From: an uncultured Synergistaceae bacterium
GTDB taxonomy: Bacteria; Synergistota; Synergistia; Synergistales; 79-D21
Length of the DNA stretch: 64,000 nt
Reading direction: 5' to 3'
Assembly: GCA_964425765.1 (NCBI GenBank)
Contig: CAYRNZ010000004.1
Span: 20,218-84,217, forward strand
Part shown: positions 1-64,000 of the stretch, one piece after another
How positions within the stretch are numbered: position 1 is the stretch's first letter
How the letters are laid out: each line of letters begins with the position of its first letter
The notes under the pieces: generated by a model
The model's database searches: none
Seen by the model: the letters and a program-made list of their open reading frames with translations, nothing else
What the model was told of the DNA's origin: nothing
Made by a program: the position numbers and the translations under genes

Positions 1-1556
1 GGGAATCCATAGAAAAGCTGTTCGCCACTGTAGAAGAAAAAGTGTCGATCCTCCTGGGGGACGGAACCCTGGCAAGGGTGAGCCCGGAAACGGTAAAAGT
101 GGGCGATATCGTCAGGGTCCTGCCAGGAGAGAGGCTAGCCCTGGACGGCAGGGTCACGACAGGAGTCTCGGTGCTCAACCAGGCCCCTATCACCGGCGAA
201 AGCCTCCCGGTAGAAAAGAAAGTGGGGGACGCCGTTTACGCGGGTTCGGTGAACGAGTCGGGGATTTTCGAGTACGAAGTCTCCGCTCCGGCGGGGGATT
301 CCACCCTGGCCAGGATTGCTCACGCCGTTCGCGAGGCGAGGGCGAACAAGGCTCCCGCGGAAAGGCTCATCGACCGGTTCGCTAAAGTCTACACCCCGGC
401 CGTCGTCGGGATTGCCGCAGCCATTGCCGTGATCCCGCCCTTATTCTTTTCCGGGTCCTGGTCTGCCTGGGCCTACCGGGCGCTTGTCGTGCTCCTGATC
501 GCCTGTCCCTGCGCCCTCGTTATCGCGACGCCGGTCACGGTGGTGAGCGGGCTGGCGGCGGCGGCGCGAAGGGGAATCCTTGTTAAAGGCGGGACCTACC
601 TGGAAAACGGTCGAAGGCTCGACGTGGTCGCCTTCGACAAGACCGGGACTCTCACGTGGGGAAAGCCGGAAGTGACGAGATGGCTATCGTATGGGAAGCA
701 GGACCCGCACTGGGCCATGGAAATCGCCGCCGGGCTTGCGGCCTGTTCCAACCACCCGGTTTCGACGGCAGTGGGACGGGCCGCGGAAAAAGAGGGGGTC
801 TCTGCCCGGGGAGTCGAGTTACCCGTTTCCATTCCCGGGATGGGGATGCAAGGCGCCTTTGAGGGAAAAAGGTACTACCTCGGCAGCGGGCGTTTCATGG
901 AGAACATCGGGATAAGGCAGAGGGTTCCCGGAGGTTTGGGACAAGGTTCCGCAGCCGTTTTCCTGTTCGACGATGAAAAGGTGCTGGCGCAGTTCGACCT
1001 GGTTGACGGGATTAATGAGACAAGCCGTGAGGCCGTAAGGGACTTGAAGGCCCTTGGAGTCGAAACCCTGATCCTTAGCGGGGACAATGAGGAAGCCGTG
1101 GAAAGGGTCGCGAGGGAAGTCGGCATCCGGAAGTTCAAGGGAGGCCTGATGCCCGCGGGGAAACTGGAGGCCCTCGAGTCCCTGGCAGGGAAGAGACTGA
1201 CGGTGGGGATGGTCGGGGACGGCATCAACGACACCCCCGCCCTGGCCTGGGCGCACATCGGCTTCTCGATGGGACTCCTGGGCACCGAGGCGGCTCTCGA
1301 AACCGCAGATGTGGGCGTCATGGACGGCGATTTGAGGAAGGTCCCGGAATTCATCCGCCTCTCCAGGTCGACGGTCAGGATCCTCAGCCAGAATATCGCT
1401 TTGGCTCTGGGGCTGAAGTTGGTCTTCCTGGGGCTCGCCGTGGCGGGCCTGGCCACGATGTGGATGGCCGTGGCCGCGGATGTGGGAGTTAGCCTGCTGG
1501 TGATCTCCAACGGACTGCGACTGCTTCGCACACCCGGGCCTTCGTGCGCTTCGTAA
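1..1556 (+). CDS. heavy-metal-translocating P-type ATPase (P1B class), 5' end outside window
   Basis: Frame is open from the window edge, so the ORF-track start at 42 is internal. CPC site ACPCALVIATP, DKTGTLT phosphorylation motif, SNHP motif, GDGINDTPAL hinge. Confidence 0.92.
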   Translation, partial: ESIEKLFATVEEKVSILLGDGTLARVSPETVKVGDIVRVLPGERLALDGRVTTGVSVLNQAPITGESLPVEKKVGDAVYAGSVNESGIFEYEVSAPAGDSTLARIAHAVREARANKAPAERLIDRFAKVYTPAVVGIAAAIAVIPPLFFSGSWSAWAYRALVVLLIACPCALVIATPVTVVSGLAAAARRGILVKGGTYLENGRRLDVVAFDKTGTLTWGKPEVTRWLSYGKQDPHWAMEIAAGLAACSNHPVSTAVGRAAEKEGVSARGVELPVSIPGMGMQGAFEGKRYYLGSGRFMENIGIRQRVPGGLGQGSAAVFLFDDEKVLAQFDLVDGINETSREAVRDLKALGVETLILSGDNEEAVERVAREVGIRKFKGGLMPAGKLEALESLAGKRLTVGMVGDGINDTPALAWAHIGFSMGLLGTEAALETADVGVMDGDLRKVPEFIRLSRSTVRILSQNIALALGLKLVFLGLAVAGLATMWMAVAADVGVSLLVISNGLRLLRTPGPSCAS

Positions 1557-1608
1557 GCGAAGGGCTGCTCCCGACAGGGCAGGGACGGGAGCGAGAATTT
1601 TAAAAACA

Positions 1609-1640
1609 GGGGACCGTTCCGATGGGATCGGTCCTTTTTT
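1609..1640 (+). terminator. rho-independent terminator after ATPase gene
   Basis: GGACCG-N12-CGGTCC hairpin (1611-1634) followed by TTTTTT (1635-1640). Confidence 0.6.
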
Positions 1641-1759
1641 ATGCCCAAACGACTAAAAAATATAGTTAAGCGTTATACTACTAAAAGATTAGACAATGCT
1701 TGCTCTGGCCCGCGGGGCGGTAGGTAAAGCAATACCGTCACGGTGGGGAGGTGAGGGAA

Positions 1760-2548
1760 ATGAAAAGCCCCGCTTTCAGGACCGTTTTTCTTGTTGTCGC
1801 CGTTCTTTGTCTCGTTTTGTCGTTGCCGGCCGATGCCCCGGCAGCCCCCAAGATCTACTGGCATTTCACGATCAAGGCGTTCGTCGACCTGCCTGATACA
1901 AATGGTTTCGAATGGGCCTGGGTGACGATGGTCGAATACGACAAGCCGAAGGCTTTCCCGGCCGAGGCCGAGGTCGCCGAGGAATACGGGGGCAAGCTCG
2001 AGGGCACGATTTTTGCCTTCGTGAGGGGCACCGCGTGGCGTGGGGCCCACAGGTACCTGCGGGATGCCACCTGCAAGGGCCAACCGTCCAAGAGCGAAAC
2101 CTTCTGGGGAGCAAGCGAGAGCGACAGCGTATACGCCATGGGGCAGTTGCTGGAATCGCATCCGGTCTATTCCTTCAGGTTCGGGTTCACGAACAGGAGG
2201 ATCCTCCTCCCGGATGGGACCTGGATAGAGCCGAGGAACGAGGCAAATGTCTTTACCGGGGCGATCAATGTCGAGGGCGGGGTGCATGAGGAAACCAGGG
2301 GTGATTTTTACCTGCAGGTCGTCAACTACCGGGACAACCTCGAGCATCACAGGCGCTGCGGCAAGGCCTGGGTGGAGCAGTACCTGACGGGCTTCAGGGG
2401 GTTCCACCTCGTGGAGGAGAGGCCGGCAATCGGCGAGTACATCTTCGGCCAGACGCTGGAAGGCCCTACATCGAAGACACACTTCGTTTACCGGGTCGAT
2501 CGCTCCACGTCACCGGAACACCCTCTCTGGAAACAGAAGACGATGTAA
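1760..2548 (+). CDS. secreted hypothetical protein
   Basis: ATG 8-9 nt after GGAGG. Signal-peptide-like N-terminus MKSPAFRTVFLVVAVLCLVLSLPADA. No motif I recognise. Confidence 0.6.
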   Translation: MKSPAFRTVFLVVAVLCLVLSLPADAPAAPKIYWHFTIKAFVDLPDTNGFEWAWVTMVEYDKPKAFPAEAEVAEEYGGKLEGTIFAFVRGTAWRGAHRYLRDATCKGQPSKSETFWGASESDSVYAMGQLLESHPVYSFRFGFTNRRILLPDGTWIEPRNEANVFTGAINVEGGVHEETRGDFYLQVVNYRDNLEHHRRCGKAWVEQYLTGFRGFHLVEERPAIGEYIFGQTLEGPTSKTHFVYRVDRSTSPEHPLWKQKTM

Positions 2549-2552
2549 AAAG

Positions 2553-2585
2553 GAAAGGCCTTCCGGTCAGGGAAGGCCTTTTTCC
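2553..2585. terminator. bidirectional hairpin between convergent genes
   Basis: AAAGGCCTTCC-loop-GGAAGGCCTTT with an A-run on the left and a T-run on the right. Confidence 0.6.
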
Positions 2586-2587
2586 GT

Positions 2588-3457
2588 TTAAAACTCGAAA
2601 ACCGTTCCGGGGCCCAACGCGGTAACGCGGTCACCGAGTCGCGAGGATAAGGCGGCTTCGGCCTTTTTCCCCGTGCAGTGCCCCGTTGCAAGCAGGGCCG
2701 GGTTAAACCCGGCCAGGGCAGAAACGGTTTTCTCGATCCGTTCATCGCTTGCGTCTACGAGGTGCAGGCCCCCGATGATGGCGAGGATTTTTTCGGAAGG
2801 GGTTGTCGTGTGCTTCAGGATGTTCACGATTCCCGGGTGGCTGCAGCCCGTGAGGATGACGACACCCTTATCCTCGATGTACGCCTTCACGGCGATCTCG
2901 TCCCGCATCGGGTCGGGGACGATATGCCCGGCGTCGTCCAGGGTGCGACGGGCGGTTACGGTCTCTTCGAAATCCGTGACTCCGGGGATTTCCCCGCTCG
3001 TGGAAAGGCCGGGCATCAGCTCGAGCGCGTCCTTTGCCAGGAGCAGCCTTCCCCCGGCGGCCCGTATCTCGTCGGGTTGGTTTCCGTTCCGCATCCCCAG
3101 GTGCTGGAAAAAAGGAGCCGTGACAAAGTTGTGCCTGAAAAGGCCGGGGTGCGCGATCACGGGAAGGTCTTCCTGTCCGATCGCCCTCAGGATGGGGACT
3201 AGTGCCCCCGTATGGTCGTAATGGCAATGCGTCAGCACCACGGCATCGGTTTTTCCCAGGGGGATGCCGAGCTCGGCCGCATTGGAAAGGAGTGCGTCCG
3301 GGTGCTGCCCCACATCGACGAGGAACCTCCTTTCGCCTGTGCCTCTTTTTGCCTCGAGCCAGAAGGACACCCCATGCTGTCCCAATAGCCTGCTCTTATG
3401 CGGGACGCTGTTCTCAGCCAATACGGTTATCCTGAGTTTGTCCAGCACTTGTCCCAC
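2588..3457 (-). CDS. MBL-fold metallo-hydrolase (COG1237-like), paralog A
   Basis: HCHYDH (HxHxDH) zinc motif and GCSHPG. 289 aa, colinear with the 22775..23644 product. Confidence 0.85.
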   Translation of the reverse strand: MGQVLDKLRITVLAENSVPHKSRLLGQHGVSFWLEAKRGTGERRFLVDVGQHPDALLSNAAELGIPLGKTDAVVLTHCHYDHTGALVPILRAIGQEDLPVIAHPGLFRHNFVTAPFFQHLGMRNGNQPDEIRAAGGRLLLAKDALELMPGLSTSGEIPGVTDFEETVTARRTLDDAGHIVPDPMRDEIAVKAYIEDKGVVILTGCSHPGIVNILKHTTTPSEKILAIIGGLHLVDASDERIEKTVSALAGFNPALLATGHCTGKKAEAALSSRLGDRVTALGPGTVFEF

Positions 3458-3588
3458 CTCCCGTTATCCTTTAATCCTGCGATATCCGCCCGGTCGCGTC
3501 AACACCGGGTTTGCTTCCCCTTGTACGACCGCTGGCGCATTGACAAAATATCTACAATCAATAAGATGTATGTAGATAGATCTACATA

Positions 3589-4476
3589 ATGCAATTTGGA
3601 GGAATGCTCGTGGAAGAGTGCGGCATCCTGGAAAGCCTGGTGGAGATCTCGCGAGATCTTCCTAAACGGCAGCTGCAGTTGGCGCGTTTCATCCACGCCT
3701 CCCCGCGCGAAGCCGCGCTCATGAACTCCGTCGAAATGGCGAGGGCGGCAGGTGTCAGCAACCCGACCGTGATACGGCTCGCCTACCGCCTTGGCTTCTC
3801 CGGTTTTCCCGACTTCCAGAAGGCTCTCCAGATGGCTGCCGTGCGTAGGGTCGAACAACTGGAAAAATTCTCCGGTGAGGAAGAGGGACTCTGCCAGCGG
3901 GTCCTGTCCCTGGAATTCCAGGTTCTCAGGGACATGAAGGAAAAACTGGACTCGGATTCCGTTTCCCGGGCGGTAGAACTCCTGGAGACCCGCGGGACAG
4001 TGTTCGTGGTGGGGCTTTTGGCCAACACCTGCCTGGCGGATTACCTGGGCTACTTCCTGTCGATTCTCCGCGAGAACGTGCAGGTCCTTGCGGATTTCGA
4101 TCACGAGGCTTACGGAAAGATCCGGGACGCAGGCCCGGATTCCGTTGCCGTCGTCTACAGTTTCCCGCGCTATCCCTCGGGGACGCAGAGCCTGGCAAGG
4201 CTTTTCCGCAAGGAGGGCATCCCGGTTGTCGGGATCACGGACAGCGGAATGTCCCCGCTGGCTTCGCTTTCCGACCTGCTCCTCGAGGCCCCCATGAAGT
4301 TCATCACCTTCATCGACCCGTGTGCCGGGGCCTTCGCGATGACCCATGCCCTTCTTTCGGCCTTCTACATGAAGAACCCGGAGAAGATGAGGAAACGGCT
4401 CAAGGTATTCGAGGAATTCGCTGTTGCGAGGGACCTCTTTGAAAGAAAGGACATCGACATCGTCGACCTTGCCTGA
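3589..4476 (+). CDS. MurR/RpiR-family transcriptional regulator (HTH + SIS)
   Basis: HTH segment SVEMARAAGVSNPTVIRLAYRLGFSGFPDFQ followed by a SIS-like domain. The start may be GTG 3610 (GGAGGA 6 nt upstream). Confidence 0.85.
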   Translation: MQFGGMLVEECGILESLVEISRDLPKRQLQLARFIHASPREAALMNSVEMARAAGVSNPTVIRLAYRLGFSGFPDFQKALQMAAVRRVEQLEKFSGEEEGLCQRVLSLEFQVLRDMKEKLDSDSVSRAVELLETRGTVFVVGLLANTCLADYLGYFLSILRENVQVLADFDHEAYGKIRDAGPDSVAVVYSFPRYPSGTQSLARLFRKEGIPVVGITDSGMSPLASLSDLLLEAPMKFITFIDPCAGAFAMTHALLSAFYMKNPEKMRKRLKVFEEFAVARDLFERKDIDIVDLA

Positions 4477-4517
4477 TCGTTCGACGAGTCGCAAAACCAC
4501 CCTGGGGGGAATGGAAG

Positions 4518-5501
4518 ATGGAGTTGAGGTGCATCACGCAGACGCAGGTCGAATCGTTGGGGATCCCGATCTCGGAGGTCATGCGGGTCGTGGAGGAAGG
4601 TTGGGTGCTGAAGGGGCAGGGCAAGGTGGAGATGCCGGCGAAAATCGGCATTCATCCCCGCAAGGACTGTTATATCCACGCCATGCCCTGCTGGATCGGT
4701 GGAGAAGTGGACACGTGCGGCATGAAATGGGTTTCGGGTTTCCCGCCGAACCTGCAGAAGCAGATGCCCTACAACATCGGGCTCTTCATCCTCACCGACT
4801 CCGACGACGGGCACATGAAGGCCGTCATCGACGCGAACTGGATCACGTCCTGGAGGACGGGCGCCGCGAGCGGCATCTGCGCGAAACACATCGCCGACCC
4901 AGATTCGGATACCATCGGCATGATAGGCCTCGGAACCCAGGGGCGGACCAACACGGTCGCCTTGCTCGAAGCATTGCCGAAACTCAAGAAGATCCGTGTC
5001 TATGACCCTCTCGCTTCCCAGGTCGCAAGGTACACCGATTTCATCAGGCCTTTCCTCAAGGGGCAGGAAATCGTTCCGTGCGAATCGATCCAGGAGACGG
5101 TCAAGGGGGCCGACGTTGTCGTGACCTGCGCGCCCATCCTCAACGACCCGAAGCGGACCGTCCGTTCCGAGTGGCTGAAGAAGGACATGCTGGCGATCGC
5201 CGTCGACTACGATTCCTCTTTCGATGCCGACGTCATGACCGGAGGAACGACCTTCGTCTGCGACGACCTGCACCAGTACCTGTGGACCCAGGAAGAGGGG
5301 GCTTATTTCCAGAAAGGCTATCCGGTCAGGGAGCAGATAACGGGGGATATGGGCCAGGTTTGCGCCGGGGTCGTCAAGCCGGCAAAAACAGGTCGCCGGG
5401 GCGCGGTCCTCATGGGGATCGCAAGCCACGACGTCATGACCGCCCGGCTGATCTTCAAGAAAGCGTGCGAGCAGAACCTGGGGACGATCATCGATTTTTA
5501 G
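4518..5501 (+). CDS. ornithine cyclodeaminase / mu-crystallin family protein
   Basis: 327 aa. WRTGAASG and GMIGLGTQGR Rossmann segment are typical of the OCD family. Confidence 0.8.
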   Translation: MELRCITQTQVESLGIPISEVMRVVEEGWVLKGQGKVEMPAKIGIHPRKDCYIHAMPCWIGGEVDTCGMKWVSGFPPNLQKQMPYNIGLFILTDSDDGHMKAVIDANWITSWRTGAASGICAKHIADPDSDTIGMIGLGTQGRTNTVALLEALPKLKKIRVYDPLASQVARYTDFIRPFLKGQEIVPCESIQETVKGADVVVTCAPILNDPKRTVRSEWLKKDMLAIAVDYDSSFDADVMTGGTTFVCDDLHQYLWTQEEGAYFQKGYPVREQITGDMGQVCAGVVKPAKTGRRGAVLMGIASHDVMTARLIFKKACEQNLGTIIDF

Positions 5502-5532
5502 GGAAAGCTGCAGCCGTTCTCCGGAAGCTCAG

Positions 5533-5566
5533 GAAGGCCTTCCTGCAAAGGGAGGCCTTCCTTTTT
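5533..5566 (+). terminator. rho-independent terminator
   Basis: GGAAGGCCT-N11-AGGCCTTCC followed by TTTTT. Confidence 0.65.
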
Positions 5567-5683
5567 CATGCCCGGCACGTTTCCCGAACTTTGTACCTTC
5601 GCAAAGGTATAATTATAAAATAGATAACTAACGTGTTTTTTAATATAGGATATGGCGCGCTGCCATGAAGAGGGCTTCAGGGA

Positions 5684-7168
5684 ATGGCACGGGGCGCGGC
5701 GGGTGCGGAAAGGAGCGTGCAGGCGATGAGTTTGTCGATGCTCGAACAGGCGAAGGGTAAGGTTTCCGGGAAGTTGATCGGGGAAATTGCCCGGAGGATC
5801 GAGGAAGGGCGCGAGAAGGACCTGGCTGTCCTATTCAGGCTGATTTCGGCGATCGCCCCGGCGAAATACCACCGGGCCGGGTTTGAGGCAATGAGCCGCA
5901 TGGCCGAGGAAAATCACCCATTCGTCGGGACTTTCAAGCGGGCTTTCAGGGACCTCAACTCCAACGCGAAGAAGAAACTGATCTCCAACTTCCTCGTGAA
6001 CTTCGTCGTCCTAGGCAGGGGGATCAGGGACCGCCAGGAAAAAGCCCTCGGCCTGCACTTGCCGAATTTCCTGGTCATCAGTCCCACCATGCGCTGCAAC
6101 CTTCACTGCAAAGGCTGCTACGCGGGGGAATACGGCAAAGGGGAGGAACTGCCTTACGACGAACTTGACCGGATCCTTGCGGAAGCTAAATCCCTCGGGA
6201 TGTATTTCTTCACTTTTACCGGGGGTGAGTGCTTCGTCAGGGAAGACCTGCTCGACCTCTGGGAAAAGCATGACGACTGCTTCTTCCAGGTCTACACGAA
6301 CGGGACGCTGCTGGACGACCGCGTGGTAGGCAGGCTGGCCCGCATGGGGAACGTGGCGCCCATGGTGTCGATCGAAGGGGACGAGACCTGCACGGACGCC
6401 CGCCGCGGCGCCGGGATGTACGGGAAGGTCATGGGGACTTTCGACAGGCTGAGGAAAGCGGGGGTTCTCTTCGGTTTCAGTGCGACCTGCACGCGGGATA
6501 ATTCGGGTTACCTGGCCTCCGACGGTTTCATAGACCTGATGATGGACAAGGGATGCCTTGTGGGGTGGTTTTTCCAGTACATCCCCACCGGACTCGCTCC
6601 GGACACCTCGCTCATGGCCACCCCCGGGCAGAGGGCAGCCCTGCACGGGAAGGTCGAGCAGTGGCGGGAAGAGAAAACCGTGTTCCTGGGCGATTTCTGG
6701 AACGACGGACCTTACGTGGACGGCTGCATGGCGGGGGGACAGCGCTACTTCCACATCATCGCGAACGGGGACGTCGAGCCATGTGTTTTCGTTCATTTCG
6801 CCGTCGACAACATCCGTGGGAAATCGCTGACGGACGTGATCGGTAGCCCCTTCTTCAAGGCGATCCGCGAGGCACAGCCCTACGACGACGACAACCTGCT
6901 TCGCCCCTGCATGATCATCGACCATCCCCACGTGCTGCGCGATATTGTGGAGTTGCAGCACGCCCACCCGACGCATCCGGGGGCGGAGTCGATCCTGGGC
7001 GCCCTGTCAGGGGACCTGGATCGATACGCCTCGGAAGTGAAGAGGGTTTTCGATCCGGTCTGGGAGTCCCTGGGGAGGGAAAAGTACCTTAAGGGCCTGG
7101 AGAACGAAGAAAAGCGCGACGTCCACGAGCGCATCGGGAAAAGGCCCGTGTGCCGTAACAAGGGCTAG
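5684..7168 (+). CDS. radical SAM protein with ~100-aa N-terminal extension, function unknown
   Basis: CNLHCKGCYAGEY (CxxxCxxC) cluster motif, GGEC SAM-binding motif, C-terminal GDVEPCVF segment. Alternative start ATG 5726 (GGAAAGGAG 10 nt upstream). Confidence 0.85.
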   Translation: MARGAAGAERSVQAMSLSMLEQAKGKVSGKLIGEIARRIEEGREKDLAVLFRLISAIAPAKYHRAGFEAMSRMAEENHPFVGTFKRAFRDLNSNAKKKLISNFLVNFVVLGRGIRDRQEKALGLHLPNFLVISPTMRCNLHCKGCYAGEYGKGEELPYDELDRILAEAKSLGMYFFTFTGGECFVREDLLDLWEKHDDCFFQVYTNGTLLDDRVVGRLARMGNVAPMVSIEGDETCTDARRGAGMYGKVMGTFDRLRKAGVLFGFSATCTRDNSGYLASDGFIDLMMDKGCLVGWFFQYIPTGLAPDTSLMATPGQRAALHGKVEQWREEKTVFLGDFWNDGPYVDGCMAGGQRYFHIIANGDVEPCVFVHFAVDNIRGKSLTDVIGSPFFKAIREAQPYDDDNLLRPCMIIDHPHVLRDIVELQHAHPTHPGAESILGALSGDLDRYASEVKRVFDPVWESLGREKYLKGLENEEKRDVHERIGKRPVCRNKG

Positions 7169-7211
7169 AAGCCTGCCCGAGCCAATCGCAACCGCATTAC
7201 CCGCTTTTTTG

Positions 7212-7239
7212 AAAAGCCCTCCTCGTTGGGGGGCTTTTT
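7212..7239 (+). terminator. rho-independent terminator
   Basis: AGCCCTCC-TCGTT-GGGGGGCT hairpin followed by TTTTT. Confidence 0.6.
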
Positions 7240-7453
7240 CATTGACGAAAGTGAAAAAGAAAGACTATTCAGACAATTAATGTTCGTGTTCGCATTTCTT
7301 ATCCCCTTAAAAAAGCAAAACTGCCGGGCAGGCCTACCGCGCCTCGAATCCATAGGTATGCAGGAATATCAGCCTATATGCCTTATAGATATTAGTTATT
7401 AAAAGATCAAACTTATAGCAGTGCATACGTAGAGGATTTAACTTAATTTTTAT

Positions 7454-7480
7454 TTGACTAAAGAGAAAGAGCGATATAAT
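7454..7480 (+). promoter_or_regulatory. sigma70-like promoter candidate for gdh
   Basis: TTGACT (7454-7459) and TATAAT (7475-7480). The spacer is only 15 nt. Lies in a strongly AT-rich stretch. Confidence 0.4.
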
Positions 7481-7633
7481 GACACAGGTTTGGCTAGGCT
7501 TCATGCTGCATAGAAAAAATTAACATTAACTGGCGGAATGGGAGGTGGAAAGGGAGAATCCCGGAAAGGGCAAGACAGTGGCGTGGTGAAGCAAATCCAG
7601 GCACCCAAGAAGAAGAGGAGGAGGAAGACAGGC

Positions 7634-8881
7634 ATGTCCAAGATGAATCCTTACGAAATGTTCTTGAAACAGGTGGACGAAGCTGCACCGTTCCTCAACG
7701 TCGAGCAGGAATTCATCGATATCCTCAAGGAACCGAAGGAAGTCTTGGAAATCACCATTCCGCTGCGGCTTGAAGACGGCACCGTCAAGGTCGTCAAAGG
7801 GTGGCGGAGCCACCACAACAATGCCCTGGGCCCGTACAAGGGTGGAGTGCGTTATCACGCGAACGTCTGCAAGGACGAGGTTATGGCACTTTCGGCCTGG
7901 ATGTCCATAAAGTGCGCGACTGCCATGTTGCCCTACGGCGGAGGGAAGGGGGGCGTACGGATTGCGCCTCGCGAACTCTCGGCGGGAGAACTCGAACGGC
8001 TCAGCCGGGCGTATGCCCTCGGGATATCGCGCTTCATGGGAACGGATGTCGATATTCCTGCTCCTGACGTCTACACCACGCCGCAGATTATGGCCTGGTT
8101 CGTGGACACTTACGAAAAGGTCAAGGGGTGGAGCGAACCCTCCTGTTTCACCGGCAAGCCCATTGAGATCGGCGGATCACTGGGTCGCGGCGATGCCACG
8201 GCTCGCGGGGGGATGTACGTCCTGCGTGAGGCCCTGAAGGATATGGGGCTCCTCGGCAAGCCAATGACGGCAACGATCCAGGGATATGGGAACGCGGGGA
8301 GTTTCGCCCACGCCCTCTACGAGGAGATCGGCCTGAAGGTCGTCGGGGCTTCCGACAGCAAGGGGGGGACCTACAACCCCAAGGGCCTGGATTATGCGGA
8401 TTTGATGAAACACAAGAAGATGAGCGGGACGGTTTCCGATTATCCCGGCGGCGACAAGGTGACGACGGAGGAAATCCTGCAGGCCCCGGTGGACGTCCTG
8501 ATACCGGCGGCACTGGAAGGTTTCGTCAACGAGGGCAATGCGGCAAAGATAAAGGCGAAGGTGATCCTCGAGTTGGCAAACGGGCCGACGACCCCCGAGG
8601 CGGACGCGATACTTCATGAGAACGGCGTCCTTGTGATCCCGGATGTCCTGGCCAATTCAGGCGGTGTCACGGTGAGCTGCTTCGAGTGGGTGCAGGGAAG
8701 GACCGGGGATTACTGGAGCGAAAAGACCGTGCACCAGAAACTGGACGAGCGGCTTACCCAGGCTTTCCACGAGATCTGGAAGATCAAGAAGGCGCACAAC
8801 ATCAGGATGCGCCAGGCCACTTACGTCAGGGCTATGGGAAGGATTATTTCCGCCATGCGTTTCCGGGGCATCTGGCCCTGA
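7634..8881 (+). CDS. gdh: glutamate dehydrogenase
   Basis: GPYKGGVRYH and catalytic-Lys PYGGGKGG motifs, 415 aa from ATG 7634 (AGGAGGAGGA upstream). The ORF-track start 7538 adds a non-conserved basic extension. Confidence 0.93.
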   Translation: MSKMNPYEMFLKQVDEAAPFLNVEQEFIDILKEPKEVLEITIPLRLEDGTVKVVKGWRSHHNNALGPYKGGVRYHANVCKDEVMALSAWMSIKCATAMLPYGGGKGGVRIAPRELSAGELERLSRAYALGISRFMGTDVDIPAPDVYTTPQIMAWFVDTYEKVKGWSEPSCFTGKPIEIGGSLGRGDATARGGMYVLREALKDMGLLGKPMTATIQGYGNAGSFAHALYEEIGLKVVGASDSKGGTYNPKGLDYADLMKHKKMSGTVSDYPGGDKVTTEEILQAPVDVLIPAALEGFVNEGNAAKIKAKVILELANGPTTPEADAILHENGVLVIPDVLANSGGVTVSCFEWVQGRTGDYWSEKTVHQKLDERLTQAFHEIWKIKKAHNIRMRQATYVRAMGRIISAMRFRGIWP

Positions 8882-8960
8882 TCTTCTCCAGGACCGGCTG
8901 AAAGGGAGCGAGAGGGGGAGCCCCGCCCAGGGTTCCCCCGGATACCCGGAGGTGAGAGCG

Positions 8961-9272
8961 GTGGCGCCAAAATGGAGAGATGAACTCACCGACCAGCTGT
9001 GCAAGGCGCTTGTCGCGCTGGAAACGGAACAGGAGGCCTGCGAATTCCTGGAGGACGTGGCGACCGTCAGCGAGATACGTGCGCTTGCCCAGCGCCTGGA
9101 AGTGGCGAGGCTCCTGGACGACGGCTATACCTACCCGCAGATTCTGCAGCAGGCCGGGGCGAGCACGGCGACGATCAGCAGGGTAAAGAAATCCCTCGAA
9201 TACGGCGAAGACGGTTACAAACTCGTGCTGGGCCGGATGAAGGCCGGCGCTTTCGACGGGGCCAGCGTGTAA
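8961..9272 (+). CDS. yerC: TrpR-like YerC/YecD family protein
   Basis: EACEFLEDVATVSEIRALAQRLEVARLL...GASTATISRVKKSLEYGEDGY matches my recollection of the YerC family. GTG 8961 lies 8 nt after GGAGG; alternative start 8952. Confidence 0.8.
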   Translation: MAPKWRDELTDQLCKALVALETEQEACEFLEDVATVSEIRALAQRLEVARLLDDGYTYPQILQQAGASTATISRVKKSLEYGEDGYKLVLGRMKAGAFDGASV

Positions 9273-9299
9273 GGCCGGATTTCCGGAGGGCGGGCTTGA

Positions 9300-9932
9300 A
9301 TGAAGGACATCCTCGGGCGTTTTCTTGTTGAGGTCTTCACATGCCCGGGCTTGACCGACCGGGAGATTACCGACCGTATCGTCGGCAAGGGGGCCAGGGT
9401 CCAGCCCGTAAACCGGGCCGCCCATGCCCTGGAGAAAATGGGCAAGCTCGAACGGCGGTGCCTCGTCTGCGGAAAGATAGGCAACTTCCCCGTAGGAGGG
9501 GAGGCCGTGGGCGATTCGGGTGAAGAGACCTGCCCCGTAGGAGCGGTGACGGCCAGGTCGGTTTCGAACATGTCGGAAGAGGACGTAAAAAGCCGCCTGA
9601 AAGGTTGGCTCGAAGCGGAAGGATGGGAAGTCCGGGTTAAATGGGGACATGGGCTGGGAGTCGATATCGAAGCGACAAGAGGGGACGAACGCTGGCTGAT
9701 CGAAGCCAAGGGAAGCGGTTCGAAAAACCCGATCAAACAGATCCATTTCCTGACGGCTTTGGGAGAAGCGCTGCAGGCCATGAACGATCCGGTAGCCCGT
9801 TACGCGATAGCCTTCCCGGACAGCCCCAAGTTCCGGAGGCTGTGGGCGAAGCTTCCCACCCTTGCCAAATCGAGGACGGGAGTCGAAGCCCTCTTTGTCA
9901 CCGCCGAAAGCAAGGTTGACCGGGTGGCCTGA
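9300..9932 (+). CDS. Mrr-like protein: N-terminal winged-helix + C-terminal PD-(D/E)xK nuclease-like domain
   Basis: C-terminal half reads GLGVDIEA...ERWLIEAKG (D...ExK pattern). N-terminal ~65 aa looks wHTH-like. Confidence 0.55.
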   Translation: MKDILGRFLVEVFTCPGLTDREITDRIVGKGARVQPVNRAAHALEKMGKLERRCLVCGKIGNFPVGGEAVGDSGEETCPVGAVTARSVSNMSEEDVKSRLKGWLEAEGWEVRVKWGHGLGVDIEATRGDERWLIEAKGSGSKNPIKQIHFLTALGEALQAMNDPVARYAIAFPDSPKFRRLWAKLPTLAKSRTGVEALFVTAESKVDRVA

Positions 9933-10099
9933 AAGGCAGGTCGCCCGGTTATTTTCGGCTAGAATCGAAAATGGTCGTTCGACGCGTGCGCCTCTCCTTG
10001 TGGGGAGGCGATATTTTTTCCCCGGGCTTAAGCATGCCGGGGCGGTCTTTATGGTGATAGGATAGAGCAAAGAAGGGAAATAACCCGCATTTTCCGGAG

Positions 10100-10801
10100 G
10101 TGCTCGCTTTGAAGAAGCTCGGGCTGGTCGGGGGGATAGGTCCCGAGTCCACGGTGGACTACTACAAGGGCCTTGTCGAGGGTTTCCGCGCCAGGACAGG
10201 GGAAGACCGTTATCCCTTGATGGTCATCGACAGCCTGGACCTGGCGGAAATGGTTGCCTACGCTTCGAAAAAGCAATGGGAGCCTTTTACGGCCAGGCTG
10301 GTCAATTCGGTGGAGGCCCTCGCCGCGGCCGGGGCGGACTTCGCCGCGATGGCGGCCAACACCGCCCATATCGTCTTCGACGAAGTCGAAAGGCTGTCCC
10401 CTCTCCCCCTGGTCAGCATCGTGGACGAAACCTGCAAGTTTGCCAAGGCGAAAGGCTGCGGCAGCGTCCTGGTCTTCGGGACGGCCTTCACGATGAGCAG
10501 CGGCCTTTATACGAGGGCGTTCGAACGATACGGGATCCACGCCTTCGTTCCAGGGGAAGAAGAGCAGAAGGCGATCCATGGGATCATCTTCCCGAACCTG
10601 CAGGAGGGTATCGTCCTCCCCGAGGAGAAGGACAGGATCCTTGGGATCGCCGACCGGCTTATCTCATCCAGGAAGGTGGACGGCCTGGTGCTGGGGTGTA
10701 CGGAGCTTCCCCTCATCGTCCAGGAAGGCGACCTGGCCACCCTGGTGATGGATACGACCCGGATCCACGTCGATGCGATCCTCGACTGCATCCTCGGCTG
10801 A
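10100..10801 (+). CDS. aspartate/glutamate racemase-family protein (single-Cys variant)
   Basis: GGIGPESTVDYY and LGCTELPLI motifs. The first catalytic-Cys position reads MAANTAH (Ala). Confidence 0.8.
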   Translation: MLALKKLGLVGGIGPESTVDYYKGLVEGFRARTGEDRYPLMVIDSLDLAEMVAYASKKQWEPFTARLVNSVEALAAAGADFAAMAANTAHIVFDEVERLSPLPLVSIVDETCKFAKAKGCGSVLVFGTAFTMSSGLYTRAFERYGIHAFVPGEEEQKAIHGIIFPNLQEGIVLPEEKDRILGIADRLISSRKVDGLVLGCTELPLIVQEGDLATLVMDTTRIHVDAILDCILG

Positions 10802-10867
10802 CAGCCCGGAAGACAACCGGGGATAGGGAAGTGGCGCCGCATCGACCGGGCGAAAGAGGCGCGAAGG

Positions 10868-11821
10868 ATGCCCGGACAGGGTAGGAACAAGGCTGTAGAA
10901 GTCGTAAAAACCGCTCTGGAGAGGTCAGGATTCGAGGCGGCCCTTTTCCCGGTCGCCCGGGTATCTTCCCTCTCCCGGGAACTGGAAGGACGTGCCGTGA
11001 GCGGTGAAGTTGGGCTTGAACTCGTCCAGCGGTACCTTTCACCCCTTTCCATCGCTCCCCCTGAAGTCCCGTCGTGGGGCAAGTCGGTCTTTCTTGTCGC
11101 CATGGGTCGGCCGATTGCCCGGTTTCGCTTCGAATTGCCCAATGGGTTCCTGTGGGGGGTAGTCCCCCCGCAATACCGCAAAGACCAGGAAACCACGGTA
11201 GGCGAATTCCTGGCCCGGTTGCTGCGCCCCCTTGGCTCGAGAACGGCACGGGCCGAGATTCCCCTCAAGCTTGCTTCCGCACATTGCGGCCTCGGCAGGT
11301 ATGGGAGGAACAATCTCGTCTACACGCGAGGCAACGGGAGCTTCTTGAGGCTGGTTGCCTTTTTCTCCGAACTGGAGTGTGAAGAGGGGCCCTGGGAAGA
11401 GCCGGAATTAATGGAGGCTTGCGTCAATTGCGACGTCTGCCTGCGGAACTGCCCGACGGGCTGTCTCGCCGCGGATCGCTTCCTTGCCCGCGGGGAACGG
11501 TGCGTGTCGTTCCACAACGAGGATGCCGCCCCCCTTCCCGGCTGGATCGAGCGCGAATGGCACAATTCCCTTCTTGGCTGCATGCGCTGTCAATCCGCCT
11601 GTCCGGCGAACCGGGCCTACCTTTCAAGAATCGTAACATGGGACACCTTTTCGAAGGCGGAAACGGAAACCCTCCTCTCTTCCTCCGGGGCGGAGGACAT
11701 ACCCGGGGAGATCGCCCAACGGTTCTACCGGGTGGGGATAGGCCATTACCTGCCGGTCATCGGGCGTAACCTCCGCGCGTTGGCAGGGCGCTATAAAAGA
11801 CACGCCGAATTTTCGGCTTGA
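10868..11821 (+). CDS. QueG-like 4Fe-4S dicluster protein, paralog A
   Basis: CVNCDVCLRNCPTGC and CMRCQSACPANR ferredoxin motifs, plus GRYGRNNLVY. Colinear with the 42101..43042 product. Confidence 0.6.
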   Translation: MPGQGRNKAVEVVKTALERSGFEAALFPVARVSSLSRELEGRAVSGEVGLELVQRYLSPLSIAPPEVPSWGKSVFLVAMGRPIARFRFELPNGFLWGVVPPQYRKDQETTVGEFLARLLRPLGSRTARAEIPLKLASAHCGLGRYGRNNLVYTRGNGSFLRLVAFFSELECEEGPWEEPELMEACVNCDVCLRNCPTGCLAADRFLARGERCVSFHNEDAAPLPGWIEREWHNSLLGCMRCQSACPANRAYLSRIVTWDTFSKAETETLLSSSGAEDIPGEIAQRFYRVGIGHYLPVIGRNLRALAGRYKRHAEFSA

Positions 11822-12025
11822 AACATGCACCCTTCAGATTCGCCGAAGTCCCTCCATCCAGAGATATCGAATTCCATGTCCTCCCATCTAGTATCATGGT
11901 GGCCATTGCATGAGGGATTTGGTGCAGCGGCAGGGTGTGGGGCGTGACTGCCCTTTTTGAAAAAGTCGGGGCTCCCGGGCGCCTAGGTTTGCGGTCGGTG
12001 TCCTGTCCCGATAGGAGGGAATTCA

Positions 12026-13189
12026 GTGAAGAAAAGGGTTTTGTACCATATCAAGTCCCTTTCCTCCGGGGGAGCCCAGAGGCAGCTGCTTTACACTGCC
12101 CTTGCGGCGGAGAGGGAGGGGTACGAGGTCAAGATCGTGATCGACAGGCCGGCGGTCCAGTTCGGAGATATGCTCCAGAGGAGCGGGATCGAGGTGGTTG
12201 TCGCCTGCCCGGGGCCAGCGCGGCACCGAACGGCCAAGCGGGTGATGATCCTTTCACGCATGATCCGGACTTACAGGCCCGAGATCGTCCATTCATTCCT
12301 CCCCAGGAACAACCTCTGGGCCTCGCTGGTTTCGAGATTCCACGGCGTGCCTGTGAAGATCGCCTCGATCCGCAACACGGATCGGAACGCGTTCAAGTAC
12401 CTTCGGCTCTATCGGAGGTGGGCGGATAAAATCGTCTGCAATTCGCGCCTCGCCGCGGAAATCGCGATGAACGAGTACGGCGTTCTGAAAGACGAACTTG
12501 CGGTCATCTACAACGCCATCGACCTGGACCGGTTTGCGAAAGCGCAACAGGTGAAAGATTTCAAGGCAAGGCTGGGAGTGCCTGAACAGACCAGGCTGGG
12601 GATCACGGTGGCCAGCCTGGCGAACAGGAAGAACCACATCGGCCTCGTCAGGGCGTTGGGGATTCTCGAAAAGGGAGGTTTCCTCGATGGGATCCATTTT
12701 TTGTTCGCGGGGAAACCGGAGGACGGCGAGTATTTCCGGAAGATCATGGAGGCATTGGACCAATGCGCCTTGTCCCGTAAGGTGACGGTCCTGGGGGCCA
12801 GGGAAGACATCCCCGAACTTCTGAAATGTTGTGAATTCATGGTTCTCCCATCCTTCTTCGAGGGGTTCCCCAACGCGGTCATCGAGGCCATGGCTTCCGG
12901 GCTTTTCGTGGTCGCGACCCCGACCGGGGGTACCCCGGAACTGGTCGAAGACCGGATCAACGGTCTCCTGACCCGGGGGTGTGCTCCCGAAGATCTGGCC
13001 GACGGGATACGGGCTTACCTCACGCTCGCAGAATCAGACAGACATCTGATGGTTGGTGCCGCAGGGGAAAAGGTAAGATCTTTCGCTCAGGAAAAAGCTT
13101 TTAAACCGGTTTTCGAGCTCTACGAGGGGACGAAAAGCGGGGTTCGGACGCAACGCCGGTACGTGGGGGGATTGCGGGAGGGAGCCTGA
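12026..13189 (+). CDS. GT4-family glycosyltransferase, paralog A
   Basis: GTG 6 nt after AGGAGGG. C-terminal EGFPNAVIEAMASGL (E-x7-E region). Paralog of 32159..33268. Confidence 0.85.
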   Translation: MKKRVLYHIKSLSSGGAQRQLLYTALAAEREGYEVKIVIDRPAVQFGDMLQRSGIEVVVACPGPARHRTAKRVMILSRMIRTYRPEIVHSFLPRNNLWASLVSRFHGVPVKIASIRNTDRNAFKYLRLYRRWADKIVCNSRLAAEIAMNEYGVLKDELAVIYNAIDLDRFAKAQQVKDFKARLGVPEQTRLGITVASLANRKNHIGLVRALGILEKGGFLDGIHFLFAGKPEDGEYFRKIMEALDQCALSRKVTVLGAREDIPELLKCCEFMVLPSFFEGFPNAVIEAMASGLFVVATPTGGTPELVEDRINGLLTRGCAPEDLADGIRAYLTLAESDRHLMVGAAGEKVRSFAQEKAFKPVFELYEGTKSGVRTQRRYVGGLREGA

Positions 13190-13371
13190 GGGAAGCTTGA
13201 ACGGTTTGCTTTGCCCCTTTTCCGTCCCTCTTGGTAGAATAGCTGCTGGGTTTTAACCTGCCTGTAAGTTTCAAACACATATACAATGCAGCCGGAAAAG
13301 GACGAAAGGACACCGAAGAGCCCTGCCGATGGAACAATACCCGGCAGGACCAAACCCTGGGAGGGTTCCGC

Positions 13372-14253
13372 GTGGAATATTGCCCCCTATCTCTCGAACA
13401 CCAGCACCCTTACAGACGGCTTCTTGCCGTCACCCCCGAGAAGTCTTCCGACTATAGTTTCGTCACCCTCTGGGGCTGGCATTCTTACGCAGGGTACGAA
13501 ATGGCTTTCGGATACGGTCTGGCCTGGCTGAAGATCAACCGGGAGGGGAAAGTATTTCGAGGGTCCCCGGTAGGAGACTGGGGGGAGGTTGACTGGAACC
13601 GCCTCATGCCTGAAGAGTTTCCTGAAGGAGCCGTTTTCGAACGGGTTCCGTCGAGGCTAGCCTCGCTGCTGGAGCGGACTTTTCCCGGGCGCGTGGAACT
13701 GGAGCCCCAGCGGGCCGAGTGGGAATACGTCTACTCCGTGAAGGATCTGGTCGGACTGCAGGGGAACCGTTACCACAAAAAGAAGAACCTGTTTCGGCAG
13801 TTCCTGAGAGACCACGACTGGGTTTTCGAGCCGATGGCATCGGAAACGATCCCCGAGGTCCTGGCCATGCAGGCCGAATGGTGTGCCTGGAAAAACTGTT
13901 CGGGGTCAGAAAGCCTGGCTGCCGAAAACGAGGCGGTCAAGAGGGTCCTCGGCAGTTGGGGCGATCTCGAGGGGCTGCTGGGAGGGATAATCCGGGTCGA
14001 TGGGACCATCGTCGCCTACACCGTTGCGGAAAGGTTTTCCCCGGATACCCTGGTCATCCATTTCGAGAAAGGAAACCCGGCCTTCAAAGGGATCTACCAG
14101 GCCATCAACCAGGTTTTCCTGGAGCGGGAAGGATCCGGATTTGCCTGGGTCAACCGGCAGCAGGACGCCGGGGAACCGGGCATGCGCCAGGCCAAGTTGT
14201 CCTACCATCCCAGCCGTTTCGTGGAGAAGTTTCGCGTCCGCATCTCAGTGTAG
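13372..14253 (+). CDS. DUF2156 (aminoacyl-phosphatidylglycerol synthase C-terminal-like) stand-alone protein
   Basis: 293 aa with no TM segments. N-terminal SDYSFVTLWGWHSY pattern is recalled from DUF2156 family members. Confidence 0.6.
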   Translation: MEYCPLSLEHQHPYRRLLAVTPEKSSDYSFVTLWGWHSYAGYEMAFGYGLAWLKINREGKVFRGSPVGDWGEVDWNRLMPEEFPEGAVFERVPSRLASLLERTFPGRVELEPQRAEWEYVYSVKDLVGLQGNRYHKKKNLFRQFLRDHDWVFEPMASETIPEVLAMQAEWCAWKNCSGSESLAAENEAVKRVLGSWGDLEGLLGGIIRVDGTIVAYTVAERFSPDTLVIHFEKGNPAFKGIYQAINQVFLEREGSGFAWVNRQQDAGEPGMRQAKLSYHPSRFVEKFRVRISV

Positions 14254-14449
14254 TAAAAGGGCTGGGAAAATCCGTTGCAGGAGGGAAAAAGTGTTTGGGC
14301 ATCGGAGTGAAGGGCGCTTTGCCGGGAACGGGGCGGGTTTTTTAATTTGGGCCGAGCTATGAAAATGATAATATTTTAGTTGTCGGGACCGAGGACTGCC
14401 CATCGACAAAAGGTCCCTTGCAAGCGACATGGCAAAAGGGGGAATCGGG

Positions 14450-15307
14450 ATGAAATGGAGAGGCCGGAAAGAGAGTTCCAACGTCGAAGACCGACGCGGG
14501 CAAGTTGTAAAAGGCGCGGCCGGGCTTGGCGGCGTGGGGATCATCCTGTACCTCGTGCTCATGCTTATGGGTGTCGACCCGAGCGCCATCATCGACATTG
14601 CCGGGAACTCCCAGTCGGGTTCCGGTACGACCGGCCAGTCCCAGGAATACCAAGGCAGCGCGGAAGAAGAGGAATTGAGGGATTTCGTATCTGTCGTCTT
14701 CCAGGATACGGAGGACGTCTGGACGGAGGTTTTCGCAAGGGAAGGCGCGAGGTACCAGAACCCGAGCCTCGTCCTGTACACCCAGGCTACCCAATCTGCC
14801 TGCGGGGTGGGACAGGCGGGGATGGGTCCTTTTTACTGTCCCCTGGACCAGAAGGTCTACCTGGACCTGAGTTTCTATCAGGAGATGAGGAATAGGTACA
14901 GGGCTCCCGGGGATTTCGCCCTGGCCTACGTGATCGCCCACGAAGTCGGCCACCACGTCCAGAACCAGCTGGGGATCCTCGAAAAAGTGCAGAACCTGAG
15001 GGGCCGCGTCAGCCAGAAGCAGTACAACCAGCTGTCGGTGAGGTTGGAACTCCAGGCGGACTATTTCGCCGGGGTCTGGGCAAAGTACATGCAGGGAGAG
15101 GGCTACCTGGAAATCGGGGATGTCGAGGAAGCGATGAACGCGGCTTCGGCGGTAGGCGACGACCGCATCCAGGAACAGATGCAGGGAAGTGCCGTTCCGG
15201 ACACCTTCACCCACGGAACCTCCGAACAGCGTGTCCGCTGGTTCCGGAAAGGTTTTACCAACGGGACCATCCGCGGCGGCGACACTTTCGGCGCCAGGGA
15301 ACTCTAG
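14450..15307 (+). CDS. ypfJ: YpfJ-family neutral zinc metallopeptidase
   Basis: MKWRGRKESSNVEDRRG N-terminus, one TM segment, HEVGHHVQ zinc site. ATG lies 7 nt after AAGGGGG. Confidence 0.85.
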   Translation: MKWRGRKESSNVEDRRGQVVKGAAGLGGVGIILYLVLMLMGVDPSAIIDIAGNSQSGSGTTGQSQEYQGSAEEEELRDFVSVVFQDTEDVWTEVFAREGARYQNPSLVLYTQATQSACGVGQAGMGPFYCPLDQKVYLDLSFYQEMRNRYRAPGDFALAYVIAHEVGHHVQNQLGILEKVQNLRGRVSQKQYNQLSVRLELQADYFAGVWAKYMQGEGYLEIGDVEEAMNAASAVGDDRIQEQMQGSAVPDTFTHGTSEQRVRWFRKGFTNGTIRGGDTFGAREL

Positions 15308-15448
15308 ACGGTCTATCCCCCCTCTTTCCAAGGCGTTTTTCGAGTTCGCTTTCCGGGAGTCGCTCTTGTTTGCCAGGAGCGACTCCTCGTTTTCCGGTTT
15401 CCTCGCAGAGGAACCCCTTCCTGCAGGTTATGGACTGGTTCCTTCGGG

Positions 15449-16531
15449 TCATTCCTTGATCGTGACGAGGTCCGTCTTGCCTTCCCGGGAATAGACGACG
15501 ATGATCGAAGCCTTCTGTGACCATTTCTCCTCGAGGTAAGCCTTTAGGGAGCCCGGTTCAAAATCTTTCGTGGAACGCCCGTTGACTTCCAGCATCACGT
15601 CCTGGGCTGCCAGGCCGGTTTCGGCGCCTTTGCTCCCTGTTTCTACCCTCTCGATCACGATGAAGCCTTCCGTGTTTTTTGCGCCGAGGACGATTCCCAA
15701 GGTTTTCCCCTTGGGGATTTCGGTCCCGGCAGAGGCGGTGGCGGTCTCGTTCGTGATCTGGTCCATTGGGGTCCCGTCGACCTTGTTGCGGATCTCCCTT
15801 ATCAGCGGGACAAGCGCCGAAATGGGCCGTTGCTGGCTTTGCGGTCCCTGGCTGTCGACCTGGTTGACCAGCAGCCTGATGTTGCCGTCGCGGGGCAGCA
15901 TGTTGAACCTCACCCTGCTGTAGGCCCCCGGCATGAACAGTACGGACGCTCCCTGTCTGCCCATGACGACCTTGTTGTCGTCGACTTCCTCCAGGGTGTA
16001 TTTTTCCCTCGTCATGACCGCGATGATGGCGTCCTGGACCTCCTGGACGGCCGCTCCCATGATCGTCGTGGTGAAAAGCATCGAGGCTCCGGCTGCCGGG
16101 CTTGCCGTGCCTCCGCCATGGCCGGCCAGGGGAGGCGCCGGAACCGGCCCGGTTTCCCCTCCTTTGCCAACGTACCGGAGCGCCATGGCGATCTCTTCCT
16201 TGACCTCCTTGCTGTTCCTGGGTTTAGAGGGGGTCAGGGACTGGGATTCGGGCCTGTCGTTGACAAAAACGTGGGTTTCGAGGATGCGGTAACGTTCCGC
16301 GGAAAGGTCCACCTCGAGTTTCTGGACTCTCTGGTTGGTCCCAAGAGCCTTGGTGACGTTGAACGAATACCAGAAGGTGAGCAGTGACCCTTCCTGGACC
16401 ACGCTGTCCGCGTCGATGTAGCTGAACATTTTCCATCCGAGCGACGGGGTTTCCTTCACCAGGACCCAGTTCGAGGCGTATGCCGCAGGCGCCAGGACAA
16501 ACAGCAGCAACAGGGTGAAAAGTCTCTTCAT
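15449..16531 (-). CDS. secreted PDZ-domain protein
   Basis: Signal peptide MKRLFTLLLLFVLAPAAYA. C-terminal PDZ-like GFIVIERVETGSKGAETGLAAQDVMLEVNG. Confidence 0.7.
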   Translation of the reverse strand: MKRLFTLLLLFVLAPAAYASNWVLVKETPSLGWKMFSYIDADSVVQEGSLLTFWYSFNVTKALGTNQRVQKLEVDLSAERYRILETHVFVNDRPESQSLTPSKPRNSKEVKEEIAMALRYVGKGGETGPVPAPPLAGHGGGTASPAAGASMLFTTTIMGAAVQEVQDAIIAVMTREKYTLEEVDDNKVVMGRQGASVLFMPGAYSRVRFNMLPRDGNIRLLVNQVDSQGPQSQQRPISALVPLIREIRNKVDGTPMDQITNETATASAGTEIPKGKTLGIVLGAKNTEGFIVIERVETGSKGAETGLAAQDVMLEVNGRSTKDFEPGSLKAYLEEKWSQKASIIVVYSREGKTDLVTIKE

Positions 16532-16754
16532 GGCGATCCCTCCCGTATGCCCCGATAAAGCAAGACTTGATTATGTTTTTAGTCTAAAGCTTTATATTCT
16601 TAGCCTGGGCGATTTAATTCTACTCTTGCCGGATGCCGGTTTCAACGGGAGGGAGAAGGCTGTCCTTGAAAGGATCTGTCTATACGGTTAAACTTCGGTT
16701 GGGTCCCAACCTTTAAAGGCTCCTCAATCTCTTGTACGAAAGGCGGAGAATGCC

Positions 16755-17963
16755 ATGCCGGGTTTCGCGAAACGCATGAAGACCATGGAAAAGTCGGCCA
16801 CGATCATCCGGAATCTCTTCGGAGCCATGAACGACCCCAACCTCATCTCCTTCGGGGGCGGGGCACCGGCGCGAGAAGCCCTTCCCATCGACATCGTGCG
16901 GGAGATCGCGAACGATGTCCTGACGACCGGCAAGAGAGGCGTGGAAGCCCTCCAGTACGGCGGGGTCATGGGCTTGCGCGACCTGAGGGAAGCCGTCGTC
17001 GACCAACTCCTCCAACCCAAGGGAATCGAGGCGAAGGCGGACAACATCCTCATCACGAGCGGCGGGCTCGAGGGCATCAACCTCCTGTGCCAGCTTTTTA
17101 TCGACCCGGGTGACGTGATCCTGGTGGAATCACCGACTTTCGTCCATTGCGTCGAGATCTTCGAGATGTTCCAGGCGAAATGCGTCAGCGTGGCCATGGA
17201 CGGCAACGGCATGGTGCCGGAGGACCTGGAGGAGAAGATCAGGCGGTATAAACCGAAGATGGTTTACGTGATCCCGACCTTCCACAACCCCACGGGGAGA
17301 ACCCTTTCGCTGGAAAGAAGGAAAGGCATCGCCCAACTGGGAAGCGAGTACGACGTGATCATCCTCGAGGATGATCCTTACCGCGACATCCGCTATAGCG
17401 GGACCGACCTGAAGCCGATCAAGGCTTTCGACCAGACGGGGCATACGGTCCTGGCCAACAGCTTCTCCAAGATCTTTTCGCCCGGGGCAAGGCTAGGTTA
17501 CGTATTTGCGGGCGACGAGGTGACATCGAAACTGTTCGATGCCAAGACGGCGACCAACTCCCACACGTCGATGCTGCCGCAGGTCATCTGCGCCGAGTTT
17601 TTCAAGCGCGGGTTTTACCCGGCCCACCACCGGATGATCTGCGACCTTTACCGGGAGAGAAGGGACACGATGATCGAGTGCATCGACCGCTTCTTCCCGC
17701 AAGGGACAAAGCGGACCTTCCCGGACGGGGGGCTTTTCACCTGGGCGGAGCTGCCGGGAGGGATCAACACGACCAACCTGCTTGCCGAGGCCACCTCGAA
17801 TCCGGCGGTGAGGGTAGCCTTCGTCGCCGGCGAGGGTTTCTTCATCGAAGGGGGCGGCATGGGGAGCAACTGCATGAGGATCAGCTTCGGCGCGGTTCCT
17901 CCCGAAAAGATCCGGCTGGGCGCCGAAAAGCTGGGGAATTTCATCTCTTCGAAGCTGAAGTAG
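16755..17963 (+). CDS. PLP-dependent aminotransferase (class I/II)
   Basis: SFSKIFSPGARLGY PLP-lysine motif, 402 aa. Confidence 0.88.
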   Translation: MPGFAKRMKTMEKSATIIRNLFGAMNDPNLISFGGGAPAREALPIDIVREIANDVLTTGKRGVEALQYGGVMGLRDLREAVVDQLLQPKGIEAKADNILITSGGLEGINLLCQLFIDPGDVILVESPTFVHCVEIFEMFQAKCVSVAMDGNGMVPEDLEEKIRRYKPKMVYVIPTFHNPTGRTLSLERRKGIAQLGSEYDVIILEDDPYRDIRYSGTDLKPIKAFDQTGHTVLANSFSKIFSPGARLGYVFAGDEVTSKLFDAKTATNSHTSMLPQVICAEFFKRGFYPAHHRMICDLYRERRDTMIECIDRFFPQGTKRTFPDGGLFTWAELPGGINTTNLLAEATSNPAVRVAFVAGEGFFIEGGGMGSNCMRISFGAVPPEKIRLGAEKLGNFISSKLK

Positions 17964-17994
17964 GAGCGGGTTCCCGCTGGGGACTCTAAAAAAA

Positions 17995-18019
17995 GGACAC
18001 CGCACCTGGGGCGGTGTCC
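17995..18019. terminator. bidirectional terminator between convergent genes
   Basis: GGACACCGC-loop-GCGGTGTCC flanked by an A-run (left) and T-rich sequence (right). Confidence 0.65.
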
Positions 18020-18020
18020 T

Positions 18021-19217
18021 TTATTGTTCCTGCCGGGTGTTTCCCTCGGAAGATTCAGGAATCCGCCAGTTCTCCAGGAAATGGGCGAAAAAAAGCCTGT
18101 ACCCTTCACAAAGGGCATTCCCGCCCTTTTGCCCATCTCCCGCCGGAAGGATCCTGTCCTTCGGGCAACCCCCGAAGCACAGCTTCACGTAGGGACAGGC
18201 GAAGCACGCGTTCGGCAGTCCATGGGTTTTATACATCCCGAAACGCCGGTTTTTCTCCATTATTTCAGCCAGGGGAGCCTCGAGGAGGTTGCCGAGCCTG
18301 TAGTTCCTGAAGGCGTAGTGGTCGCAGGAGTAAACGTCCCCGTCGGTTTCAACGGACGCACCGTGCCCGCAGAGGGCCTCATGAGTGCAGAGTCCGCCCG
18401 GTTTCCCCAGTATATTGCCTGCCGTTGCCTCGAATAGCTGCACGTGCTTTCTTCCGAGGTCTTGTCTTTTCCAGAGGTCGAAGACCCGGCAGAGAAATCT
18501 GCCGAAATCCTCGGCAGAGACGGAAAAATCAGTCAGTTTCCGGCCGAACAGGGAACTGTGGCTCCCTGGCGGCATGCCGAAACGCTGCCCTTCATCGATT
18601 TCGAAGAAAGCCCCCTCTGTTTCCACGACCGGCAGGAACTGCATGAAATCCGTTATTTCCCTTAGGAATCCGTAGACTTCATCCGGATACTTCGAATTGG
18701 CGGCGTTTATGGTCGTCAGGGTGTTGAATTCCACTCCGTGTTTTTGCAAAAGCCCGATTCCGGAGGCGACCCTCCCGAACGAGCCGCCTTCAGGTCCGAC
18801 CCGGTAGACGTCGTGTAGCCTTTCCGGGCCGTCGACGCTGACCCCGAGCAGGAAGCCGTTTTCCGCGAAGAACGCGCACCACTCGTCGTCCAGCAGCGTC
18901 GCGTTGGTCTGCAGCGTGTTGAGGATTTCCCGGCCTTCCCCGTACCTTTTCTCCAGTTCCAGGGCTTTCCGGAAAAAAACGATCCCCGCCAGGGTCGGCT
19001 CACCCCCGTGCCAGGCAAATTCCACCGTGGCGTCCGTTCCGTTGGCCTGCAGGTTCTGCCTTATGTATGCCTCCAGGATTTCGTCCGGCATCACGCGATG
19101 CCTTTGTCGAAGGAGAGTCGGTTTCTCGACGTAATAGCAATATTTGCAGCTGAGGTTGCAATGCCCACCGACGACCTTGGCCATGACGGCAAAGGTCCTG
19201 GTGTCGGGGGTTCCCAT
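18021..19217 (-). CDS. anaerobic sulfatase-maturating enzyme (radical SAM/SPASM)
   Basis: CNLSCKYCYY cluster motif and a Cys-rich SPASM C-terminus. ATG at 19217 overlaps the sulfatase stop (TAATG). Confidence 0.88.
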   Translation of the reverse strand: MGTPDTRTFAVMAKVVGGHCNLSCKYCYYVEKPTLLRQRHRVMPDEILEAYIRQNLQANGTDATVEFAWHGGEPTLAGIVFFRKALELEKRYGEGREILNTLQTNATLLDDEWCAFFAENGFLLGVSVDGPERLHDVYRVGPEGGSFGRVASGIGLLQKHGVEFNTLTTINAANSKYPDEVYGFLREITDFMQFLPVVETEGAFFEIDEGQRFGMPPGSHSSLFGRKLTDFSVSAEDFGRFLCRVFDLWKRQDLGRKHVQLFEATAGNILGKPGGLCTHEALCGHGASVETDGDVYSCDHYAFRNYRLGNLLEAPLAEIMEKNRRFGMYKTHGLPNACFACPYVKLCFGGCPKDRILPAGDGQKGGNALCEGYRLFFAHFLENWRIPESSEGNTRQEQ

Positions 19218-21034
19218 TACCCCGCCTTGCGACGAACGAGCGGAGCCAATGCAAGCAAGGGCAGCACCAGGAAGAGTCCCGCTGCGGACCCGGCACCGCC
19301 GCTGCATCCCCCGCCTGTCGAGGAGGCTGTTTCGCCAGGTGTCTCCTCTTCCGGGCCCGGAGGGGTAGAACCCGTGTAGGCCTCGATCGCCGAGGTGAAC
19401 TCTGTGCCGTCGTCCCTGCCTATCTCCCTGGTGATCAGCCCGTTGAGGAGCGCGTTCATCTTCATGATCAGCGCGGCGTTCGACTCGGGCTCGCTCGCCA
19501 GGTTGTTCATCTCCAGGGGGTCCTTCTCCAAATCGTAAAGTTCGATATCGTTGCGCTCCAGCAGTTCCGGAAGGGTCATCGGCATGTTGAAATCGGAGGA
19601 GAAATACCGGGCGAACTTGTACCGTTCGGTCACGACTCCCCTGATGAACCCCCGGGCGTCCGTGTCGAAGGTATAGACGGTGTTTCCGTCCTGGTCAAGG
19701 CTGGCCTGGGCCATCGTCATGGAGATCATCTCGAAACAGAAGAGGGCCCCCTCCCTGACGCATTTCGAGGTCCCGTCGACGAGGTCCATCAGGTTGCGGC
19801 CGGGCAGTTTCCCGATAATGTCCCTTTTTTGCCCCTTGGGGATGTTGGTCATGTGAACGAAGGTCGTCGCCAGGTCGATATGGCTGGTCACGGCGGAAAC
19901 GGATTTTCCGCCCTCGTGTTCCGGGTGGCAGATGACCAGCGGGACGTGGATGTTTTCCTCGTACATGACCCCGGCCTTGCCCTTGAGGCCGTGTGCCCCC
20001 GCCATCTCGCCGTGGTCCGCCGTGAACACGACGATCGTGTTGTCCAGCAGGCCTAGGCTGACAAGGGACTGGAGGATATTCATGAGGTTGTTGTCGCTGT
20101 CCTGGATGCAGTTGAAGTAGTAGTCGCGAAAATCCTTCCAGCCTTCTTTGGTCGTGACGGAGCCCGTCTGTCTTTCCCATCGCGCCTTGTAGGCCGCTAT
20201 CGCTGCGGGCAGAGTGCCGTCACCGAGGTCCTGGTTCCAGGAGGGGGGCACTTCCACGTCGTAGGATTTCCTGTATACCTCGGCGTCCGGGGCCCCGCCG
20301 ACTTCCACCATGCCCTGGAAATCCTCGTCCGTGTTGTAGAACATCACGTCATGGGGGTTGATCAGGTTGACGGCCAGGAAAAACGATTTCCCGGCTTCAT
20401 TCGTTCCGACCCCCCTGGTCCGGAGCCATTCGACCGCAGCCCCCGCGATTTCCGGGTCCCGTTCGTACCCTTCCCACATGCTGCTGAGATAGTCCCCGGA
20501 CACGACCCCCCAGTCGGAGAAGCCGTATCCCTCCAGGCTCGTCCTCGGGTCGGAATCGTCGTTCCCGAGGAGGCTGGTGTCGTCCATGTGCCATTTCCCC
20601 TTGTAGGCGGTGACGTAACCGGCCGACCGCATCATGTCGCCGACGGTCGTGATGTCCTCGGACATGGCACCCTGCCAGTCCCAGTCCGTGTTGTCGATCA
20701 TCCTCGTGTCGGTGATGTGGGTCCCCGTGTAGATGACCGACCGGGACGAGGTGGACATGGTGGAGCAGGCGTAGTGTTTTTCAAAGGTCGTCCCGAGTTC
20801 CGCGAGGAGTTGCCGGGCCTGGTAATTCGTACCTTCGGGGAATTTTTCGAAATGGTGCTCCTGGTCCGTGACGATGAACAGGATGTTGTAGTTCCCGTCC
20901 GCGTTCGGTTTCGGGGTTGGGTCCGGTTTTTCCAGTGCGGCCGCATTGCCTCTTTCCGAGTTCCCCGCGAAAAAGGCCGGGGAGAGCAAGGAGGCCGCCA
21001 GGGTCGCGGCCAGGAACCTGTTCTTCACGTTCAT
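19217..21034 (-). CDS. Ser-type sulfatase with signal peptide and C-terminal sorting-signal-like tail
   Basis: ILFIVTDQ metal site. FGly-site region MSTSSRSVIYTG (nt 20741-20755 encode STSSR). Tail reads GGGCSGGAGSAAGLFLVLPLLALAPLVRRKAG. Confidence 0.88.
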   Translation of the reverse strand: MNVKNRFLAATLAASLLSPAFFAGNSERGNAAALEKPDPTPKPNADGNYNILFIVTDQEHHFEKFPEGTNYQARQLLAELGTTFEKHYACSTMSTSSRSVIYTGTHITDTRMIDNTDWDWQGAMSEDITTVGDMMRSAGYVTAYKGKWHMDDTSLLGNDDSDPRTSLEGYGFSDWGVVSGDYLSSMWEGYERDPEIAGAAVEWLRTRGVGTNEAGKSFFLAVNLINPHDVMFYNTDEDFQGMVEVGGAPDAEVYRKSYDVEVPPSWNQDLGDGTLPAAIAAYKARWERQTGSVTTKEGWKDFRDYYFNCIQDSDNNLMNILQSLVSLGLLDNTIVVFTADHGEMAGAHGLKGKAGVMYEENIHVPLVICHPEHEGGKSVSAVTSHIDLATTFVHMTNIPKGQKRDIIGKLPGRNLMDLVDGTSKCVREGALFCFEMISMTMAQASLDQDGNTVYTFDTDARGFIRGVVTERYKFARYFSSDFNMPMTLPELLERNDIELYDLEKDPLEMNNLASEPESNAALIMKMNALLNGLITREIGRDDGTEFTSAIEAYTGSTPPGPEEETPGETASSTGGGCSGGAGSAAGLFLVLPLLALAPLVRRKAG

Positions 21035-21353
21035 TGAGGATCCCTCCCAGGATAGCCTGGCACAGGGTCCAGGGAAAAAGGCGGCCCCGGTTGTTGCCTG
21101 GCGGCGAAATCAATTACCCTAGTGTAATGAATGCAAGAGTAAAACAGGTAAAGAGCGAACCGTCTAAAATTCTAGCAACGATTAAAAAAAGTGCAAGAGT
21201 TCCGGGGTAGGCTTGATAAGCGAAGAAACAGGTTTTTCCCACGGGTTAAGGCCCGTTTCATCGTTTTGGCTTATCCTCAACAAGACGAAGCATCAAAGAT
21301 GCCGGGGTTGGGTCGATACCAGCCCGGCACGGTTTCCAAGGAGGGTTTTTGCG

Positions 21354-22085
21354 ATGCGCGAAAAGGGAAAATGGTGTTGGTTGATTGTCTTTGCGTTCCT
21401 GGTGGCGTTTTCTCTCCAGGCCGGGCGGGCGGAAGCCTCGGGGACCGGGGGGTACGCCGGCAGCTACGTAGGCCAGTTTATCGGGGAAGATTACGGGATG
21501 CTTTCCCTGGAGATCGACGGGGCAGGCTCGATCGTGGGAAAAGGTAAATCCACGAAGTACGAGATGGTCCTGGAGTTCTCGGGCTCGGCCCAGCCTGACG
21601 GGGTTTTCCAGTTCAATTCGACGGGTGACGGGATGATTTTCGCCGGGTCGATCGATTTCCTCGGCCGCGGAAGCGGGAAGTGGGCCAAGTCGGACGGTTC
21701 CCGAGGATCCTTCAACTTCGTTCTCCAGCAGGCCAGGGAAGCCCTGCCCCAAGCCGCGCCAAAGGCGAACGTCGTTTCGCAGCTTGTCGGTGCCAACTTC
21801 CAGGGGCAGTATGTCGGGCAGTTCATCGGTGAGGATTACGGGCTGATCTCGCTGGGAATCGACGAGCGGGGCTCGATCCTCGGAACCGGAAAGTCGACGA
21901 AGTACGAAGTGACAATGGATTTCTCGGGCTCGGTCCAGCCCGGTGGAGCAATGGAATTCGTCACGGCGGACGGCGGTATGGTCTTTTCCGGGGCCATCGA
22001 CTGGATGAACCGCGTCGGGGGGAAATGGACCAAGAAGGACGGATCCGCAGGATCGTTCAATTGCATCCTGCAGACATCGAAGTAG
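21354..22085 (+). CDS. secreted protein with two tandem copies of an unrecognised ~95-aa domain
   Basis: ATG after AAGGAGGG. Signal peptide MREKGKWCWLIVFAFLVAFSLQAGRAEA. Internal repeat at about 21447-21731 and 21792-22073. Confidence 0.75.
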   Translation: MREKGKWCWLIVFAFLVAFSLQAGRAEASGTGGYAGSYVGQFIGEDYGMLSLEIDGAGSIVGKGKSTKYEMVLEFSGSAQPDGVFQFNSTGDGMIFAGSIDFLGRGSGKWAKSDGSRGSFNFVLQQAREALPQAAPKANVVSQLVGANFQGQYVGQFIGEDYGLISLGIDERGSILGTGKSTKYEVTMDFSGSVQPGGAMEFVTADGGMVFSGAIDWMNRVGGKWTKKDGSAGSFNCILQTSK

Positions 22086-22167
22086 GGAAATACCGAATTT
22101 GAAGAGAAGGGAACGGGCCGCCCGATCGCGGCCCGTCCCCTTCTGCCTGCTTGTTGGGACCGTCGTG

Positions 22168-22554
22168 TTACCAGTTGCCCGGAACGGCTCCGAAGGTCCC
22201 TCCCGCGCTGTTGTTCGCGAGCGCCCACTTGCCGTTGAGGCGGCTCATCCAGTCCACGGTTCCGTTGAAGACCATGCCGGCCGACTTGAACTGGAATCCC
22301 CCACCCGACTGGTAGGAGCCCGAAAGCTGTGCCTCGGCGCCCGTCTTGCCCGATGTCGCGGTCCCGCTAATGCTGCCGCTGGGGTCGAAGGTCAGGACAA
22401 ACACCCCGTAGTCTTCCACACCGTGGTAAAACCCCTTGTAGTTGCCCGCGTACTGCGCAGCCTGCACTGGAACGGCAAGCATGAAGGCGGCTACGATGGT
22501 TGCGCAGGCAACGACCACGGCAATCCTGAACGCGGATTTCCTTTTCACGGTCAT
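22168..22554 (-). CDS. secreted protein with one copy of the same domain
   Basis: Signal peptide then YAGNYKGFYHGVEDYGVFVLTFDPSGSISG...GMVFNGTVDWMSRLNGKW, which aligns to both repeats of 21354..22085. Confidence 0.7.
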   Translation of the reverse strand: MTVKRKSAFRIAVVVACATIVAAFMLAVPVQAAQYAGNYKGFYHGVEDYGVFVLTFDPSGSISGTATSGKTGAEAQLSGSYQSGGGFQFKSAGMVFNGTVDWMSRLNGKWALANNSAGGTFGAVPGNW

Positions 22555-22774
22555 TACCTCCTTTGAAAAAACCTTGTAGAAGAGATTTAAACCAGCCCAA
22601 AAGCCGGCCTAGTTTAAAGATAATAATGCAAAGCGTGAAATAAAGCAATTGCTAACAGTAAGCCTGTTTAACGAGGAGGCTGCTTTTTTCTGGGCCTGTT
22701 TTCGAAAGGCCTTTAATGCCCGTTCAAATGTTGTTCTTTAAAGAGCGACGTCGGTGCAGGTTCTTTTTCGTACC

Positions 22775-23644
22775 TCAAAAATGGAAAACAGTGCCCGAGC
22801 CCATCGTGGAGAAGCGTTTACCGAACCTGGCGTAGAGAGAGGCCTGGGCACGGAAACCGGTACAATGTCCCGCGGCCACCAGGGAGGGCGAAAAGCCTTC
22901 CAGGGCAGAGACGGTCTTTTCGATTCTGCCTTCGGGCGCTTCGACGAGGTGAAGGCCGCCGATCACCGCTTCGACTCGTTCCCCGGGTTCCAGGACATGT
23001 TTCAGGATGTTGACGATACCTGAATGGCTGCAGCCGGTCACGACGACAACTCCTTTGTTTCTCACGCGGGCCGCCAGGGACAGATCGTCCGGCATGAGGT
23101 CGGGAACGACCCGGCCTTGCCCGTCCAGGGTGGAAAGCGCGATCCCGACTTCTTCGAAATCAGTGACCCTCGGCACCTCTCCCGTGGTGCAAAGCCCCGG
23201 CATCAGCTGTAAGGGACCGGTGACGGAAACGAGCCGACCCCCTGCAGCTTCCAGGTTTTCCGGCATATCCTTCCGCATCACGCCGACATGCTGGAAAAAA
23301 GGGACCGTGACGAAATTCAACCTGAAGAGGGCACGGTGAGCGATGACCGGCAGGTCCGCCCTGCCGGTCGCTTCGAGGATCCGGGCAAGTCCCTGGGTGT
23401 GGTCGTAGTGGCAATGCGTAAGAACGACCGCGTCCGTACACCCCAGGGGTACCCCGAGTTTTTCGATGTTGTGGAGCAGCGCGTCGGGATTCTGCCCGAC
23501 GTCGACCAGGATATGCCTCGTGACGCCTTCGCGCTCCGCTTCAAGCCAGTAGGACACCCCGTGCTGGCCAAGCAGGGGGCTCTCGTAGGGGACGCTATCT
23601 TCCGCCAAAACCGTGACCGTCAGCCTGTCGAGCACTCCGTCCAC
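22775..23644 (-). CDS. MBL-fold metallo-hydrolase (COG1237-like), paralog B
   Basis: HCHYDH and GCSHSG motifs. 289 aa, colinear with the 2588..3457 product. Confidence 0.85.
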   Translation of the reverse strand: MDGVLDRLTVTVLAEDSVPYESPLLGQHGVSYWLEAEREGVTRHILVDVGQNPDALLHNIEKLGVPLGCTDAVVLTHCHYDHTQGLARILEATGRADLPVIAHRALFRLNFVTVPFFQHVGVMRKDMPENLEAAGGRLVSVTGPLQLMPGLCTTGEVPRVTDFEEVGIALSTLDGQGRVVPDLMPDDLSLAARVRNKGVVVVTGCSHSGIVNILKHVLEPGERVEAVIGGLHLVEAPEGRIEKTVSALEGFSPSLVAAGHCTGFRAQASLYARFGKRFSTMGSGTVFHF

Positions 23645-23676
23645 CTCCAGGCGCCGGTTTCCCAGGGCCGGCTGCC

Positions 23677-24945
23677 TCAGTATTCCGTCACGTACTGGAA
23701 CCGTTTCCTGAACTCGTCCGGGGAAAGGTTGGCCGCGACGGCAAGCTTTTCAAACTCGATTCCCGGCTCAAAATCCTTCTTTTCCAGGCGGATCATGTAC
23801 TCTCTCGCGATGCGGTACTGTATCGACTTGGTGTTCACCAGGCGGATCTGCGTCTTTTTAGTCGCGGGGTCCATGATGTCGGCAAAAGCCAAGGGGACGA
23901 TCGTGTCGTTCTGGATGGTGATCATCGCGTTCGTCCCGCCCTTCCGGAGGAATTCCATGGCGGCGTAGCCGAGGTTGCGAGTGTATTCGATGTCGAAAGC
24001 GTTGGGCGGGGCACACCGGACTTCATAGCCGAGTTCCTTGTTGTTGATCGTCATCTTGATGCCGAGGGAGCCGAGGTTTGCGATCACTTCCCTTTTCAGC
24101 ACGTCCGAGAAGTTGATCTCCGCGTAGCGGGTATGTCCGTGGTCGTCGAACTCGAGGCAGTCCGCTGCTTCAAGGTCCTCGATCCGGATCTTCTCGATCA
24201 GCCCCTCGGCGGTCACCGCGACCCCGTAATTTCTCCCGGAGGCCAGCCTCTTGATGATCGAGCCCGTGATGATGTCGACAACCAGTGAGAGGGGAATTTT
24301 CTTCCTGGAAGGGAACTCTTCAGGGATGAGTTCCATCGTCGCCCCGGCGCTCTTGCCGATGCCGAGGGCGAGGTGCCCGGCGACCCTTCCCATGGCGACC
24401 ACGATAAACCACCTGCCGGTGGTTTTGGCATCGACCATGAGGTTTGAGACGATCTGGGCCCCGAGGGCACGGGCCGATTCGAAACCGAAGGTCGGGATGG
24501 ACCCGGGCAGCGGAAGGTCGTTGTCGATCGTCTTGGGGACGTGGACGAAGTTGATGCTCAGGTCGCGCTTGTTCTTCGCGTAATCGGCAACGCAGGAAGC
24601 CGCGTAGGCCGTATCGTCCCCCCCGATAGTGACGAGGTGCGAGACGCCCATCTCGATCAGGGTATCCGCTACGTTCTTCAGGTACTCCTCGCTCTTCGTG
24701 GGGTTGAACCTCGAAATGCGGAGGATGCTGCCTCCCTCGGAGTAGATGCGGCTAACCTTGTCGATGGTCAGCGGGGTGAATACTTTTTCTCCTTTCGCCA
24801 GGTTAGAGAACCCGTCGTAGATGCCGTAAACATCCCAGCCCGACTTGATCGCTTCGATGGTCACCGAGCTGATGACGCTGTTGATCCCCGGTGCCGGTCC
24901 ACCTCCGCAGACGATGGCAAGGGTTTTTTGGCCGGGATTTTTCAT
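23677..24945 (-). CDS. pfp: pyrophosphate-dependent 6-phosphofructokinase
   Basis: GGGPAPGINSV. GGDDT (Asp, not Gly) and PKTIDND (Lys) are PPi-type signatures. ATG 24945 follows GAGGAGGA; the ORF-track start 25083 is an extension. Confidence 0.88.
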   Translation of the reverse strand: MKNPGQKTLAIVCGGGPAPGINSVISSVTIEAIKSGWDVYGIYDGFSNLAKGEKVFTPLTIDKVSRIYSEGGSILRISRFNPTKSEEYLKNVADTLIEMGVSHLVTIGGDDTAYAASCVADYAKNKRDLSINFVHVPKTIDNDLPLPGSIPTFGFESARALGAQIVSNLMVDAKTTGRWFIVVAMGRVAGHLALGIGKSAGATMELIPEEFPSRKKIPLSLVVDIITGSIIKRLASGRNYGVAVTAEGLIEKIRIEDLEAADCLEFDDHGHTRYAEINFSDVLKREVIANLGSLGIKMTINNKELGYEVRCAPPNAFDIEYTRNLGYAAMEFLRKGGTNAMITIQNDTIVPLAFADIMDPATKKTQIRLVNTKSIQYRIAREYMIRLEKKDFEPGIEFEKLAVAANLSPDEFRKRFQYVTEY

Positions 24946-25309
24946 TTTGTTCCTCCTCGGGAATAAGGTTTGGCAAATTTTACCATAAGCCCCGGCAAGG
25001 ATTGCAAAACTCGGGAAATCATCGTCCAGGCCTTTATTACACGCGCCTATGTCGCCTTCCCTAGCGCGGAGAATTCCGGGCACAGGTCAAAGAGTCCTCC
25101 ATCTGCGGCTCAATGCCTACCGGTCATCACACTCGCAAAAAGCCGATATTGCGTTTCCCTTTCCTACGGTCCGGTTACGGGAACCTAGAACCTTTTTTCT
25201 CTTTTTTCTTGCGAAATGGGGAGCCCTGCCAAATGCTTTCAAGATGAAAGATGTTATAATCAACTAAACATTAAAATAAAATCATTACACTAAGAAAGGG
25301 GTGCCGCCA

Positions 25310-26464
25310 ATGAAAGAACTTTCCGTCTGGGAGAGAATAAGGGAAGCGGTCCTAGCGCTTGGCGGCAAAGCGACTTACCGGGAGATTATCGATTACCTCA
25401 ACCGGGATACCCCGGGGATAGACCCGAAAATGATCCAGATAACGATCATCGGATGCACGGTGAACCACGGGAGCCGCATCCACTACACCAGCAAGCGGGA
25501 GCGGTTCGCTGACAAGCCGTATGATTTCCTGTATCAGCCGAGGAGCAGGGTCGGATACGTGGAATGGTACGATCCGGCCCGACATGGCGTCTGGGGCAAC
25601 CTGAGAGGGGAGGACGGGAAACTCCGTGTCGCCCGCTTCGACCTGGCACAGGTCGCCAGCGGTCCCGTGTGCATTCCTTCCATCCCGATCGGGACATCCC
25701 GTTCTAAAGGCCGGAAAATCGAAAGAAAACGGGCTCGACGGACGGACTCCCGGCTCGAAAGGCTTATCGAGGGACTGAAAGGCAGGCTCGACCTGACAGG
25801 TTCCTTCGACCTGGCGTTCTATCCGGCTTACCAGAGCCTTCCCCTCTGCATCCTGGCGTCGATCTTCCATCTCTCCCCGAAGGGGGAGGGCAAAGAGAGC
25901 GTCGTTTCCAGTTATTGCCGGTATTTTTCGCTCAAGGAAAAAAGGGAAGATCCCTACACCTTGCCGCCCGAGGAAGAGCAGGAGAGCGTTTCGGTTTTCC
26001 TCGAAAAGGCGGGTCGGCTAGGAGTGGAGGCTTTTGCCCGGGACGTACTGGGCAACCTGGCAAAAGCATCCGCAAGAAGCCAGAAGTTCATGGCTGAATC
26101 TGCGGTACGCTTTGCCCGTGTCCTGAGAACCCACAAGGCGGAATTCCTGCAGGACGTCCCGTCCGCCCAGGGGCGGGTTACTTTCGAAAACGCCGTGATG
26201 TCGATCCCCGGCCTGCAATCCGGCCTGGAGGTCCGTTATTTCTACAGGCTGGCCGGATGTGCGGAACTGCCCAAGGTCGACCGCCTCACTCGGAGGTTCC
26301 TCATCGAGCAGATCGGGGAGAACCTGTCGCAGGAAGAAGCCGGGCGATTGCTGGAAGACGTGGTCGCGCGGCTGAAGACCGAGTACCCGCAAATGACACC
26401 CGCTATACTGGAAAGGCAGATCGGCTTGTATAAAATGGAACAGTTGGCGGGAGTCCAGGGCTAA
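25310..26464 (+). CDS. hypothetical protein: N-terminal winged-helix-like + C-terminal helix-hairpin-helix-like region
   Basis: N-terminus WERIREAVLALGGKATYREIIDYL. C-terminal IPGLQSGLEVRYFYRLAGCAELPKVDRLTRRFL resembles the HhH/PVDxH segment of endonuclease III-type proteins. Confidence 0.5.
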   Translation: MKELSVWERIREAVLALGGKATYREIIDYLNRDTPGIDPKMIQITIIGCTVNHGSRIHYTSKRERFADKPYDFLYQPRSRVGYVEWYDPARHGVWGNLRGEDGKLRVARFDLAQVASGPVCIPSIPIGTSRSKGRKIERKRARRTDSRLERLIEGLKGRLDLTGSFDLAFYPAYQSLPLCILASIFHLSPKGEGKESVVSSYCRYFSLKEKREDPYTLPPEEEQESVSVFLEKAGRLGVEAFARDVLGNLAKASARSQKFMAESAVRFARVLRTHKAEFLQDVPSAQGRVTFENAVMSIPGLQSGLEVRYFYRLAGCAELPKVDRLTRRFLIEQIGENLSQEEAGRLLEDVVARLKTEYPQMTPAILERQIGLYKMEQLAGVQG

Positions 26465-26567
26465 CCAGCGGTCGCACGGTTTTTACCGGAAAGCGCATAG
26501 GGCTGCGGTACCAAACGGCCCGTATCATGCGGTTTGTCTGCCGGTTGCCCGGAAGGAGACAAATCGC

Positions 26568-27386
26568 ATGACGGCACGTATCCTGCAAAGAGACGTCTCC
26601 TGCAAGTCCGCCCTCAACAGGACGGGGATCCCGGGCTACGACTATTGTTTGAACCCCTATGGCGGCTGCACGCACGCCTGCGTGTACTGCTACGCTTCCT
26701 TCATTTGCCGGTTCTCTGCCCATGAACGGCCATGGGGAGAATTCCTCGACGTCAAGGCCAATTTTCCGGAAGTGCTCGCCAGGCAGTTGAGAAGCCGGAG
26801 GAGATCCCCTGCCGGGCGGATCCTGCTCGGCACGGTCACCGACGTCTACCAGCCGGCGGAAGAGAAGTTCCGGCTGACCCGTTCCTGCCTCGAAATCCTT
26901 TCCGGATACCCTTCACTGGAAATCCATATCCTCACGAAATCGGCACTGGTCAGGAGGGACATCGCGATCCTGCGTGAAATGCGCGATTGCCAGGTCGGGT
27001 TTACGGTGACGACTGTCGACCCGGAAGTCGCCGGAGTGTTCGAACCAGGGGCTTCGTCACCGAAGGCGAGGCTTGAGGCGGCTGCGGAATTGAGGGGGGC
27101 GGGCATTTCGGTCTGGGTTTTTGTCGCGCCGCTGCTGCCGGGAATCACCGACACCGATGAATCCCTGGATTCACTCAGGTTGGCGATTCGCCGGGCAGGG
27201 GTCAAGGATATCCAGCTGGATTGCCTCAATCCTTACCCAGCAATTGTCGGGTGCCTCCTGGACACCTACAGGGACCGTTTTCCCGGTGCGACCGGGCATC
27301 TGGAAGCCTACCTGCGAAACCCGGCAAGTTACAAGGCCGGGCTCGCGAAAAGGATTCGCCTCCGCCTGCAGGAACCACGCACCTGA
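26568..27386 (+). CDS. SPL-family (COG1533, DNA photolyase-like) radical SAM protein
   Basis: NPYGGCTHACVYCYA cluster motif near the N-terminus, 272 aa. RBS GGAAGGAG. Confidence 0.8.
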   Translation: MTARILQRDVSCKSALNRTGIPGYDYCLNPYGGCTHACVYCYASFICRFSAHERPWGEFLDVKANFPEVLARQLRSRRRSPAGRILLGTVTDVYQPAEEKFRLTRSCLEILSGYPSLEIHILTKSALVRRDIAILREMRDCQVGFTVTTVDPEVAGVFEPGASSPKARLEAAAELRGAGISVWVFVAPLLPGITDTDESLDSLRLAIRRAGVKDIQLDCLNPYPAIVGCLLDTYRDRFPGATGHLEAYLRNPASYKAGLAKRIRLRLQEPRT

Positions 27387-27439
27387 GGCCGGGGGGCGTT
27401 TCCTGCAGGGAAACGGCAACCGATCGGGTTTTCTGGTTG

Positions 27440-27476
27440 AAAAAAGCGGCGGCCCGTGTCGGCCGCCGCTTTCCTT
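27440..27476. terminator. bidirectional terminator between convergent genes
   Basis: AGCGGCGGCC-N6-GGCCGCCGCT flanked by an A-run (left) and T-rich sequence (right). Confidence 0.7.
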
Positions 27477-27488
27477 TTACCCGGAGGT

Positions 27489-28379
27489 TTACTGGATCTT
27501 CGCCTTGAGTTCGTCGATCTGTGCCTGGAGTTGCTCGATGAGCTGCTCCTCGTAGGATTTGCCCATCTTGAGCGTCAGCCTGAATCCGTAACGGTCTATT
27601 TTTTCCCGGTTGGTGGAGTAGTCCCCGAAGGCCTCCAGGGTCGTCCTCTGGGTATCCTTGATCCGAAGGTTGAGCCCCAGGATGAACTGGCTCTCCTCCA
27701 GGTCGGCCACCCTGCTGTCAAGGCGGTCCATCCTCCGGTCCGCGTAGCGACTCCAGTCTTCAAGGTCGTCCAGCCTGCTGTCCTGCACAGCCTGGCCGCT
27801 GAAAAGGCTGAAGATCTGCCCGTCGTGGGCGGCAAGCCGCATGTCCTGCTGGAAGTTCTTCCGCTCGACGCCGGTAAGCCTCGTGTCCTGCTGCTCGTTC
27901 TTGGCGTTGATGGGTTCCAGCGCCGAGTCTAGTTCCGTTGGGGTGACAACGTCGCCCCATACCGTATCGTAGTCGGTGTCGGAGTTCTTGAGCAGCGCCT
28001 GCCCGGCGGTTCCTCCGGCCGGGACGCCAATACCGTCGGTCCCGTCCGTGCCGTCCTGTCCGTTGAGCGACTCGAGCCACTCCTCGAGGCTTCCCGTGAA
28101 GCCCTGGTCAACGGCGAGCTGGAATGCGGACTTGCCGTCTGCCCCGTCGAGACCGGGTTCTCCCTGGGGTCCTGCGGGCCCCTGCGGCCCGGGGATTCCC
28201 CCCATTTCTTCCAGGGCGTCTATTTCTGCCTGAAGTGCGAGAAAATCGTCCTGTATGTTGGTAAACTTCGTTCCTTCGTTCCCTTCAGTTTGCACCCACC
28301 AGCCTGGTATCGGTGTGTCGGCCAAAGCCGGCAAAGCAAGGCACGCTGTCAGGAAAACGGCAAGCATCAACTTTTTCAT
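27489..28379 (-). CDS. secreted collagen-triple-helix / tail-fibre-like repeat protein with coiled-coil C-terminus
   Basis: Signal peptide. GIPGPQGPAGPQGEPGLDGADG Gly-X-Y run. GKSAFQLAVDQGFTGSLEEWLESLNG and GGTAGQALLKNSDTDYDTVW motifs. Repeated QQDxRL / DSRL heptad-like units. Confidence 0.75.
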   Translation of the reverse strand: MKKLMLAVFLTACLALPALADTPIPGWWVQTEGNEGTKFTNIQDDFLALQAEIDALEEMGGIPGPQGPAGPQGEPGLDGADGKSAFQLAVDQGFTGSLEEWLESLNGQDGTDGTDGIGVPAGGTAGQALLKNSDTDYDTVWGDVVTPTELDSALEPINAKNEQQDTRLTGVERKNFQQDMRLAAHDGQIFSLFSGQAVQDSRLDDLEDWSRYADRRMDRLDSRVADLEESQFILGLNLRIKDTQRTTLEAFGDYSTNREKIDRYGFRLTLKMGKSYEEQLIEQLQAQIDELKAKIQ

Positions 28380-28559
28380 CAGGAGCCCCCCTAATCGGAA
28401 TCACCGTCTTCAGGACGGCAGTTAGGGAGTTTTTAACAGACCAGGACTAAATTGACAAGAAATCATTCTTATTTACGCAAATATATTGCATTAAATAGAT
28501 ATGCATAAAATGAACGGGTAGGAGCATGATGCCATGAAGGGCTGTAGGGAAAGAACGTG

Positions 28560-29267
28560 TTACCTGGCCTGGTAGCAGTTCATGGGTCTGCCTTTTGTGT
28601 GGTAAACCATACTTCTCCTCACTCTAGCGGTCTCCGTGAGGAATTCCATGTACCGCCACACGGTGGGCCGGGAAAGCTTTGTCAGCCTTGACAGATCAGC
28701 GACGGAAAGCGCTTCGGAGGGGGTTTCGGAGAGGATGTTCATGAAAAGGCGGGCCGTCTCCAGCTGGATTCCCTTTGGCACAGCCGAAAGCGGGTTGGGG
28801 ACGGCGATCTTCCCCCAAAGCCTGTCTATGTCGGCCTGCCTGCAAGGTTCCGGCAATTTCAGGAGGAAATCCCTTATTTCCCGGAACCTGACAAGTCCTT
28901 CGCGCAGCCTGTCCGTCGGGAAGGGTTTGAGGATATAGTCGGGGACTCCCTCTTCCAGGAAACGGGTGATGATGTCCTTCCGGTCGACGGCCGTGACGGG
29001 GAGGCAGCTCCGCATGATTCCCAAACCGAGGAGGATTTCCAGGGCCTCCGAGGGATCAGGAGAGATGGAATTCAGCTCTACGAGAAACAGGACATTAGGA
29101 TCCCTTTCTTCCGGAAGCCGTGACCAATCAAGGGGGAAAACCGTCTCGGCCGCCCGAAAACCGGGCAGAGAGGCGACACATCGCCGGTTCAGGAAAGAGA
29201 CCATGGGATCGTTTTCGACGATGATGACGTCGATCGTTCCCGCCTGGACGCCTACCAGGCTCTTCAA
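28560..29267 (-). CDS. CitB/DcuR-type response-regulator-like protein with non-canonical receiver (Asp->Glu)
   Basis: IIVENDP...LFLVELN...VTAV...DYILKPF receiver scaffold. C-terminal HTH LSVADLSRLTKLSRPTVWRYMEFL. No histidine kinase nearby. Confidence 0.75.
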   Translation of the reverse strand: MKSLVGVQAGTIDVIIVENDPMVSFLNRRCVASLPGFRAAETVFPLDWSRLPEERDPNVLFLVELNSISPDPSEALEILLGLGIMRSCLPVTAVDRKDIITRFLEEGVPDYILKPFPTDRLREGLVRFREIRDFLLKLPEPCRQADIDRLWGKIAVPNPLSAVPKGIQLETARLFMNILSETPSEALSVADLSRLTKLSRPTVWRYMEFLTETARVRRSMVYHTKGRPMNCYQAR

Positions 29268-29375
29268 CGGCTATCCCGCCGGAAAGGGGGTGTCGCAAGT
29301 TCTCTATTCAAGCTACCAGGCTCCTTCCGCAAGAGCAGAATGGAAAACGTGTGACGCTTTTCTCTTTTGCCGGGG

Positions 29376-29386
29376 TTTTCTGGAAA
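29376..29386. promoter_or_regulatory. palindromic site a (TTTTCTGGAAA)
   Basis: 10/11 match to TTTCCnGGAAA. Confidence 0.4.
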
Positions 29387-29509
29387 TGTTCTTCTTGTTC
29401 CGTTCTCCTTTTTTCTAAAATTATTATACCCTGATTATGATTATCGTATGCTTTGCGGTGGTTGCCCCAGGTTTCTCCCGCAAGGGAACCTTGGAAACGG
29501 CAGGCTTTT

Positions 29510-29520
29510 TTTCCTGGAAA
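29510..29520. promoter_or_regulatory. palindromic site b (TTTCCTGGAAA)
   Basis: Perfect 5+1+5 palindrome. Confidence 0.45.
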
Positions 29521-29632
29521 TTCCCCAATCTTCACCCCCCGAGTGGAGCGGAAAATGCTTGAACCCTCTTTCGTGGAACATGATAGGCAAAGTTCCCCTC
29601 CTCCGCTCGAGTTAAGCCTGCAGCCGGCGAAA

Positions 29633-29643
29633 TTTCCTGGAAA
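29633..29643. promoter_or_regulatory. palindromic site c (TTTCCTGGAAA)
   Basis: Perfect 5+1+5 palindrome, 226 nt upstream of the ugd start. Confidence 0.45.
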
Positions 29644-29863
29644 ATAGGCCAAATGACCACCCTGCCTTTTGCGCGCCGAATTCACCTCCGCCAGGGGCCA
29701 GGCCTTCCGTTTGGGACACCGGCTTCTTTAGGGGCCCGTTATTTTTCGAACCTTTGTTTTAAATGATTTTTGAGCCGGTTTGCAACGGATCTGTAGGCAA
29801 AGACGGGCCTCGGGTCTAAAATGCACTTTATGAAGCAACGCCGGAAAGGGAGGTTGTCACGGT

Positions 29864-31198
29864 ATGCGAGTCTGCATGATCGGCACGGGTTACGTGGGTC
29901 TCGTCACGGGGGCGTGCCTGGCGGAAAACGGCAACGACGTCTGGTGTGTCGACGTGAACGAGGAGAAGGTGTCGAAGCTGCAGTCGGGCGTCATCCCGAT
30001 CTACGAGCCCGGGCTCGAGGAGATCGTCAAAAGGAACGTCGCCCAGGGGCGGCTGCGTTTCACCACGGACCTGGAAGAGGCCGTGAAGAACAGCCTCTTT
30101 GTCTTCATCGCGGTGGGAACCCCGCCGAACGGGGACGGCTCCGCGGACCTGGGCTCCGTGTTCGAGGCCGCACGGGGCATCGGCGCGGTCATGGACACCT
30201 ACAAGGTGATCGTGATGAAGTCCACGGTCCCCGTGGGGACCACCCGGGAGGTCAAGGCGGCCGTCGCCCGGGAGCTCGGGAAGAGGAACCTGCAGGGCCT
30301 GGAGTTCGACGTGGCGTTTTCGCCGGAGTTCCTGAAGGAGGGATCCGCCGTCGAGGACTTCATGAAGCCGGACCGGATCGTGGTGGGGACGGAGAACAGC
30401 CGGACAGCGGAGTTTTTGAAGGAGCTGCTGGCCCCGTTCACCATGAGGGAGAACCGGATCCTGTGCATGGGGATCGCCTCGGCGGAGTTGACGAAATACG
30501 CGGCCAACGCCATGCTGGCCACCCGGATCAGCTTCATGAACGAGCTCGCGCGGTACTGCGAGAAGGTGGGGGCGGACGTGGAGGAAATCCGTTCCGGATT
30601 GGGGTCCGACCGGCGGATCGGCCCGGCGTTCCTCTACGCGGGAATCGGGTACGGGGGAAGCTGTTTCCCGAAGGACATGAAGGCCCTGGTCCGCGAAGCA
30701 GAAGCGAAGGGGACGCCCCTGTCGATCCTGGAGGCCGTGGAGGAAGCCAACCGCAGCCAGAGGGCCTGGTTTTCGGGGAAGATCAGGGCGCACTTCGAGG
30801 GGCGACTGGAAGGGAAGCGTTTTGCCCTCTGGGGGCTCAGCTTCAAGCCCCACACGGACGACATGCGGGAGGCCCCGTCGCTGGACGTGATCCCGTTTTT
30901 GCTGGGCGCAGGGGCGGAGGTGGCGGCCTACGACCCCGTGGCCTCGGCCAACGCCCGGGCGGTCCTGGGGGAGAGGGCCGGGCTGTCGTTCGGGGAGGAC
31001 CCGTACGACGTCCTGGAAGGGGCGGACGCCCTGGTGCTCCTGACCGAGTGGCCCCTCTTCCGGCGGCCGGACTTCGAGCGGATGAAGGCGCTCATGAAGA
31101 GCCCGGTGATCTTCGACGGGCGCAACCAGTACAGCCCCGGGGCGATGGCGGAGGCAGGGTTCACCTGCATCGGCATCGGGAGGGGAAAGGATGCCTGA
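29864..31198 (+). CDS. ugd: UDP-glucose 6-dehydrogenase
   Basis: MRVCMIGTGYVGLVTGACLA Rossmann N-terminus, GGSCFPKD catalytic-Cys motif, 444 aa. Confidence 0.93.
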   Translation: MRVCMIGTGYVGLVTGACLAENGNDVWCVDVNEEKVSKLQSGVIPIYEPGLEEIVKRNVAQGRLRFTTDLEEAVKNSLFVFIAVGTPPNGDGSADLGSVFEAARGIGAVMDTYKVIVMKSTVPVGTTREVKAAVARELGKRNLQGLEFDVAFSPEFLKEGSAVEDFMKPDRIVVGTENSRTAEFLKELLAPFTMRENRILCMGIASAELTKYAANAMLATRISFMNELARYCEKVGADVEEIRSGLGSDRRIGPAFLYAGIGYGGSCFPKDMKALVREAEAKGTPLSILEAVEEANRSQRAWFSGKIRAHFEGRLEGKRFALWGLSFKPHTDDMREAPSLDVIPFLLGAGAEVAAYDPVASANARAVLGERAGLSFGEDPYDVLEGADALVLLTEWPLFRRPDFERMKALMKSPVIFDGRNQYSPGAMAEAGFTCIGIGRGKDA

Positions 31199-32162
31199 CG
31201 TGCGGAAAGTCCTGGTGACCGGGGGGGCGGGCTTCATCGGGAGCCACCTGGTGGACCGGTTGCTGGAACGCGGGGATTCGGTCACCGTGGTCGACAGCTT
31301 CGACCCCTTCTACGACCCCCTCGAGAAGAGGCGAAACCTCCGCCCCCACGCGGGGAAGGACAATTTCCGGCTGGTGGAGGCGGACATCCGCGACCTCCCG
31401 GGACTTGAACAGGGCCTTGCCGGCCTGGCGTTCGACGCGATCTGCCACCTGGCGGCCCGGGCGGGGGTGCGCCCATCGATCCAGGACCCGGTAGCCTGCC
31501 AGGAGGTCAACGTGCTGGGGACCCAGAACCTCCTGGAGATCGGCCGAAAAAAGGGCGTGAAGCAGTTCGTGTTCGCCTCCTCGAGCAGCGTCTACGGGGT
31601 GAACCCGAAGGTCCCGTGGAGAGAGGACGACCCCGTCCTGCTGCCCATCAGTCCCTACGCGTCGACCAAGGTGAGCGGGGAACTGCTGGGACACGTTTAC
31701 AGCCGCCTGTACGGGATACGGTTCGTGGCCCTGCGTTTTTTCACCGTCTACGGCCCCCGGCAGAGGCCGGACCTGGCGATCCGCAAATTCGCGCGACTGA
31801 TGCTCGAAGGGAAGCCCGTACCGGTGTACGGGGACGGCAGCTCGAGCCGAGACTACACCTACAGCGGCGACATCGTCCACGGGGTGGAGGCGGCGCTGGA
31901 GTACGGGGGTTCCGCCTACGAGGTGATCAACCTGGGCAACAGCCGGACGGTGAGCCTCGACGGGATGATCCGGGAACTGGAAGGCGTGCTGGGCGTCAAG
32001 GCGGCCCGGCAGGAAATGCCCCCGCAGGCGGGGGACGTACCGCAGACCTGGGCCTCGGTGGAGAAGGCGAGGGCGCTGCTGGGCTTCGAGCCCCGCACCC
32101 CCTTCAGGGAGGGGCTGGAAGCCTTCGCGAAGTGGCTCCGGGAAGAGAGGCGGATCGCTTGA
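31191..32162 (+). CDS. NAD-dependent nucleotide-sugar epimerase (UDP-glucuronate 4-epimerase-like)
   Basis: GGAGFIGSHL, SPYASTK (YxxxK). 8-nt overlap with ugd. Confidence 0.85.
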   Translation: MPDVRKVLVTGGAGFIGSHLVDRLLERGDSVTVVDSFDPFYDPLEKRRNLRPHAGKDNFRLVEADIRDLPGLEQGLAGLAFDAICHLAARAGVRPSIQDPVACQEVNVLGTQNLLEIGRKKGVKQFVFASSSSVYGVNPKVPWREDDPVLLPISPYASTKVSGELLGHVYSRLYGIRFVALRFFTVYGPRQRPDLAIRKFARLMLEGKPVPVYGDGSSSRDYTYSGDIVHGVEAALEYGGSAYEVINLGNSRTVSLDGMIRELEGVLGVKAARQEMPPQAGDVPQTWASVEKARALLGFEPRTPFREGLEAFAKWLREERRIA

Positions 32163-33268
32163 AACGAGTCCTGTATTACACGGGATGGCTTTCCTCCGGC
32201 GGGGCGGAGAGACAGCTGATCTACACGGCCCTGGCCGCCAAGAAGAAAGGCTACGAGGTCAAGATCGCCATCGACAACCCGGTGATCCATTATGAAGACA
32301 TGCTGAAGAGCAGCGGGATCGAGATCCTCGTAGCCTGTCCCCGGTCGATCACGCACCGCACGCTGAAAAGGGTCGCCGCCCTCTCCCGCATCATGAAATC
32401 CTACCGGCCCGACGTGGTCCACACTTTCCTGCGCCAGAGCAACCTCTGGGGAATACTGCTGGCGAAGCTTCACGGCGTTCCGCTGAAGATCGCCTCGATC
32501 CGGAACACAGACGAAACAGCCTTCGAGCGCGTTCGTCTCTACCAGGGATGGGCCGACAGGATCATTTGCAACACCCGCCTTGCTGCCGAGATGGCCCGGA
32601 CCCGGTACAGGATCCCGGAGGAAAAACTTTCCGTCATCTACAATGCCATAGACCTCGGGCGTTTCAGGGACGCGAAACCGATCCCGGGTTTCAGGGAAAG
32701 CCTCGGCCTGCCGGATTCCACGCGCCTTGGGGTGACCGTGGCGCGGATCGCCGAGAAAAAGAACCACATCGGGCTCGTCAGGGCCTTGAAGATACTGGAT
32801 GGGCAGGGGCTGCTGGAAAACGTGCACTGCCTGCTGGTGGGAAAACCGGGCGGCCGCGGTACGCTCGAGGCGGTCATGGATGAAGTGCAGAGAACCGGGT
32901 TGAAACAAAAAGTGACGGCCCTCGGAGGCAGGGAGGACGTCCCCGGGATATTGAAAAGCTGCGATTTCATGGTGCTGTCGTCTTTTCACGAGGGCTTCCC
33001 CAACGTGGTGCTCGAGGCCATGGCTGCCGGGCTTTTCGTCGTCGCGGCACCGGCAGGGGGGACGCCGGAGCTGTTGGAAAACGGGAAGACCGGGGTGCTC
33101 GCCGGTGGTTTCAGTCCCGAACACCTGGCGGCCGCGATAAGGGAATACCTGGGGATGGAAGAGACACAAAGAGAAAACCTCAGGCAAGCCGCGCTGGAGA
33201 ACGTGAGGCAGTTCGACCTGGAACGGGCCTGTGAGCCGGTTTTCGACATCTATGAGGGCAGGGGCTGA
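32159..33268 (+). CDS. GT4-family glycosyltransferase, paralog B
   Basis: TTG start overlaps the epimerase stop (cTTGA). Aligns from residue 1 with the 12026..13189 product. The ORF-track start 31616 is a shadow extension across the epimerase gene. Confidence 0.8.
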   Translation: MKRVLYYTGWLSSGGAERQLIYTALAAKKKGYEVKIAIDNPVIHYEDMLKSSGIEILVACPRSITHRTLKRVAALSRIMKSYRPDVVHTFLRQSNLWGILLAKLHGVPLKIASIRNTDETAFERVRLYQGWADRIICNTRLAAEMARTRYRIPEEKLSVIYNAIDLGRFRDAKPIPGFRESLGLPDSTRLGVTVARIAEKKNHIGLVRALKILDGQGLLENVHCLLVGKPGGRGTLEAVMDEVQRTGLKQKVTALGGREDVPGILKSCDFMVLSSFHEGFPNVVLEAMAAGLFVVAAPAGGTPELLENGKTGVLAGGFSPEHLAAAIREYLGMEETQRENLRQAALENVRQFDLERACEPVFDIYEGRG

Positions 33269-33357
33269 ATCCCCTGCAATAGACGGTTTTTGGGCCGCGA
33301 CTCCGGAAAGCGGGTCAAGTACGGAGGCGCCAGACAAACGATGAAAGGGAGTCGTTT

Positions 33358-34512
33358 ATGGATCTCGTCTATCTAGCCCCGGCCTATTCCGATTTCACTT
33401 CCCGTTCCGCGAACAGCATCCACATCATGAGGATGTGCGAAGCCTTCGCGCAGAACGGGCACAAAACGTGCCTAGTGCTGTTCTCCCGGGGAGAAAGTCG
33501 GGAACAGGTGTTCGAAAACTACGGCATCGAGCCCTCATTTGAAGTCCACCCGGTAAAGGTCCCCGGGAAAAGAATCGAAAAACTCCGGTATTCCCTGATG
33601 GCTTCCAGGGCGGCGGCAGCCCTCGGGCCCGACATCGTCGTGGGGCGTTCTACCGAAGCTTGTGCCCTGTCGGCAATCAGGGGCATCCCGACGGTTTACG
33701 ACGCTCACAAACCGGTCTGGGAAAAGACCAGGGAACTGGTTTTCTACCTTTTGTTTTACAGGAACAGGAACCTCCTGAGGATGACCACAAACTCCAGGGC
33801 ATTGAAAGAGATTTTTGAAAAGGCCAGGCTCTCTCCCCACTGCGGGATTACGGTCGCCAACAACGGAAGCCTGGTCTTGCCCCTGGATGAGATTCCCCCT
33901 GAATGGCCCGGAAGGGAGGGGGTTTTCCAGGTCGGCTACGTGGGCCATTTGTACGCAGGTCGGGGTGTCGAGATCATCGTTTCAGTAGCCGGAATGATGC
34001 CCGGCGTGGATTTCCACATCGTCGGCGGCAACGAAGCCGATATCGAGCGGTGGAAAAATGCCGTCAACCTGCCGAACTTATTCTTCCACGGCTTCATCAG
34101 GCACGCGGATGTCTACAGGTACCGGAATCGTTGCGATGTCCTGCTGGCCCCATACCAGGAAAAAGTGGGGCTTGCCGGGGGTGGGGACCAGGGGAAATAC
34201 ATGAACCCGATAAAAATTTTTGAATACATGTCGAGCCGCAAGGCTATTGTCTGCTCCGATTTACCGGTGTTGCGAGAGATCCTGGAGCATGGCCGGAACT
34301 CGATGCTTTGCGCTCCGGGGGATGCGGGCGCTTGGCAAAAAGCCATCGAAAGGCTGCGGGAGGATGGCACCCTGCGCCAACGCCTGGCCGAAGCCGCCTA
34401 CAAGGATTTTCTCCAGGGCTATACCTGGAAGGCGAGGGCAGCAAAAATGATAGAGGGGGTGGAGCCTCATCCTGGGTGGAACCCTCGGGGAAACGTGGGG
34501 ACAAGTCAGTAA
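33358..34512 (+). CDS. glycosyltransferase (GT4-like)
   Basis: 384 aa. N-terminal NSIHIMRMCEAFAQNGH and a C-terminal Rossmann half typical of GT-B enzymes. Confidence 0.75.
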   Translation: MDLVYLAPAYSDFTSRSANSIHIMRMCEAFAQNGHKTCLVLFSRGESREQVFENYGIEPSFEVHPVKVPGKRIEKLRYSLMASRAAAALGPDIVVGRSTEACALSAIRGIPTVYDAHKPVWEKTRELVFYLLFYRNRNLLRMTTNSRALKEIFEKARLSPHCGITVANNGSLVLPLDEIPPEWPGREGVFQVGYVGHLYAGRGVEIIVSVAGMMPGVDFHIVGGNEADIERWKNAVNLPNLFFHGFIRHADVYRYRNRCDVLLAPYQEKVGLAGGGDQGKYMNPIKIFEYMSSRKAIVCSDLPVLREILEHGRNSMLCAPGDAGAWQKAIERLREDGTLRQRLAEAAYKDFLQGYTWKARAAKMIEGVEPHPGWNPRGNVGTSQ

Positions 34513-34589
34513 ACCCGCGGTCTTATTGGTCTTCCGGAGTTTTGAAAGAAACGCCGCTGGATTCGGAAACGGGACGGGGGGCACCCAAA

Positions 34590-35996
34590 ATGCCGTCAGG
34601 AAAACGAGGGACTGTACAGACCGTTGTGGACGGATTTCTCTGTACGAGCTGCGGAGCTTGTTCAGGACTGTGTCCGACCGGCTCGATCGAAATGTTCATC
34701 AACGAGTTCGGTGTTTACGTGCCAAGGATCGACTTCGCTTCCTGCACGGAATGCGGATTGTGCCTCCAAATTTGCCCGGGTATCTCGTTCGATTACGCGG
34801 GCTTTGGCAGGAAGGTCCATGGAGCTTTGCCGGAGCATGTGGCATTGGGGGGTTTTCTCAATTGCTACGCTGGTTTCTCAACGGACCCGGAAATCCTGGA
34901 TTCTTCCCAAAGCGGAGGGATCATCTCGACGATCCTGGTCTATTGCCTTGAAAACAAGCTGATTGACGGAGCGGTCGTGACGAAATGGTCCGACAAATCT
35001 CCGTTTGTCCCAAAAACGTTCATCGCGAGGAACAGGCGTGAAATCCTGGAATGTGTCGGTTCCAAGTACAATCCCGTACCCGCGGCTGGCGCAATACGGG
35101 AGATCCTGCGTGAAAAAGGGCGCTTCGCTTTTGTGGGGACTCCTTGCCAGATCCAGGGATTGAGGAAAGCCGAAGGGCTGTTTCCAGAGATAAGGGAAAA
35201 GATCGCGCTTTATGTCGGACTTCATTGCCTAGGCGTCTTTACTTACCATTTCATCGACCAGGTCTTGGGCAAGGCCGGCCTCGATCGAAGCGAAATCGCC
35301 TCTTTCCGTCACCGGGACAAGCAATGGCGAGGCTGGCCCTGCGATATGAGGATAACCACGAAAAGCGGAAGGGTGATCAATATCGAAGCCAATGAAAGCA
35401 GGCTATGGCCGCGTTCCTTTTTTACGAACTGGCGTTGCCAGTTATGTTTCGACAAGGCCAACGAGTTTTCGGACATCTCGTGCGGGGACTGCAGGATTCC
35501 GGAGGTACAGGAAGTGTTCCGGCGAGAAGGACATGACACCGGGAAAGGTCTGTCGGAGTTCGTCGTCAGGACGGCGCGGGGGAAAGTGGTTGTCGACCGG
35601 CTGATTTCGGAAAACAAGTTGCGGTTACAGGAAATCGACCCCGGACCGCTTTCAGCCTCGATCGGTGTTGCCGGAAAGAAGCTCGGGTTGGACACTTTCT
35701 TCAGGGTTGCCCGGTTTTTCAGGTTAGGGCTGCCCGTATATGGAGTCGAGTTTTCGAATGCGTCCTTGGAAAAATCCCTGAAGTGGAAAATCCTGAAACC
35801 CTGGGCCGTTTTTTCCTCGTCGAGATACTTCGTGGTTTTCTCTCTCTCGAAGCACCGTTGGTTCAGGAGGTTCCTGGCGAAGATCCCCCACAAAGTCCTG
35901 GGCGGGATCAACCGCGTCCTCTCCAGCAAGGTCGAATGGTCGGTTTTTTCAAAAATCCCGGATCTTGCCAGGAAAGTTGTCGATGACAAGGATTAG
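34590..35996 (+). CDS. coenzyme F420 hydrogenase/dehydrogenase beta-subunit-like Fe-S flavoprotein
   Basis: CTSCGACSGLCP and CTECGLCLQICP ferredoxin motifs followed by an FrhB-like body. ATG 34590; the ORF-track start 34308 overlaps the previous gene. Confidence 0.7.
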   Translation: MPSGKRGTVQTVVDGFLCTSCGACSGLCPTGSIEMFINEFGVYVPRIDFASCTECGLCLQICPGISFDYAGFGRKVHGALPEHVALGGFLNCYAGFSTDPEILDSSQSGGIISTILVYCLENKLIDGAVVTKWSDKSPFVPKTFIARNRREILECVGSKYNPVPAAGAIREILREKGRFAFVGTPCQIQGLRKAEGLFPEIREKIALYVGLHCLGVFTYHFIDQVLGKAGLDRSEIASFRHRDKQWRGWPCDMRITTKSGRVINIEANESRLWPRSFFTNWRCQLCFDKANEFSDISCGDCRIPEVQEVFRREGHDTGKGLSEFVVRTARGKVVVDRLISENKLRLQEIDPGPLSASIGVAGKKLGLDTFFRVARFFRLGLPVYGVEFSNASLEKSLKWKILKPWAVFSSSRYFVVFSLSKHRWFRRFLAKIPHKVLGGINRVLSSKVEWSVFSKIPDLARKVVDDKD

Positions 35997-36078
35997 CCAT
36001 TCTGGATGAAAACCGGGGAAATATCGGCCCCTTGATCGAGTGCCAAAGAAGAACCAAATTCCCGTGAGGGGGAATCCG

Positions 36079-37236
36079 ATGTTTATCGAGTTGAAAGGCG
36101 TCCAGTTCGAGAATAAAGGGGCAGAACTCATGCTCCTAGCGATACTCCAGCGCTTGAAGCCGGAATTCCCCCAAGGGAAGTTTGTCCTGGAGCCAAGAGA
36201 GGGGGATTACGAAAAGCGGGCTGCCCTCGGCCTGTACCAGAAGTTCGAGGGGAAGCCGGGATCCGGCAGGCTGGTCGAGCCCCTTTTCGGTTTAATCCCG
36301 GAAAGGTACCGAAAACGCTACGGCATCGTCAGGAACCGGGAGGTTTCGGTCGTCCTTGACGCTTCGGGTTTTGCCTACTCGGACCAGTGGGGATTGGAAA
36401 AGACGAGGGATGCGGCGAGGGCGGCCAGGGAGTGGAAGAAGCAGGATACGACGCTCGTCCTGTTGCCCCAGGCTTTTGGTCCTTTTACCTCGCATCGGAT
36501 CAAGAGGGAATTCGCAAGTCTCGCGGGTTGCTCGTCCCTGGTATTCCCCAGGGACAGCGTTTCATACGGTCATGTCACCGGTCTTTTGGGAGAATCGCCG
36601 AAGATCGTCCAATCCCCGGACTTTACGATTGGGGTTGAGGGGATAGCCCCCGATAAACCCCAGACTGGGCGGATCGCGATCATACCCAACGTTCGGATGA
36701 TTGACAAGACTTATTCCGGCAAAAGCCAAGGATACCTGCCATTTCTGGGGCGTTGCATCAGGCGCCTGGCCGAGAAGGGGGAGAACCCCTTCCTGCTCGT
36801 ACACGGGGGTAAAGCCGACCTCCGCCTTGCGGAAGAGATCAAAGACGGATCCGGGTTCAAACTCGTAATCGAGAGGGAGAGCGACCCCCTTAAGTTGAAA
36901 GGGATCATCGGAACCTGCAAGGGCATGATCGGTTCCAGGTTTCACGGCCTGGTCAGCGCGCTGTCCCAAGGCGTTCCTGCGCTGGCCATCGGGTGGAGCC
37001 ACAAATACGAGATGCTTTTCCACGATTTTGATTACCCTGAGGGGATTTTGCCGCTTGAAACCGACGAACCCGGGCTAGTGAAGAAACTGGAGGTTTTTAC
37101 CGACCCGGGGACGGCGGCGAACATTCGGGAACGCCTCGATGTCGCGAAGAAACGGAACCTCCTGCAGGTCGAGGACATGTGGCGAAAGGTTGTCGGGATC
37201 ATCAGGCTGAAGGAGGAATCGGCTTCCGGGGATTGA
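36079..37236 (+). CDS. polysaccharide pyruvyl transferase family protein
   Basis: FENKGAELM N-terminal motif and GSRFHGLVSALSQGVPALAI C-terminal motif. ATG follows GAGGGGG. Confidence 0.8.
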   Translation: MFIELKGVQFENKGAELMLLAILQRLKPEFPQGKFVLEPREGDYEKRAALGLYQKFEGKPGSGRLVEPLFGLIPERYRKRYGIVRNREVSVVLDASGFAYSDQWGLEKTRDAARAAREWKKQDTTLVLLPQAFGPFTSHRIKREFASLAGCSSLVFPRDSVSYGHVTGLLGESPKIVQSPDFTIGVEGIAPDKPQTGRIAIIPNVRMIDKTYSGKSQGYLPFLGRCIRRLAEKGENPFLLVHGGKADLRLAEEIKDGSGFKLVIERESDPLKLKGIIGTCKGMIGSRFHGLVSALSQGVPALAIGWSHKYEMLFHDFDYPEGILPLETDEPGLVKKLEVFTDPGTAANIRERLDVAKKRNLLQVEDMWRKVVGIIRLKEESASGD

Positions 37237-37336
37237 GCTAAAGATTCTTTCCGCAGGTAACCCGCGCCCTGGTACTGGTTTCGGCACGGTCGACAGGGTC
37301 AAAAAACGCGGGAAGCCCGCGGGAAAGGAGCAGTAA

Positions 37337-38641
37337 ATGGGCATCGCAAGGGAGATCCTGAAGTACTGCCGAAGGCCGGGACTAATCATACCGAGGCTTG
37401 AAGGCCAGGTTTCGACGCCTTTGTGCTCATTTCTCGCTCGCGCATGGGTCAGGTTGGCAGGGCGGGACAGGTTGAAGGGGGCAAGGAAAATCCTTCTTTT
37501 CGGGGCCTTCGGGGGGCGGGCGTACGGTGACAACGCTGCGGCTTTCTTCGAGCACGTGCTTTTCCGCTACCCCGAACTGGAATGCTACTGGGTTACCCGG
37601 AAAGATGCCTGGACGGAAAAGGTTAAAAGGGCAAATCCCTCCTTCCCCGCTTCGAGGTTGGTGTTCAAGGACTCTTTCCGCGCGAACGTCCTGGCCCTGC
37701 TCGCGGATGTCCTCGTCTATTCGCACGGCCGTTTCGACGTGACGGATTACGCGAGGGGAAAGTTCCCGAAAACCGTGGAGTTGATGTTGAACCATGGAAT
37801 CATCGGGTTGAAGAGGACCCGCATGAAACCCTTGGGGCGCGGCAAGTCAGTCGTCGAGCACGCGGGCAGCGCGGATTTCGTCGTTTCGAGTTCCGACCGG
37901 GAATCGAGGATCAAGGTTGAGGAGTGGGGAATCTCCGCGGACAAGATCCTGGTGACAGGTCTGCCACGCTTCGACAGGCTGTATGAACTAAAGGAGAAGG
38001 TCAGGCCGTCCGGGGACCGAATCCTGTACATGCCGACCTGGCGTGACTGGGACACCCATAAAGTCTCCCTGCGGAATACCGCCCTGTTCGGACAGATGCG
38101 GTCGTTCCTGGTCGATTCGGGCCTTTCGCGTTTCCTCCTGGAGAAAGGAATCGTGCTCCAACTGTCCGTTCACCAGAGGATGAGGGAATTCTTCGAGGAT
38201 TTTGCCAGGGAGTTCGGCCTCGAGAACGTCGAGGTCCTGGACCAGGGCATCGACCTCCAGGACGAGATCCTTCGAAGTTCTCTGCTGGTAACCGACTATT
38301 CCAGCGTATGCTGGGATTTCCTCTTCCTCGGGAAACCGGTGCTTTTTTTCCAGTTCGACCTTGAGGATTACCTGGAGTGCACGGGGTCCTACCTGGACCT
38401 TCGGAAGGATCTGTTCGGCCCCGTGGCCCGCAACGCAGAGGAGGCCTTTTCCTGGGTACGGTTCTTTGTCGAAACCGGTTATTCCACGGCAACCTTCAAC
38501 GGGCAGATGGAAAAGATGTCCGATTTCGCTTTCGCCTACAGGGACGGCAAGAACTGCGAGAGGCTGGGACAGGAGATGTTAAAGAGAATTCCCGCGCTGG
38601 CCGGTGTCAAGACGCGCACGAAGCCCTCACGGGGTTTATAA
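37337..38641 (+). CDS. CDP-glycerol glycerophosphotransferase (TagF-like) family protein
   Basis: LYMPTWRD motif and DYSSVCWDFLFLGKPVLFF segment. Confidence 0.8.
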   Translation: MGIAREILKYCRRPGLIIPRLEGQVSTPLCSFLARAWVRLAGRDRLKGARKILLFGAFGGRAYGDNAAAFFEHVLFRYPELECYWVTRKDAWTEKVKRANPSFPASRLVFKDSFRANVLALLADVLVYSHGRFDVTDYARGKFPKTVELMLNHGIIGLKRTRMKPLGRGKSVVEHAGSADFVVSSSDRESRIKVEEWGISADKILVTGLPRFDRLYELKEKVRPSGDRILYMPTWRDWDTHKVSLRNTALFGQMRSFLVDSGLSRFLLEKGIVLQLSVHQRMREFFEDFAREFGLENVEVLDQGIDLQDEILRSSLLVTDYSSVCWDFLFLGKPVLFFQFDLEDYLECTGSYLDLRKDLFGPVARNAEEAFSWVRFFVETGYSTATFNGQMEKMSDFAFAYRDGKNCERLGQEMLKRIPALAGVKTRTKPSRGL

Positions 38642-38761
38642 TGCAACAGCACCCTTGGAATTAAAGAAAGATTCCATGTTTTCCACAGCCCTGATCGCTG
38701 CGGGATGCTTGTTTTTTCGCTTGTCTTGCCCGTTACGGCGGTCGCCCTGGGAGGGGAGTCC

Positions 38762-40243
38762 ATGCCAAGATCCATGACGGCTACCGATTTCTACCAGTTG
38801 ACGATGATGCAGGGATACCTGAAAAAAAACATGCTGGAGAAAAAGGCTGTTTTCGACCTTTTCTACCGGAAACCGCCGTTCGGGGGATCTTATGCCGTCG
38901 CCTGCGGGATGGACAGCGCCCTCGACTTCATACGAAACCTCGAGATCTCCCTGGAGGACGTCGAGGCGCTTGCCGAGGCCGGCATGGAGAAGGATTTCTG
39001 CGAATGGCTGAGGCGGGAGAAGGCGGGGAGGAAGGGCCTGTTCGAGGGGGCTGTCTGGGCTGTCTCCGAGGGTTCCCTGGTCCTGCCCAACGAACCGGTC
39101 ATGAGGATCGAGGCCCCGCTTTACCTCGCCCAGGTTTTGGAAACGCCTCTCCTGAACATCGTCAACTATGAAACCCTGATCGCGACGAAGGCTTCCCGGA
39201 TCGTCAACAGCGCGAAGGGAAAGCCGATCATGGAGTTTGGAATGCGTCGTGCCCGGGGGATCGAGAGCAGCGTCAGGGCGACGCGCGCTGCTTACGTGGG
39301 GGGTGTGTCTTCCACCAGCAACGTCCTGGCGTGGCAGGATTACCGCATCCCGGTGTCGGGGACCATGAGCCACGCCTGGGTCATGGCGTTCCCCAGCGAA
39401 CTGGATGCTTTCAGGGCCTACATGGAGCAGGCGGCGGACAACGTCGTCCTCCTGATCGACACGTACGACACCCTCGAAAGCGGACTCCCGAACGCGATCC
39501 GCGTTTTCGCCGAGATGTTCGGCAGCGGCAAGTTCCCGAAGATGTTCGGCATCCGGATCGACAGCGGGGACCTTGCGGATCTGTCCCGCAAAGCCAGGCA
39601 GGCCCTCGACGAGAGCGGTTTCGGGAAAGCGAAGATAATCGTCTCCAACGACCTGGACGAGTACATCATCGAAAGCCTCCTGGCCCAGGGCGCGGCCGTC
39701 GACATCTTCGGGGTGGGGACAAAGCTCGTTAACGCGGAGGGTTCGACTTCTTTGGGAGGGGTCTACAAGCTCGCGGAAATCGACGGGATGCCGCGGATGA
39801 AGATCACCGGGAACCCCGAGAAGATGACCAACCCCGGTAAAAAGCAGGTTTGGCGCGTCTGGGGCAGGGAAGGCGGGGCCTCCGGGAAGGAAGACGGGCC
39901 GCTGTCCTTCGTCGCCGACATCCTGGCGCTGGAAGAAGAGGAGTACTCTTCCTCCCGTGCGCTCCACCTTGACGACCCTGCCCGCCCCTGGACCGCCCTT
40001 ACCCTGGAAGCCGGGAGCTATGTCCTCAAGCCGATGCTCTCCCGCCGCGACCTGTCCGGAAATACCCCGGTGGAGGATGCGGATCCCCGGGAGGGGAGAA
40101 AGAACCTTCAGCTGGAGATCGAGAGGCTGCGGCCCCAGTGTAAGCGACTCGTCAACCCTGAAACGATGCGGGTAGACCTGAGCCGGAAGCTCGCCCGGCT
40201 AAAGACGGAACTCATCGAACATTTCCGCCCTGAAAAGGGTTAA
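38762..40243 (+). CDS. pncB: nicotinate phosphoribosyltransferase
   Basis: TDFYQLTMMQGY N-terminus. ATG 38762 follows GGGAGGGGAG. 493 aa. Confidence 0.9.
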   Translation: MPRSMTATDFYQLTMMQGYLKKNMLEKKAVFDLFYRKPPFGGSYAVACGMDSALDFIRNLEISLEDVEALAEAGMEKDFCEWLRREKAGRKGLFEGAVWAVSEGSLVLPNEPVMRIEAPLYLAQVLETPLLNIVNYETLIATKASRIVNSAKGKPIMEFGMRRARGIESSVRATRAAYVGGVSSTSNVLAWQDYRIPVSGTMSHAWVMAFPSELDAFRAYMEQAADNVVLLIDTYDTLESGLPNAIRVFAEMFGSGKFPKMFGIRIDSGDLADLSRKARQALDESGFGKAKIIVSNDLDEYIIESLLAQGAAVDIFGVGTKLVNAEGSTSLGGVYKLAEIDGMPRMKITGNPEKMTNPGKKQVWRVWGREGGASGKEDGPLSFVADILALEEEEYSSSRALHLDDPARPWTALTLEAGSYVLKPMLSRRDLSGNTPVEDADPREGRKNLQLEIERLRPQCKRLVNPETMRVDLSRKLARLKTELIEHFRPEKG

Positions 40244-40254
40244 GGAGGAAGAGC

Positions 40255-41253
40255 ATGTACAAGGAAACGAGGATCCTGGTTATCGAGCCGGAAGGCCCGG
40301 AGGAGTGGTATGCCCCACTAAACGAAGTCGGACGCGTCGTTTTCTACAACCCGGCTGAATCGGCCGGTCCTATCGATGTCCGGAAACTCTCTGCCGATGC
40401 GGAGGGCGTCATCATCACCTCCAGCTGCGGTTTTTCCGCCGAAGACATCGCGCACCTGCCCACCTTGAGGGTCATCGCCAAATGCGGCGGAAAACCGTCC
40501 AACGTGGACATCGGGGCCGCCACCGAGAGCGGGGTCGCCGTCACGTACGTCCCCGGCGCAAACTCTTCCACGGTTGCGGAATTCGCCGTGATGCTCATCC
40601 TTGACGGCCTGAGGCGGTTCCCATTCATCTCGACTTCCATCGGCAAGGGGCTTAACCGGAACACGACGGACATGTTCGGCAGGGAACTGAGGGGCAAAAC
40701 CGTGGGTGTTGTGGGGTACGGGGCGATCGGGCGCGAGGTCGCTTCCAGGCTTGCGGGGTTCGACTGCCGAGTCCTGGCCTTCGATCCCCAATACGCCCCG
40801 GACGGCAGCGAACCGGCCTGCGTGGAGTTTGTCTCAAGCCTGGACAACCTGCTCCCCGAGGCCGACATCCTCACGCTGCACTGTACCCTCAACGACTCCA
40901 CGAGAGGGATGATCTCAGAAAGGGAACTCGGTCTCCTTAAGCCGAACGCCGGGTTCGTCAACACGGCACGTGCACAGCTCGTCGACGAACAGGCCCTGGA
41001 AAAGGCGATCCGGGATGGACGGATTGGCTTCGCCGCCTTCGACGTCTTCACGGTAGAACCGCCCGGTCCCGACCATCCCCTGCTGGGACTGGAAAACGTC
41101 ATCCTGACCCCGCATTTGTCGTCCTGGACACCCGAGGCGTTGAGAAGGGAAGTCCAAGGCGCCATCGACTCGGTTGTCGCCTGTCTGTCGGGAAAGGAGA
41201 TCCCGGGGCTCATCAATCCCGGCTTTGCCCGGTTCCAAAAAACAAACCGCTAA
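40255..41253 (+). CDS. D-isomer-specific 2-hydroxyacid dehydrogenase (phosphoglycerate dehydrogenase-like)
   Basis: VGVVGYGAIGREVA NAD motif. HxxxxT region LTPHLSSWT. Confidence 0.85.
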   Translation: MYKETRILVIEPEGPEEWYAPLNEVGRVVFYNPAESAGPIDVRKLSADAEGVIITSSCGFSAEDIAHLPTLRVIAKCGGKPSNVDIGAATESGVAVTYVPGANSSTVAEFAVMLILDGLRRFPFISTSIGKGLNRNTTDMFGRELRGKTVGVVGYGAIGREVASRLAGFDCRVLAFDPQYAPDGSEPACVEFVSSLDNLLPEADILTLHCTLNDSTRGMISERELGLLKPNAGFVNTARAQLVDEQALEKAIRDGRIGFAAFDVFTVEPPGPDHPLLGLENVILTPHLSSWTPEALRREVQGAIDSVVACLSGKEIPGLINPGFARFQKTNR

Positions 41254-41283
41254 AAAAAGGGCCTCCCCGCCGGGAGGCCCTTC
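41252..41283. terminator. hairpin terminator (mainly for the minus-strand DUF937 gene)
   Basis: GGGCCTCCC-CGCC-GGGAGGCCC. The A-run on the plus strand is a T-run on the minus strand. Confidence 0.6.
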
Positions 41284-41296
41284 GATTCACCGCCGC

Positions 41297-41884
41297 CTAC
41301 CTGTTTTTCAGGAACCCTCCCAGGATTTTCCCGAGGTCGTCCATGATGTTCCCGTCGCCATCGGCGTCCAGGATCTTGGATGCAAGGTCCATCAGGCCGC
41401 CCCGGCCGGACTTGCCGAAATCCGAATTGATGCTGGAGGTCAAGTCCGGGATCCCGAACTCGTCCAGGTTGCGGTCTTTCTTTTGCCTTCCCAAAAGTCC
41501 CAGGAGCAATGGCGCAAACCTTGCAAGCAGAGAGACCACCTGCCCGATGTCCAGGCCGGTCTGCCTGGAGAGGTTGTACTGGACCTGTTCGTTCCGGTTC
41601 CCGAAGATATGCTGCAGGATCTTGGTCCCGTCGTTCGTGTCGGCGTTTCTCAGGAAAGCGGTCACGTCGTCCACCGGGTCGTCCTGGTGCTGCTCCAGGG
41701 CCCTCGCCAGGGAACGGGCGCCTTCCGGGGTCCCCGCGTTACGGTTGAGGGCTTCCAGCAAGGCCGGCAGGCCCAGCTGCATCAGTTGCTGCACCTGGTT
41801 CGACCCGGCCCCGACCGTCTCACTCAGCTGCTCTGCCACGCGGGGGTCATCCATCTGGTTCGACAGGATATCGAAAATGTTCAT
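41297..41884 (-). CDS. DUF937 domain protein
   Basis: MNIFDILSNQMDD...LGLPALLEALNRNA pattern recalled from DUF937. Alternative start 41902. Confidence 0.65.
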   Translation of the reverse strand: MNIFDILSNQMDDPRVAEQLSETVGAGSNQVQQLMQLGLPALLEALNRNAGTPEGARSLARALEQHQDDPVDDVTAFLRNADTNDGTKILQHIFGNRNEQVQYNLSRQTGLDIGQVVSLLARFAPLLLGLLGRQKKDRNLDEFGIPDLTSSINSDFGKSGRGGLMDLASKILDADGDGNIMDDLGKILGGFLKNR

Positions 41885-42100
41885 TTCCTCTAATCCCTCC
41901 ATTCTGGATGGTTCATTCTATCTTTCAATCCATTTTAATTACAATAGGGAATTTCGTTTGTACTTCGGAGGAGCAAGCCTTTTTGCGCCTGTGAGGGAAC
42001 TATAATGGCAATGAAATAAGACAGCGCGGAAGAGTGTTAGGGGGAAACCCGTCCGGGTGAGCGGGTCTCCTGAACTCTTTTCAATGCCTGCGGGAACGGG

Positions 42101-43042
42101 GTGAGGAGCGTGAAAGATTCGACAGGAGGGGACATTCTCGACTTTGTCAAAAAGCACCTGGAAAAAGGAGGGCTTCAGGCGGCGGTTTTCCCGGCCGAAC
42201 GGGTGCCGGGGCTTTATGGGGAGTTGGGGGAGCGGGTCCGCTCCGGCGACATCGCACCGACGCTCCTGGGAGAGGGAACCCTTAAGCGCCTGGCCTCCGG
42301 GTTCTTCGAGGTGCCGTCCTGGGCGAAGTCCGTGATCCTGGTTTCGATGGCCCAACCGGTCGGGAGGCTGCGTTTCGAACACGCGAAGGGCGCCGCTTGG
42401 GGTATCGTCCCCCCGCAATACAGGGAAAACCAGGATGACTCCGTATCGGAATACATGGGCAAGGCACTTGAACCGGCCGGGTTCAGGGCGGAGAAGGGCA
42501 AAATCCCGTTGAAGCTGGCCGCGGCAAGAATCGGGATCGGGAAATACGGGAGGAACAACCTCGTCTACACTGCCCAGAATGGAAGCTTCCACCGCCTGGC
42601 GGCCTTTTACTCGGACATGCCTTGCGGCGGGGACTTCGCATGGAAAGAACCGGTCATGATGGAGCCCTGCCGGTCCTGCGAAGCCTGCCTGGAGGGCTGC
42701 CCGACGGGCTGCATCGGCACGGACCGCTTTATCGTGAGGGCGGAAAGATGCCTGACCTTCCACAACGAAAGCTCCCGGCCATTGCCGGGCTGGATCGACC
42801 GGGCATGGCTGAATTCCCTGGTCGGGTGCATGCGATGTCAGTCTGTTTGCCCGGTGGACCGGCCCTTCCTTTCCAGGATCGAAACCCTGGACACGTTCTC
42901 GAGTGAGGAGACGGAAGCCCTCCTGCAGGCGCCGACCCCGGCCGTGATTCCCCTGCCTGTCGCGAAAAGGCTCGAAACTCTCGGCTTGGGGGAATACCTC
43001 CATGTCCTCGGGCGCAACCTGCAGTTCCTGATAGACCGGTAA
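42101..43042 (+). CDS. QueG-like 4Fe-4S dicluster protein, paralog B
   Basis: CRSCEACLEGCPTGC and CMRCQSVCPVDR motifs, plus GKYGRNNLVY. Colinear with the 10868..11821 product. Confidence 0.6.
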   Translation: MRSVKDSTGGDILDFVKKHLEKGGLQAAVFPAERVPGLYGELGERVRSGDIAPTLLGEGTLKRLASGFFEVPSWAKSVILVSMAQPVGRLRFEHAKGAAWGIVPPQYRENQDDSVSEYMGKALEPAGFRAEKGKIPLKLAAARIGIGKYGRNNLVYTAQNGSFHRLAAFYSDMPCGGDFAWKEPVMMEPCRSCEACLEGCPTGCIGTDRFIVRAERCLTFHNESSRPLPGWIDRAWLNSLVGCMRCQSVCPVDRPFLSRIETLDTFSSEETEALLQAPTPAVIPLPVAKRLETLGLGEYLHVLGRNLQFLIDR

Positions 43043-43054
43043 GAGGCTGTCGTT

Positions 43055-43873
43055 TCAGCTTTCGAGCCAATCGAAAAGGGTTTGTCCCAAGGTGACCCTT
43101 TTCTCGGAAAAGTCGTGGGAGCATTCCAGGGTGACGACCGTCCCGCGGGCTGATGCCCTCTGGATCGTTTCGGCCAGCGGCCGCTGGTGGATCGCGGGAG
43201 GGGCCACGATATCGGATGAGGCGACGACAAGGAGGATCTTTTTCCCGCGATAGGGGGCCTCGGATCCCAGGAGGTCCCAGTTCTCCCTGTTTTTCATGAG
43301 CTCGGAGAGAAGCGATTCCGAGCTTGCCCCCGATAGAGGATTCAAGCCTCCCGAAAGCAGGCCCAGCGTTTCTTCCGTGACCCCGGCCTCACCCGCCCCG
43401 ATGCGCTTTGCCTGGAGCGAGAGGTTGTACGGGGCCAGCGAGGCGAACCCCAGGAAGTCCAGTTGGTCCCTCGCGGCCAGCATTGTCAGGAACCCCCCCA
43501 CGCTGTGGCCAGCCAGGAAAATACGGTGCCGGTCGATCCTGTGTTCCCTGGCGAACGACTCGCCGCCGACGGCGGACCGGACTGCCCGGAGGTCCCTGTA
43601 TGCCTGCCCGAAGGAATAGGAGCCCCTGCTTCCCCATGCCCCGGAATAGTGGAATACCAGCACGTTGTACCCTCCGCGGCGAAGCATGTGGGCAACGTCG
43701 AGGTTCTTTTCGTTTCCGGGGAAACCGTGGAGCAGGATGACCGTAGGGTGGGGCCCCCTGCCGTTTGCCAGGAAGATGAGTCCCAGGAGCCTGTTCTCGA
43801 TAAATAGGGAATGCATGTCGGGCGGATAGGCGGCGTCGATTTCCAGGGGGTCGATCCGTATGTCGTTCATCAC
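43055..43873 (-). CDS. alpha/beta hydrolase
   Basis: GHSVGG nucleophile elbow. HGFPGNEKN oxyanion region. Confidence 0.8.
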   Translation of the reverse strand: MMNDIRIDPLEIDAAYPPDMHSLFIENRLLGLIFLANGRGPHPTVILLHGFPGNEKNLDVAHMLRRGGYNVLVFHYSGAWGSRGSYSFGQAYRDLRAVRSAVGGESFAREHRIDRHRIFLAGHSVGGFLTMLAARDQLDFLGFASLAPYNLSLQAKRIGAGEAGVTEETLGLLSGGLNPLSGASSESLLSELMKNRENWDLLGSEAPYRGKKILLVVASSDIVAPPAIHQRPLAETIQRASARGTVVTLECSHDFSEKRVTLGQTLFDWLES

Positions 43874-43992
43874 GTTCGTTTCTCCTTCCCGGCTGGTATC
43901 CTGTCAATCAATCGGACGGCGAAACCGGAGGGTCTTTTCCGGCCTCGCCGTCTCGGGAAGCGGAGCCGACGGCCCCGCGTCGATCAGATCCC

Positions 43993-44160
43993 TCAACCTG
44001 CGGATGAGCAGCCCCCTGCCGAATGCTGGCGCGTCGACTCCCCTTCCAGGAGGGTCAGCATCCGGCATCGGCAGAAGGGGCACTTCTCCGGTTTTCCCTC
44101 GTGTTCGAACTCCTTGCCGCACGAAAGGCACCGATATTTCCGGACTCCTTCCTTCTGCAT
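43993..44160 (-). CDS. small zinc-ribbon protein
   Basis: CLSCG-x12-CPFC. ATG 44160 follows GGGGGGTAAGG. Divergent from rubrerythrin. Confidence 0.5.
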   Translation of the reverse strand: MQKEGVRKYRCLSCGKEFEHEGKPEKCPFCRCRMLTLLEGESTRQHSAGGCSSAG

Positions 44161-44408
44161 CCTTACCCCCCCTTTTTCCTGCTGACAGGTCAATTATACC
44201 GTGGAAGGATAACCGGTTTGGCCTGCCTGGTTTCCTGGTTCGACGGCCGTGGCTTGAATGTCGGGCGCAGGTGGATCCGGGGGTTCATAAAGAATTGTTG
44301 TGCTATGATTTTCTTCAAGCCTCGGCATCCCGTTCACATGGAACGGACTATTCGGGCCTGTGCCGGGAGGGGGCGGGAAATTCAAAATGAAACGGGAGTG
44401 TGGTCGGA

Positions 44409-44993
44409 GTGAAAAGCCTGAAGGGGACGAAAACGGCGGAAAACCTGATGAAGGCCTTTGCGGGAGAGTCGCAGGCAAGGAACCGGTACTCGTACTATGC
44501 TTCGGTGGCAAAGAAGGAAGGCTATGTCCAGATCTCGAACATTTTCACGGAAACCGCTGAAAACGAGAAGGAACACGCCAAGCGGTTCTTCAAGTTCCTG
44601 GTGCGGGACCTGAACGAGGGGAACGTCTCCATAGAGTCCAGTTTCCCCGTGGCCCTGGGCGACACCCGCCTGAACCTTCTCGCCGCGGCGGAGGGGGAGC
44701 ACGAGGAATGGAATGAGCTTTACCCGGCCTTTGCGGACATGGCCGACGAGGAAGGTTTCCCCGAAGTCGCCATGGTTTTCCGCAAGATAGCGGAGGTCGA
44801 GAAGCACCACGAGGCCCGCTACCGGAAGCTTCGCGCGAACCTGGAATCGGGGAACGTCTTCAGGAAACCTGTGGTCGTCGAATGGAAATGCAGCAACTGC
44901 GGCTACATCCACAAGGGGGATTCGGCACCGGACATGTGCCCGGCCTGTGCTCATCCTCAGTCCTACTTCGAAGTCCTGGAAGCGAACTACTAG
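44409..44993 (+). CDS. rbr: rubrerythrin
   Basis: [23 protein letters not shown], diiron EExH motifs, C-terminal rubredoxin-like CSNCG...CPAC. GTG 44409 lies 10 nt after GGGAG; alternative start 44400. Confidence 0.92.
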
Positions 44994-45015
44994 GCGCAAA
45001 ACCCGGTAAAACCTG

Positions 45016-45041
45016 GCCTCCCCGCACGGGGAGGCTTTTTT
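45016..45041 (+). terminator. rho-independent terminator after rbr
   Basis: GCCTCCCC-GCAC-GGGGAGGC followed by TTTTTT. Confidence 0.75.
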
Positions 45042-45266
45042 GCTCTTCCGGGACGGACTTTAACAAAAAACGATTTTATAAAAAAGGTTTTTCTCTCTGG
45101 CAGAGTGTCATTCTTGTGTATAATTATCATTAAGGATTCCGATTTACAAGGAAGGAGTGATCGCATGGCAGACCAGCCAGTCAAGTGTACCGTACCGGCT
45201 CCGAGTGTTGAAAGCGCGGAATCTCCGAGTGCCTCTCCCGCAGAGGAAAAGAAGGAGGTCAAGAGA

Positions 45267-45887
45267 ATGGGTGTAACCGTCGCGATGAAAGCCCCCGATT
45301 TCACGGCCCCCGCTTACTACAAGGGGAAGTTCACAACGGTCAAGCTTTCCGACCATCTCGGCAAATGGGTCGTCCTCTGCTTCTACCCGGGCGACTTCAC
45401 ATTCGTCTGAGCAACTGAGGTGTCGGCGGTCGCCGACCGTTTCCCCGAATTCCAGGAACTGGGCGTGGAAGTCATTTCAATGAGTGTGGACAGCCAGTTC
45501 GTCCACAAGGTATGGAACGATGTCGAACTCTCCAAGATGGTCGAAGGCGGCGTTCCCTTCCCGATGGCCTCCGATGGGGGCGGGGCAATCGGCAAGGTCT
45601 ACGGCGTCTATAACGAGACGGCAGGAGTGGATTTCCGCGGACGTTTCATCATCGACCCCGATGGCGTGATCCAGGGCATGGAGGTCCTCACGCCTCCCGT
45701 GGGCCGGAACGTGGACGAGACGATCAGGCAGATCAAGGCCTACCAGCATGTCCGGAAGACCCAGGGCAAGGAAGTGATGCCCTCCGGCTGGACTCCGGGG
45801 GGCAAGGTGCTTCACCCCGGTGAGGATCTTGTCGGGAACGTCTGGAAGGAATGGAACCCGAAGGACGCCTATTCCAAGAAGGGCTAA
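45267..45887 (+). CDS. peroxiredoxin (AhpC/Prx1 type) with selenocysteine (TGA 45408-45410) at the peroxidatic position
   Basis: ORFs 45105..45410 and 45420..45887 share one frame. The joined read is [17 protein letters not shown] versus the canonical DFTFVCPTE. Alternative start ATG 45165; both starts have strong RBS. Confidence 0.8.
45422..45437 (+). promoter_or_regulatory. SECIS-like hairpin
   Basis: GTCGGC-GGTC-GCCGAC, starting 11 nt after the in-frame TGA. Confidence 0.65.
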
Positions 45888-45910
45888 TCGGGCACGAACG
45901 CGCTTTTTGT

Positions 45911-45962
45911 CCTGAACGGCAAAGGCCCCCCGGTCGGGGGGGCCTTTGCCGTTCAGGTTTTT
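45911..45962. terminator. bidirectional terminator, 21-bp perfect stem
   Basis: CCTGAACGGCAAAGGCCCCCC-GGTC-GGGGGGCCTTTGCCGTTCAGG followed by TTTTTT. T-rich on the left as well. Confidence 0.85.
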
Positions 45963-45973
45963 TGCCAGGAGCC

Positions 45974-46654
45974 TCATTTCCTGCCCTTACCCGCGGGGGC
46001 CGTCCTCATGAAAGACTGGAGATCGTTCGAGGTGTAGGCGAGGTGGGCTGCCAGGGCGGCCAGGGAGAGGTCGAGGTCCCTTGATTCGACGGCTTCGAGG
46101 ATTCCCCGGTGCTGCTCCTGCGAATCGATCCGCATGGAGGCGAGGTGGATGCGGATCATGCGGTCCGTTTTCTGTCGCAGCCGGGCGAGGGTGTCCAGCG
46201 TCAGGGGCCTGTCCGCAGGTTCGTAAAAGAGGTTGTGGAAGATCTGGTTGAGATCGCGCCAGCGGATGCAGTCCTCGGTCTTTTCCATCTCGTCGAGAGT
46301 GGACGCCGCTTCCTGGAGAATTCTCCTCGTGATCTTAGGGAAGGCGATCCTCAGGAGGTTGGTTTCGAGTGCCGAGACCATTTCGTAAAGTTCCCTGGCC
46401 TCTTCCAGGGAAAGGGTGGTGACCGAGGCTCCCCTGTACCCGCTGAAAGTCACGAGTCCCTCGGTTTCCAGGAGCCGCAGGGCCTCCCTCAGGGGAATGG
46501 GGCTGACGTTCAGCCGCTGGGCGAGCGTGGCCTGGTGGAGGGGTTTCCCTTCCTCGAGGATCCCCCTGTAGATGGCCTCCCGGAGCACGTTGGCAATGAA
46601 GTATGGGGCGCTTGAATCGCCCGGCCGGACTGCCGCCAGTTCTTCCAGATCCAT
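45974..46654 (-). CDS. GntR-family transcriptional regulator (FCD-type C-terminal domain)
   Basis: N-terminal wHTH LREAIYRGILEEGKPLHQATLAQRLNVSPIPLREALRLLETEGLV. Confidence 0.88.
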   Translation of the reverse strand: MDLEELAAVRPGDSSAPYFIANVLREAIYRGILEEGKPLHQATLAQRLNVSPIPLREALRLLETEGLVTFSGYRGASVTTLSLEEARELYEMVSALETNLLRIAFPKITRRILQEAASTLDEMEKTEDCIRWRDLNQIFHNLFYEPADRPLTLDTLARLRQKTDRMIRIHLASMRIDSQEQHRGILEAVESRDLDLSLAALAAHLAYTSNDLQSFMRTAPAGKGRK

Positions 46655-46861
46655 CCTGTTTTCCCTTCCTCCCTGTTGCTTTCTCTCACAGGGAATATAT
46701 TGCCACTACCCGGGAATATAGGAAAGCGGGCCCGGAATATACCGCTTTGACAGGACGCTCGCTCCGACCCCATACTGGCCTAAAGCGATGCCGCGAGGGT
46801 TCGTAGCTTCGGCCTTCATCCCGTGCGGCAGATTTCGGCACCCGGAAGGGAGACGGGAAGG

Positions 46862-47818
46862 ATGAAACGGATCCTTGTCACCGGCGCAAACGGACAGATC
46901 GGGGTGGAACTGGTCCCCTACCTGAGGAAAATATACGGAAGCGGGAACGTCCTGGCCACGGACTGCCGGGAAGGGAAGGCGGCCGTTTCCGATGGCGGCC
47001 CGTTCACGCTCCTGGACGTGACGGACGGGCCGGCTTTCTCGGGCCTGGTGACCTCCTTCGGGGCCGACGCCGTGATTCACATGGCGGGGATCCTGTCCGC
47101 CACCGGGGAAGCGAACCCGAAACTGGCCTGGCATGTGAACGCGAACGGGACCCACGTGGCCCTGGAATGCGCCCGCGAATCGGGAGCGGCCCTCTTTTTT
47201 CCCAGTTCCATCGCGGCGTTCGGTCCCAATACCCCTCATCGTGAGACCCCGCAGGACACTATCCAGCGCCCGTCGACGATCTACGGCATCTCGAAAGTGG
47301 CGGGGGAATTGCTGTGCGATTATTACCATCTCAAGTACGGGCTGGACACCAGGGGGCTCCGCTTCCCCGGGCTGATTTCGTATGAAGCCCTGCCGGGAGG
47401 CGGGACGACCGATTATGCCGTCCACATCTTTTACGAAGCGATCGCGAACGGTTCCTACACGAGCTATATCGCGGCGGGCACCTTCATGGACATGATGTAC
47501 ATGCCTGACGCTCTGGAAGCGGTGGTCACCCTGATGGAGGCCGATCCCGGCAAACTCCTGCACCGGAACGCCTTCAACATTTCGGCGATGAGCTTCGAGC
47601 CGGGGGAGCTTGCGGAAGAGATCAGGAAACACATCCCCGGTTTTTCCATGGACTACCGTGTCGATCCCTTGAGGCAGGCCATCGCCGAATCCTGGCCGGA
47701 CTCCCTCGATTGTTCGGCGGCGAGGGCGGAGTGGGGTTTTTCCCCAAAATACGACTTGCCTTTCCTGGTAAAGGATATGTTGGAGAAGGTCAGGGAAAAG
47801 AAAAAACGGTCGGTTTGA
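46862..47818 (+). CDS. NAD-dependent epimerase/dehydratase family protein (short-chain L-threonine 3-dehydrogenase-like)
   Basis: MKRILVTGANGQIG Rossmann N-terminus, YGISK (YxxxK). ATG follows GGGAAGG. Confidence 0.75.
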   Translation: MKRILVTGANGQIGVELVPYLRKIYGSGNVLATDCREGKAAVSDGGPFTLLDVTDGPAFSGLVTSFGADAVIHMAGILSATGEANPKLAWHVNANGTHVALECARESGAALFFPSSIAAFGPNTPHRETPQDTIQRPSTIYGISKVAGELLCDYYHLKYGLDTRGLRFPGLISYEALPGGGTTDYAVHIFYEAIANGSYTSYIAAGTFMDMMYMPDALEAVVTLMEADPGKLLHRNAFNISAMSFEPGELAEEIRKHIPGFSMDYRVDPLRQAIAESWPDSLDCSAARAEWGFSPKYDLPFLVKDMLEKVREKKKRSV

Positions 47819-47827
47819 AAAGCTCGA

Positions 47828-47856
47828 AAGGCCTCCCGCCAGGGGAGGCCTTTTTT
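47828..47856 (+). terminator. rho-independent terminator
   Basis: GGCCTCCC-GCCA-GGGGAGGCC followed by TTTTTT. Confidence 0.75.
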
Positions 47857-47945
47857 GTTTCCGAGGCAGCCCTTCTGTGAGAAAATGCATAGTGCCCTGC
47901 CGGTCATCCTGGCAAGTTCGGGGGCAATGAAAGGGGAAGACCTCT

Positions 47946-48188
47946 ATGAGCTTTCTCGGTTTCATCTTTATCGGCCTTCTCGCCGGCTGGCTTGCGGGAC
48001 ACCTGGTGAAAGGCGGCGGTTTCGGGCTTGTCGGGAATATCGCGGTCGGCGTGGTGGGGGCCTTGATCGGGGGATTCCTGGCCCGCAACGTGGGTCTTTC
48101 CGTCGGGACGGGTTTCTGGGGAAGCCTCCTCACCTCGACTTTGGGTGCTGTCGTCCTGCTGGTCCTGATCGGGCTGATCACACGCTGA
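47946..48188 (+). CDS. GlsB/YeaQ/YmgE-family small membrane protein
   Basis: 80 aa with Gly-rich TM helices GLLAGWLAG...GNIAVGVVGALIGGFL. Confidence 0.8.
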   Translation: MSFLGFIFIGLLAGWLAGHLVKGGGFGLVGNIAVGVVGALIGGFLARNVGLSVGTGFWGSLLTSTLGAVVLLVLIGLITR

Positions 48189-48244
48189 AAAAAACACTCC
48201 CATGGTTTCAGCGGCGCCTCCGGTCCCGGCCGCAAGAGCGGGCT

Positions 48245-48622
48245 TCACTCCGGAAGCCCGAGGTAATTCCAGCAGTAGAGGACTTCCCCGTCGGCGAGGT
48301 GGTAGACGTTGCCGACGATCGACACCTTTATGGGTGAACCGTCCTTGCGGGTCCTGAAGACGGCTTCCGAGAGAACGGTCTCCCAGGTCCTGATCCTTTC
48401 GGCCTGGGCGTCGGAACTTGCCAGCATCTCCGGCGTAGTGGCGATCAAAAGATCCAGCCGCTTCCCCACCGCCTCTTCGGGAGTGTGCCCGAAAAGGGCC
48501 GTGAAGCCCGGGTTGATCTTCAGGATCACGTGATCCCGGTCGCAAAGGGCGAATCCCTCTTCGAGTTTCTGGAAAAGGGTCTCGAATAGCGTGGAATTGT
48601 AAGGCACCACATCCCGCATCAA
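48245..48622 (-). CDS. stand-alone PAS-domain protein
   Basis: 125 aa. ...NPGFTALFGHTPEEAVGKRLDLL... is a PAS-like core. Confidence 0.65.
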   Translation of the reverse strand: MMRDVVPYNSTLFETLFQKLEEGFALCDRDHVILKINPGFTALFGHTPEEAVGKRLDLLIATTPEMLASSDAQAERIRTWETVLSEAVFRTRKDGSPIKVSIVGNVYHLADGEVLYCWNYLGLPE

Positions 48623-48755
48623 GGTTTTCCCTCCGTCAAGAAGACCATTTAATCCAGCTCAACGGCTATTTTACTCTCGGAACGGTTAAATTTGTCCCTC
48701 GGTTATACTGGGAAAAAGGGGTTCCCCCTGCAAAAAACCAAGGAGCGTGGTTTTC

Positions 48756-49676
48756 ATGGAGAAAGTCCTATTCCTGGGGATGGGTGCGGTCGGGGCGACG
48801 TTCGCCTCCCAATTCGCCGACGCCGGTTACCCCTTCCATTTCCTTTGCGACAGGGACCGGGTGGAGAAATACCGGAAACGGCAACTGCTGGTGAACGGCA
48901 AACCTTACAGTTTCCCTTTGCTCACCCCCGATGAAGTTTCCGCACAGCCTGACTTCGTTTTCGTCGCGGTAAAGGAATACCAGCTGGTTTCGGCGCTCGA
49001 ACTCGTGGAAAAGGTTGCCGGGCCCGGGACGGTTGTCCTCTCCCTTCTCAACGGCATCGACAGCGAGGAGGTCCTGGCCGCCAGGCTGGGGTGGGACAAG
49101 GTCCTTCCCGCTTTCGTCTCCCGCATGGATTCCACGAAGAAACGGGACTCCGTGGTTTACTCCAGCCCCGGGCAGATCGTTTTCGGAGAGAAGGACGGAT
49201 CGTTTTCGCCGCGGGTGGAAAGGGTGAAGCGACTGCTCGGGCAGGCCGGCGTCCTCCACGAGGCGACCGGCCAGATCATGCGGATGATGTGGTGGAAGTA
49301 CATGGTCAACGTAGGCTTCAACCAGGCCGGGGCGATCCTGAACGCTCCCTACGGCCACTTCCAGAAGTACCCCCCCTGTCTCGAGGTGGCTTTTTCCGCA
49401 ATGAGGGAGGTCATCGCCATCGCGCCCTTCTCCGGGATCGACCTGACGGAAAGGGATATCGAGAAAAGCGTGCAGATGCTGATGGGATTCAACCCGGAGG
49501 GCCGCAATTCGATGCTGCAGGACCTGGACGCGGGAAGGAAGACCGAGGTGGAAATGTTTGCGGGGAAGGTCTGCCGGCTGGGAGAGGCGGCAGGTGTTCC
49601 CACGCCGGTCAACCGCCTTTTCCTCGACATGCTGAAAACCCTGGAATGGCAGAAGGGCGTGGCCCGGGAGGGATGA
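48756..49676 (+). CDS. panE: 2-dehydropantoate 2-reductase
   Basis: VLFLGMGAVGATFA Rossmann N-terminus, SMLQDLDAGRKTEV motif. ATG lies 10 nt after AGGAG. Confidence 0.85.
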   Translation: MEKVLFLGMGAVGATFASQFADAGYPFHFLCDRDRVEKYRKRQLLVNGKPYSFPLLTPDEVSAQPDFVFVAVKEYQLVSALELVEKVAGPGTVVLSLLNGIDSEEVLAARLGWDKVLPAFVSRMDSTKKRDSVVYSSPGQIVFGEKDGSFSPRVERVKRLLGQAGVLHEATGQIMRMMWWKYMVNVGFNQAGAILNAPYGHFQKYPPCLEVAFSAMREVIAIAPFSGIDLTERDIEKSVQMLMGFNPEGRNSMLQDLDAGRKTEVEMFAGKVCRLGEAAGVPTPVNRLFLDMLKTLEWQKGVAREG

Positions 49677-49948
49677 GCCCTGATCTATATTGCGTCTACC
49701 TGGTGAGGTGCGGGGACGGTTCCCTCTACTGCGGGATCGCTTCCGACATAGACCGCAGGCTGAAGCAGCATATCGAGGGCAAGGGGGCCCGTTACACGGC
49801 CGCCCATCCCCCCGTCGCCCTGGAATATTCCACCCGGGCCCGTTTCGGCCGTGCCGAAGCCCAGGCGATCGAGATGCGCGTCAAGAGGATGAAACGGCTG
49901 GAGAAGCGTCCCTACCTGGAGAAATTGGAAAACGGAGGCGGGGATTAG
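49673..49948 (+). CDS. GIY-YIG nuclease-domain small protein (UPF0213-like)
   Basis: YCVYLVRCGDGSLYCGIASDIDRRLKQH (GIY...YIG pattern). ATGA overlap with the panE stop. Confidence 0.8.
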   Translation: MSPDLYCVYLVRCGDGSLYCGIASDIDRRLKQHIEGKGARYTAAHPPVALEYSTRARFGRAEAQAIEMRVKRMKRLEKRPYLEKLENGGGD

Positions 49949-49963
49949 GGGCCGGAAACTGCC

Positions 49964-51697
49964 TCAATCGATGCCCCCGTATTCCCGGAAAAGGGCAAGG
50001 CGCCGATTCATCCTTTCCCGGTCGATCTGCCCGGTGCTTGTCCGGACGCTGAACATCTTTTCCGGTATTTCGGCCGAGTCGAGGCGGAAGCCGCATTCCC
50101 TTTTCCAGGCGAATTTCCTGCGGAGGGAGTGAACACCGAGAGCCGCGAGTTCCTCGGGCGAGGTTTTCCGCCCCACGGCCTCCAACCCCCCGACTATGAT
50201 GTCCCGGTCGTAGATCCCCCTGGCGAAGAGGCAAACCACGAGGGAATTGAGGATCATCCTCCACTGGGCGTCCTCCACCTGCCTCCTCACCTGCTGTTCC
50301 AGGGGGATGTCTTCCTGGAGCAGTTTCTGGTCCAGGCTGTAGCCGGGATCGTCCAGGTGCGAGTGCCTGACCCCCGCGATCCAGGACATCATGGCGTTTT
50401 CCCCGGTCAGGTAGCCCGCCGGTTCCACCTTCCCGTAATGCATGGCGAAGCTTTTCCCCCCGTAGGCCTCGGAGCAGGCGGCAGTCCCTTTTTCGAGGCT
50501 CCTGAAGAAGGGGTTGGTTCCGCGGGCGACCCTTTCCAGGGCTTCGAGGTAAATCTCGGTGTTGCCGAAGCAGAACGCCAGCCCGTCCGTGACGTTATCG
50601 TCGATGATGCCGGATAGAAATGCCTCGGTGGCCCAGGCGAGGGTCGTTCCCATGCTCATGACGTCCCAGCCCTGCTTCTCCATGAAAGCCAGGACCTTCA
50701 GGATCTCCTGCGGCGTGGACAGGCTCAGCTGGCTTCCCACGGCGAAGATCGGTTCGTAATCGTACGAGACCCGGGTCGTGGAGTAGTGGTAAGGGGCGAA
50801 CTCCTCCCGGAGTTCCGCCACCTGGATGCAGCCGCAGGGGCAATGGGCGCAGGCGATGTGCTGGACGTTGACCTGCCGGAGGAAGGCTTCGCCGGAGATC
50901 TCGTCGGCTCCCTCGAAGAAGCCCTGGCCGAAATTCCGCGTCGGCAGCCCCCCGATCCCGTTCAGGGTTTCCACGTTGGCGGAGGTGCCCAGGTCGTGGT
51001 ACTTCTTCATCTCCCCGGAACGGACGACCCGTTGGTAGAGGGTGTCGTAGATTTCGCGGTAGGCTGGGCCGGGAAGGCTCACGGACAGGTTGCCGCTCAC
51101 GACGATGGCCTTGAGGCGCTTCGATCCCAGGACGGCGCCGAGCCCCAGCCTCCCGAAGTGCCTGGAGGAATCGACCGTCGCGCAGGCGATCGGGGAGAGG
51201 CGTTCCCCGGCGGGCCCGATCCTCACGATGGACATCTTGCGCCCCCGCGCCTCCTCCGCCTGCCGAAGGATCCTGTCGGTAGCCGGGGCAGATTGTCCCC
51301 AGAAGGTGCCGGCCGACTTGAAAAGGACCTCGGTCCCGCGGATCGATAGGTAACCCGCGCGTTCCAGCTTGCCAGTGATGACCAGGGCGTCTATTCCCGC
51401 TTCCCTGAGGGACGAGGCGAGCCGCCCTCCGGCGTGGGATTCCCCGAGTTCCCCGGTTAGGGGCGAACGGAAAAGGGCGACCGTCTTGGTCGCTACCGGG
51501 AAAAGCCCGCTGAAAGGCCCCACGGTGAAAATGACCGGGGCTTCGGGAGCCAGGGGGTCCAGTTCGGGGTGCCCGTGGCGGAACAAAAGTTCCGTGCCGA
51601 CGGCCGTTCCCCCCAGGAACTGCTCGAAAAGGGTGAAATCCTCCTCCACGCGTGTTTCCTTCCTGGAAAGGTCGACGAACAGGATCCTACCCTGCAT
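49964..51697 (-). CDS. aldehyde:ferredoxin oxidoreductase family protein
   Basis: ILFVDLSRKE...GGTAVGTELL N-terminus, 577 aa, C-x2-C-x3-C-like CAHCPCGC cluster segment. Confidence 0.9.
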   Translation of the reverse strand: MQGRILFVDLSRKETRVEEDFTLFEQFLGGTAVGTELLFRHGHPELDPLAPEAPVIFTVGPFSGLFPVATKTVALFRSPLTGELGESHAGGRLASSLREAGIDALVITGKLERAGYLSIRGTEVLFKSAGTFWGQSAPATDRILRQAEEARGRKMSIVRIGPAGERLSPIACATVDSSRHFGRLGLGAVLGSKRLKAIVVSGNLSVSLPGPAYREIYDTLYQRVVRSGEMKKYHDLGTSANVETLNGIGGLPTRNFGQGFFEGADEISGEAFLRQVNVQHIACAHCPCGCIQVAELREEFAPYHYSTTRVSYDYEPIFAVGSQLSLSTPQEILKVLAFMEKQGWDVMSMGTTLAWATEAFLSGIIDDNVTDGLAFCFGNTEIYLEALERVARGTNPFFRSLEKGTAACSEAYGGKSFAMHYGKVEPAGYLTGENAMMSWIAGVRHSHLDDPGYSLDQKLLQEDIPLEQQVRRQVEDAQWRMILNSLVVCLFARGIYDRDIIVGGLEAVGRKTSPEELAALGVHSLRRKFAWKRECGFRLDSAEIPEKMFSVRTSTGQIDRERMNRRLALFREYGGID

Positions 51698-52127
51698 GCG
51701 GGTTCCCCTCCCTTCCCGGGCTTTTTTCGACCAGCGCTATCACGTTGTTAGGGCAATACCGGGCGCACTGCCCGCAATGAACGCAGGGGATCGGCATCCC
51801 TTCCTCCGCGTCCCACTGCAAAGCGGCGATCGTGCAGGCGGCGACGCAGTTCCCGCAGGAGGTGCAGAGGGACTTGTCCAGGCGGACTCCGCCGCCCGGT
51901 GCAACCTTCAGGGCCCCGGTGGGGCAGGCCGAGGAGCAATCGGGTTCGGTGCACCGGAGGCAAACGCGGATGGAGAAGGCCCCCTCCGTTCCGGCGTAGG
52001 CCAGAACCCGCATCGCTGACTTCGACGTTCCGCCCATGCCCCGGAGCATCCGGCTGCACGCGTGCATGCAGCTGAAGCAGCCGATGCACTGTTCCCTGTT
52101 GATCACTCGCAGGGCTTTGAGTCCCAC
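51687..52127 (-). CDS. 4Fe-4S multi-cluster ferredoxin-domain protein
   Basis: CIGCFSCMHAC, CTSCGNCVAAC and CVHCGQCARYCP motifs. Overlaps the AOR start by 11 nt. Confidence 0.88.
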   Translation of the reverse strand: MGLKALRVINREQCIGCFSCMHACSRMLRGMGGTSKSAMRVLAYAGTEGAFSIRVCLRCTEPDCSSACPTGALKVAPGGGVRLDKSLCTSCGNCVAACTIAALQWDAEEGMPIPCVHCGQCARYCPNNVIALVEKSPGREGNPHAG

Positions 52128-52196
52128 AGGGCCTTCCCCCTTTCCCGATTTAATCCGCTTTGCGGAAGGTTGTTTTCTTCCGACGGAACGTGCCGT

Positions 52197-52391
52197 TCAG
52201 TCGAGGATTTCCTTGACCCGTCCCACGATCCCGCTTTCCAGCCGGACCTTGATCCCGTGGGGGTGGGTCCGGCTTTTCGTGAGAAGATCCCTGACGATCC
52301 CTTCCGTCAGGGTTCCCGTACCCTGGTCTTCCTTCCGCACAACCCTGACGCGAGAACCCGGCCGGATGTCGCTCCTGTCTTTTCCCTGCAA
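52197..52391 (-). CDS. YwbE (DUF2196) family small protein
   Basis: RPGSRVRVVRKEDQGTGTLTEGIVRDLLTKSRTHPHGIKVRLESGIVGRV. TTG start lies 8 nt after GGAGG; the ORF-track 124-aa version is an extension. Confidence 0.6.
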   Translation of the reverse strand: MQGKDRSDIRPGSRVRVVRKEDQGTGTLTEGIVRDLLTKSRTHPHGIKVRLESGIVGRVKEILD

Positions 52392-52464
52392 GAGATTTTC
52401 CTCCGCGTGTTTTTTCCCAGTATAACCGCTCCGGGTTGAGCTAAAATCGACGTGCAAAACCACC

Positions 52465-52998
52465 GTGAAGGAGGGGGAAGATTTGCCCGCGAGAGAGATC
52501 GCGACGAAATGCAGGGGTTTCACGATAAGGCCGGCGGAAAAAAGCGAGGTTCCCCTCATCCTCAGGTTCATCGTCGAGTTGGCGGATTATGAGGGAGTCG
52601 CCCATGAAGTCGAGGCGACGGAGGACCTGCTCAGGGAGAACCTCTTCGGCGAAAAACCCTCCGCGGAAGTGATTTTCGGCTGCCTGGACGGGGAACCGGT
52701 CGGGTTCGCGCTGTTCTTCCACAATTTCTCCACTTTCCAGGCCAAACCGGGGATTTATATAGAGGACCTCTACGTTCGGCCCGAAGTGAGGGGCAGGGGC
52801 TACGGCACCGCGATGCTGGCGTATTTGGCCAGCCTGACTCTCAAGCGCAAGGGCGGCCGCTTCGAGTGGGGAGTCTTCACCTGGAACACGCCCGCAAGGG
52901 AATACTACGTCTCCATCGGGGCGAAGCCGCAGGAGAGATACCTGCTCAACCGGGTCGAGGGGCAGGCCCTGGAGGACCTCGCGGGGAGGTTTGCGTAA
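52465..52998 (+). CDS. GNAT-family N-acetyltransferase
   Basis: VRPEVRGRGYGTAML acetyl-CoA (Q/RxxGxG/A) motif. Alternative TTG start 52483. Confidence 0.85.
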   Translation: MKEGEDLPAREIATKCRGFTIRPAEKSEVPLILRFIVELADYEGVAHEVEATEDLLRENLFGEKPSAEVIFGCLDGEPVGFALFFHNFSTFQAKPGIYIEDLYVRPEVRGRGYGTAMLAYLASLTLKRKGGRFEWGVFTWNTPAREYYVSIGAKPQERYLLNRVEGQALEDLAGRFA

Positions 52999-53102
52999 GG
53001 GGATTCGTTGCGAAAAGTTCGCGGAATCCCTATATTGATAGGCACGAATTGCGGATTTTCCGCAAAAAAGGCCTTTCAAGACCGGAAAAGGGGGTGTGCG
53101 TC

Positions 53103-53489
53103 GTGAAAGGAAAGCATGTCCCGGCATGGCTGGGACTTTTAGCCTCGTGCGTCCTGGCGCTCTGCGGCCCGGCTGCGGCGTCGGGTCCTTTCACGGTCCA
53201 TGCGTCGGTGACCGGGGGCGAAGGAACCGTACAGGCCCAACTCGTGCCGGGCGAGTTCACGGTGCCCGCCGGGCAGTCCGCCGTCGTCGTCGGTTTCCGG
53301 CAGGATAGCCCGAAGGAAGGGACCCATACCGAAAAGCTGGGAAGGAACATCTTTTCGGTCGACCGCAACGGCTACATGATGGATGGATCGGGCAACCCCC
53401 TCTACCAGCTGCCTCCCGGCAGGTACCGCTTTATCGTGGCGGGGAGCCCCGGCACCACGGGAACGCTCGTCTACAACCTCGTTCCGTGA
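53103..53489 (+). CDS. small secreted hypothetical protein
   Basis: GTG after AAGGGGG. Signal peptide [26 protein letters not shown]. Confidence 0.5.
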
Positions 53490-53596
53490 AAGAGCGAAGT
53501 CGAAGGGACGGCCGGAGACGGCCGCCCGGACCCAGGGGAGGGCGCGGAGCGATCCGGCCGAAACCCCATCCCGATTTGCGAAGGTGGATGAAAGCG

Positions 53597-55276
53597 ATGG
53601 AAGAAACGGTCTCCAGAAGCGGGAATTTCGTGGAGCAGATCATCAGGGAGGACCTCGAATCGGGCAAGGTTAAAAAGGTCATCACCCGTTTCCCCCCTGA
53701 GCCCAACGGTTACCTGCACATCGGCCACGCGAAGTCGATCTGCCTCAACTTCGGCCTGGCGGAAAAATTCGGCGGGGACTGCAATCTCCGGTTCGACGAC
53801 ACGAACCCCACGAAGGAGGAAATCGAGTACGTCGAGTCCATCAAGAAGGACGTGGCGTGGCTGGGCTTCAAATGGGCCAACCTGCGCTACGCGTCGGACT
53901 ATTTCGACCAGTTCTACCTCTGGGCCCTGGAACTGATCCGGGCGGGGAAAGCCTATGTCGATCACCAGTCTCCAGAGGAAATCCGAAAGACCCGCGGAAC
54001 CCTGACCGAACCCGGCATCGAGTCGCCCTGGAGAAACCGGGCGATCGAGGAAAACCTGGATCTCTTCGAAGGGATGAAGAACGGGAAGTTCGAGGAAGGA
54101 TCGTGCGTCCTCAGGGCGAAGATCGACATGGGCCACCCGAACGTCAACATGCGGGACCCCGTGATGTACCGGATCCTCAGGGAAACGCACCACAACACCG
54201 GGGACAAATGGTGCATCTACCCGATGTACGACTTCGCTCACGGTTACGAGGATGCCATCGAGGGCGTGACGCACTCCATCTGCACCCTCGAGTTCCAGGA
54301 CCACAGGCCTCTTTACGACTGGTTCATCGACAACGTCTCCGTCCCTCACAAGCCGAGGCAGTACGAGTTTGCCCGACTCAGCCTGACCTACACGGTCATG
54401 AGCAAGAGGAAGCTGCTGGAACTTGTCACGTCGAAGTGCGTGTCGGGGTGGGACGATCCCCGCATGCCCACCATCTCGGGGCTTCGCCGGCGTGGGTACA
54501 CGCCTTCGGCCATCCGCCGGTTCTGCGACGAGATCGGTGTGGCGAAGACGAACAGCATGGTCGACATCGAATTCCTGCAGTTCTGCATCCGCGAGGAGCT
54601 GAACAAGACGGCAAACCGCGCCATGGCGGTGCTGAGGCCCCTCAAGGTCGTGATCGAGAACTACCCGGAAGGGCAGGTCGAGGAGATGGAGGCCATCGAC
54701 AACCCCGAAACGGAAAACTCGACCACCCGCAAAATCCTCTTCTCCAGGGAACTGTATATCGAGAGCGACGACTTCATGGAGGAACCCCCGAAAGGGTACT
54801 TCCGGCTTTCGCCGGGTAAGGAAGTCCGTCTCAAGCACGCGTACTTCATCACCTGCAAGTCGGTCGTGCGGGACGGAAGCGGGCAGGTCAAGGAACTCCG
54901 GTGCGAGTACGACCCCGCCACGCGCGGCGGGGACGCCCCCGACGGCCGCAAGGTTAAGGGGACCCTGCACTGGGTTTCCGCGCCGCATGCGGCGGAAGCG
55001 GAGGTCCGGCTGTACGACCACCTCTTCACCCTCCGGAACCTCGACGAGATGGAAGAAGGCAAGGACTACCGGGACTACCTGAACCCGGGATCCCTCGAGG
55101 TACTGAAAGGATGCAAGGTCGAGCCGGTTTTGGCCGCCTCCGCGGCCGGGGATCGGTTCCAGTTCCTGAGGCACGGCTATTTCTGCGCAGATTCGGACAG
55201 CGAGCCGGGAAAGCCGGTTTTCAACCGGATCGTTTCCCTGAAGGACAGCTGGGCAAAAGAACAGAAAAAAGCCTGA
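53597..55276 (+). CDS. glnS: glutaminyl-tRNA synthetase
   Basis: [19 protein letters not shown] (YLHIGHAKS), KMSKS-type VMSKRKL. ATG 53597 lies 9 nt after GGTGG. Confidence 0.95.
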
Positions 55277-55292
55277 AATCGACAGGCCGACC

Positions 55293-55323
55293 GAGGGGGC
55301 GGGGGAATTCCCCGCCCCCTTTC
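55293..55323 (+). terminator. hairpin after glnS
   Basis: AGGGGGCGGGG-AATT-CCCCGCCCCCT. The T-tract is weak. Confidence 0.55.
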
Positions 55324-55326
55324 CTG

Positions 55327-55355
55327 TTGACTCGGACAGGGGAAAGTGTTATGAA
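55327..55355 (+). promoter_or_regulatory. sigma70-like promoter of the ECF Co/Ni transporter operon
   Basis: TTGACT (55327-55332), 17-nt spacer, TATGAA (55350-55355). Confidence 0.55.
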
Positions 55356-55373
55356 AATGCTAAATCGTAACAC
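55346..55373. promoter_or_regulatory. inverted repeat GTGTTA-N16-TAACAC overlapping the -10 (candidate metalloregulator operator)
   Basis: Perfect 6-bp arms with a 16-nt spacer. Confidence 0.35.
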
Positions 55374-55388
55374 GGAGGAGTGGTTCTC

Positions 55389-56423
55389 ATGCACATGGCG
55401 GATGCGCTTCTTTCCCCTGCGGTGGGCGGGACGATGTGGGCAGTAACGGCGGGGCTTACGGCGTACTCGGCCAGGAAGCTCAAGGAATCGCCAGACGAAT
55501 CGCGCGTGCCGCTGATGGGGGTCCTGGGGGCCTTCATTTTCGCGTCCCAGATGATCAACTTCAGCATCCCCGCCACAGGTTCCAGCGGGCACCTGGGTGG
55601 GGGGATGATCCTCGCCATCCTCCTGGGGCCTTACGCAGCCTTTCTCGTCCTGGCCTCGGTCCTCGTGGTCCAGGCCCTATTCTTCGCCGATGGGGGGCTC
55701 CTCGCCCTCGGCTGCAACATTTTCAACATGGCCTTTTTCCCGTGTTTCCTGGCCTACCCCTTCATCTATCGGAAGATCTCCGGTCAAAGGCCCTCCCAGC
55801 CAAGGATCTTCTTCGCCGCGATCCTGGCCGCGGTGGTTGGGCTCCAACTGGGGGCTTTCTCTGTCGTGGTCGAGACGAGGGTCTCGGGGATTTCCGAGCT
55901 GCCGTTCGGGACGTTCCTCTTGCTGATGCAGCCCATCCACCTTGCGATCGGTGTCGTTGAAGGGATTGTTACCGCGGCAGTCGTCCTCTTCGTCTGGAAG
56001 GCCCGGCCGGAAGTGCTCGCCCCGGCCCCGGCCGGAGGTGTACCCATGAAGAAAGTGCTGGCGGGGCTTGCACTGGCCGCCGTGCTCACGGGGGGCATCC
56101 TGTCGTGGTTCGCGTCGTCGTACCCCGACGGGTTGGAGTGGTCGATGGCGAAGACCTCCGGCTCCGAAGAGCTCGAAACCCCTGAGGGCGGGCTTCACGG
56201 AGCGCTTTCTGCCCTACAGGGAAAACTGGCCTTTCTCCCGGATTACGGCTTCCGGAAACCTGGGGGGGATGAAGCTCCACCCGAGCAGCCGGGAGAAGCA
56301 GCCGCATGGCCCGCGGTTGACCCCGGGACGACCGTCTCGGGTCTCGTCGGCGGGGGCCTGACGCTCGTTCTCGCAGGGTTGGCCGGCCTGGTCATCAAGC
56401 GGGGGTCCTCGAAACGCGCTTGA
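55389..56423 (+). CDS. cbiM: ECF transporter substrate-capture component CbiM/NikM fused to a PDGLE domain
   Basis: MHMADALLSP N-terminus (His2). C-terminal FASSYPDGLEWS flanked by TM segments. No separate cbiN. Confidence 0.85.
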   Translation: MHMADALLSPAVGGTMWAVTAGLTAYSARKLKESPDESRVPLMGVLGAFIFASQMINFSIPATGSSGHLGGGMILAILLGPYAAFLVLASVLVVQALFFADGGLLALGCNIFNMAFFPCFLAYPFIYRKISGQRPSQPRIFFAAILAAVVGLQLGAFSVVVETRVSGISELPFGTFLLLMQPIHLAIGVVEGIVTAAVVLFVWKARPEVLAPAPAGGVPMKKVLAGLALAAVLTGGILSWFASSYPDGLEWSMAKTSGSEELETPEGGLHGALSALQGKLAFLPDYGFRKPGGDEAPPEQPGEAAAWPAVDPGTTVSGLVGGGLTLVLAGLAGLVIKRGSSKRA

Positions 56424-56439
56424 ACACGGGAGAAGCGCC

Positions 56440-57204
56440 ATGACTCCCTCAACCGGCAGGCAGAGCGGGATCGACCCCCGTGCCCTCTGGATCGTGACGT
56501 TCGCCTTCATCCTGACCGTCACCTCTTTCGGGAAGTACGAAATATCGCGGCTGACCCCCCTCTTCCTGTACCCCGTCGCGATGACGGCCTTCTACGGGCT
56601 TCCCTTGAGGCAACTCGGCAAGAGGACTCTCCTCGTGCTCCCCTTCATCCTGCTCGTCGGGCTCTTCAACCCCGTTTTCGACCGCAGGGCGGTGCTGGAG
56701 GCCGGAGGGTTTTCCCTCTCCGGGGGATGGGTTTCCTTCATATCCATCGTCCTCAGGTCCCTGCTCGCGGTTTCCTCTGCGATACTCCTGGTCCTGGTTT
56801 CGCCCTTCGACCGCCTTTGCCTGGGCCTCGAGAAGATGGGGGTGCCCAGAGTCCTGGTGATCCAGCTGCAGTTCCTTCATCGGTACCTCTTCCTCCTGAA
56901 GGGGGAGGCGCAGCGGATGATCCGCGCCCACCATCTCAGGTGCCCCGTGAACCGGCCGAAGATCCCCATGAAGGTCGCCTCGTCGATGATCGGGTCATTG
57001 CTTTTGAGGGCGGTCGACCGGGCGACGCGGATCCACTGGGCCATGCTCGTCCGGGGCTTTGACGGGGAAATCCGCCTGCAGCGGCCGCTCAGCTTCTCGT
57101 GGCCCCGGGACGGCTCATTCGCGGCCGCCTGGGGTCTCTTCTTCTTTCTTTCCAGGTTCGTCGATCTGCCGGGAATCCTTTCCGGCTGGGTGGTGGCAAG
57201 ATGA
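56440..57204 (+). CDS. cbiQ: ECF transporter transmembrane (T) component CbiQ
   Basis: 254-aa polytopic protein positioned between cbiM and the ATPase. Confidence 0.8.
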   Translation: MTPSTGRQSGIDPRALWIVTFAFILTVTSFGKYEISRLTPLFLYPVAMTAFYGLPLRQLGKRTLLVLPFILLVGLFNPVFDRRAVLEAGGFSLSGGWVSFISIVLRSLLAVSSAILLVLVSPFDRLCLGLEKMGVPRVLVIQLQFLHRYLFLLKGEAQRMIRAHHLRCPVNRPKIPMKVASSMIGSLLLRAVDRATRIHWAMLVRGFDGEIRLQRPLSFSWPRDGSFAAAWGLFFFLSRFVDLPGILSGWVVAR

Positions 57205-57941
57205 GCCATCATTTCCTGGAAGTGCGGGACTTGAGCTACACGTACCCTGACGGCACCGAGGCTTTGAAGGGGCTCTCCTTCCGCCTCGAGCACGGGGAGG
57301 CCGTCGGCGTGGTCGGGGCGAACGGCGCCGGGAAATCGACCCTCCTCCTGGCTTTGGCCGGCCTGATCGACCCTTCCGGCGGGATAGTCAACGTGGGAGG
57401 GACGATCCTGGGAAAGAAAACGGTCGGGGAAGTAAGGAAGAGGATGGGGTTCCTCTTCCAGGACCCGGACGACCAGCTTTTCATGCCGACGGTTTTCGAG
57501 GATGTGGCCTTCGGCCCGGCAAACCAGGGATTGTCTCCTGGCGAGGTGTCCGACAGAGTCCGGCAGGCCCTGGAGGACGTCGGGGCGACCGGGCTGGCCG
57601 AACGCCAGAGCCACCGGCTTTCTGGGGGGCAGAAGCGGTCCGTGGCGATCGCGACGGTCCTTTCGATGCTGCCGGACATCCTCGTGATGGACGAGCCGAG
57701 CTCCGGGCTGGACCCGAAGGGGCGGCGGCGCCTGATCGGCCTGCTGGCCCGGTTCAGGCACACCCGGCTGGTGGCGACCCACGACCTCGACCTTGTCATG
57801 GAAGTCTGTCCCAGGACGATCGTGCTCCACGAGGGGCGCCTGGCAGCGGACGGCCCCACGAGGGAAATCTTCGGGGACGAGAAGCTGCTGGAAACGTGCC
57901 ACCTCGAGCGGCCCCTCTGCATGCAGGGCGAATGCCGGTGA
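57201..57941 (+). CDS. cbiO: ECF transporter ATP-binding protein CbiO
   Basis: GANGAGKST Walker A, LSGGQKRSVAIA signature, ILVMDEP Walker B. ATGA overlap with the cbiQ stop. Confidence 0.9.
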   Translation: MSHHFLEVRDLSYTYPDGTEALKGLSFRLEHGEAVGVVGANGAGKSTLLLALAGLIDPSGGIVNVGGTILGKKTVGEVRKRMGFLFQDPDDQLFMPTVFEDVAFGPANQGLSPGEVSDRVRQALEDVGATGLAERQSHRLSGGQKRSVAIATVLSMLPDILVMDEPSSGLDPKGRRRLIGLLARFRHTRLVATHDLDLVMEVCPRTIVLHEGRLAADGPTREIFGDEKLLETCHLERPLCMQGECR

Positions 57942-58025
57942 AAGAAGGCGGGCCACCCCTTGCAAGCCCGGTGCGGTTATGCTATATTTCCATGCGCCGC
58001 CATCGGTGCGGCGCATGTCGATGAT

Positions 58026-58101
58026 TCCCCGATAGCTCAATCGGCAGAGCGGGTGGCTGTTAACCACTAGGTTCGAGGTTCAAGTCCTCGTCGGGGAGCC
58101 A
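58026..58101 (+). tRNA. tRNA-Asn (anticodon GTT), CCA encoded
   Basis: Manual cloverleaf: acceptor TCCCCGA/TCGGGGA, D stem GCTC/GAGC, anticodon stem GGTGG/CCACT with loop CTGTTAA, T stem CGAGG/CCTCG with loop TTCAAGT. Confidence 0.93.
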
Positions 58102-58110
58102 GAATAATGA

Positions 58111-58152
58111 AGCGGGCCATTTCGTACGAAGGCGAAATGGCCCGCTTTTTTA
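58111..58152 (+). terminator. rho-independent terminator after tRNA
   Basis: AGCGGGCCATTTCG-N8-CGAAATGGCCCGCT followed by TTTTTTATT. Confidence 0.85.
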
Positions 58153-58215
58153 TTCTTCCCCTTCTCGATTTGAACGGGAGATCGCCAGAAAAACCGAAGG
58201 TCCTTTCTTGGGGAC

Positions 58216-58893
58216 TCAAGGTTCAGTTTTTTCAAGGACTAAAAACAGGCTGGATCCGTCGACTTCCTCGATGCGGTAGGGGCAGCCGGTCTTTTCGCCA
58301 ATGCTTGCCAAGTTTTCCCGGGAGAAGGTCGTGGCCAGGAAGCCGTCCTTGCAGGCGATGACGCCGTCCTTCGTTTTGTTCCAGTCGATTTCGCCGAGCA
58401 GGCCTTTTTCGGACTGTTCCTTGAACCAATCCAGCCTGTGTTCCCAGAACCTGGCGCTGTAGGTGCTGAAGAAGGCGGTGCCTCCGGGCACGAGGGCCCG
58501 GATTCCCTTTCCGACGAGGTCCTGCGCGTTGCCCTTGATGGCCGAGAGGCCGTTCTGGAGGCAGATCACCACGTCGAACTCGCCTTCGTAGTCCAGCCCG
58601 TATGCGTCCATCACGGCCAATCGGCAGTTGGGGGAATCCGCCAGGAAGTCCTTGCCGTAGGAGACCGATTCCTCCGAGATGTCTATCCCCATGACGGAGA
58701 GAGAATGCGGGGCGATTTTCTTCATGATGCGACCGTATCCTGCCCCGAGTTCGAGGACTTTTTCGGTGCCGTGAAGATGCCGGTTTACGAAGTCGATTTC
58801 CGCCTCCAGGTATTGCCGTACCCTTGCAATCGCAGTGTCGTAGACACGAAAGAGCTTCATTGCGCTCAACTTTTCCGCATAATAGCTGGTCAC
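58216..58893 (-). CDS. class I SAM-dependent methyltransferase
   Basis: VLELGAGYGRI motif I, 225 aa. Confidence 0.85.
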   Translation of the reverse strand: MTSYYAEKLSAMKLFRVYDTAIARVRQYLEAEIDFVNRHLHGTEKVLELGAGYGRIMKKIAPHSLSVMGIDISEESVSYGKDFLADSPNCRLAVMDAYGLDYEGEFDVVICLQNGLSAIKGNAQDLVGKGIRALVPGGTAFFSTYSARFWEHRLDWFKEQSEKGLLGEIDWNKTKDGVIACKDGFLATTFSRENLASIGEKTGCPYRIEEVDGSSLFLVLEKTEP

Positions 58894-59119
58894 CTGTCGA
58901 ACCTCCCGGGGTCTCCCGCAAGAATAGGGGCCCTTTCTTTATTCATTCTATGATAATGGCATCCCTTTCTCACCACGGCGCCGGGGGTTTTCGTGTAAAC
59001 GGGTTTTTCTTTCCCGGTTCTTTTTACGGACCGGGTGAGGTAATCTTTGAACAGGATGAATCCCGCCTTCTCACCCTGTGGGGAGAAAGCGGGAACGTGT
59101 TCCTGAAAGGGGTGTCCCG

Positions 59120-60091
59120 ATGGCCGAGTACAGGAAGTACCATCCCGTGGATTCTTCAGAGGTGTCCCGTTTCTGTGGTATCCGCTCCTTCATGCGCCTG
59201 CCCCAGCTTCAGACGACGGAAGGGGTGGATTTCGGCATTCTGGGCCTGCCCGTCGACACGGGTTCGACGTTCCGCACCGGGTCGAGGTTCGCGCCCGCCG
59301 CGATAAGGGAGATGTCGATGATGCTCCGGGCCGCCAGCGTGAACCTAGACATCGACATTTTCAAGTATGTTTCCGGCGTGGACTACGGGGACGTCAACGT
59401 CAGCCCCTGCGACCTGCAAAAGGCGCACAAGGCGATCGAGCTTGGGCTTCGCCCGATCGTCGAGGCCGGCGTGGTCCCGGTCTGCTTCGGCGGGGACCAT
59501 TCGGTCACGCTTCCCGAGCTGAGGGCGGTGGCGGCGAAGCACGGGCCCGTCGCGCTGGTCCACCTCGACGCCCACCTGGACACGTACGACATCGAGAACG
59601 GGGATACCCTGACGCACGGCACGCCGTTCAAGATCGCCGTCGACGAGGGGTTGATCGACACGGCCCATTCCATCCAGGTGGGAGTCCGGGGGATATTCAG
59701 CACGGACGCGATCCGCGTTTCCCGGGATATGGGGTTCGAGGTGATCCCGGCGGGCGAGTTGCGCGAGGAAGGGCTCGACCGGGTCGGGGCCAGGATAAAC
59801 AGGCGGGTCGGCGACCGTAAGGCCTTCCTGACCTTCGACATCGATTTCGTCGATCCGGCGTACGCCCCCGGGACGGGCACGATCGAGGTCGGAGGGGTGA
59901 CCAGCTTCGAAGCCCTGTACCTGCTCCGCCAGACGAAGGATATCGACTACGTCGCCTGCGATGTCGTCGAGGTGCTCCCCGCATTCGACCCGACCCAGAT
60001 CACCGCCTACATGGCCGGGTGCGTGGCTCACGAATTCATCGCCATGATGGCCTACCGAAAGAGGAAAGCGGCATCGGGGCGCTCCTCGTAG
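59120..60091 (+). CDS. speB: agmatinase / ureohydrolase family protein
   Basis: GGDHSVT, DAHLDT and DIDFVDP manganese-binding motifs. The substrate (agmatine versus another guanidino compound) cannot be determined from sequence. Confidence 0.8.
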   Translation: MAEYRKYHPVDSSEVSRFCGIRSFMRLPQLQTTEGVDFGILGLPVDTGSTFRTGSRFAPAAIREMSMMLRAASVNLDIDIFKYVSGVDYGDVNVSPCDLQKAHKAIELGLRPIVEAGVVPVCFGGDHSVTLPELRAVAAKHGPVALVHLDAHLDTYDIENGDTLTHGTPFKIAVDEGLIDTAHSIQVGVRGIFSTDAIRVSRDMGFEVIPAGELREEGLDRVGARINRRVGDRKAFLTFDIDFVDPAYAPGTGTIEVGGVTSFEALYLLRQTKDIDYVACDVVEVLPAFDPTQITAYMAGCVAHEFIAMMAYRKRKAASGRSS

Positions 60092-60134
60092 AGGAAACGG
60101 GTTTCCGTCGAACGGTCTTGGAGGAGGGCTCCAC

Positions 60135-61697
60135 GTGAGAATGGCCTGGAAAACGCCACTGGGGGTGCTGGCAGCGCTGGTAATTTTGGGTAGCGTCGCG
60201 TTCGGGCAGGCCGATGCGGTCTCTCGTACCGTGCTGTACCTTCCGCTGGACGACCGCCCCTATTCCCTGGACCGGGTGCTCGAGGTCGCGGAAGCCCTGG
60301 ATGCCCGCCTTCTCCTGCCCCCTTATTCGTTTTTCCGCGGGCGGGACGGCATCCCCGATTTCGCAGGCCTTTACGAGTGGCTGGCCGCCAACAGGCAGGA
60401 GGGCCCCGCCGTCATCGCCGCCGATGCCTTTCTTTTCGGCGGGCTCGTTTCGTCCAGGACGCACGACCTGGAGGAAGAGGAAACCATCCGCCGCCTTGAG
60501 GCTCTCCGGGACCTCGCTTCTGCTTTTCCCGGAAAGCCGTTTTCCCTTTTCGGCACCCTCCTCAGGCTGCCGAGGCAGAGCGAGGGGATCCTGGACGCGG
60601 GGTACAACGCCAAGTGGGCCCCGCACCTGTTCCAGCTCGCCCGCCTCCAGTCCGCGGCCTCGCGAGGGGTTCTCGAAGGGGAGGACCTGGCCGCCTCCGA
60701 ACGGCTGCTGAAAGCCGTTCCTCCCGAGGTCCTCAGGGAATGGGCGAACCGGAGGAACCGGAGCCTGCGGGCCGCCCTGCGCCTCCTGCGGCTATACAGT
60801 CACGAGGGGATCGGTTTCGTGGGGATAGGCCTCGACGACAATGTCTCCCCGACCTGGCTCGAGCAGGAATTCCAGTCGATGGGGAGAATCATCGCCGACG
60901 TCCCGTCCGCCCGCGCGGCAGTGGTCCCGGGCGTGGACCAGCTGGGGCTCCTGCTTTTCGGCAAGATCCTTCTCGAGGACAAGAAAACACAGGCAGTCTA
61001 CCCGTTTTTCCCGGCTCGCTCCGGACCGGCCGCAAACCCGACCTATTCCGGCTTCACACCCCGGCAATCGCTCGAAATCCAAACGGAAGTCCTGGGCGTG
61101 GCCCTGGCGGAAAACCCCGGGGAGGCCGACCTCGTGCTTGTGGTGAACACCCCTGCGCAAGGGTGGACGAGGGAAGCTTCTTCTTCGTCGAACCGGCCCC
61201 TGCCGGACGCGGAAGACGAGGCCCTGGCCGAGAAGATCGGCTCCTTCCTGGAGGCCGGGAAACCCGTCGCCCTGGCAGACGTGGCCTTCGACAACGGTGC
61301 CGACAACGGCCTGATGGAGGCCCTGAGGAGAAGGGGCCTCCTGGGGCGCCTCGCGGCCTACTCCGGGGGGAACACCTCGGACAACGCCATCGGGCTGGCT
61401 CTCGTGACCGGGACCCTGGCGAGGTGGATGCCGGCCGGCCGGAGGAAGCGGATCCTCTTCACGCGGCTGCTGGACGAGTGGGGATACCAGGCGAACGTGA
61501 GGGCCGCGGTCATCCCGAGGGGAGCTTTCGCGGGACAGGTTTCCCCCGCCAGGCTCGAAAAGGAGATATACGAAAAGCTGGCGGCCTTCTCGGGATCGGC
61601 GCTGGCCGAGTTTGGTGCCGTGGATTTCGAGGTGAGCTACCCGTGGGGCCGTCTCTTCGAAATCCGGATCACGAGCAGGGAAAGCGCCGGGGGTTGA
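60135..61697 (+). CDS. DUF4127-like secreted protein
   Basis: Signal peptide. LYLPLDDRPYS N-terminal motif recalled from DUF4127. 520 aa. Confidence 0.5.
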   Translation: MRMAWKTPLGVLAALVILGSVAFGQADAVSRTVLYLPLDDRPYSLDRVLEVAEALDARLLLPPYSFFRGRDGIPDFAGLYEWLAANRQEGPAVIAADAFLFGGLVSSRTHDLEEEETIRRLEALRDLASAFPGKPFSLFGTLLRLPRQSEGILDAGYNAKWAPHLFQLARLQSAASRGVLEGEDLAASERLLKAVPPEVLREWANRRNRSLRAALRLLRLYSHEGIGFVGIGLDDNVSPTWLEQEFQSMGRIIADVPSARAAVVPGVDQLGLLLFGKILLEDKKTQAVYPFFPARSGPAANPTYSGFTPRQSLEIQTEVLGVALAENPGEADLVLVVNTPAQGWTREASSSSNRPLPDAEDEALAEKIGSFLEAGKPVALADVAFDNGADNGLMEALRRRGLLGRLAAYSGGNTSDNAIGLALVTGTLARWMPAGRRKRILFTRLLDEWGYQANVRAAVIPRGAFAGQVSPARLEKEIYEKLAAFSGSALAEFGAVDFEVSYPWGRLFEIRITSRESAGG

Positions 61698-61830
61698 CCT
61701 CGGCGACGGGGGAGCCAGGGCCTAAAAGGCTTGGTTTTTTTGGGCCTTGCGGCGGAATGTTAGCCATGTTTCAATAACAAGAGTCAGGATATTGTCGTAT
61801 CGAAGTCCAAATCGGGAGGCGGAATGGGAA

Positions 61831-62913
61831 ATGAGGAAGAACTGGGCAATCGCGCTAGTCATGGCATTCCTTCTTGCGGGCACGGCGGCTTGGGCTATTG
61901 CCCCGGTCCCGGCGAAGGACGTCAAAGCCGGGTTCGTCTACATCGGGCCGGTTGGGGACGGCGGCTGGACCTATATGCACGAGAAGGGCCGCCTTGAGAT
62001 GGAAAAAGCTTTCCCCGGGCTGACCTCCAGCATCGTCGAATCCGTACCGGAGGGACCTGACTCCGTCCGAGTCATGGAGACGTTCGTCCGGAACGGGTCG
62101 AAACTGGTTTTTGCCACCTCCTTCGGCTACATGGACTTCGTCCAGCAGGTCGCCAAGAAGTATCCCGACGTGGTTTTCATGCACTGCTCGGGCTACAAGA
62201 TGGGGCCCAACGTGGGGACCTATTTCGGGCGCATCTACCAGCCCCGCTACCTCTCCGGCCTGGTTGCCGGGAAGATGACGAAGAGCAACGTCATCGGCTA
62301 TGTCGCCGCGAACCCGATCCCGGAGGTCATCCGCGGGATCAACGCTTTCACGCAGGGTGTCCGGAAGGTGAACCCCAAGGCGAAGGTCAAGGTCGTTTGG
62401 CTGTTCTCCTGGTTCGACCCGGGCAAGGAGAAGGAAGCGACCAAGGCCCTGATCGATTCCGGCGCTGACGTGATCGCCATGCACGCCGATTCCGGCGCGG
62501 CGCCCCAGGCCGCGGAAGAGGCGAAGGTCTGGGTGGTGGGGTACAACAACGACATGAGCAAGTATGCCCCGACGCGCCACCTTACCGCCCCGATCTGGAA
62601 CTGGGGGATGCTGTACAAGTACACCGCCGACAGGGTGATCAAGGGGACGTGGAAGTCCGAGTCGATCTGGTGGGGCCTGAAGGAGAAGATGGTCGGCCTG
62701 GCGCCGTTCGGCAAGGCTGTGCCCCAAAGCGTGAAAACCCTCGTCGCGGCCGAGCAGGCGAAGATCGTTTCCGGCAAGTGGGACGTCTTCACCGGCCCGA
62801 TCAAGGACCAGGCCGGCAACGTCAAGGTCCCGGCAGGGAAACGCATGACAGATGCGGAAATGCTTTCCTTTAACTGGTTCGTCCAGGGGGTCGAGGGAAC
62901 GATCCCGAAGTAA
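61831..62913 (+). CDS. BMP-family (PnrA-like) ABC transporter substrate-binding protein
   Basis: Signal peptide. AGFVYIGPVGDGGWTYMHEKGR motif. Confidence 0.85.
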   Translation: MRKNWAIALVMAFLLAGTAAWAIAPVPAKDVKAGFVYIGPVGDGGWTYMHEKGRLEMEKAFPGLTSSIVESVPEGPDSVRVMETFVRNGSKLVFATSFGYMDFVQQVAKKYPDVVFMHCSGYKMGPNVGTYFGRIYQPRYLSGLVAGKMTKSNVIGYVAANPIPEVIRGINAFTQGVRKVNPKAKVKVVWLFSWFDPGKEKEATKALIDSGADVIAMHADSGAAPQAAEEAKVWVVGYNNDMSKYAPTRHLTAPIWNWGMLYKYTADRVIKGTWKSESIWWGLKEKMVGLAPFGKAVPQSVKTLVAAEQAKIVSGKWDVFTGPIKDQAGNVKVPAGKRMTDAEMLSFNWFVQGVEGTIPK

Positions 62914-63051
62914 ACCCGGGAAAACGTCACGAACGGACAGGGGGGAGTCCCGTCGAGGGACTCCCCCTTATTGTCCGCCGTTGACAATTCGGCCCTTTGA
63001 GGCAAACTTGGAAGGTCATCAGGAAAATTCTTCCCGGGAGCGTGAACCCCG

Positions 63052-64000
<949 letters not shown>

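What the first reader, a model, noticed from the sequence alone, without database searches (positions are those of the whole stretch)
45165..45887. Peroxiredoxin interrupted by in-frame TGA at the peroxidatic-Cys codon, with a SECIS-like hairpin 11 nt downstream: likely a selenocysteine Prx mis-split by ORF calling
The ORF track ends one ORF at ...FYPGDFTFV* (TGA 45408-45410) and starts another in the same frame at 45420. Read through, the junction is DFTFV-U-ATEVSAV. This superimposes on the universal Prx active-site motif DFTFVCPTE, so the stop codon sits exactly where the peroxidatic Cys belongs. Eleven nt after the TGA lies a perfect hairpin, GTCGGC-GGTC-GCCGAC (45422-45437). An 11-nt spacer and a G/U-containing apical loop match the geometry described for the E. 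coli fdhF SECIS. The usual resolving-Cys motif EVCPAxW reads EVMPSGW here, so the protein would be a one-Sec, no-resolving-Cys enzyme. It sits beside rubrerythrin in a small oxidative-stress islet. Two in-frame ATGs (45165 and 45267) each have a near-ideal RBS, so a 34-aa Ser/Pro/Glu-rich N-terminal extension is possible. Sec-containing Prx is known from at least one anaerobe (Eubacterium acidaminophilum PrxU, from memory), so this is rare rather than unprecedented.
Basis: partly seen in the sequence, partly recalled or inferred. Interest (0 to 1): 0.6.

Follow-up and report, generated by a model that had tools for sequence, protein, structure and literature searches.

The report
Selenocysteine peroxiredoxin (PrxU) gene

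Summary
An in-frame TGA (45408-45410) replaces the peroxidatic Cys codon of an AhpC/Prx1-type peroxiredoxin. A 6-bp hairpin with a GGUC loop starts 11 nt downstream. In 80 related loci from at least 8 phyla, 78 carry TGA and 2 carry TGC at this codon. Both halves evolve as coding sequence. The hairpin arms co-vary at synonymous sites. Three Cys-type homologs lack the hairpin. The read-through protein passes NCBIfam's equivalog model for PrxU (388 bits, cutoff 270). The hairpin meets all four published bacterial SECIS criteria and copies the E. coli fdhF geometry. Sec-Prx is the 7th most widespread bacterial selenoprotein family, and the host phylum, Synergistota, is selenoprotein-rich. The gene is therefore a new member of a known kind that ORF callers routinely split. 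Two corrections apply. The 34-aa N-terminal extension is real, and its Cys8 is invariant in 80 of 80 loci, so "no resolving Cys" is doubtful. The rubrerythrin adjacency is local to this lineage, not a conserved operon. Both start codons carry Shine-Dalgarno sites under nucleotide-level selection, which suggests two isoforms. The Sec machinery (selABCD) is not in the window and could not be checked.

The parts
45097..45124 (+). Promoter-like site: CTGGCA (-35), 16-nt spacer, TATAAT (-10)
   Evidence: 10 of 12 consensus matches. It lies downstream of the rubrerythrin terminator (45015-45036), so prxU looks monocistronic. This is a consensus match only.
45152..45157 (+). Shine-Dalgarno site (AAGGAG) for the long-form start
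   Evidence: it lies 7 nt before ATG 45165, with duplex energy -11.3 kcal/mol. The median across relatives is -11.5, against an in-frame background median of -3.5.
45165..45887 (+). prxU coding sequence, long form: 240 codons including Sec82, ending at TAA 45885-45887
   Evidence: NCBIfam NF040737 peroxi_PrxU scores 388.1 bits (cutoff 270) over residues 7-233. Pfam AhpC-TSA, E = 3.9e-36; codon position 3 varies 3-4 times more than positions 1 and 2 on both sides of the TGA, and none of the 80 loci has an extra in-frame stop.
45165..45266 (+). 34-codon N-terminal extension, made of the conserved M-x6-C motif followed by a variable Ser/Pro/Glu/Lys-rich linker
   Evidence: the frame is open in every untruncated locus and the start-to-Cys spacing is fixed. 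The motif is (V/I)(G/S)C(A/T)(R/V)P, with Pro present in 77 of 80 loci and encoded by all four codons.
45186..45188 (+). Cys8 codon (TGT), the invariant N-terminal cysteine and candidate resolving or relay thiol
   Evidence: Cys in 80 of 80 loci, encoded by TGT in 43 and TGC in 37, so selection acts on the residue. It is also present in the Cys-type homologs P0030, P0013 and P0057. Its function is inferred, not shown.
45252..45259 (+). Internal Shine-Dalgarno site (AAGGAGGT) inside the coding sequence
   Evidence: it lies 7 nt before ATG 45267, with duplex energy -13.8 kcal/mol. Lys/Glu codons here are G-ending in 77% of cases against 47% in the gene body (Fisher p = 1.8e-17). The SD is stronger than a synonymous-resampled expectation in 75 of 77 loci.
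45267..45269 (+). Internal in-frame ATG, the probable start of a 206-aa short isoform
   Evidence: An ATG with an SD is present at or near this position in most relatives. It is weak or absent in a few (L007, L033, L039, L076, L078). Use of this start is inferred.
45408..45410 (+). TGA decoded as selenocysteine (Sec82 of the long form, Sec48 of the short form) at the peroxidatic position of PxxxTxxU
   Evidence: it aligns on the peroxidatic Cys of solved 2-Cys Prx. The codon is TGA in 78 of 80 related loci and TGC in 2. TGA is an ordinary stop in 6 of 10 neighbouring genes.
45420..45438 (+). SECIS hairpin: 6-bp stem 45422-45427 / 45432-45437, GGUC loop 45428-45431, and an optional G45420:C45438 pair that leaves U45421 bulged
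   Evidence: 92.9% of cells are paired. Pairs co-vary at synonymous sites (27:36 AU41/GC35/CG1; 24:39 GC/AU/UA/CG; loop positions 1 and 4 GC67/AU10). Free energy is -10.4 to -11.8 kcal/mol. The hairpin is absent from three Cys-type homologs.
45777..45779 (+). Met205 codon at the position of the canonical C-terminal resolving Cys (EVCPAGW in 2-Cys Prx)
   Evidence: across the relatives this column is T in 35, C in 34, M in 8 and A in 3.
45911..45964 (+). Intrinsic terminator: 20-bp G+C-rich stem followed by a T run

Best explanation
Positions 45165-45887 are a single intact gene for PrxU, a thioredoxin-dependent peroxiredoxin of the Prx1/AhpC fold whose peroxidatic residue is selenocysteine.

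Decoding. During translation the UGA at 45408 is recoded. [quoted passage not shown] This mechanism is inferred from the established E. coli fdhF system.

Catalysis. The selenolate at position 82 reduces peroxides to give a selenenic acid. Because the canonical C-terminal resolving Cys is Met here, the oxidised Sec is most likely resolved by the invariant Cys8 on the flexible N-terminal arm, or directly by thioredoxin. This step is also inferred.

Expression. The gene has its own promoter-like site and terminator, and two conserved translation starts that probably give 240-aa and 206-aa isoforms.

Shown here: the gene's integrity, family membership, conservation of TGA, the structure and covariation of the hairpin, and selection on the extension and on both SD sites.
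For: Family. NCBIfam NF040737 peroxi_PrxU scores 388 bits against a cutoff of 270, full length. Pfam AhpC-TSA gives 3.9e-36. The closest solved structures are typical 2-Cys Prx, with the TGA aligned on the peroxidatic Cys.

TGA conservation. 78 of 80 related loci have TGA and 2 have TGC. They come from Synergistota, Cloacimonadota, Calditrichota, KSB1, Anaerolineales, Thermoleophilia, Clostridia and other groups.

Not a pseudogene. The ratio of differences at codon position 3 to positions 1 and 2 is 4.1 upstream and 3.3 downstream of the TGA, and none of the 80 loci has an extra stop.

Hairpin. 92.9% of cells are paired and the covariation score is 0.335, against 0.132 in shuffles (0 of 500 reach it). 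Slid controls give 17-71% paired. The changes are compensatory and fall at third-codon positions. Parsimony gives 2 independent double changes at pair 27:36 and 4 at loop pair 30:33, plus many changes at 24:39.

SECIS criteria. All four published bacterial SECIS criteria are met (PMC13188914): loop of 4 nt, stem of 6 bp, G in the first loop positions, 17 nt from UGA to the loop, and MFE of -10.4 to -11.8 kcal/mol. The geometry equals that of the fdhF minimal SECIS: 11-nt spacer, stem from nucleotide 15, G-U in the loop, bulged U (PMC8659212).

Natural control. Cys-type homologs L081, L082 and L083 have no hairpin (-1.4, -0.2 and -2.0 kcal/mol) and a drifting peptide at that spot.

Genetic code and phylum. 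TGA is an ordinary stop in 6 of 10 verified neighbouring genes. 13 of 14 sequenced Synergistetes decode Sec, and Prx is the 7th most widespread selenoprotein family (PMC5029168).
Against: No selA, selB, selD or tRNA-Sec lies in the 64-kb window or in the flanks of the 80 relatives, so the Sec trait of this genome is unverified. No Rfam family matches the hairpin even at permissive thresholds. The hairpin's free energy is not unusual for this GC-rich context (z = +0.62). The clean covariation rests on about six independent events rather than on the raw sequence counts. There is no proteomic or 75Se evidence. The role of Cys8 and the use of the second start are inferences.
Confidence: 0.93

Rival explanations
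1. Pseudogene: a peroxiredoxin inactivated by a nonsense mutation at the active-site codon, with two halves that are no longer under selection.
For: An in-frame stop splits the ORF, and no Sec machinery is visible in the window.
Against: The same TGA is present in 78 of 80 loci from many phyla. Both halves show a codon-position-3 excess of 3-4 fold, and no locus has an additional stop or frameshift. The downstream hairpin is conserved with compensatory changes.
Confidence: 0.01
2. TGA is read as a standard amino acid, either through genome-wide reassignment to Trp or Gly (codes 4/25) or through near-cognate read-through, so the protein has no selenium.
For: Several database gene callers translated the orthologous codon as W (P0002, P0010, P0028, P0034 and P0061).
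Against: TGA terminates 6 of 10 Pfam-verified neighbouring genes, and none of them has an internal TGA. Trp or Gly at the peroxidatic position of PxxxTxxC would abolish catalysis, whereas the only alternative codon seen in relatives is Cys (TGC). A SECIS-type hairpin accompanies TGA and is lost in true Cys forms. The W calls come from short contigs, where gene callers can switch code.
Confidence: 0.02
3. Termination at UGA is the main outcome. The cell makes an 81-aa N-terminal fragment and, from GTG 45420, a separate 155-aa C-terminal protein, as the ORF track suggests.
For: GTG 45420 is an in-frame start candidate, and public databases list 155-aa products (P0001, P0019 and P0051). UGA recoding in E. 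coli is known to compete with RF2 (PMC4513850).
Against: Neither fragment would contain a complete thioredoxin fold, and the active-site residue itself would be missing. The Pfam domain spans the junction. The AF2 model of a Cys-type homolog is a single compact domain across the site, with mean pLDDT 89. GTG 45420 lies inside the SECIS stem region.
Confidence: 0.02
4. The hairpin is a by-product of encoding the conserved peptide VSAVAD, not a functional SECIS, and recoding depends on something else.
For: The stem lies wholly in coding sequence. Three of six stem pairs never vary. No Rfam SECIS model matches. The energy z-score is unremarkable.
Against: The variable pairs involve synonymous third positions that change together (G:C to A:U or C:G) with no unpaired intermediates at 27:36 and 30:33. 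Slid-register controls lose the pairing. Cys-type homologs do not keep either the peptide or the pairing. The spacing and the GGUC loop match the fdhF SECIS.
Confidence: 0.03

Closest known systems
PrxU, the selenocysteine-containing peroxiredoxin of Eubacterium (Peptoclostridium) acidaminophilum (Sohling et al. 2001, Biol Chem 382:979; NCBIfam NF040737 peroxi_PrxU)
   Same: The window protein scores above the equivalog cutoff over the full length. It has Sec at the peroxidatic position of the PxxxTxxU motif, a Prx1/AhpC fold, and an anaerobic host rich in selenoproteins.
   Different: The host is a Synergistales bacterium rather than a Clostridium-group bacterium. From memory only (the primary paper is not held), the purified E. 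acidaminophilum protein was reported as about 203 aa and 22 kDa, which corresponds to the short form. Here the 34-aa extension with Cys8 is conserved and evidently translated.
E. coli fdhF SECIS element (minimal upper stem-loop)
   Same: It sits in the coding sequence, has an 11-nt spacer after UGA and a stem starting at nucleotide 15, has a small apical loop exposing G-U, and has an optional bulged U on the 5' side (PMC8659212). By my recollection of the fdhF sequence the tetraloop is also GGUC.
   Different: The G-U falls at nucleotides 22-23 rather than 23-24. The stem is 6 bp, and the universally conserved core across relatives is only 4 bp. No extended lower helix including the UGA was detected. 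The stem sequence is unrelated.
Typical 2-Cys peroxiredoxins (Prx1/AhpC subfamily; for example 4fh8, human Prx2 1qmv, Salmonella AhpC 4ma9)
   Same: They are the best sequence and fold matches (E = 6e-48; TM-score normalised to the target about 0.9). The active-site motif DFTFVxxTE and the C-terminal EVxPxGW arm are conserved.
   Different: The peroxidatic Cys is replaced by Sec, and the resolving Cys is replaced by Met in this lineage (T, C, M or A in relatives). There is an extra N-terminal arm with an invariant Cys that no solved structure covers.
1-Cys peroxiredoxins (Prx6 type)
   Same: There is no Cys at the canonical resolving position, and there is a weak hit to the 1-cysPrx_C domain.
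   Different: Sequence and fold are closer to Prx1/AhpC. A second, invariant Cys exists in the N-terminal arm, so a strictly one-redox-residue mechanism is not established.

Membership tests
PrxU (NCBIfam NF040737, equivalog) | Whole-protein score above the curated equivalog cutoff | tested here: met
   388.1 bits against a cutoff of 270, E = 1.4e-116, residues 7-233 on profile positions 3-232 of 233. The next model (TIGR03137 AhpC) scores 183.8, below its cutoff of 272.
PrxU (NCBIfam NF040737, equivalog) | Sec (or Cys) at the peroxidatic position of the PxxxTxxU/C motif in an AhpC-TSA fold | tested here: met
   the sequence P75-G-D-F-T79-F-V-U82 carries the TGA at the position aligned on the peroxidatic Cys of solved Prx. 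Pfam AhpC-TSA gives 3.9e-36.
PrxU (NCBIfam NF040737, equivalog) | Selenium is actually incorporated, and the protein has thioredoxin-dependent peroxidase activity | not testable with these tools
   This needs 75Se labelling or mass spectrometry plus an enzyme assay.
Bacterial SECIS element (consensus model, PMC13188914 Fig. 2) | Apical loop of 3-9 nt and upper stem of 4-16 bp | tested here: met
   4-nt loop (GGUC) and 6-bp stem, or 7 bp with a bulged U. A 4-bp core is universal in relatives.
Bacterial SECIS element (consensus model, PMC13188914 Fig. 2) | A G in one of the first two loop positions, usually followed by G or U | tested here: met
   The loop is G-G-U-C. In relatives it is GGUC (67 distinct rows) or AGUU (10), so the central G-U is invariant.
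Bacterial SECIS element (consensus model, PMC13188914 Fig. 2) | [quoted passage not shown] | tested here: met
   17 nt (45411-45427), the same in all 81 sequences.
Bacterial SECIS element (consensus model, PMC13188914 Fig. 2) | Minimum free energy of -7.5 kcal/mol or lower | tested here: met
   -10.4 (6-bp stem) to -11.8 kcal/mol in the window. Only 46 of 81 relatives pass when the 21-nt core alone is folded (range -4.8 to -12.2).
Bacterial SECIS element (consensus model, PMC13188914 Fig. 2) | Structure supported by compensatory change, and presence tied to TGA | tested here: met
   covariation occurs at synonymous sites and 0 of 500 shuffles reach the observed score. There are about 6 clean independent double changes. 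The hairpin is absent in 3 Cys-type homologs and retained only in 2 identical loci that look like recent TGA-to-TGC conversions.
Bacterial SECIS element (consensus model, PMC13188914 Fig. 2) | Binds SelB and directs Sec insertion | not testable with these tools
   This needs a binding or reporter assay.
Bacterial SECIS element (consensus model, PMC13188914 Fig. 2) | Match to a curated Rfam SECIS model | tested here: not met
   no SECIS family matched at the gathering threshold or at E up to 10. Bacterial SECIS elements are too short and diverse for these models, so this carries little weight.
Sec-decoding organism | selA, selB, selD and tRNA-Sec (selC) present in the genome | tested here: inconclusive
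   None were found in the 64-kb window or in the flanks of relatives, and the rest of the genome is not available. Indirectly, 13 of 14 sequenced Synergistetes have the trait (PMC5029168).
Typical 2-Cys peroxiredoxin | Resolving Cys in the C-terminal EVCPxxW motif | tested here: not met
   the residue is Met205 in the window. Across the 80 relatives the column is T in 35, C in 34, M in 8 and A in 3.
1-Cys peroxiredoxin (mechanistic class) | No second conserved redox-active Cys | tested here: not met
   Cys8 is invariant (80 of 80) and Cys72 is invariant. Cys72 sits in the buried VLCFYP strand common to Prx1 enzymes, while Cys8 sits on a flexible arm.

The most novel reading that the evidence does not exclude
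PrxU enzymes use a resolving mechanism not described for Prx1-type peroxiredoxins. An invariant Cys near the N-terminus (M-x6-C, motif GC(A/T)(R/V)P) sits on a flexible arm of about 25 residues. It swings into the active site to form a selenenylsulfide with the oxidised Sec, taking over from the C-terminal resolving Cys that over half of the family has lost. Two conserved translation starts, each with a selected Shine-Dalgarno site, produce a long isoform that carries the arm and a short isoform that lacks it, perhaps to adjust the resolving capacity of mixed oligomers.
Probability: 0.3. Interest if true: 0.55.

Novelty: new member of a known kind. Interest (0 to 1): 0.27.

Why it matters
For annotation, the gene should be called as one 240-codon selenoprotein gene (transl_except at 45408-45410). 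The nearest public relatives are stored as 155-aa fragments or with Trp at the site, so the family is systematically mis-annotated in metagenomic protein sets. For biology, the main finding adds nothing new: Sec-Prx was described in 2001 and is among the commonest bacterial selenoproteins. The by-products are of modest interest. One is a very clean natural data set for a minimal bacterial SECIS: 81 sequences, an invariant G-U, covarying loop-closing positions, and loss of the hairpin in Cys forms. The others are the invariant N-terminal Cys arm and the dual start sites, which give a testable hypothesis for how a Sec-Prx without the canonical resolving Cys is recycled.

Tried and rejected
1. 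Rfam at the gathering threshold and at a permissive threshold found no SECIS family, only noise on the opposite strand.

2. I therefore dropped energy as an argument and relied on covariation.

3. Sec machinery: motif scans for SelD, SelB and SelA and tRNA scans of the window and of 80 relatives' flanks found nothing.

4. Other selenoprotein genes in the window: 124 TGA-split frames were screened by codon-position GC. Only prxU has a coding signature on both sides; the rest are antisense frames or ordinary stops.

I modelled the Cys-type homolog P0030 instead, but the coordinates are not exposed, so the Cys8 to active-site distance could not be measured.

6. The primary PrxU paper is not held. 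Literature searches for an N-terminal resolving Cys in Sec-Prx found nothing relevant.

7. Conserved neighbours or a redox partner: no neighbouring family recurs in more than 8 of 81 loci.

8. A PerR/Fur-type operator at the promoter: matches of 11-12 out of 14 in the window, L002 and L003 are confounded by the -10 TATAAT and are not conserved further.
Full report
OBSERVATION. The sequence is exactly as described. An ORF opening at ATG 45165 runs to ...FYPGDFTFV and meets TGA at 45408-45410. The same frame continues [11 protein letters not shown]... to TAA 45885-45887. A mechanical ORF list splits it into a 101-aa ORF and a 155-aa ORF, the second restarting at GTG 45420. The hairpin GTCGGC/GGTC/GCCGAC occupies 45422-45437, 11 nt after the TGA. 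Read through, the protein is an AhpC/TSA peroxiredoxin (Pfam PF00578, E = 3.9e-36). Against solved structures, the best sequence matches are typical 2-Cys peroxiredoxins (4fh8, E = 6e-48; human Prx2; AhpC). The TGA is aligned on the peroxidatic Cys of DFTFVCPTE, and Met205 is aligned on the resolving Cys of EVCPAGW. Fold search gives the same answer.

IS THE TGA A LESION OR A CODON? A scan of one genome per species returned 80 related loci (71-95% protein identity). The closest are Synergistales MAGs, so the window is almost certainly from Synergistota. The others come from Cloacimonadota, Calditrichota, KSB1, Anaerolineales, Thermoleophilia, Clostridia (Gudongella), Marinimicrobia/Fidelibacterota and Deltaproteobacteria. 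At the aligned codon, 78 loci have TGA and 2 have TGC; the two are identical Cloacimonadales sequences. None of the 80 has any other in-frame stop. Mean pairwise differences by codon position are 0.16/0.12/0.59 in the 39 codons upstream of the TGA and 0.18/0.17/0.56 in the 59 codons downstream. Both halves are therefore under the same purifying selection, which excludes a pseudogene. TGA is not reassigned in this genome: it terminates 6 of 10 Pfam-verified neighbouring genes, and none of them contains it internally. The nearest relatives are stored as 155-aa fragments beginning MSAVADRF (P0001, 98% identical; P0019; P0051). Many full-length entries carry W at the site, which is TGA read under code 4 on short contigs.

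THE HAIRPIN. Standard pairs form in 92.9% of cells, against 82.9% in column shuffles (0 of 500 shuffles reach the observed value) and 17-71% when the 3' partner is slid by 1-3 columns.

The stem is built from codons V-S-A-V-A-D, and the pairs that vary are third-codon positions on both sides:
- Ser-3rd with Ala-3rd (columns 27:36) is A:U in 41 rows, G:C in 35 and C:G in 1, with none unpaired.
- Val-3rd with Asp-3rd (columns 24:39) is G:C in 44, A:U in 11, U:A in 9, C:G in 3 and G:U in 2, with 8 unpaired.
- The first and last loop bases (columns 30:33) are G..C in 67 rows and A..U in 10, never mixed.

Because related sequences inflate such counts, I mapped the states on a neighbour-joining tree built from the rest of the protein. 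Pair 27:36 reflects only 2 independent double changes. Pair 30:33 reflects 4, with both columns always changing together. Pair 24:39 changes many times. The covariation is real but rests on a handful of events.

A natural control agrees. Three Cys-type homologs of 65-70% identity have no hairpin at this place (-1.4, -0.2 and -2.0 kcal/mol): Desulfoferula with TGC, Peptoniphilus with TGT, and a metagenome contig with TGC. Their peptide there drifts (VSALAA, VSTVAA, VAAVAS). All TGA forms keep VSAVA and the pairing. The only TGC genes that keep the hairpin are the two identical Cloacimonadales loci, which look like a recent Sec-to-Cys conversion (one event by parsimony).

Energy alone is not an argument. 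A 61-nt fold is no better than shuffles (z = +0.62). Rfam has nothing that matches.

COMPARISON WITH KNOWN SECIS ELEMENTS. The published bacterial consensus has four criteria: loop of 3-9 nt, stem of 4-16 bp, a G in the first two loop positions, 16-37 nt from UGA to the loop, and MFE of -7.5 kcal/mol or lower (PMC13188914). All are met: the loop is GGUC, the stem is 6 bp, the spacing is 17 nt, and the energy is -10.4 to -11.8 kcal/mol. The E. coli fdhF minimal element is described as a 17-nt upper stem-loop 11 nt from UGA, spanning nucleotides 15-31, with a bulged U17 and essential G23/U24 in the loop (PMC8659212). With the U of UGA numbered 1, the window's stem starts at nucleotide 15 and the loop G-U sits at nucleotides 22-23. 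The best fold adds a G:C pair that bulges U14. From my own recollection, the fdhF tetraloop is also GGUC, and its first and last bases pair in the NMR structure. That would explain the 30:33 covariation, but I could not check it.

FAMILY. With Cys substituted for Sec, the long form scores 388.1 bits on NCBIfam NF040737 'peroxi_PrxU'. This is an equivalog model with a cutoff of 270, and the match runs end to end (residues 7-233 on profile positions 3-232 of 233). The generic AhpC model stays below its cutoff. Reviews list Prx (TxxU) among the experimentally verified bacterial selenoproteins, citing Sohling et al. 2001 on Eubacterium acidaminophilum (PMC9312934, PMC13188914). A survey of 5200 genomes found 91 Sec-Prx genes in 78 organisms, making it the 7th most widespread family. 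The same survey found that 13 of 14 sequenced Synergistetes decode Sec, most of them selenoprotein-rich (PMC5029168). This is therefore a new member of a well-known kind, not a rarity.

WHAT COULD NOT BE SHOWN. The window contains only tRNA-Asn and no SelD, SelB or SelA signature. The flanks of the 80 relatives contain no tRNA-Sec. No second TGA-interrupted gene with a coding signature on both sides exists in the window. The phylum-level statistic makes absence unlikely.

THE N-TERMINAL EXTENSION AND THE RESOLVING CYS. Several results bear on this.
- The extension is open in every untruncated locus and is covered by the PrxU model.
- It begins with a conserved block, M-x6-C followed by (A/T)(R/V)P. 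The Cys (Cys8, codon 45186-45188) is invariant in 80 of 80 loci while its codon varies (TGT in 43, TGC in 37).
- The Pro three residues later uses all four codons, so the block is translated and selected as protein.
- The motif also occurs in the Cys-type members P0030, P0013 and P0057.
- By contrast, the canonical resolving position is Cys in only 34 of 80 loci (T in 35, M in 8, A in 3).
- The only other Cys, Cys72, lies in the buried VLCFYP strand shared with ordinary Prx1 enzymes.
- An AlphaFold2 model of P0030 is confident for the core (mean pLDDT 89). It gives the first 20 residues intermediate confidence (about 72) and the following linker low confidence (about 45). That fits an ordered motif on a flexible tether.

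My inference is that Cys8 is the thiol that resolves or relays the oxidised Sec. I put this at roughly 0.3-0.4, because direct reduction by thioredoxin or some other role for the motif is equally conceivable. I found no paper that discusses it, and the primary PrxU paper is not held.

TWO STARTS. Across relatives the median anti-SD duplex energy is -11.5 kcal/mol at the long start and -11.6 at the internal ATG, against -3.5 for in-frame positions in the gene body (1st percentile -10.7). The internal site is not simply a by-product of a Lys/Glu-rich linker. Lys/Glu codons in the five codons before the internal ATG are G-ending in 165 of 214 cases (77%), against 855 of 1824 (47%) in the body (Fisher p = 1.8e-17, not corrected for phylogeny). 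The observed SD is stronger than a synonymous-codon resampling in 75 of 77 loci. Genomes of 39-45% GC still spell AAGGAG. A few lineages lack a good internal start. The simplest reading is that most PrxU genes make two isoforms, with and without the Cys arm. From memory, the E. acidaminophilum protein was purified as a species of about 22 kDa and 203 aa, which would be the short one.

CONTEXT. prxU has a promoter-like site (CTGGCA, 16-nt spacer, TATAAT, 45097-45124). It lies between the rubrerythrin terminator (45015-45036) and its own 20-bp terminator (45911-45957). Rubrerythrin (44400-44993) is confirmed, but it lies within 3 kb of prxU only in the window and its two closest relatives, plus distant homologs in two others. 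No neighbouring family recurs in more than 8 of 81 loci. The 'islet' is a local juxtaposition of two separately transcribed peroxide-defence genes, not a conserved module.

VERDICT. The feature is a correctly recognised but ordinary member of the PrxU selenoprotein family, with a textbook minimal bacterial SECIS. Interest is low to moderate. It lies mainly in the annotation fix and in the two by-products: the invariant N-terminal Cys arm and the selected dual starts.

Noticed in passing
window 45165-45269; L001-L080 at equivalent positions: Two conserved translation starts in prxU. The internal ATG (45267) has an in-ORF Shine-Dalgarno site that is maintained by codon choice even in AT-rich genomes (77% G-ending Lys/Glu codons against 47% in the gene body; stronger than synonymous resampling in 75 of 77 loci). 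This suggests long and short isoforms.
   Followed up: yes
window 45186-45188 (Cys8); all 80 relatives: An invariant Cys at a fixed distance from the start (M-x6-C, motif GC(A/T)(R/V)P) sits on an otherwise variable N-terminal arm. The canonical C-terminal resolving Cys is present in only 34 of 80 relatives. Cys8 is a candidate alternative resolving thiol.
   Followed up: partly
A1 columns 30 and 33 (window 45428 and 45431): The first and last bases of the SECIS tetraloop co-vary (G..C in 67 rows, A..U in 10, in 4 independent switches with no intermediates). The functional loop may therefore be a closed pair presenting only the invariant G-U dinucleotide.
   Followed up: partly
L064 and L073 (Cloacimonadales), position 3130: Two identical loci have TGC (Cys) instead of TGA but still keep the full SECIS hairpin. 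This looks like a very recent Sec-to-Cys conversion. Older Cys-type homologs (L081-L083) have lost the hairpin.
   Followed up: partly
protein P0016 (JGI, 199 aa): A close homolog (71% identical) is recorded with Ser at the peroxidatic position (FTFVSATE). It could be a real inactive variant, a TGA-to-TCA change, or a gene-calling artefact.
   Followed up: no
window 45118-45133: An AT-rich near-palindrome (GTATAATTATCATTA) overlaps the -10 box and matches the PerR/Fur-type consensus TTATAATNATTATAA at 11 of 14 positions. L002 and L003 match at 12 of 14. The match is confounded by the TATAAT itself and is not conserved in more distant relatives.
   Followed up: partly
window 49964-51697 (-) and 51687-52127 (-): An aldehyde:ferredoxin oxidoreductase (AFOR_N and AFOR_C) lies next to a small ORF that looks Cys-rich and ferredoxin-like. 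This is typical anaerobe metabolism and fits a Synergistota amino-acid fermenter. The small ORF was not run against Pfam.
   Followed up: no
window 22775-23644 (-) and 2588-3457 (-): Two paralogous 289-aa ORFs have very similar N-termini (M..VLD[KR]L.[IV]TVLAE[ND]SVP..S.LLGQHGVS[FY]WLEA). This is a duplicated gene family of unknown function within the window.
   Followed up: no
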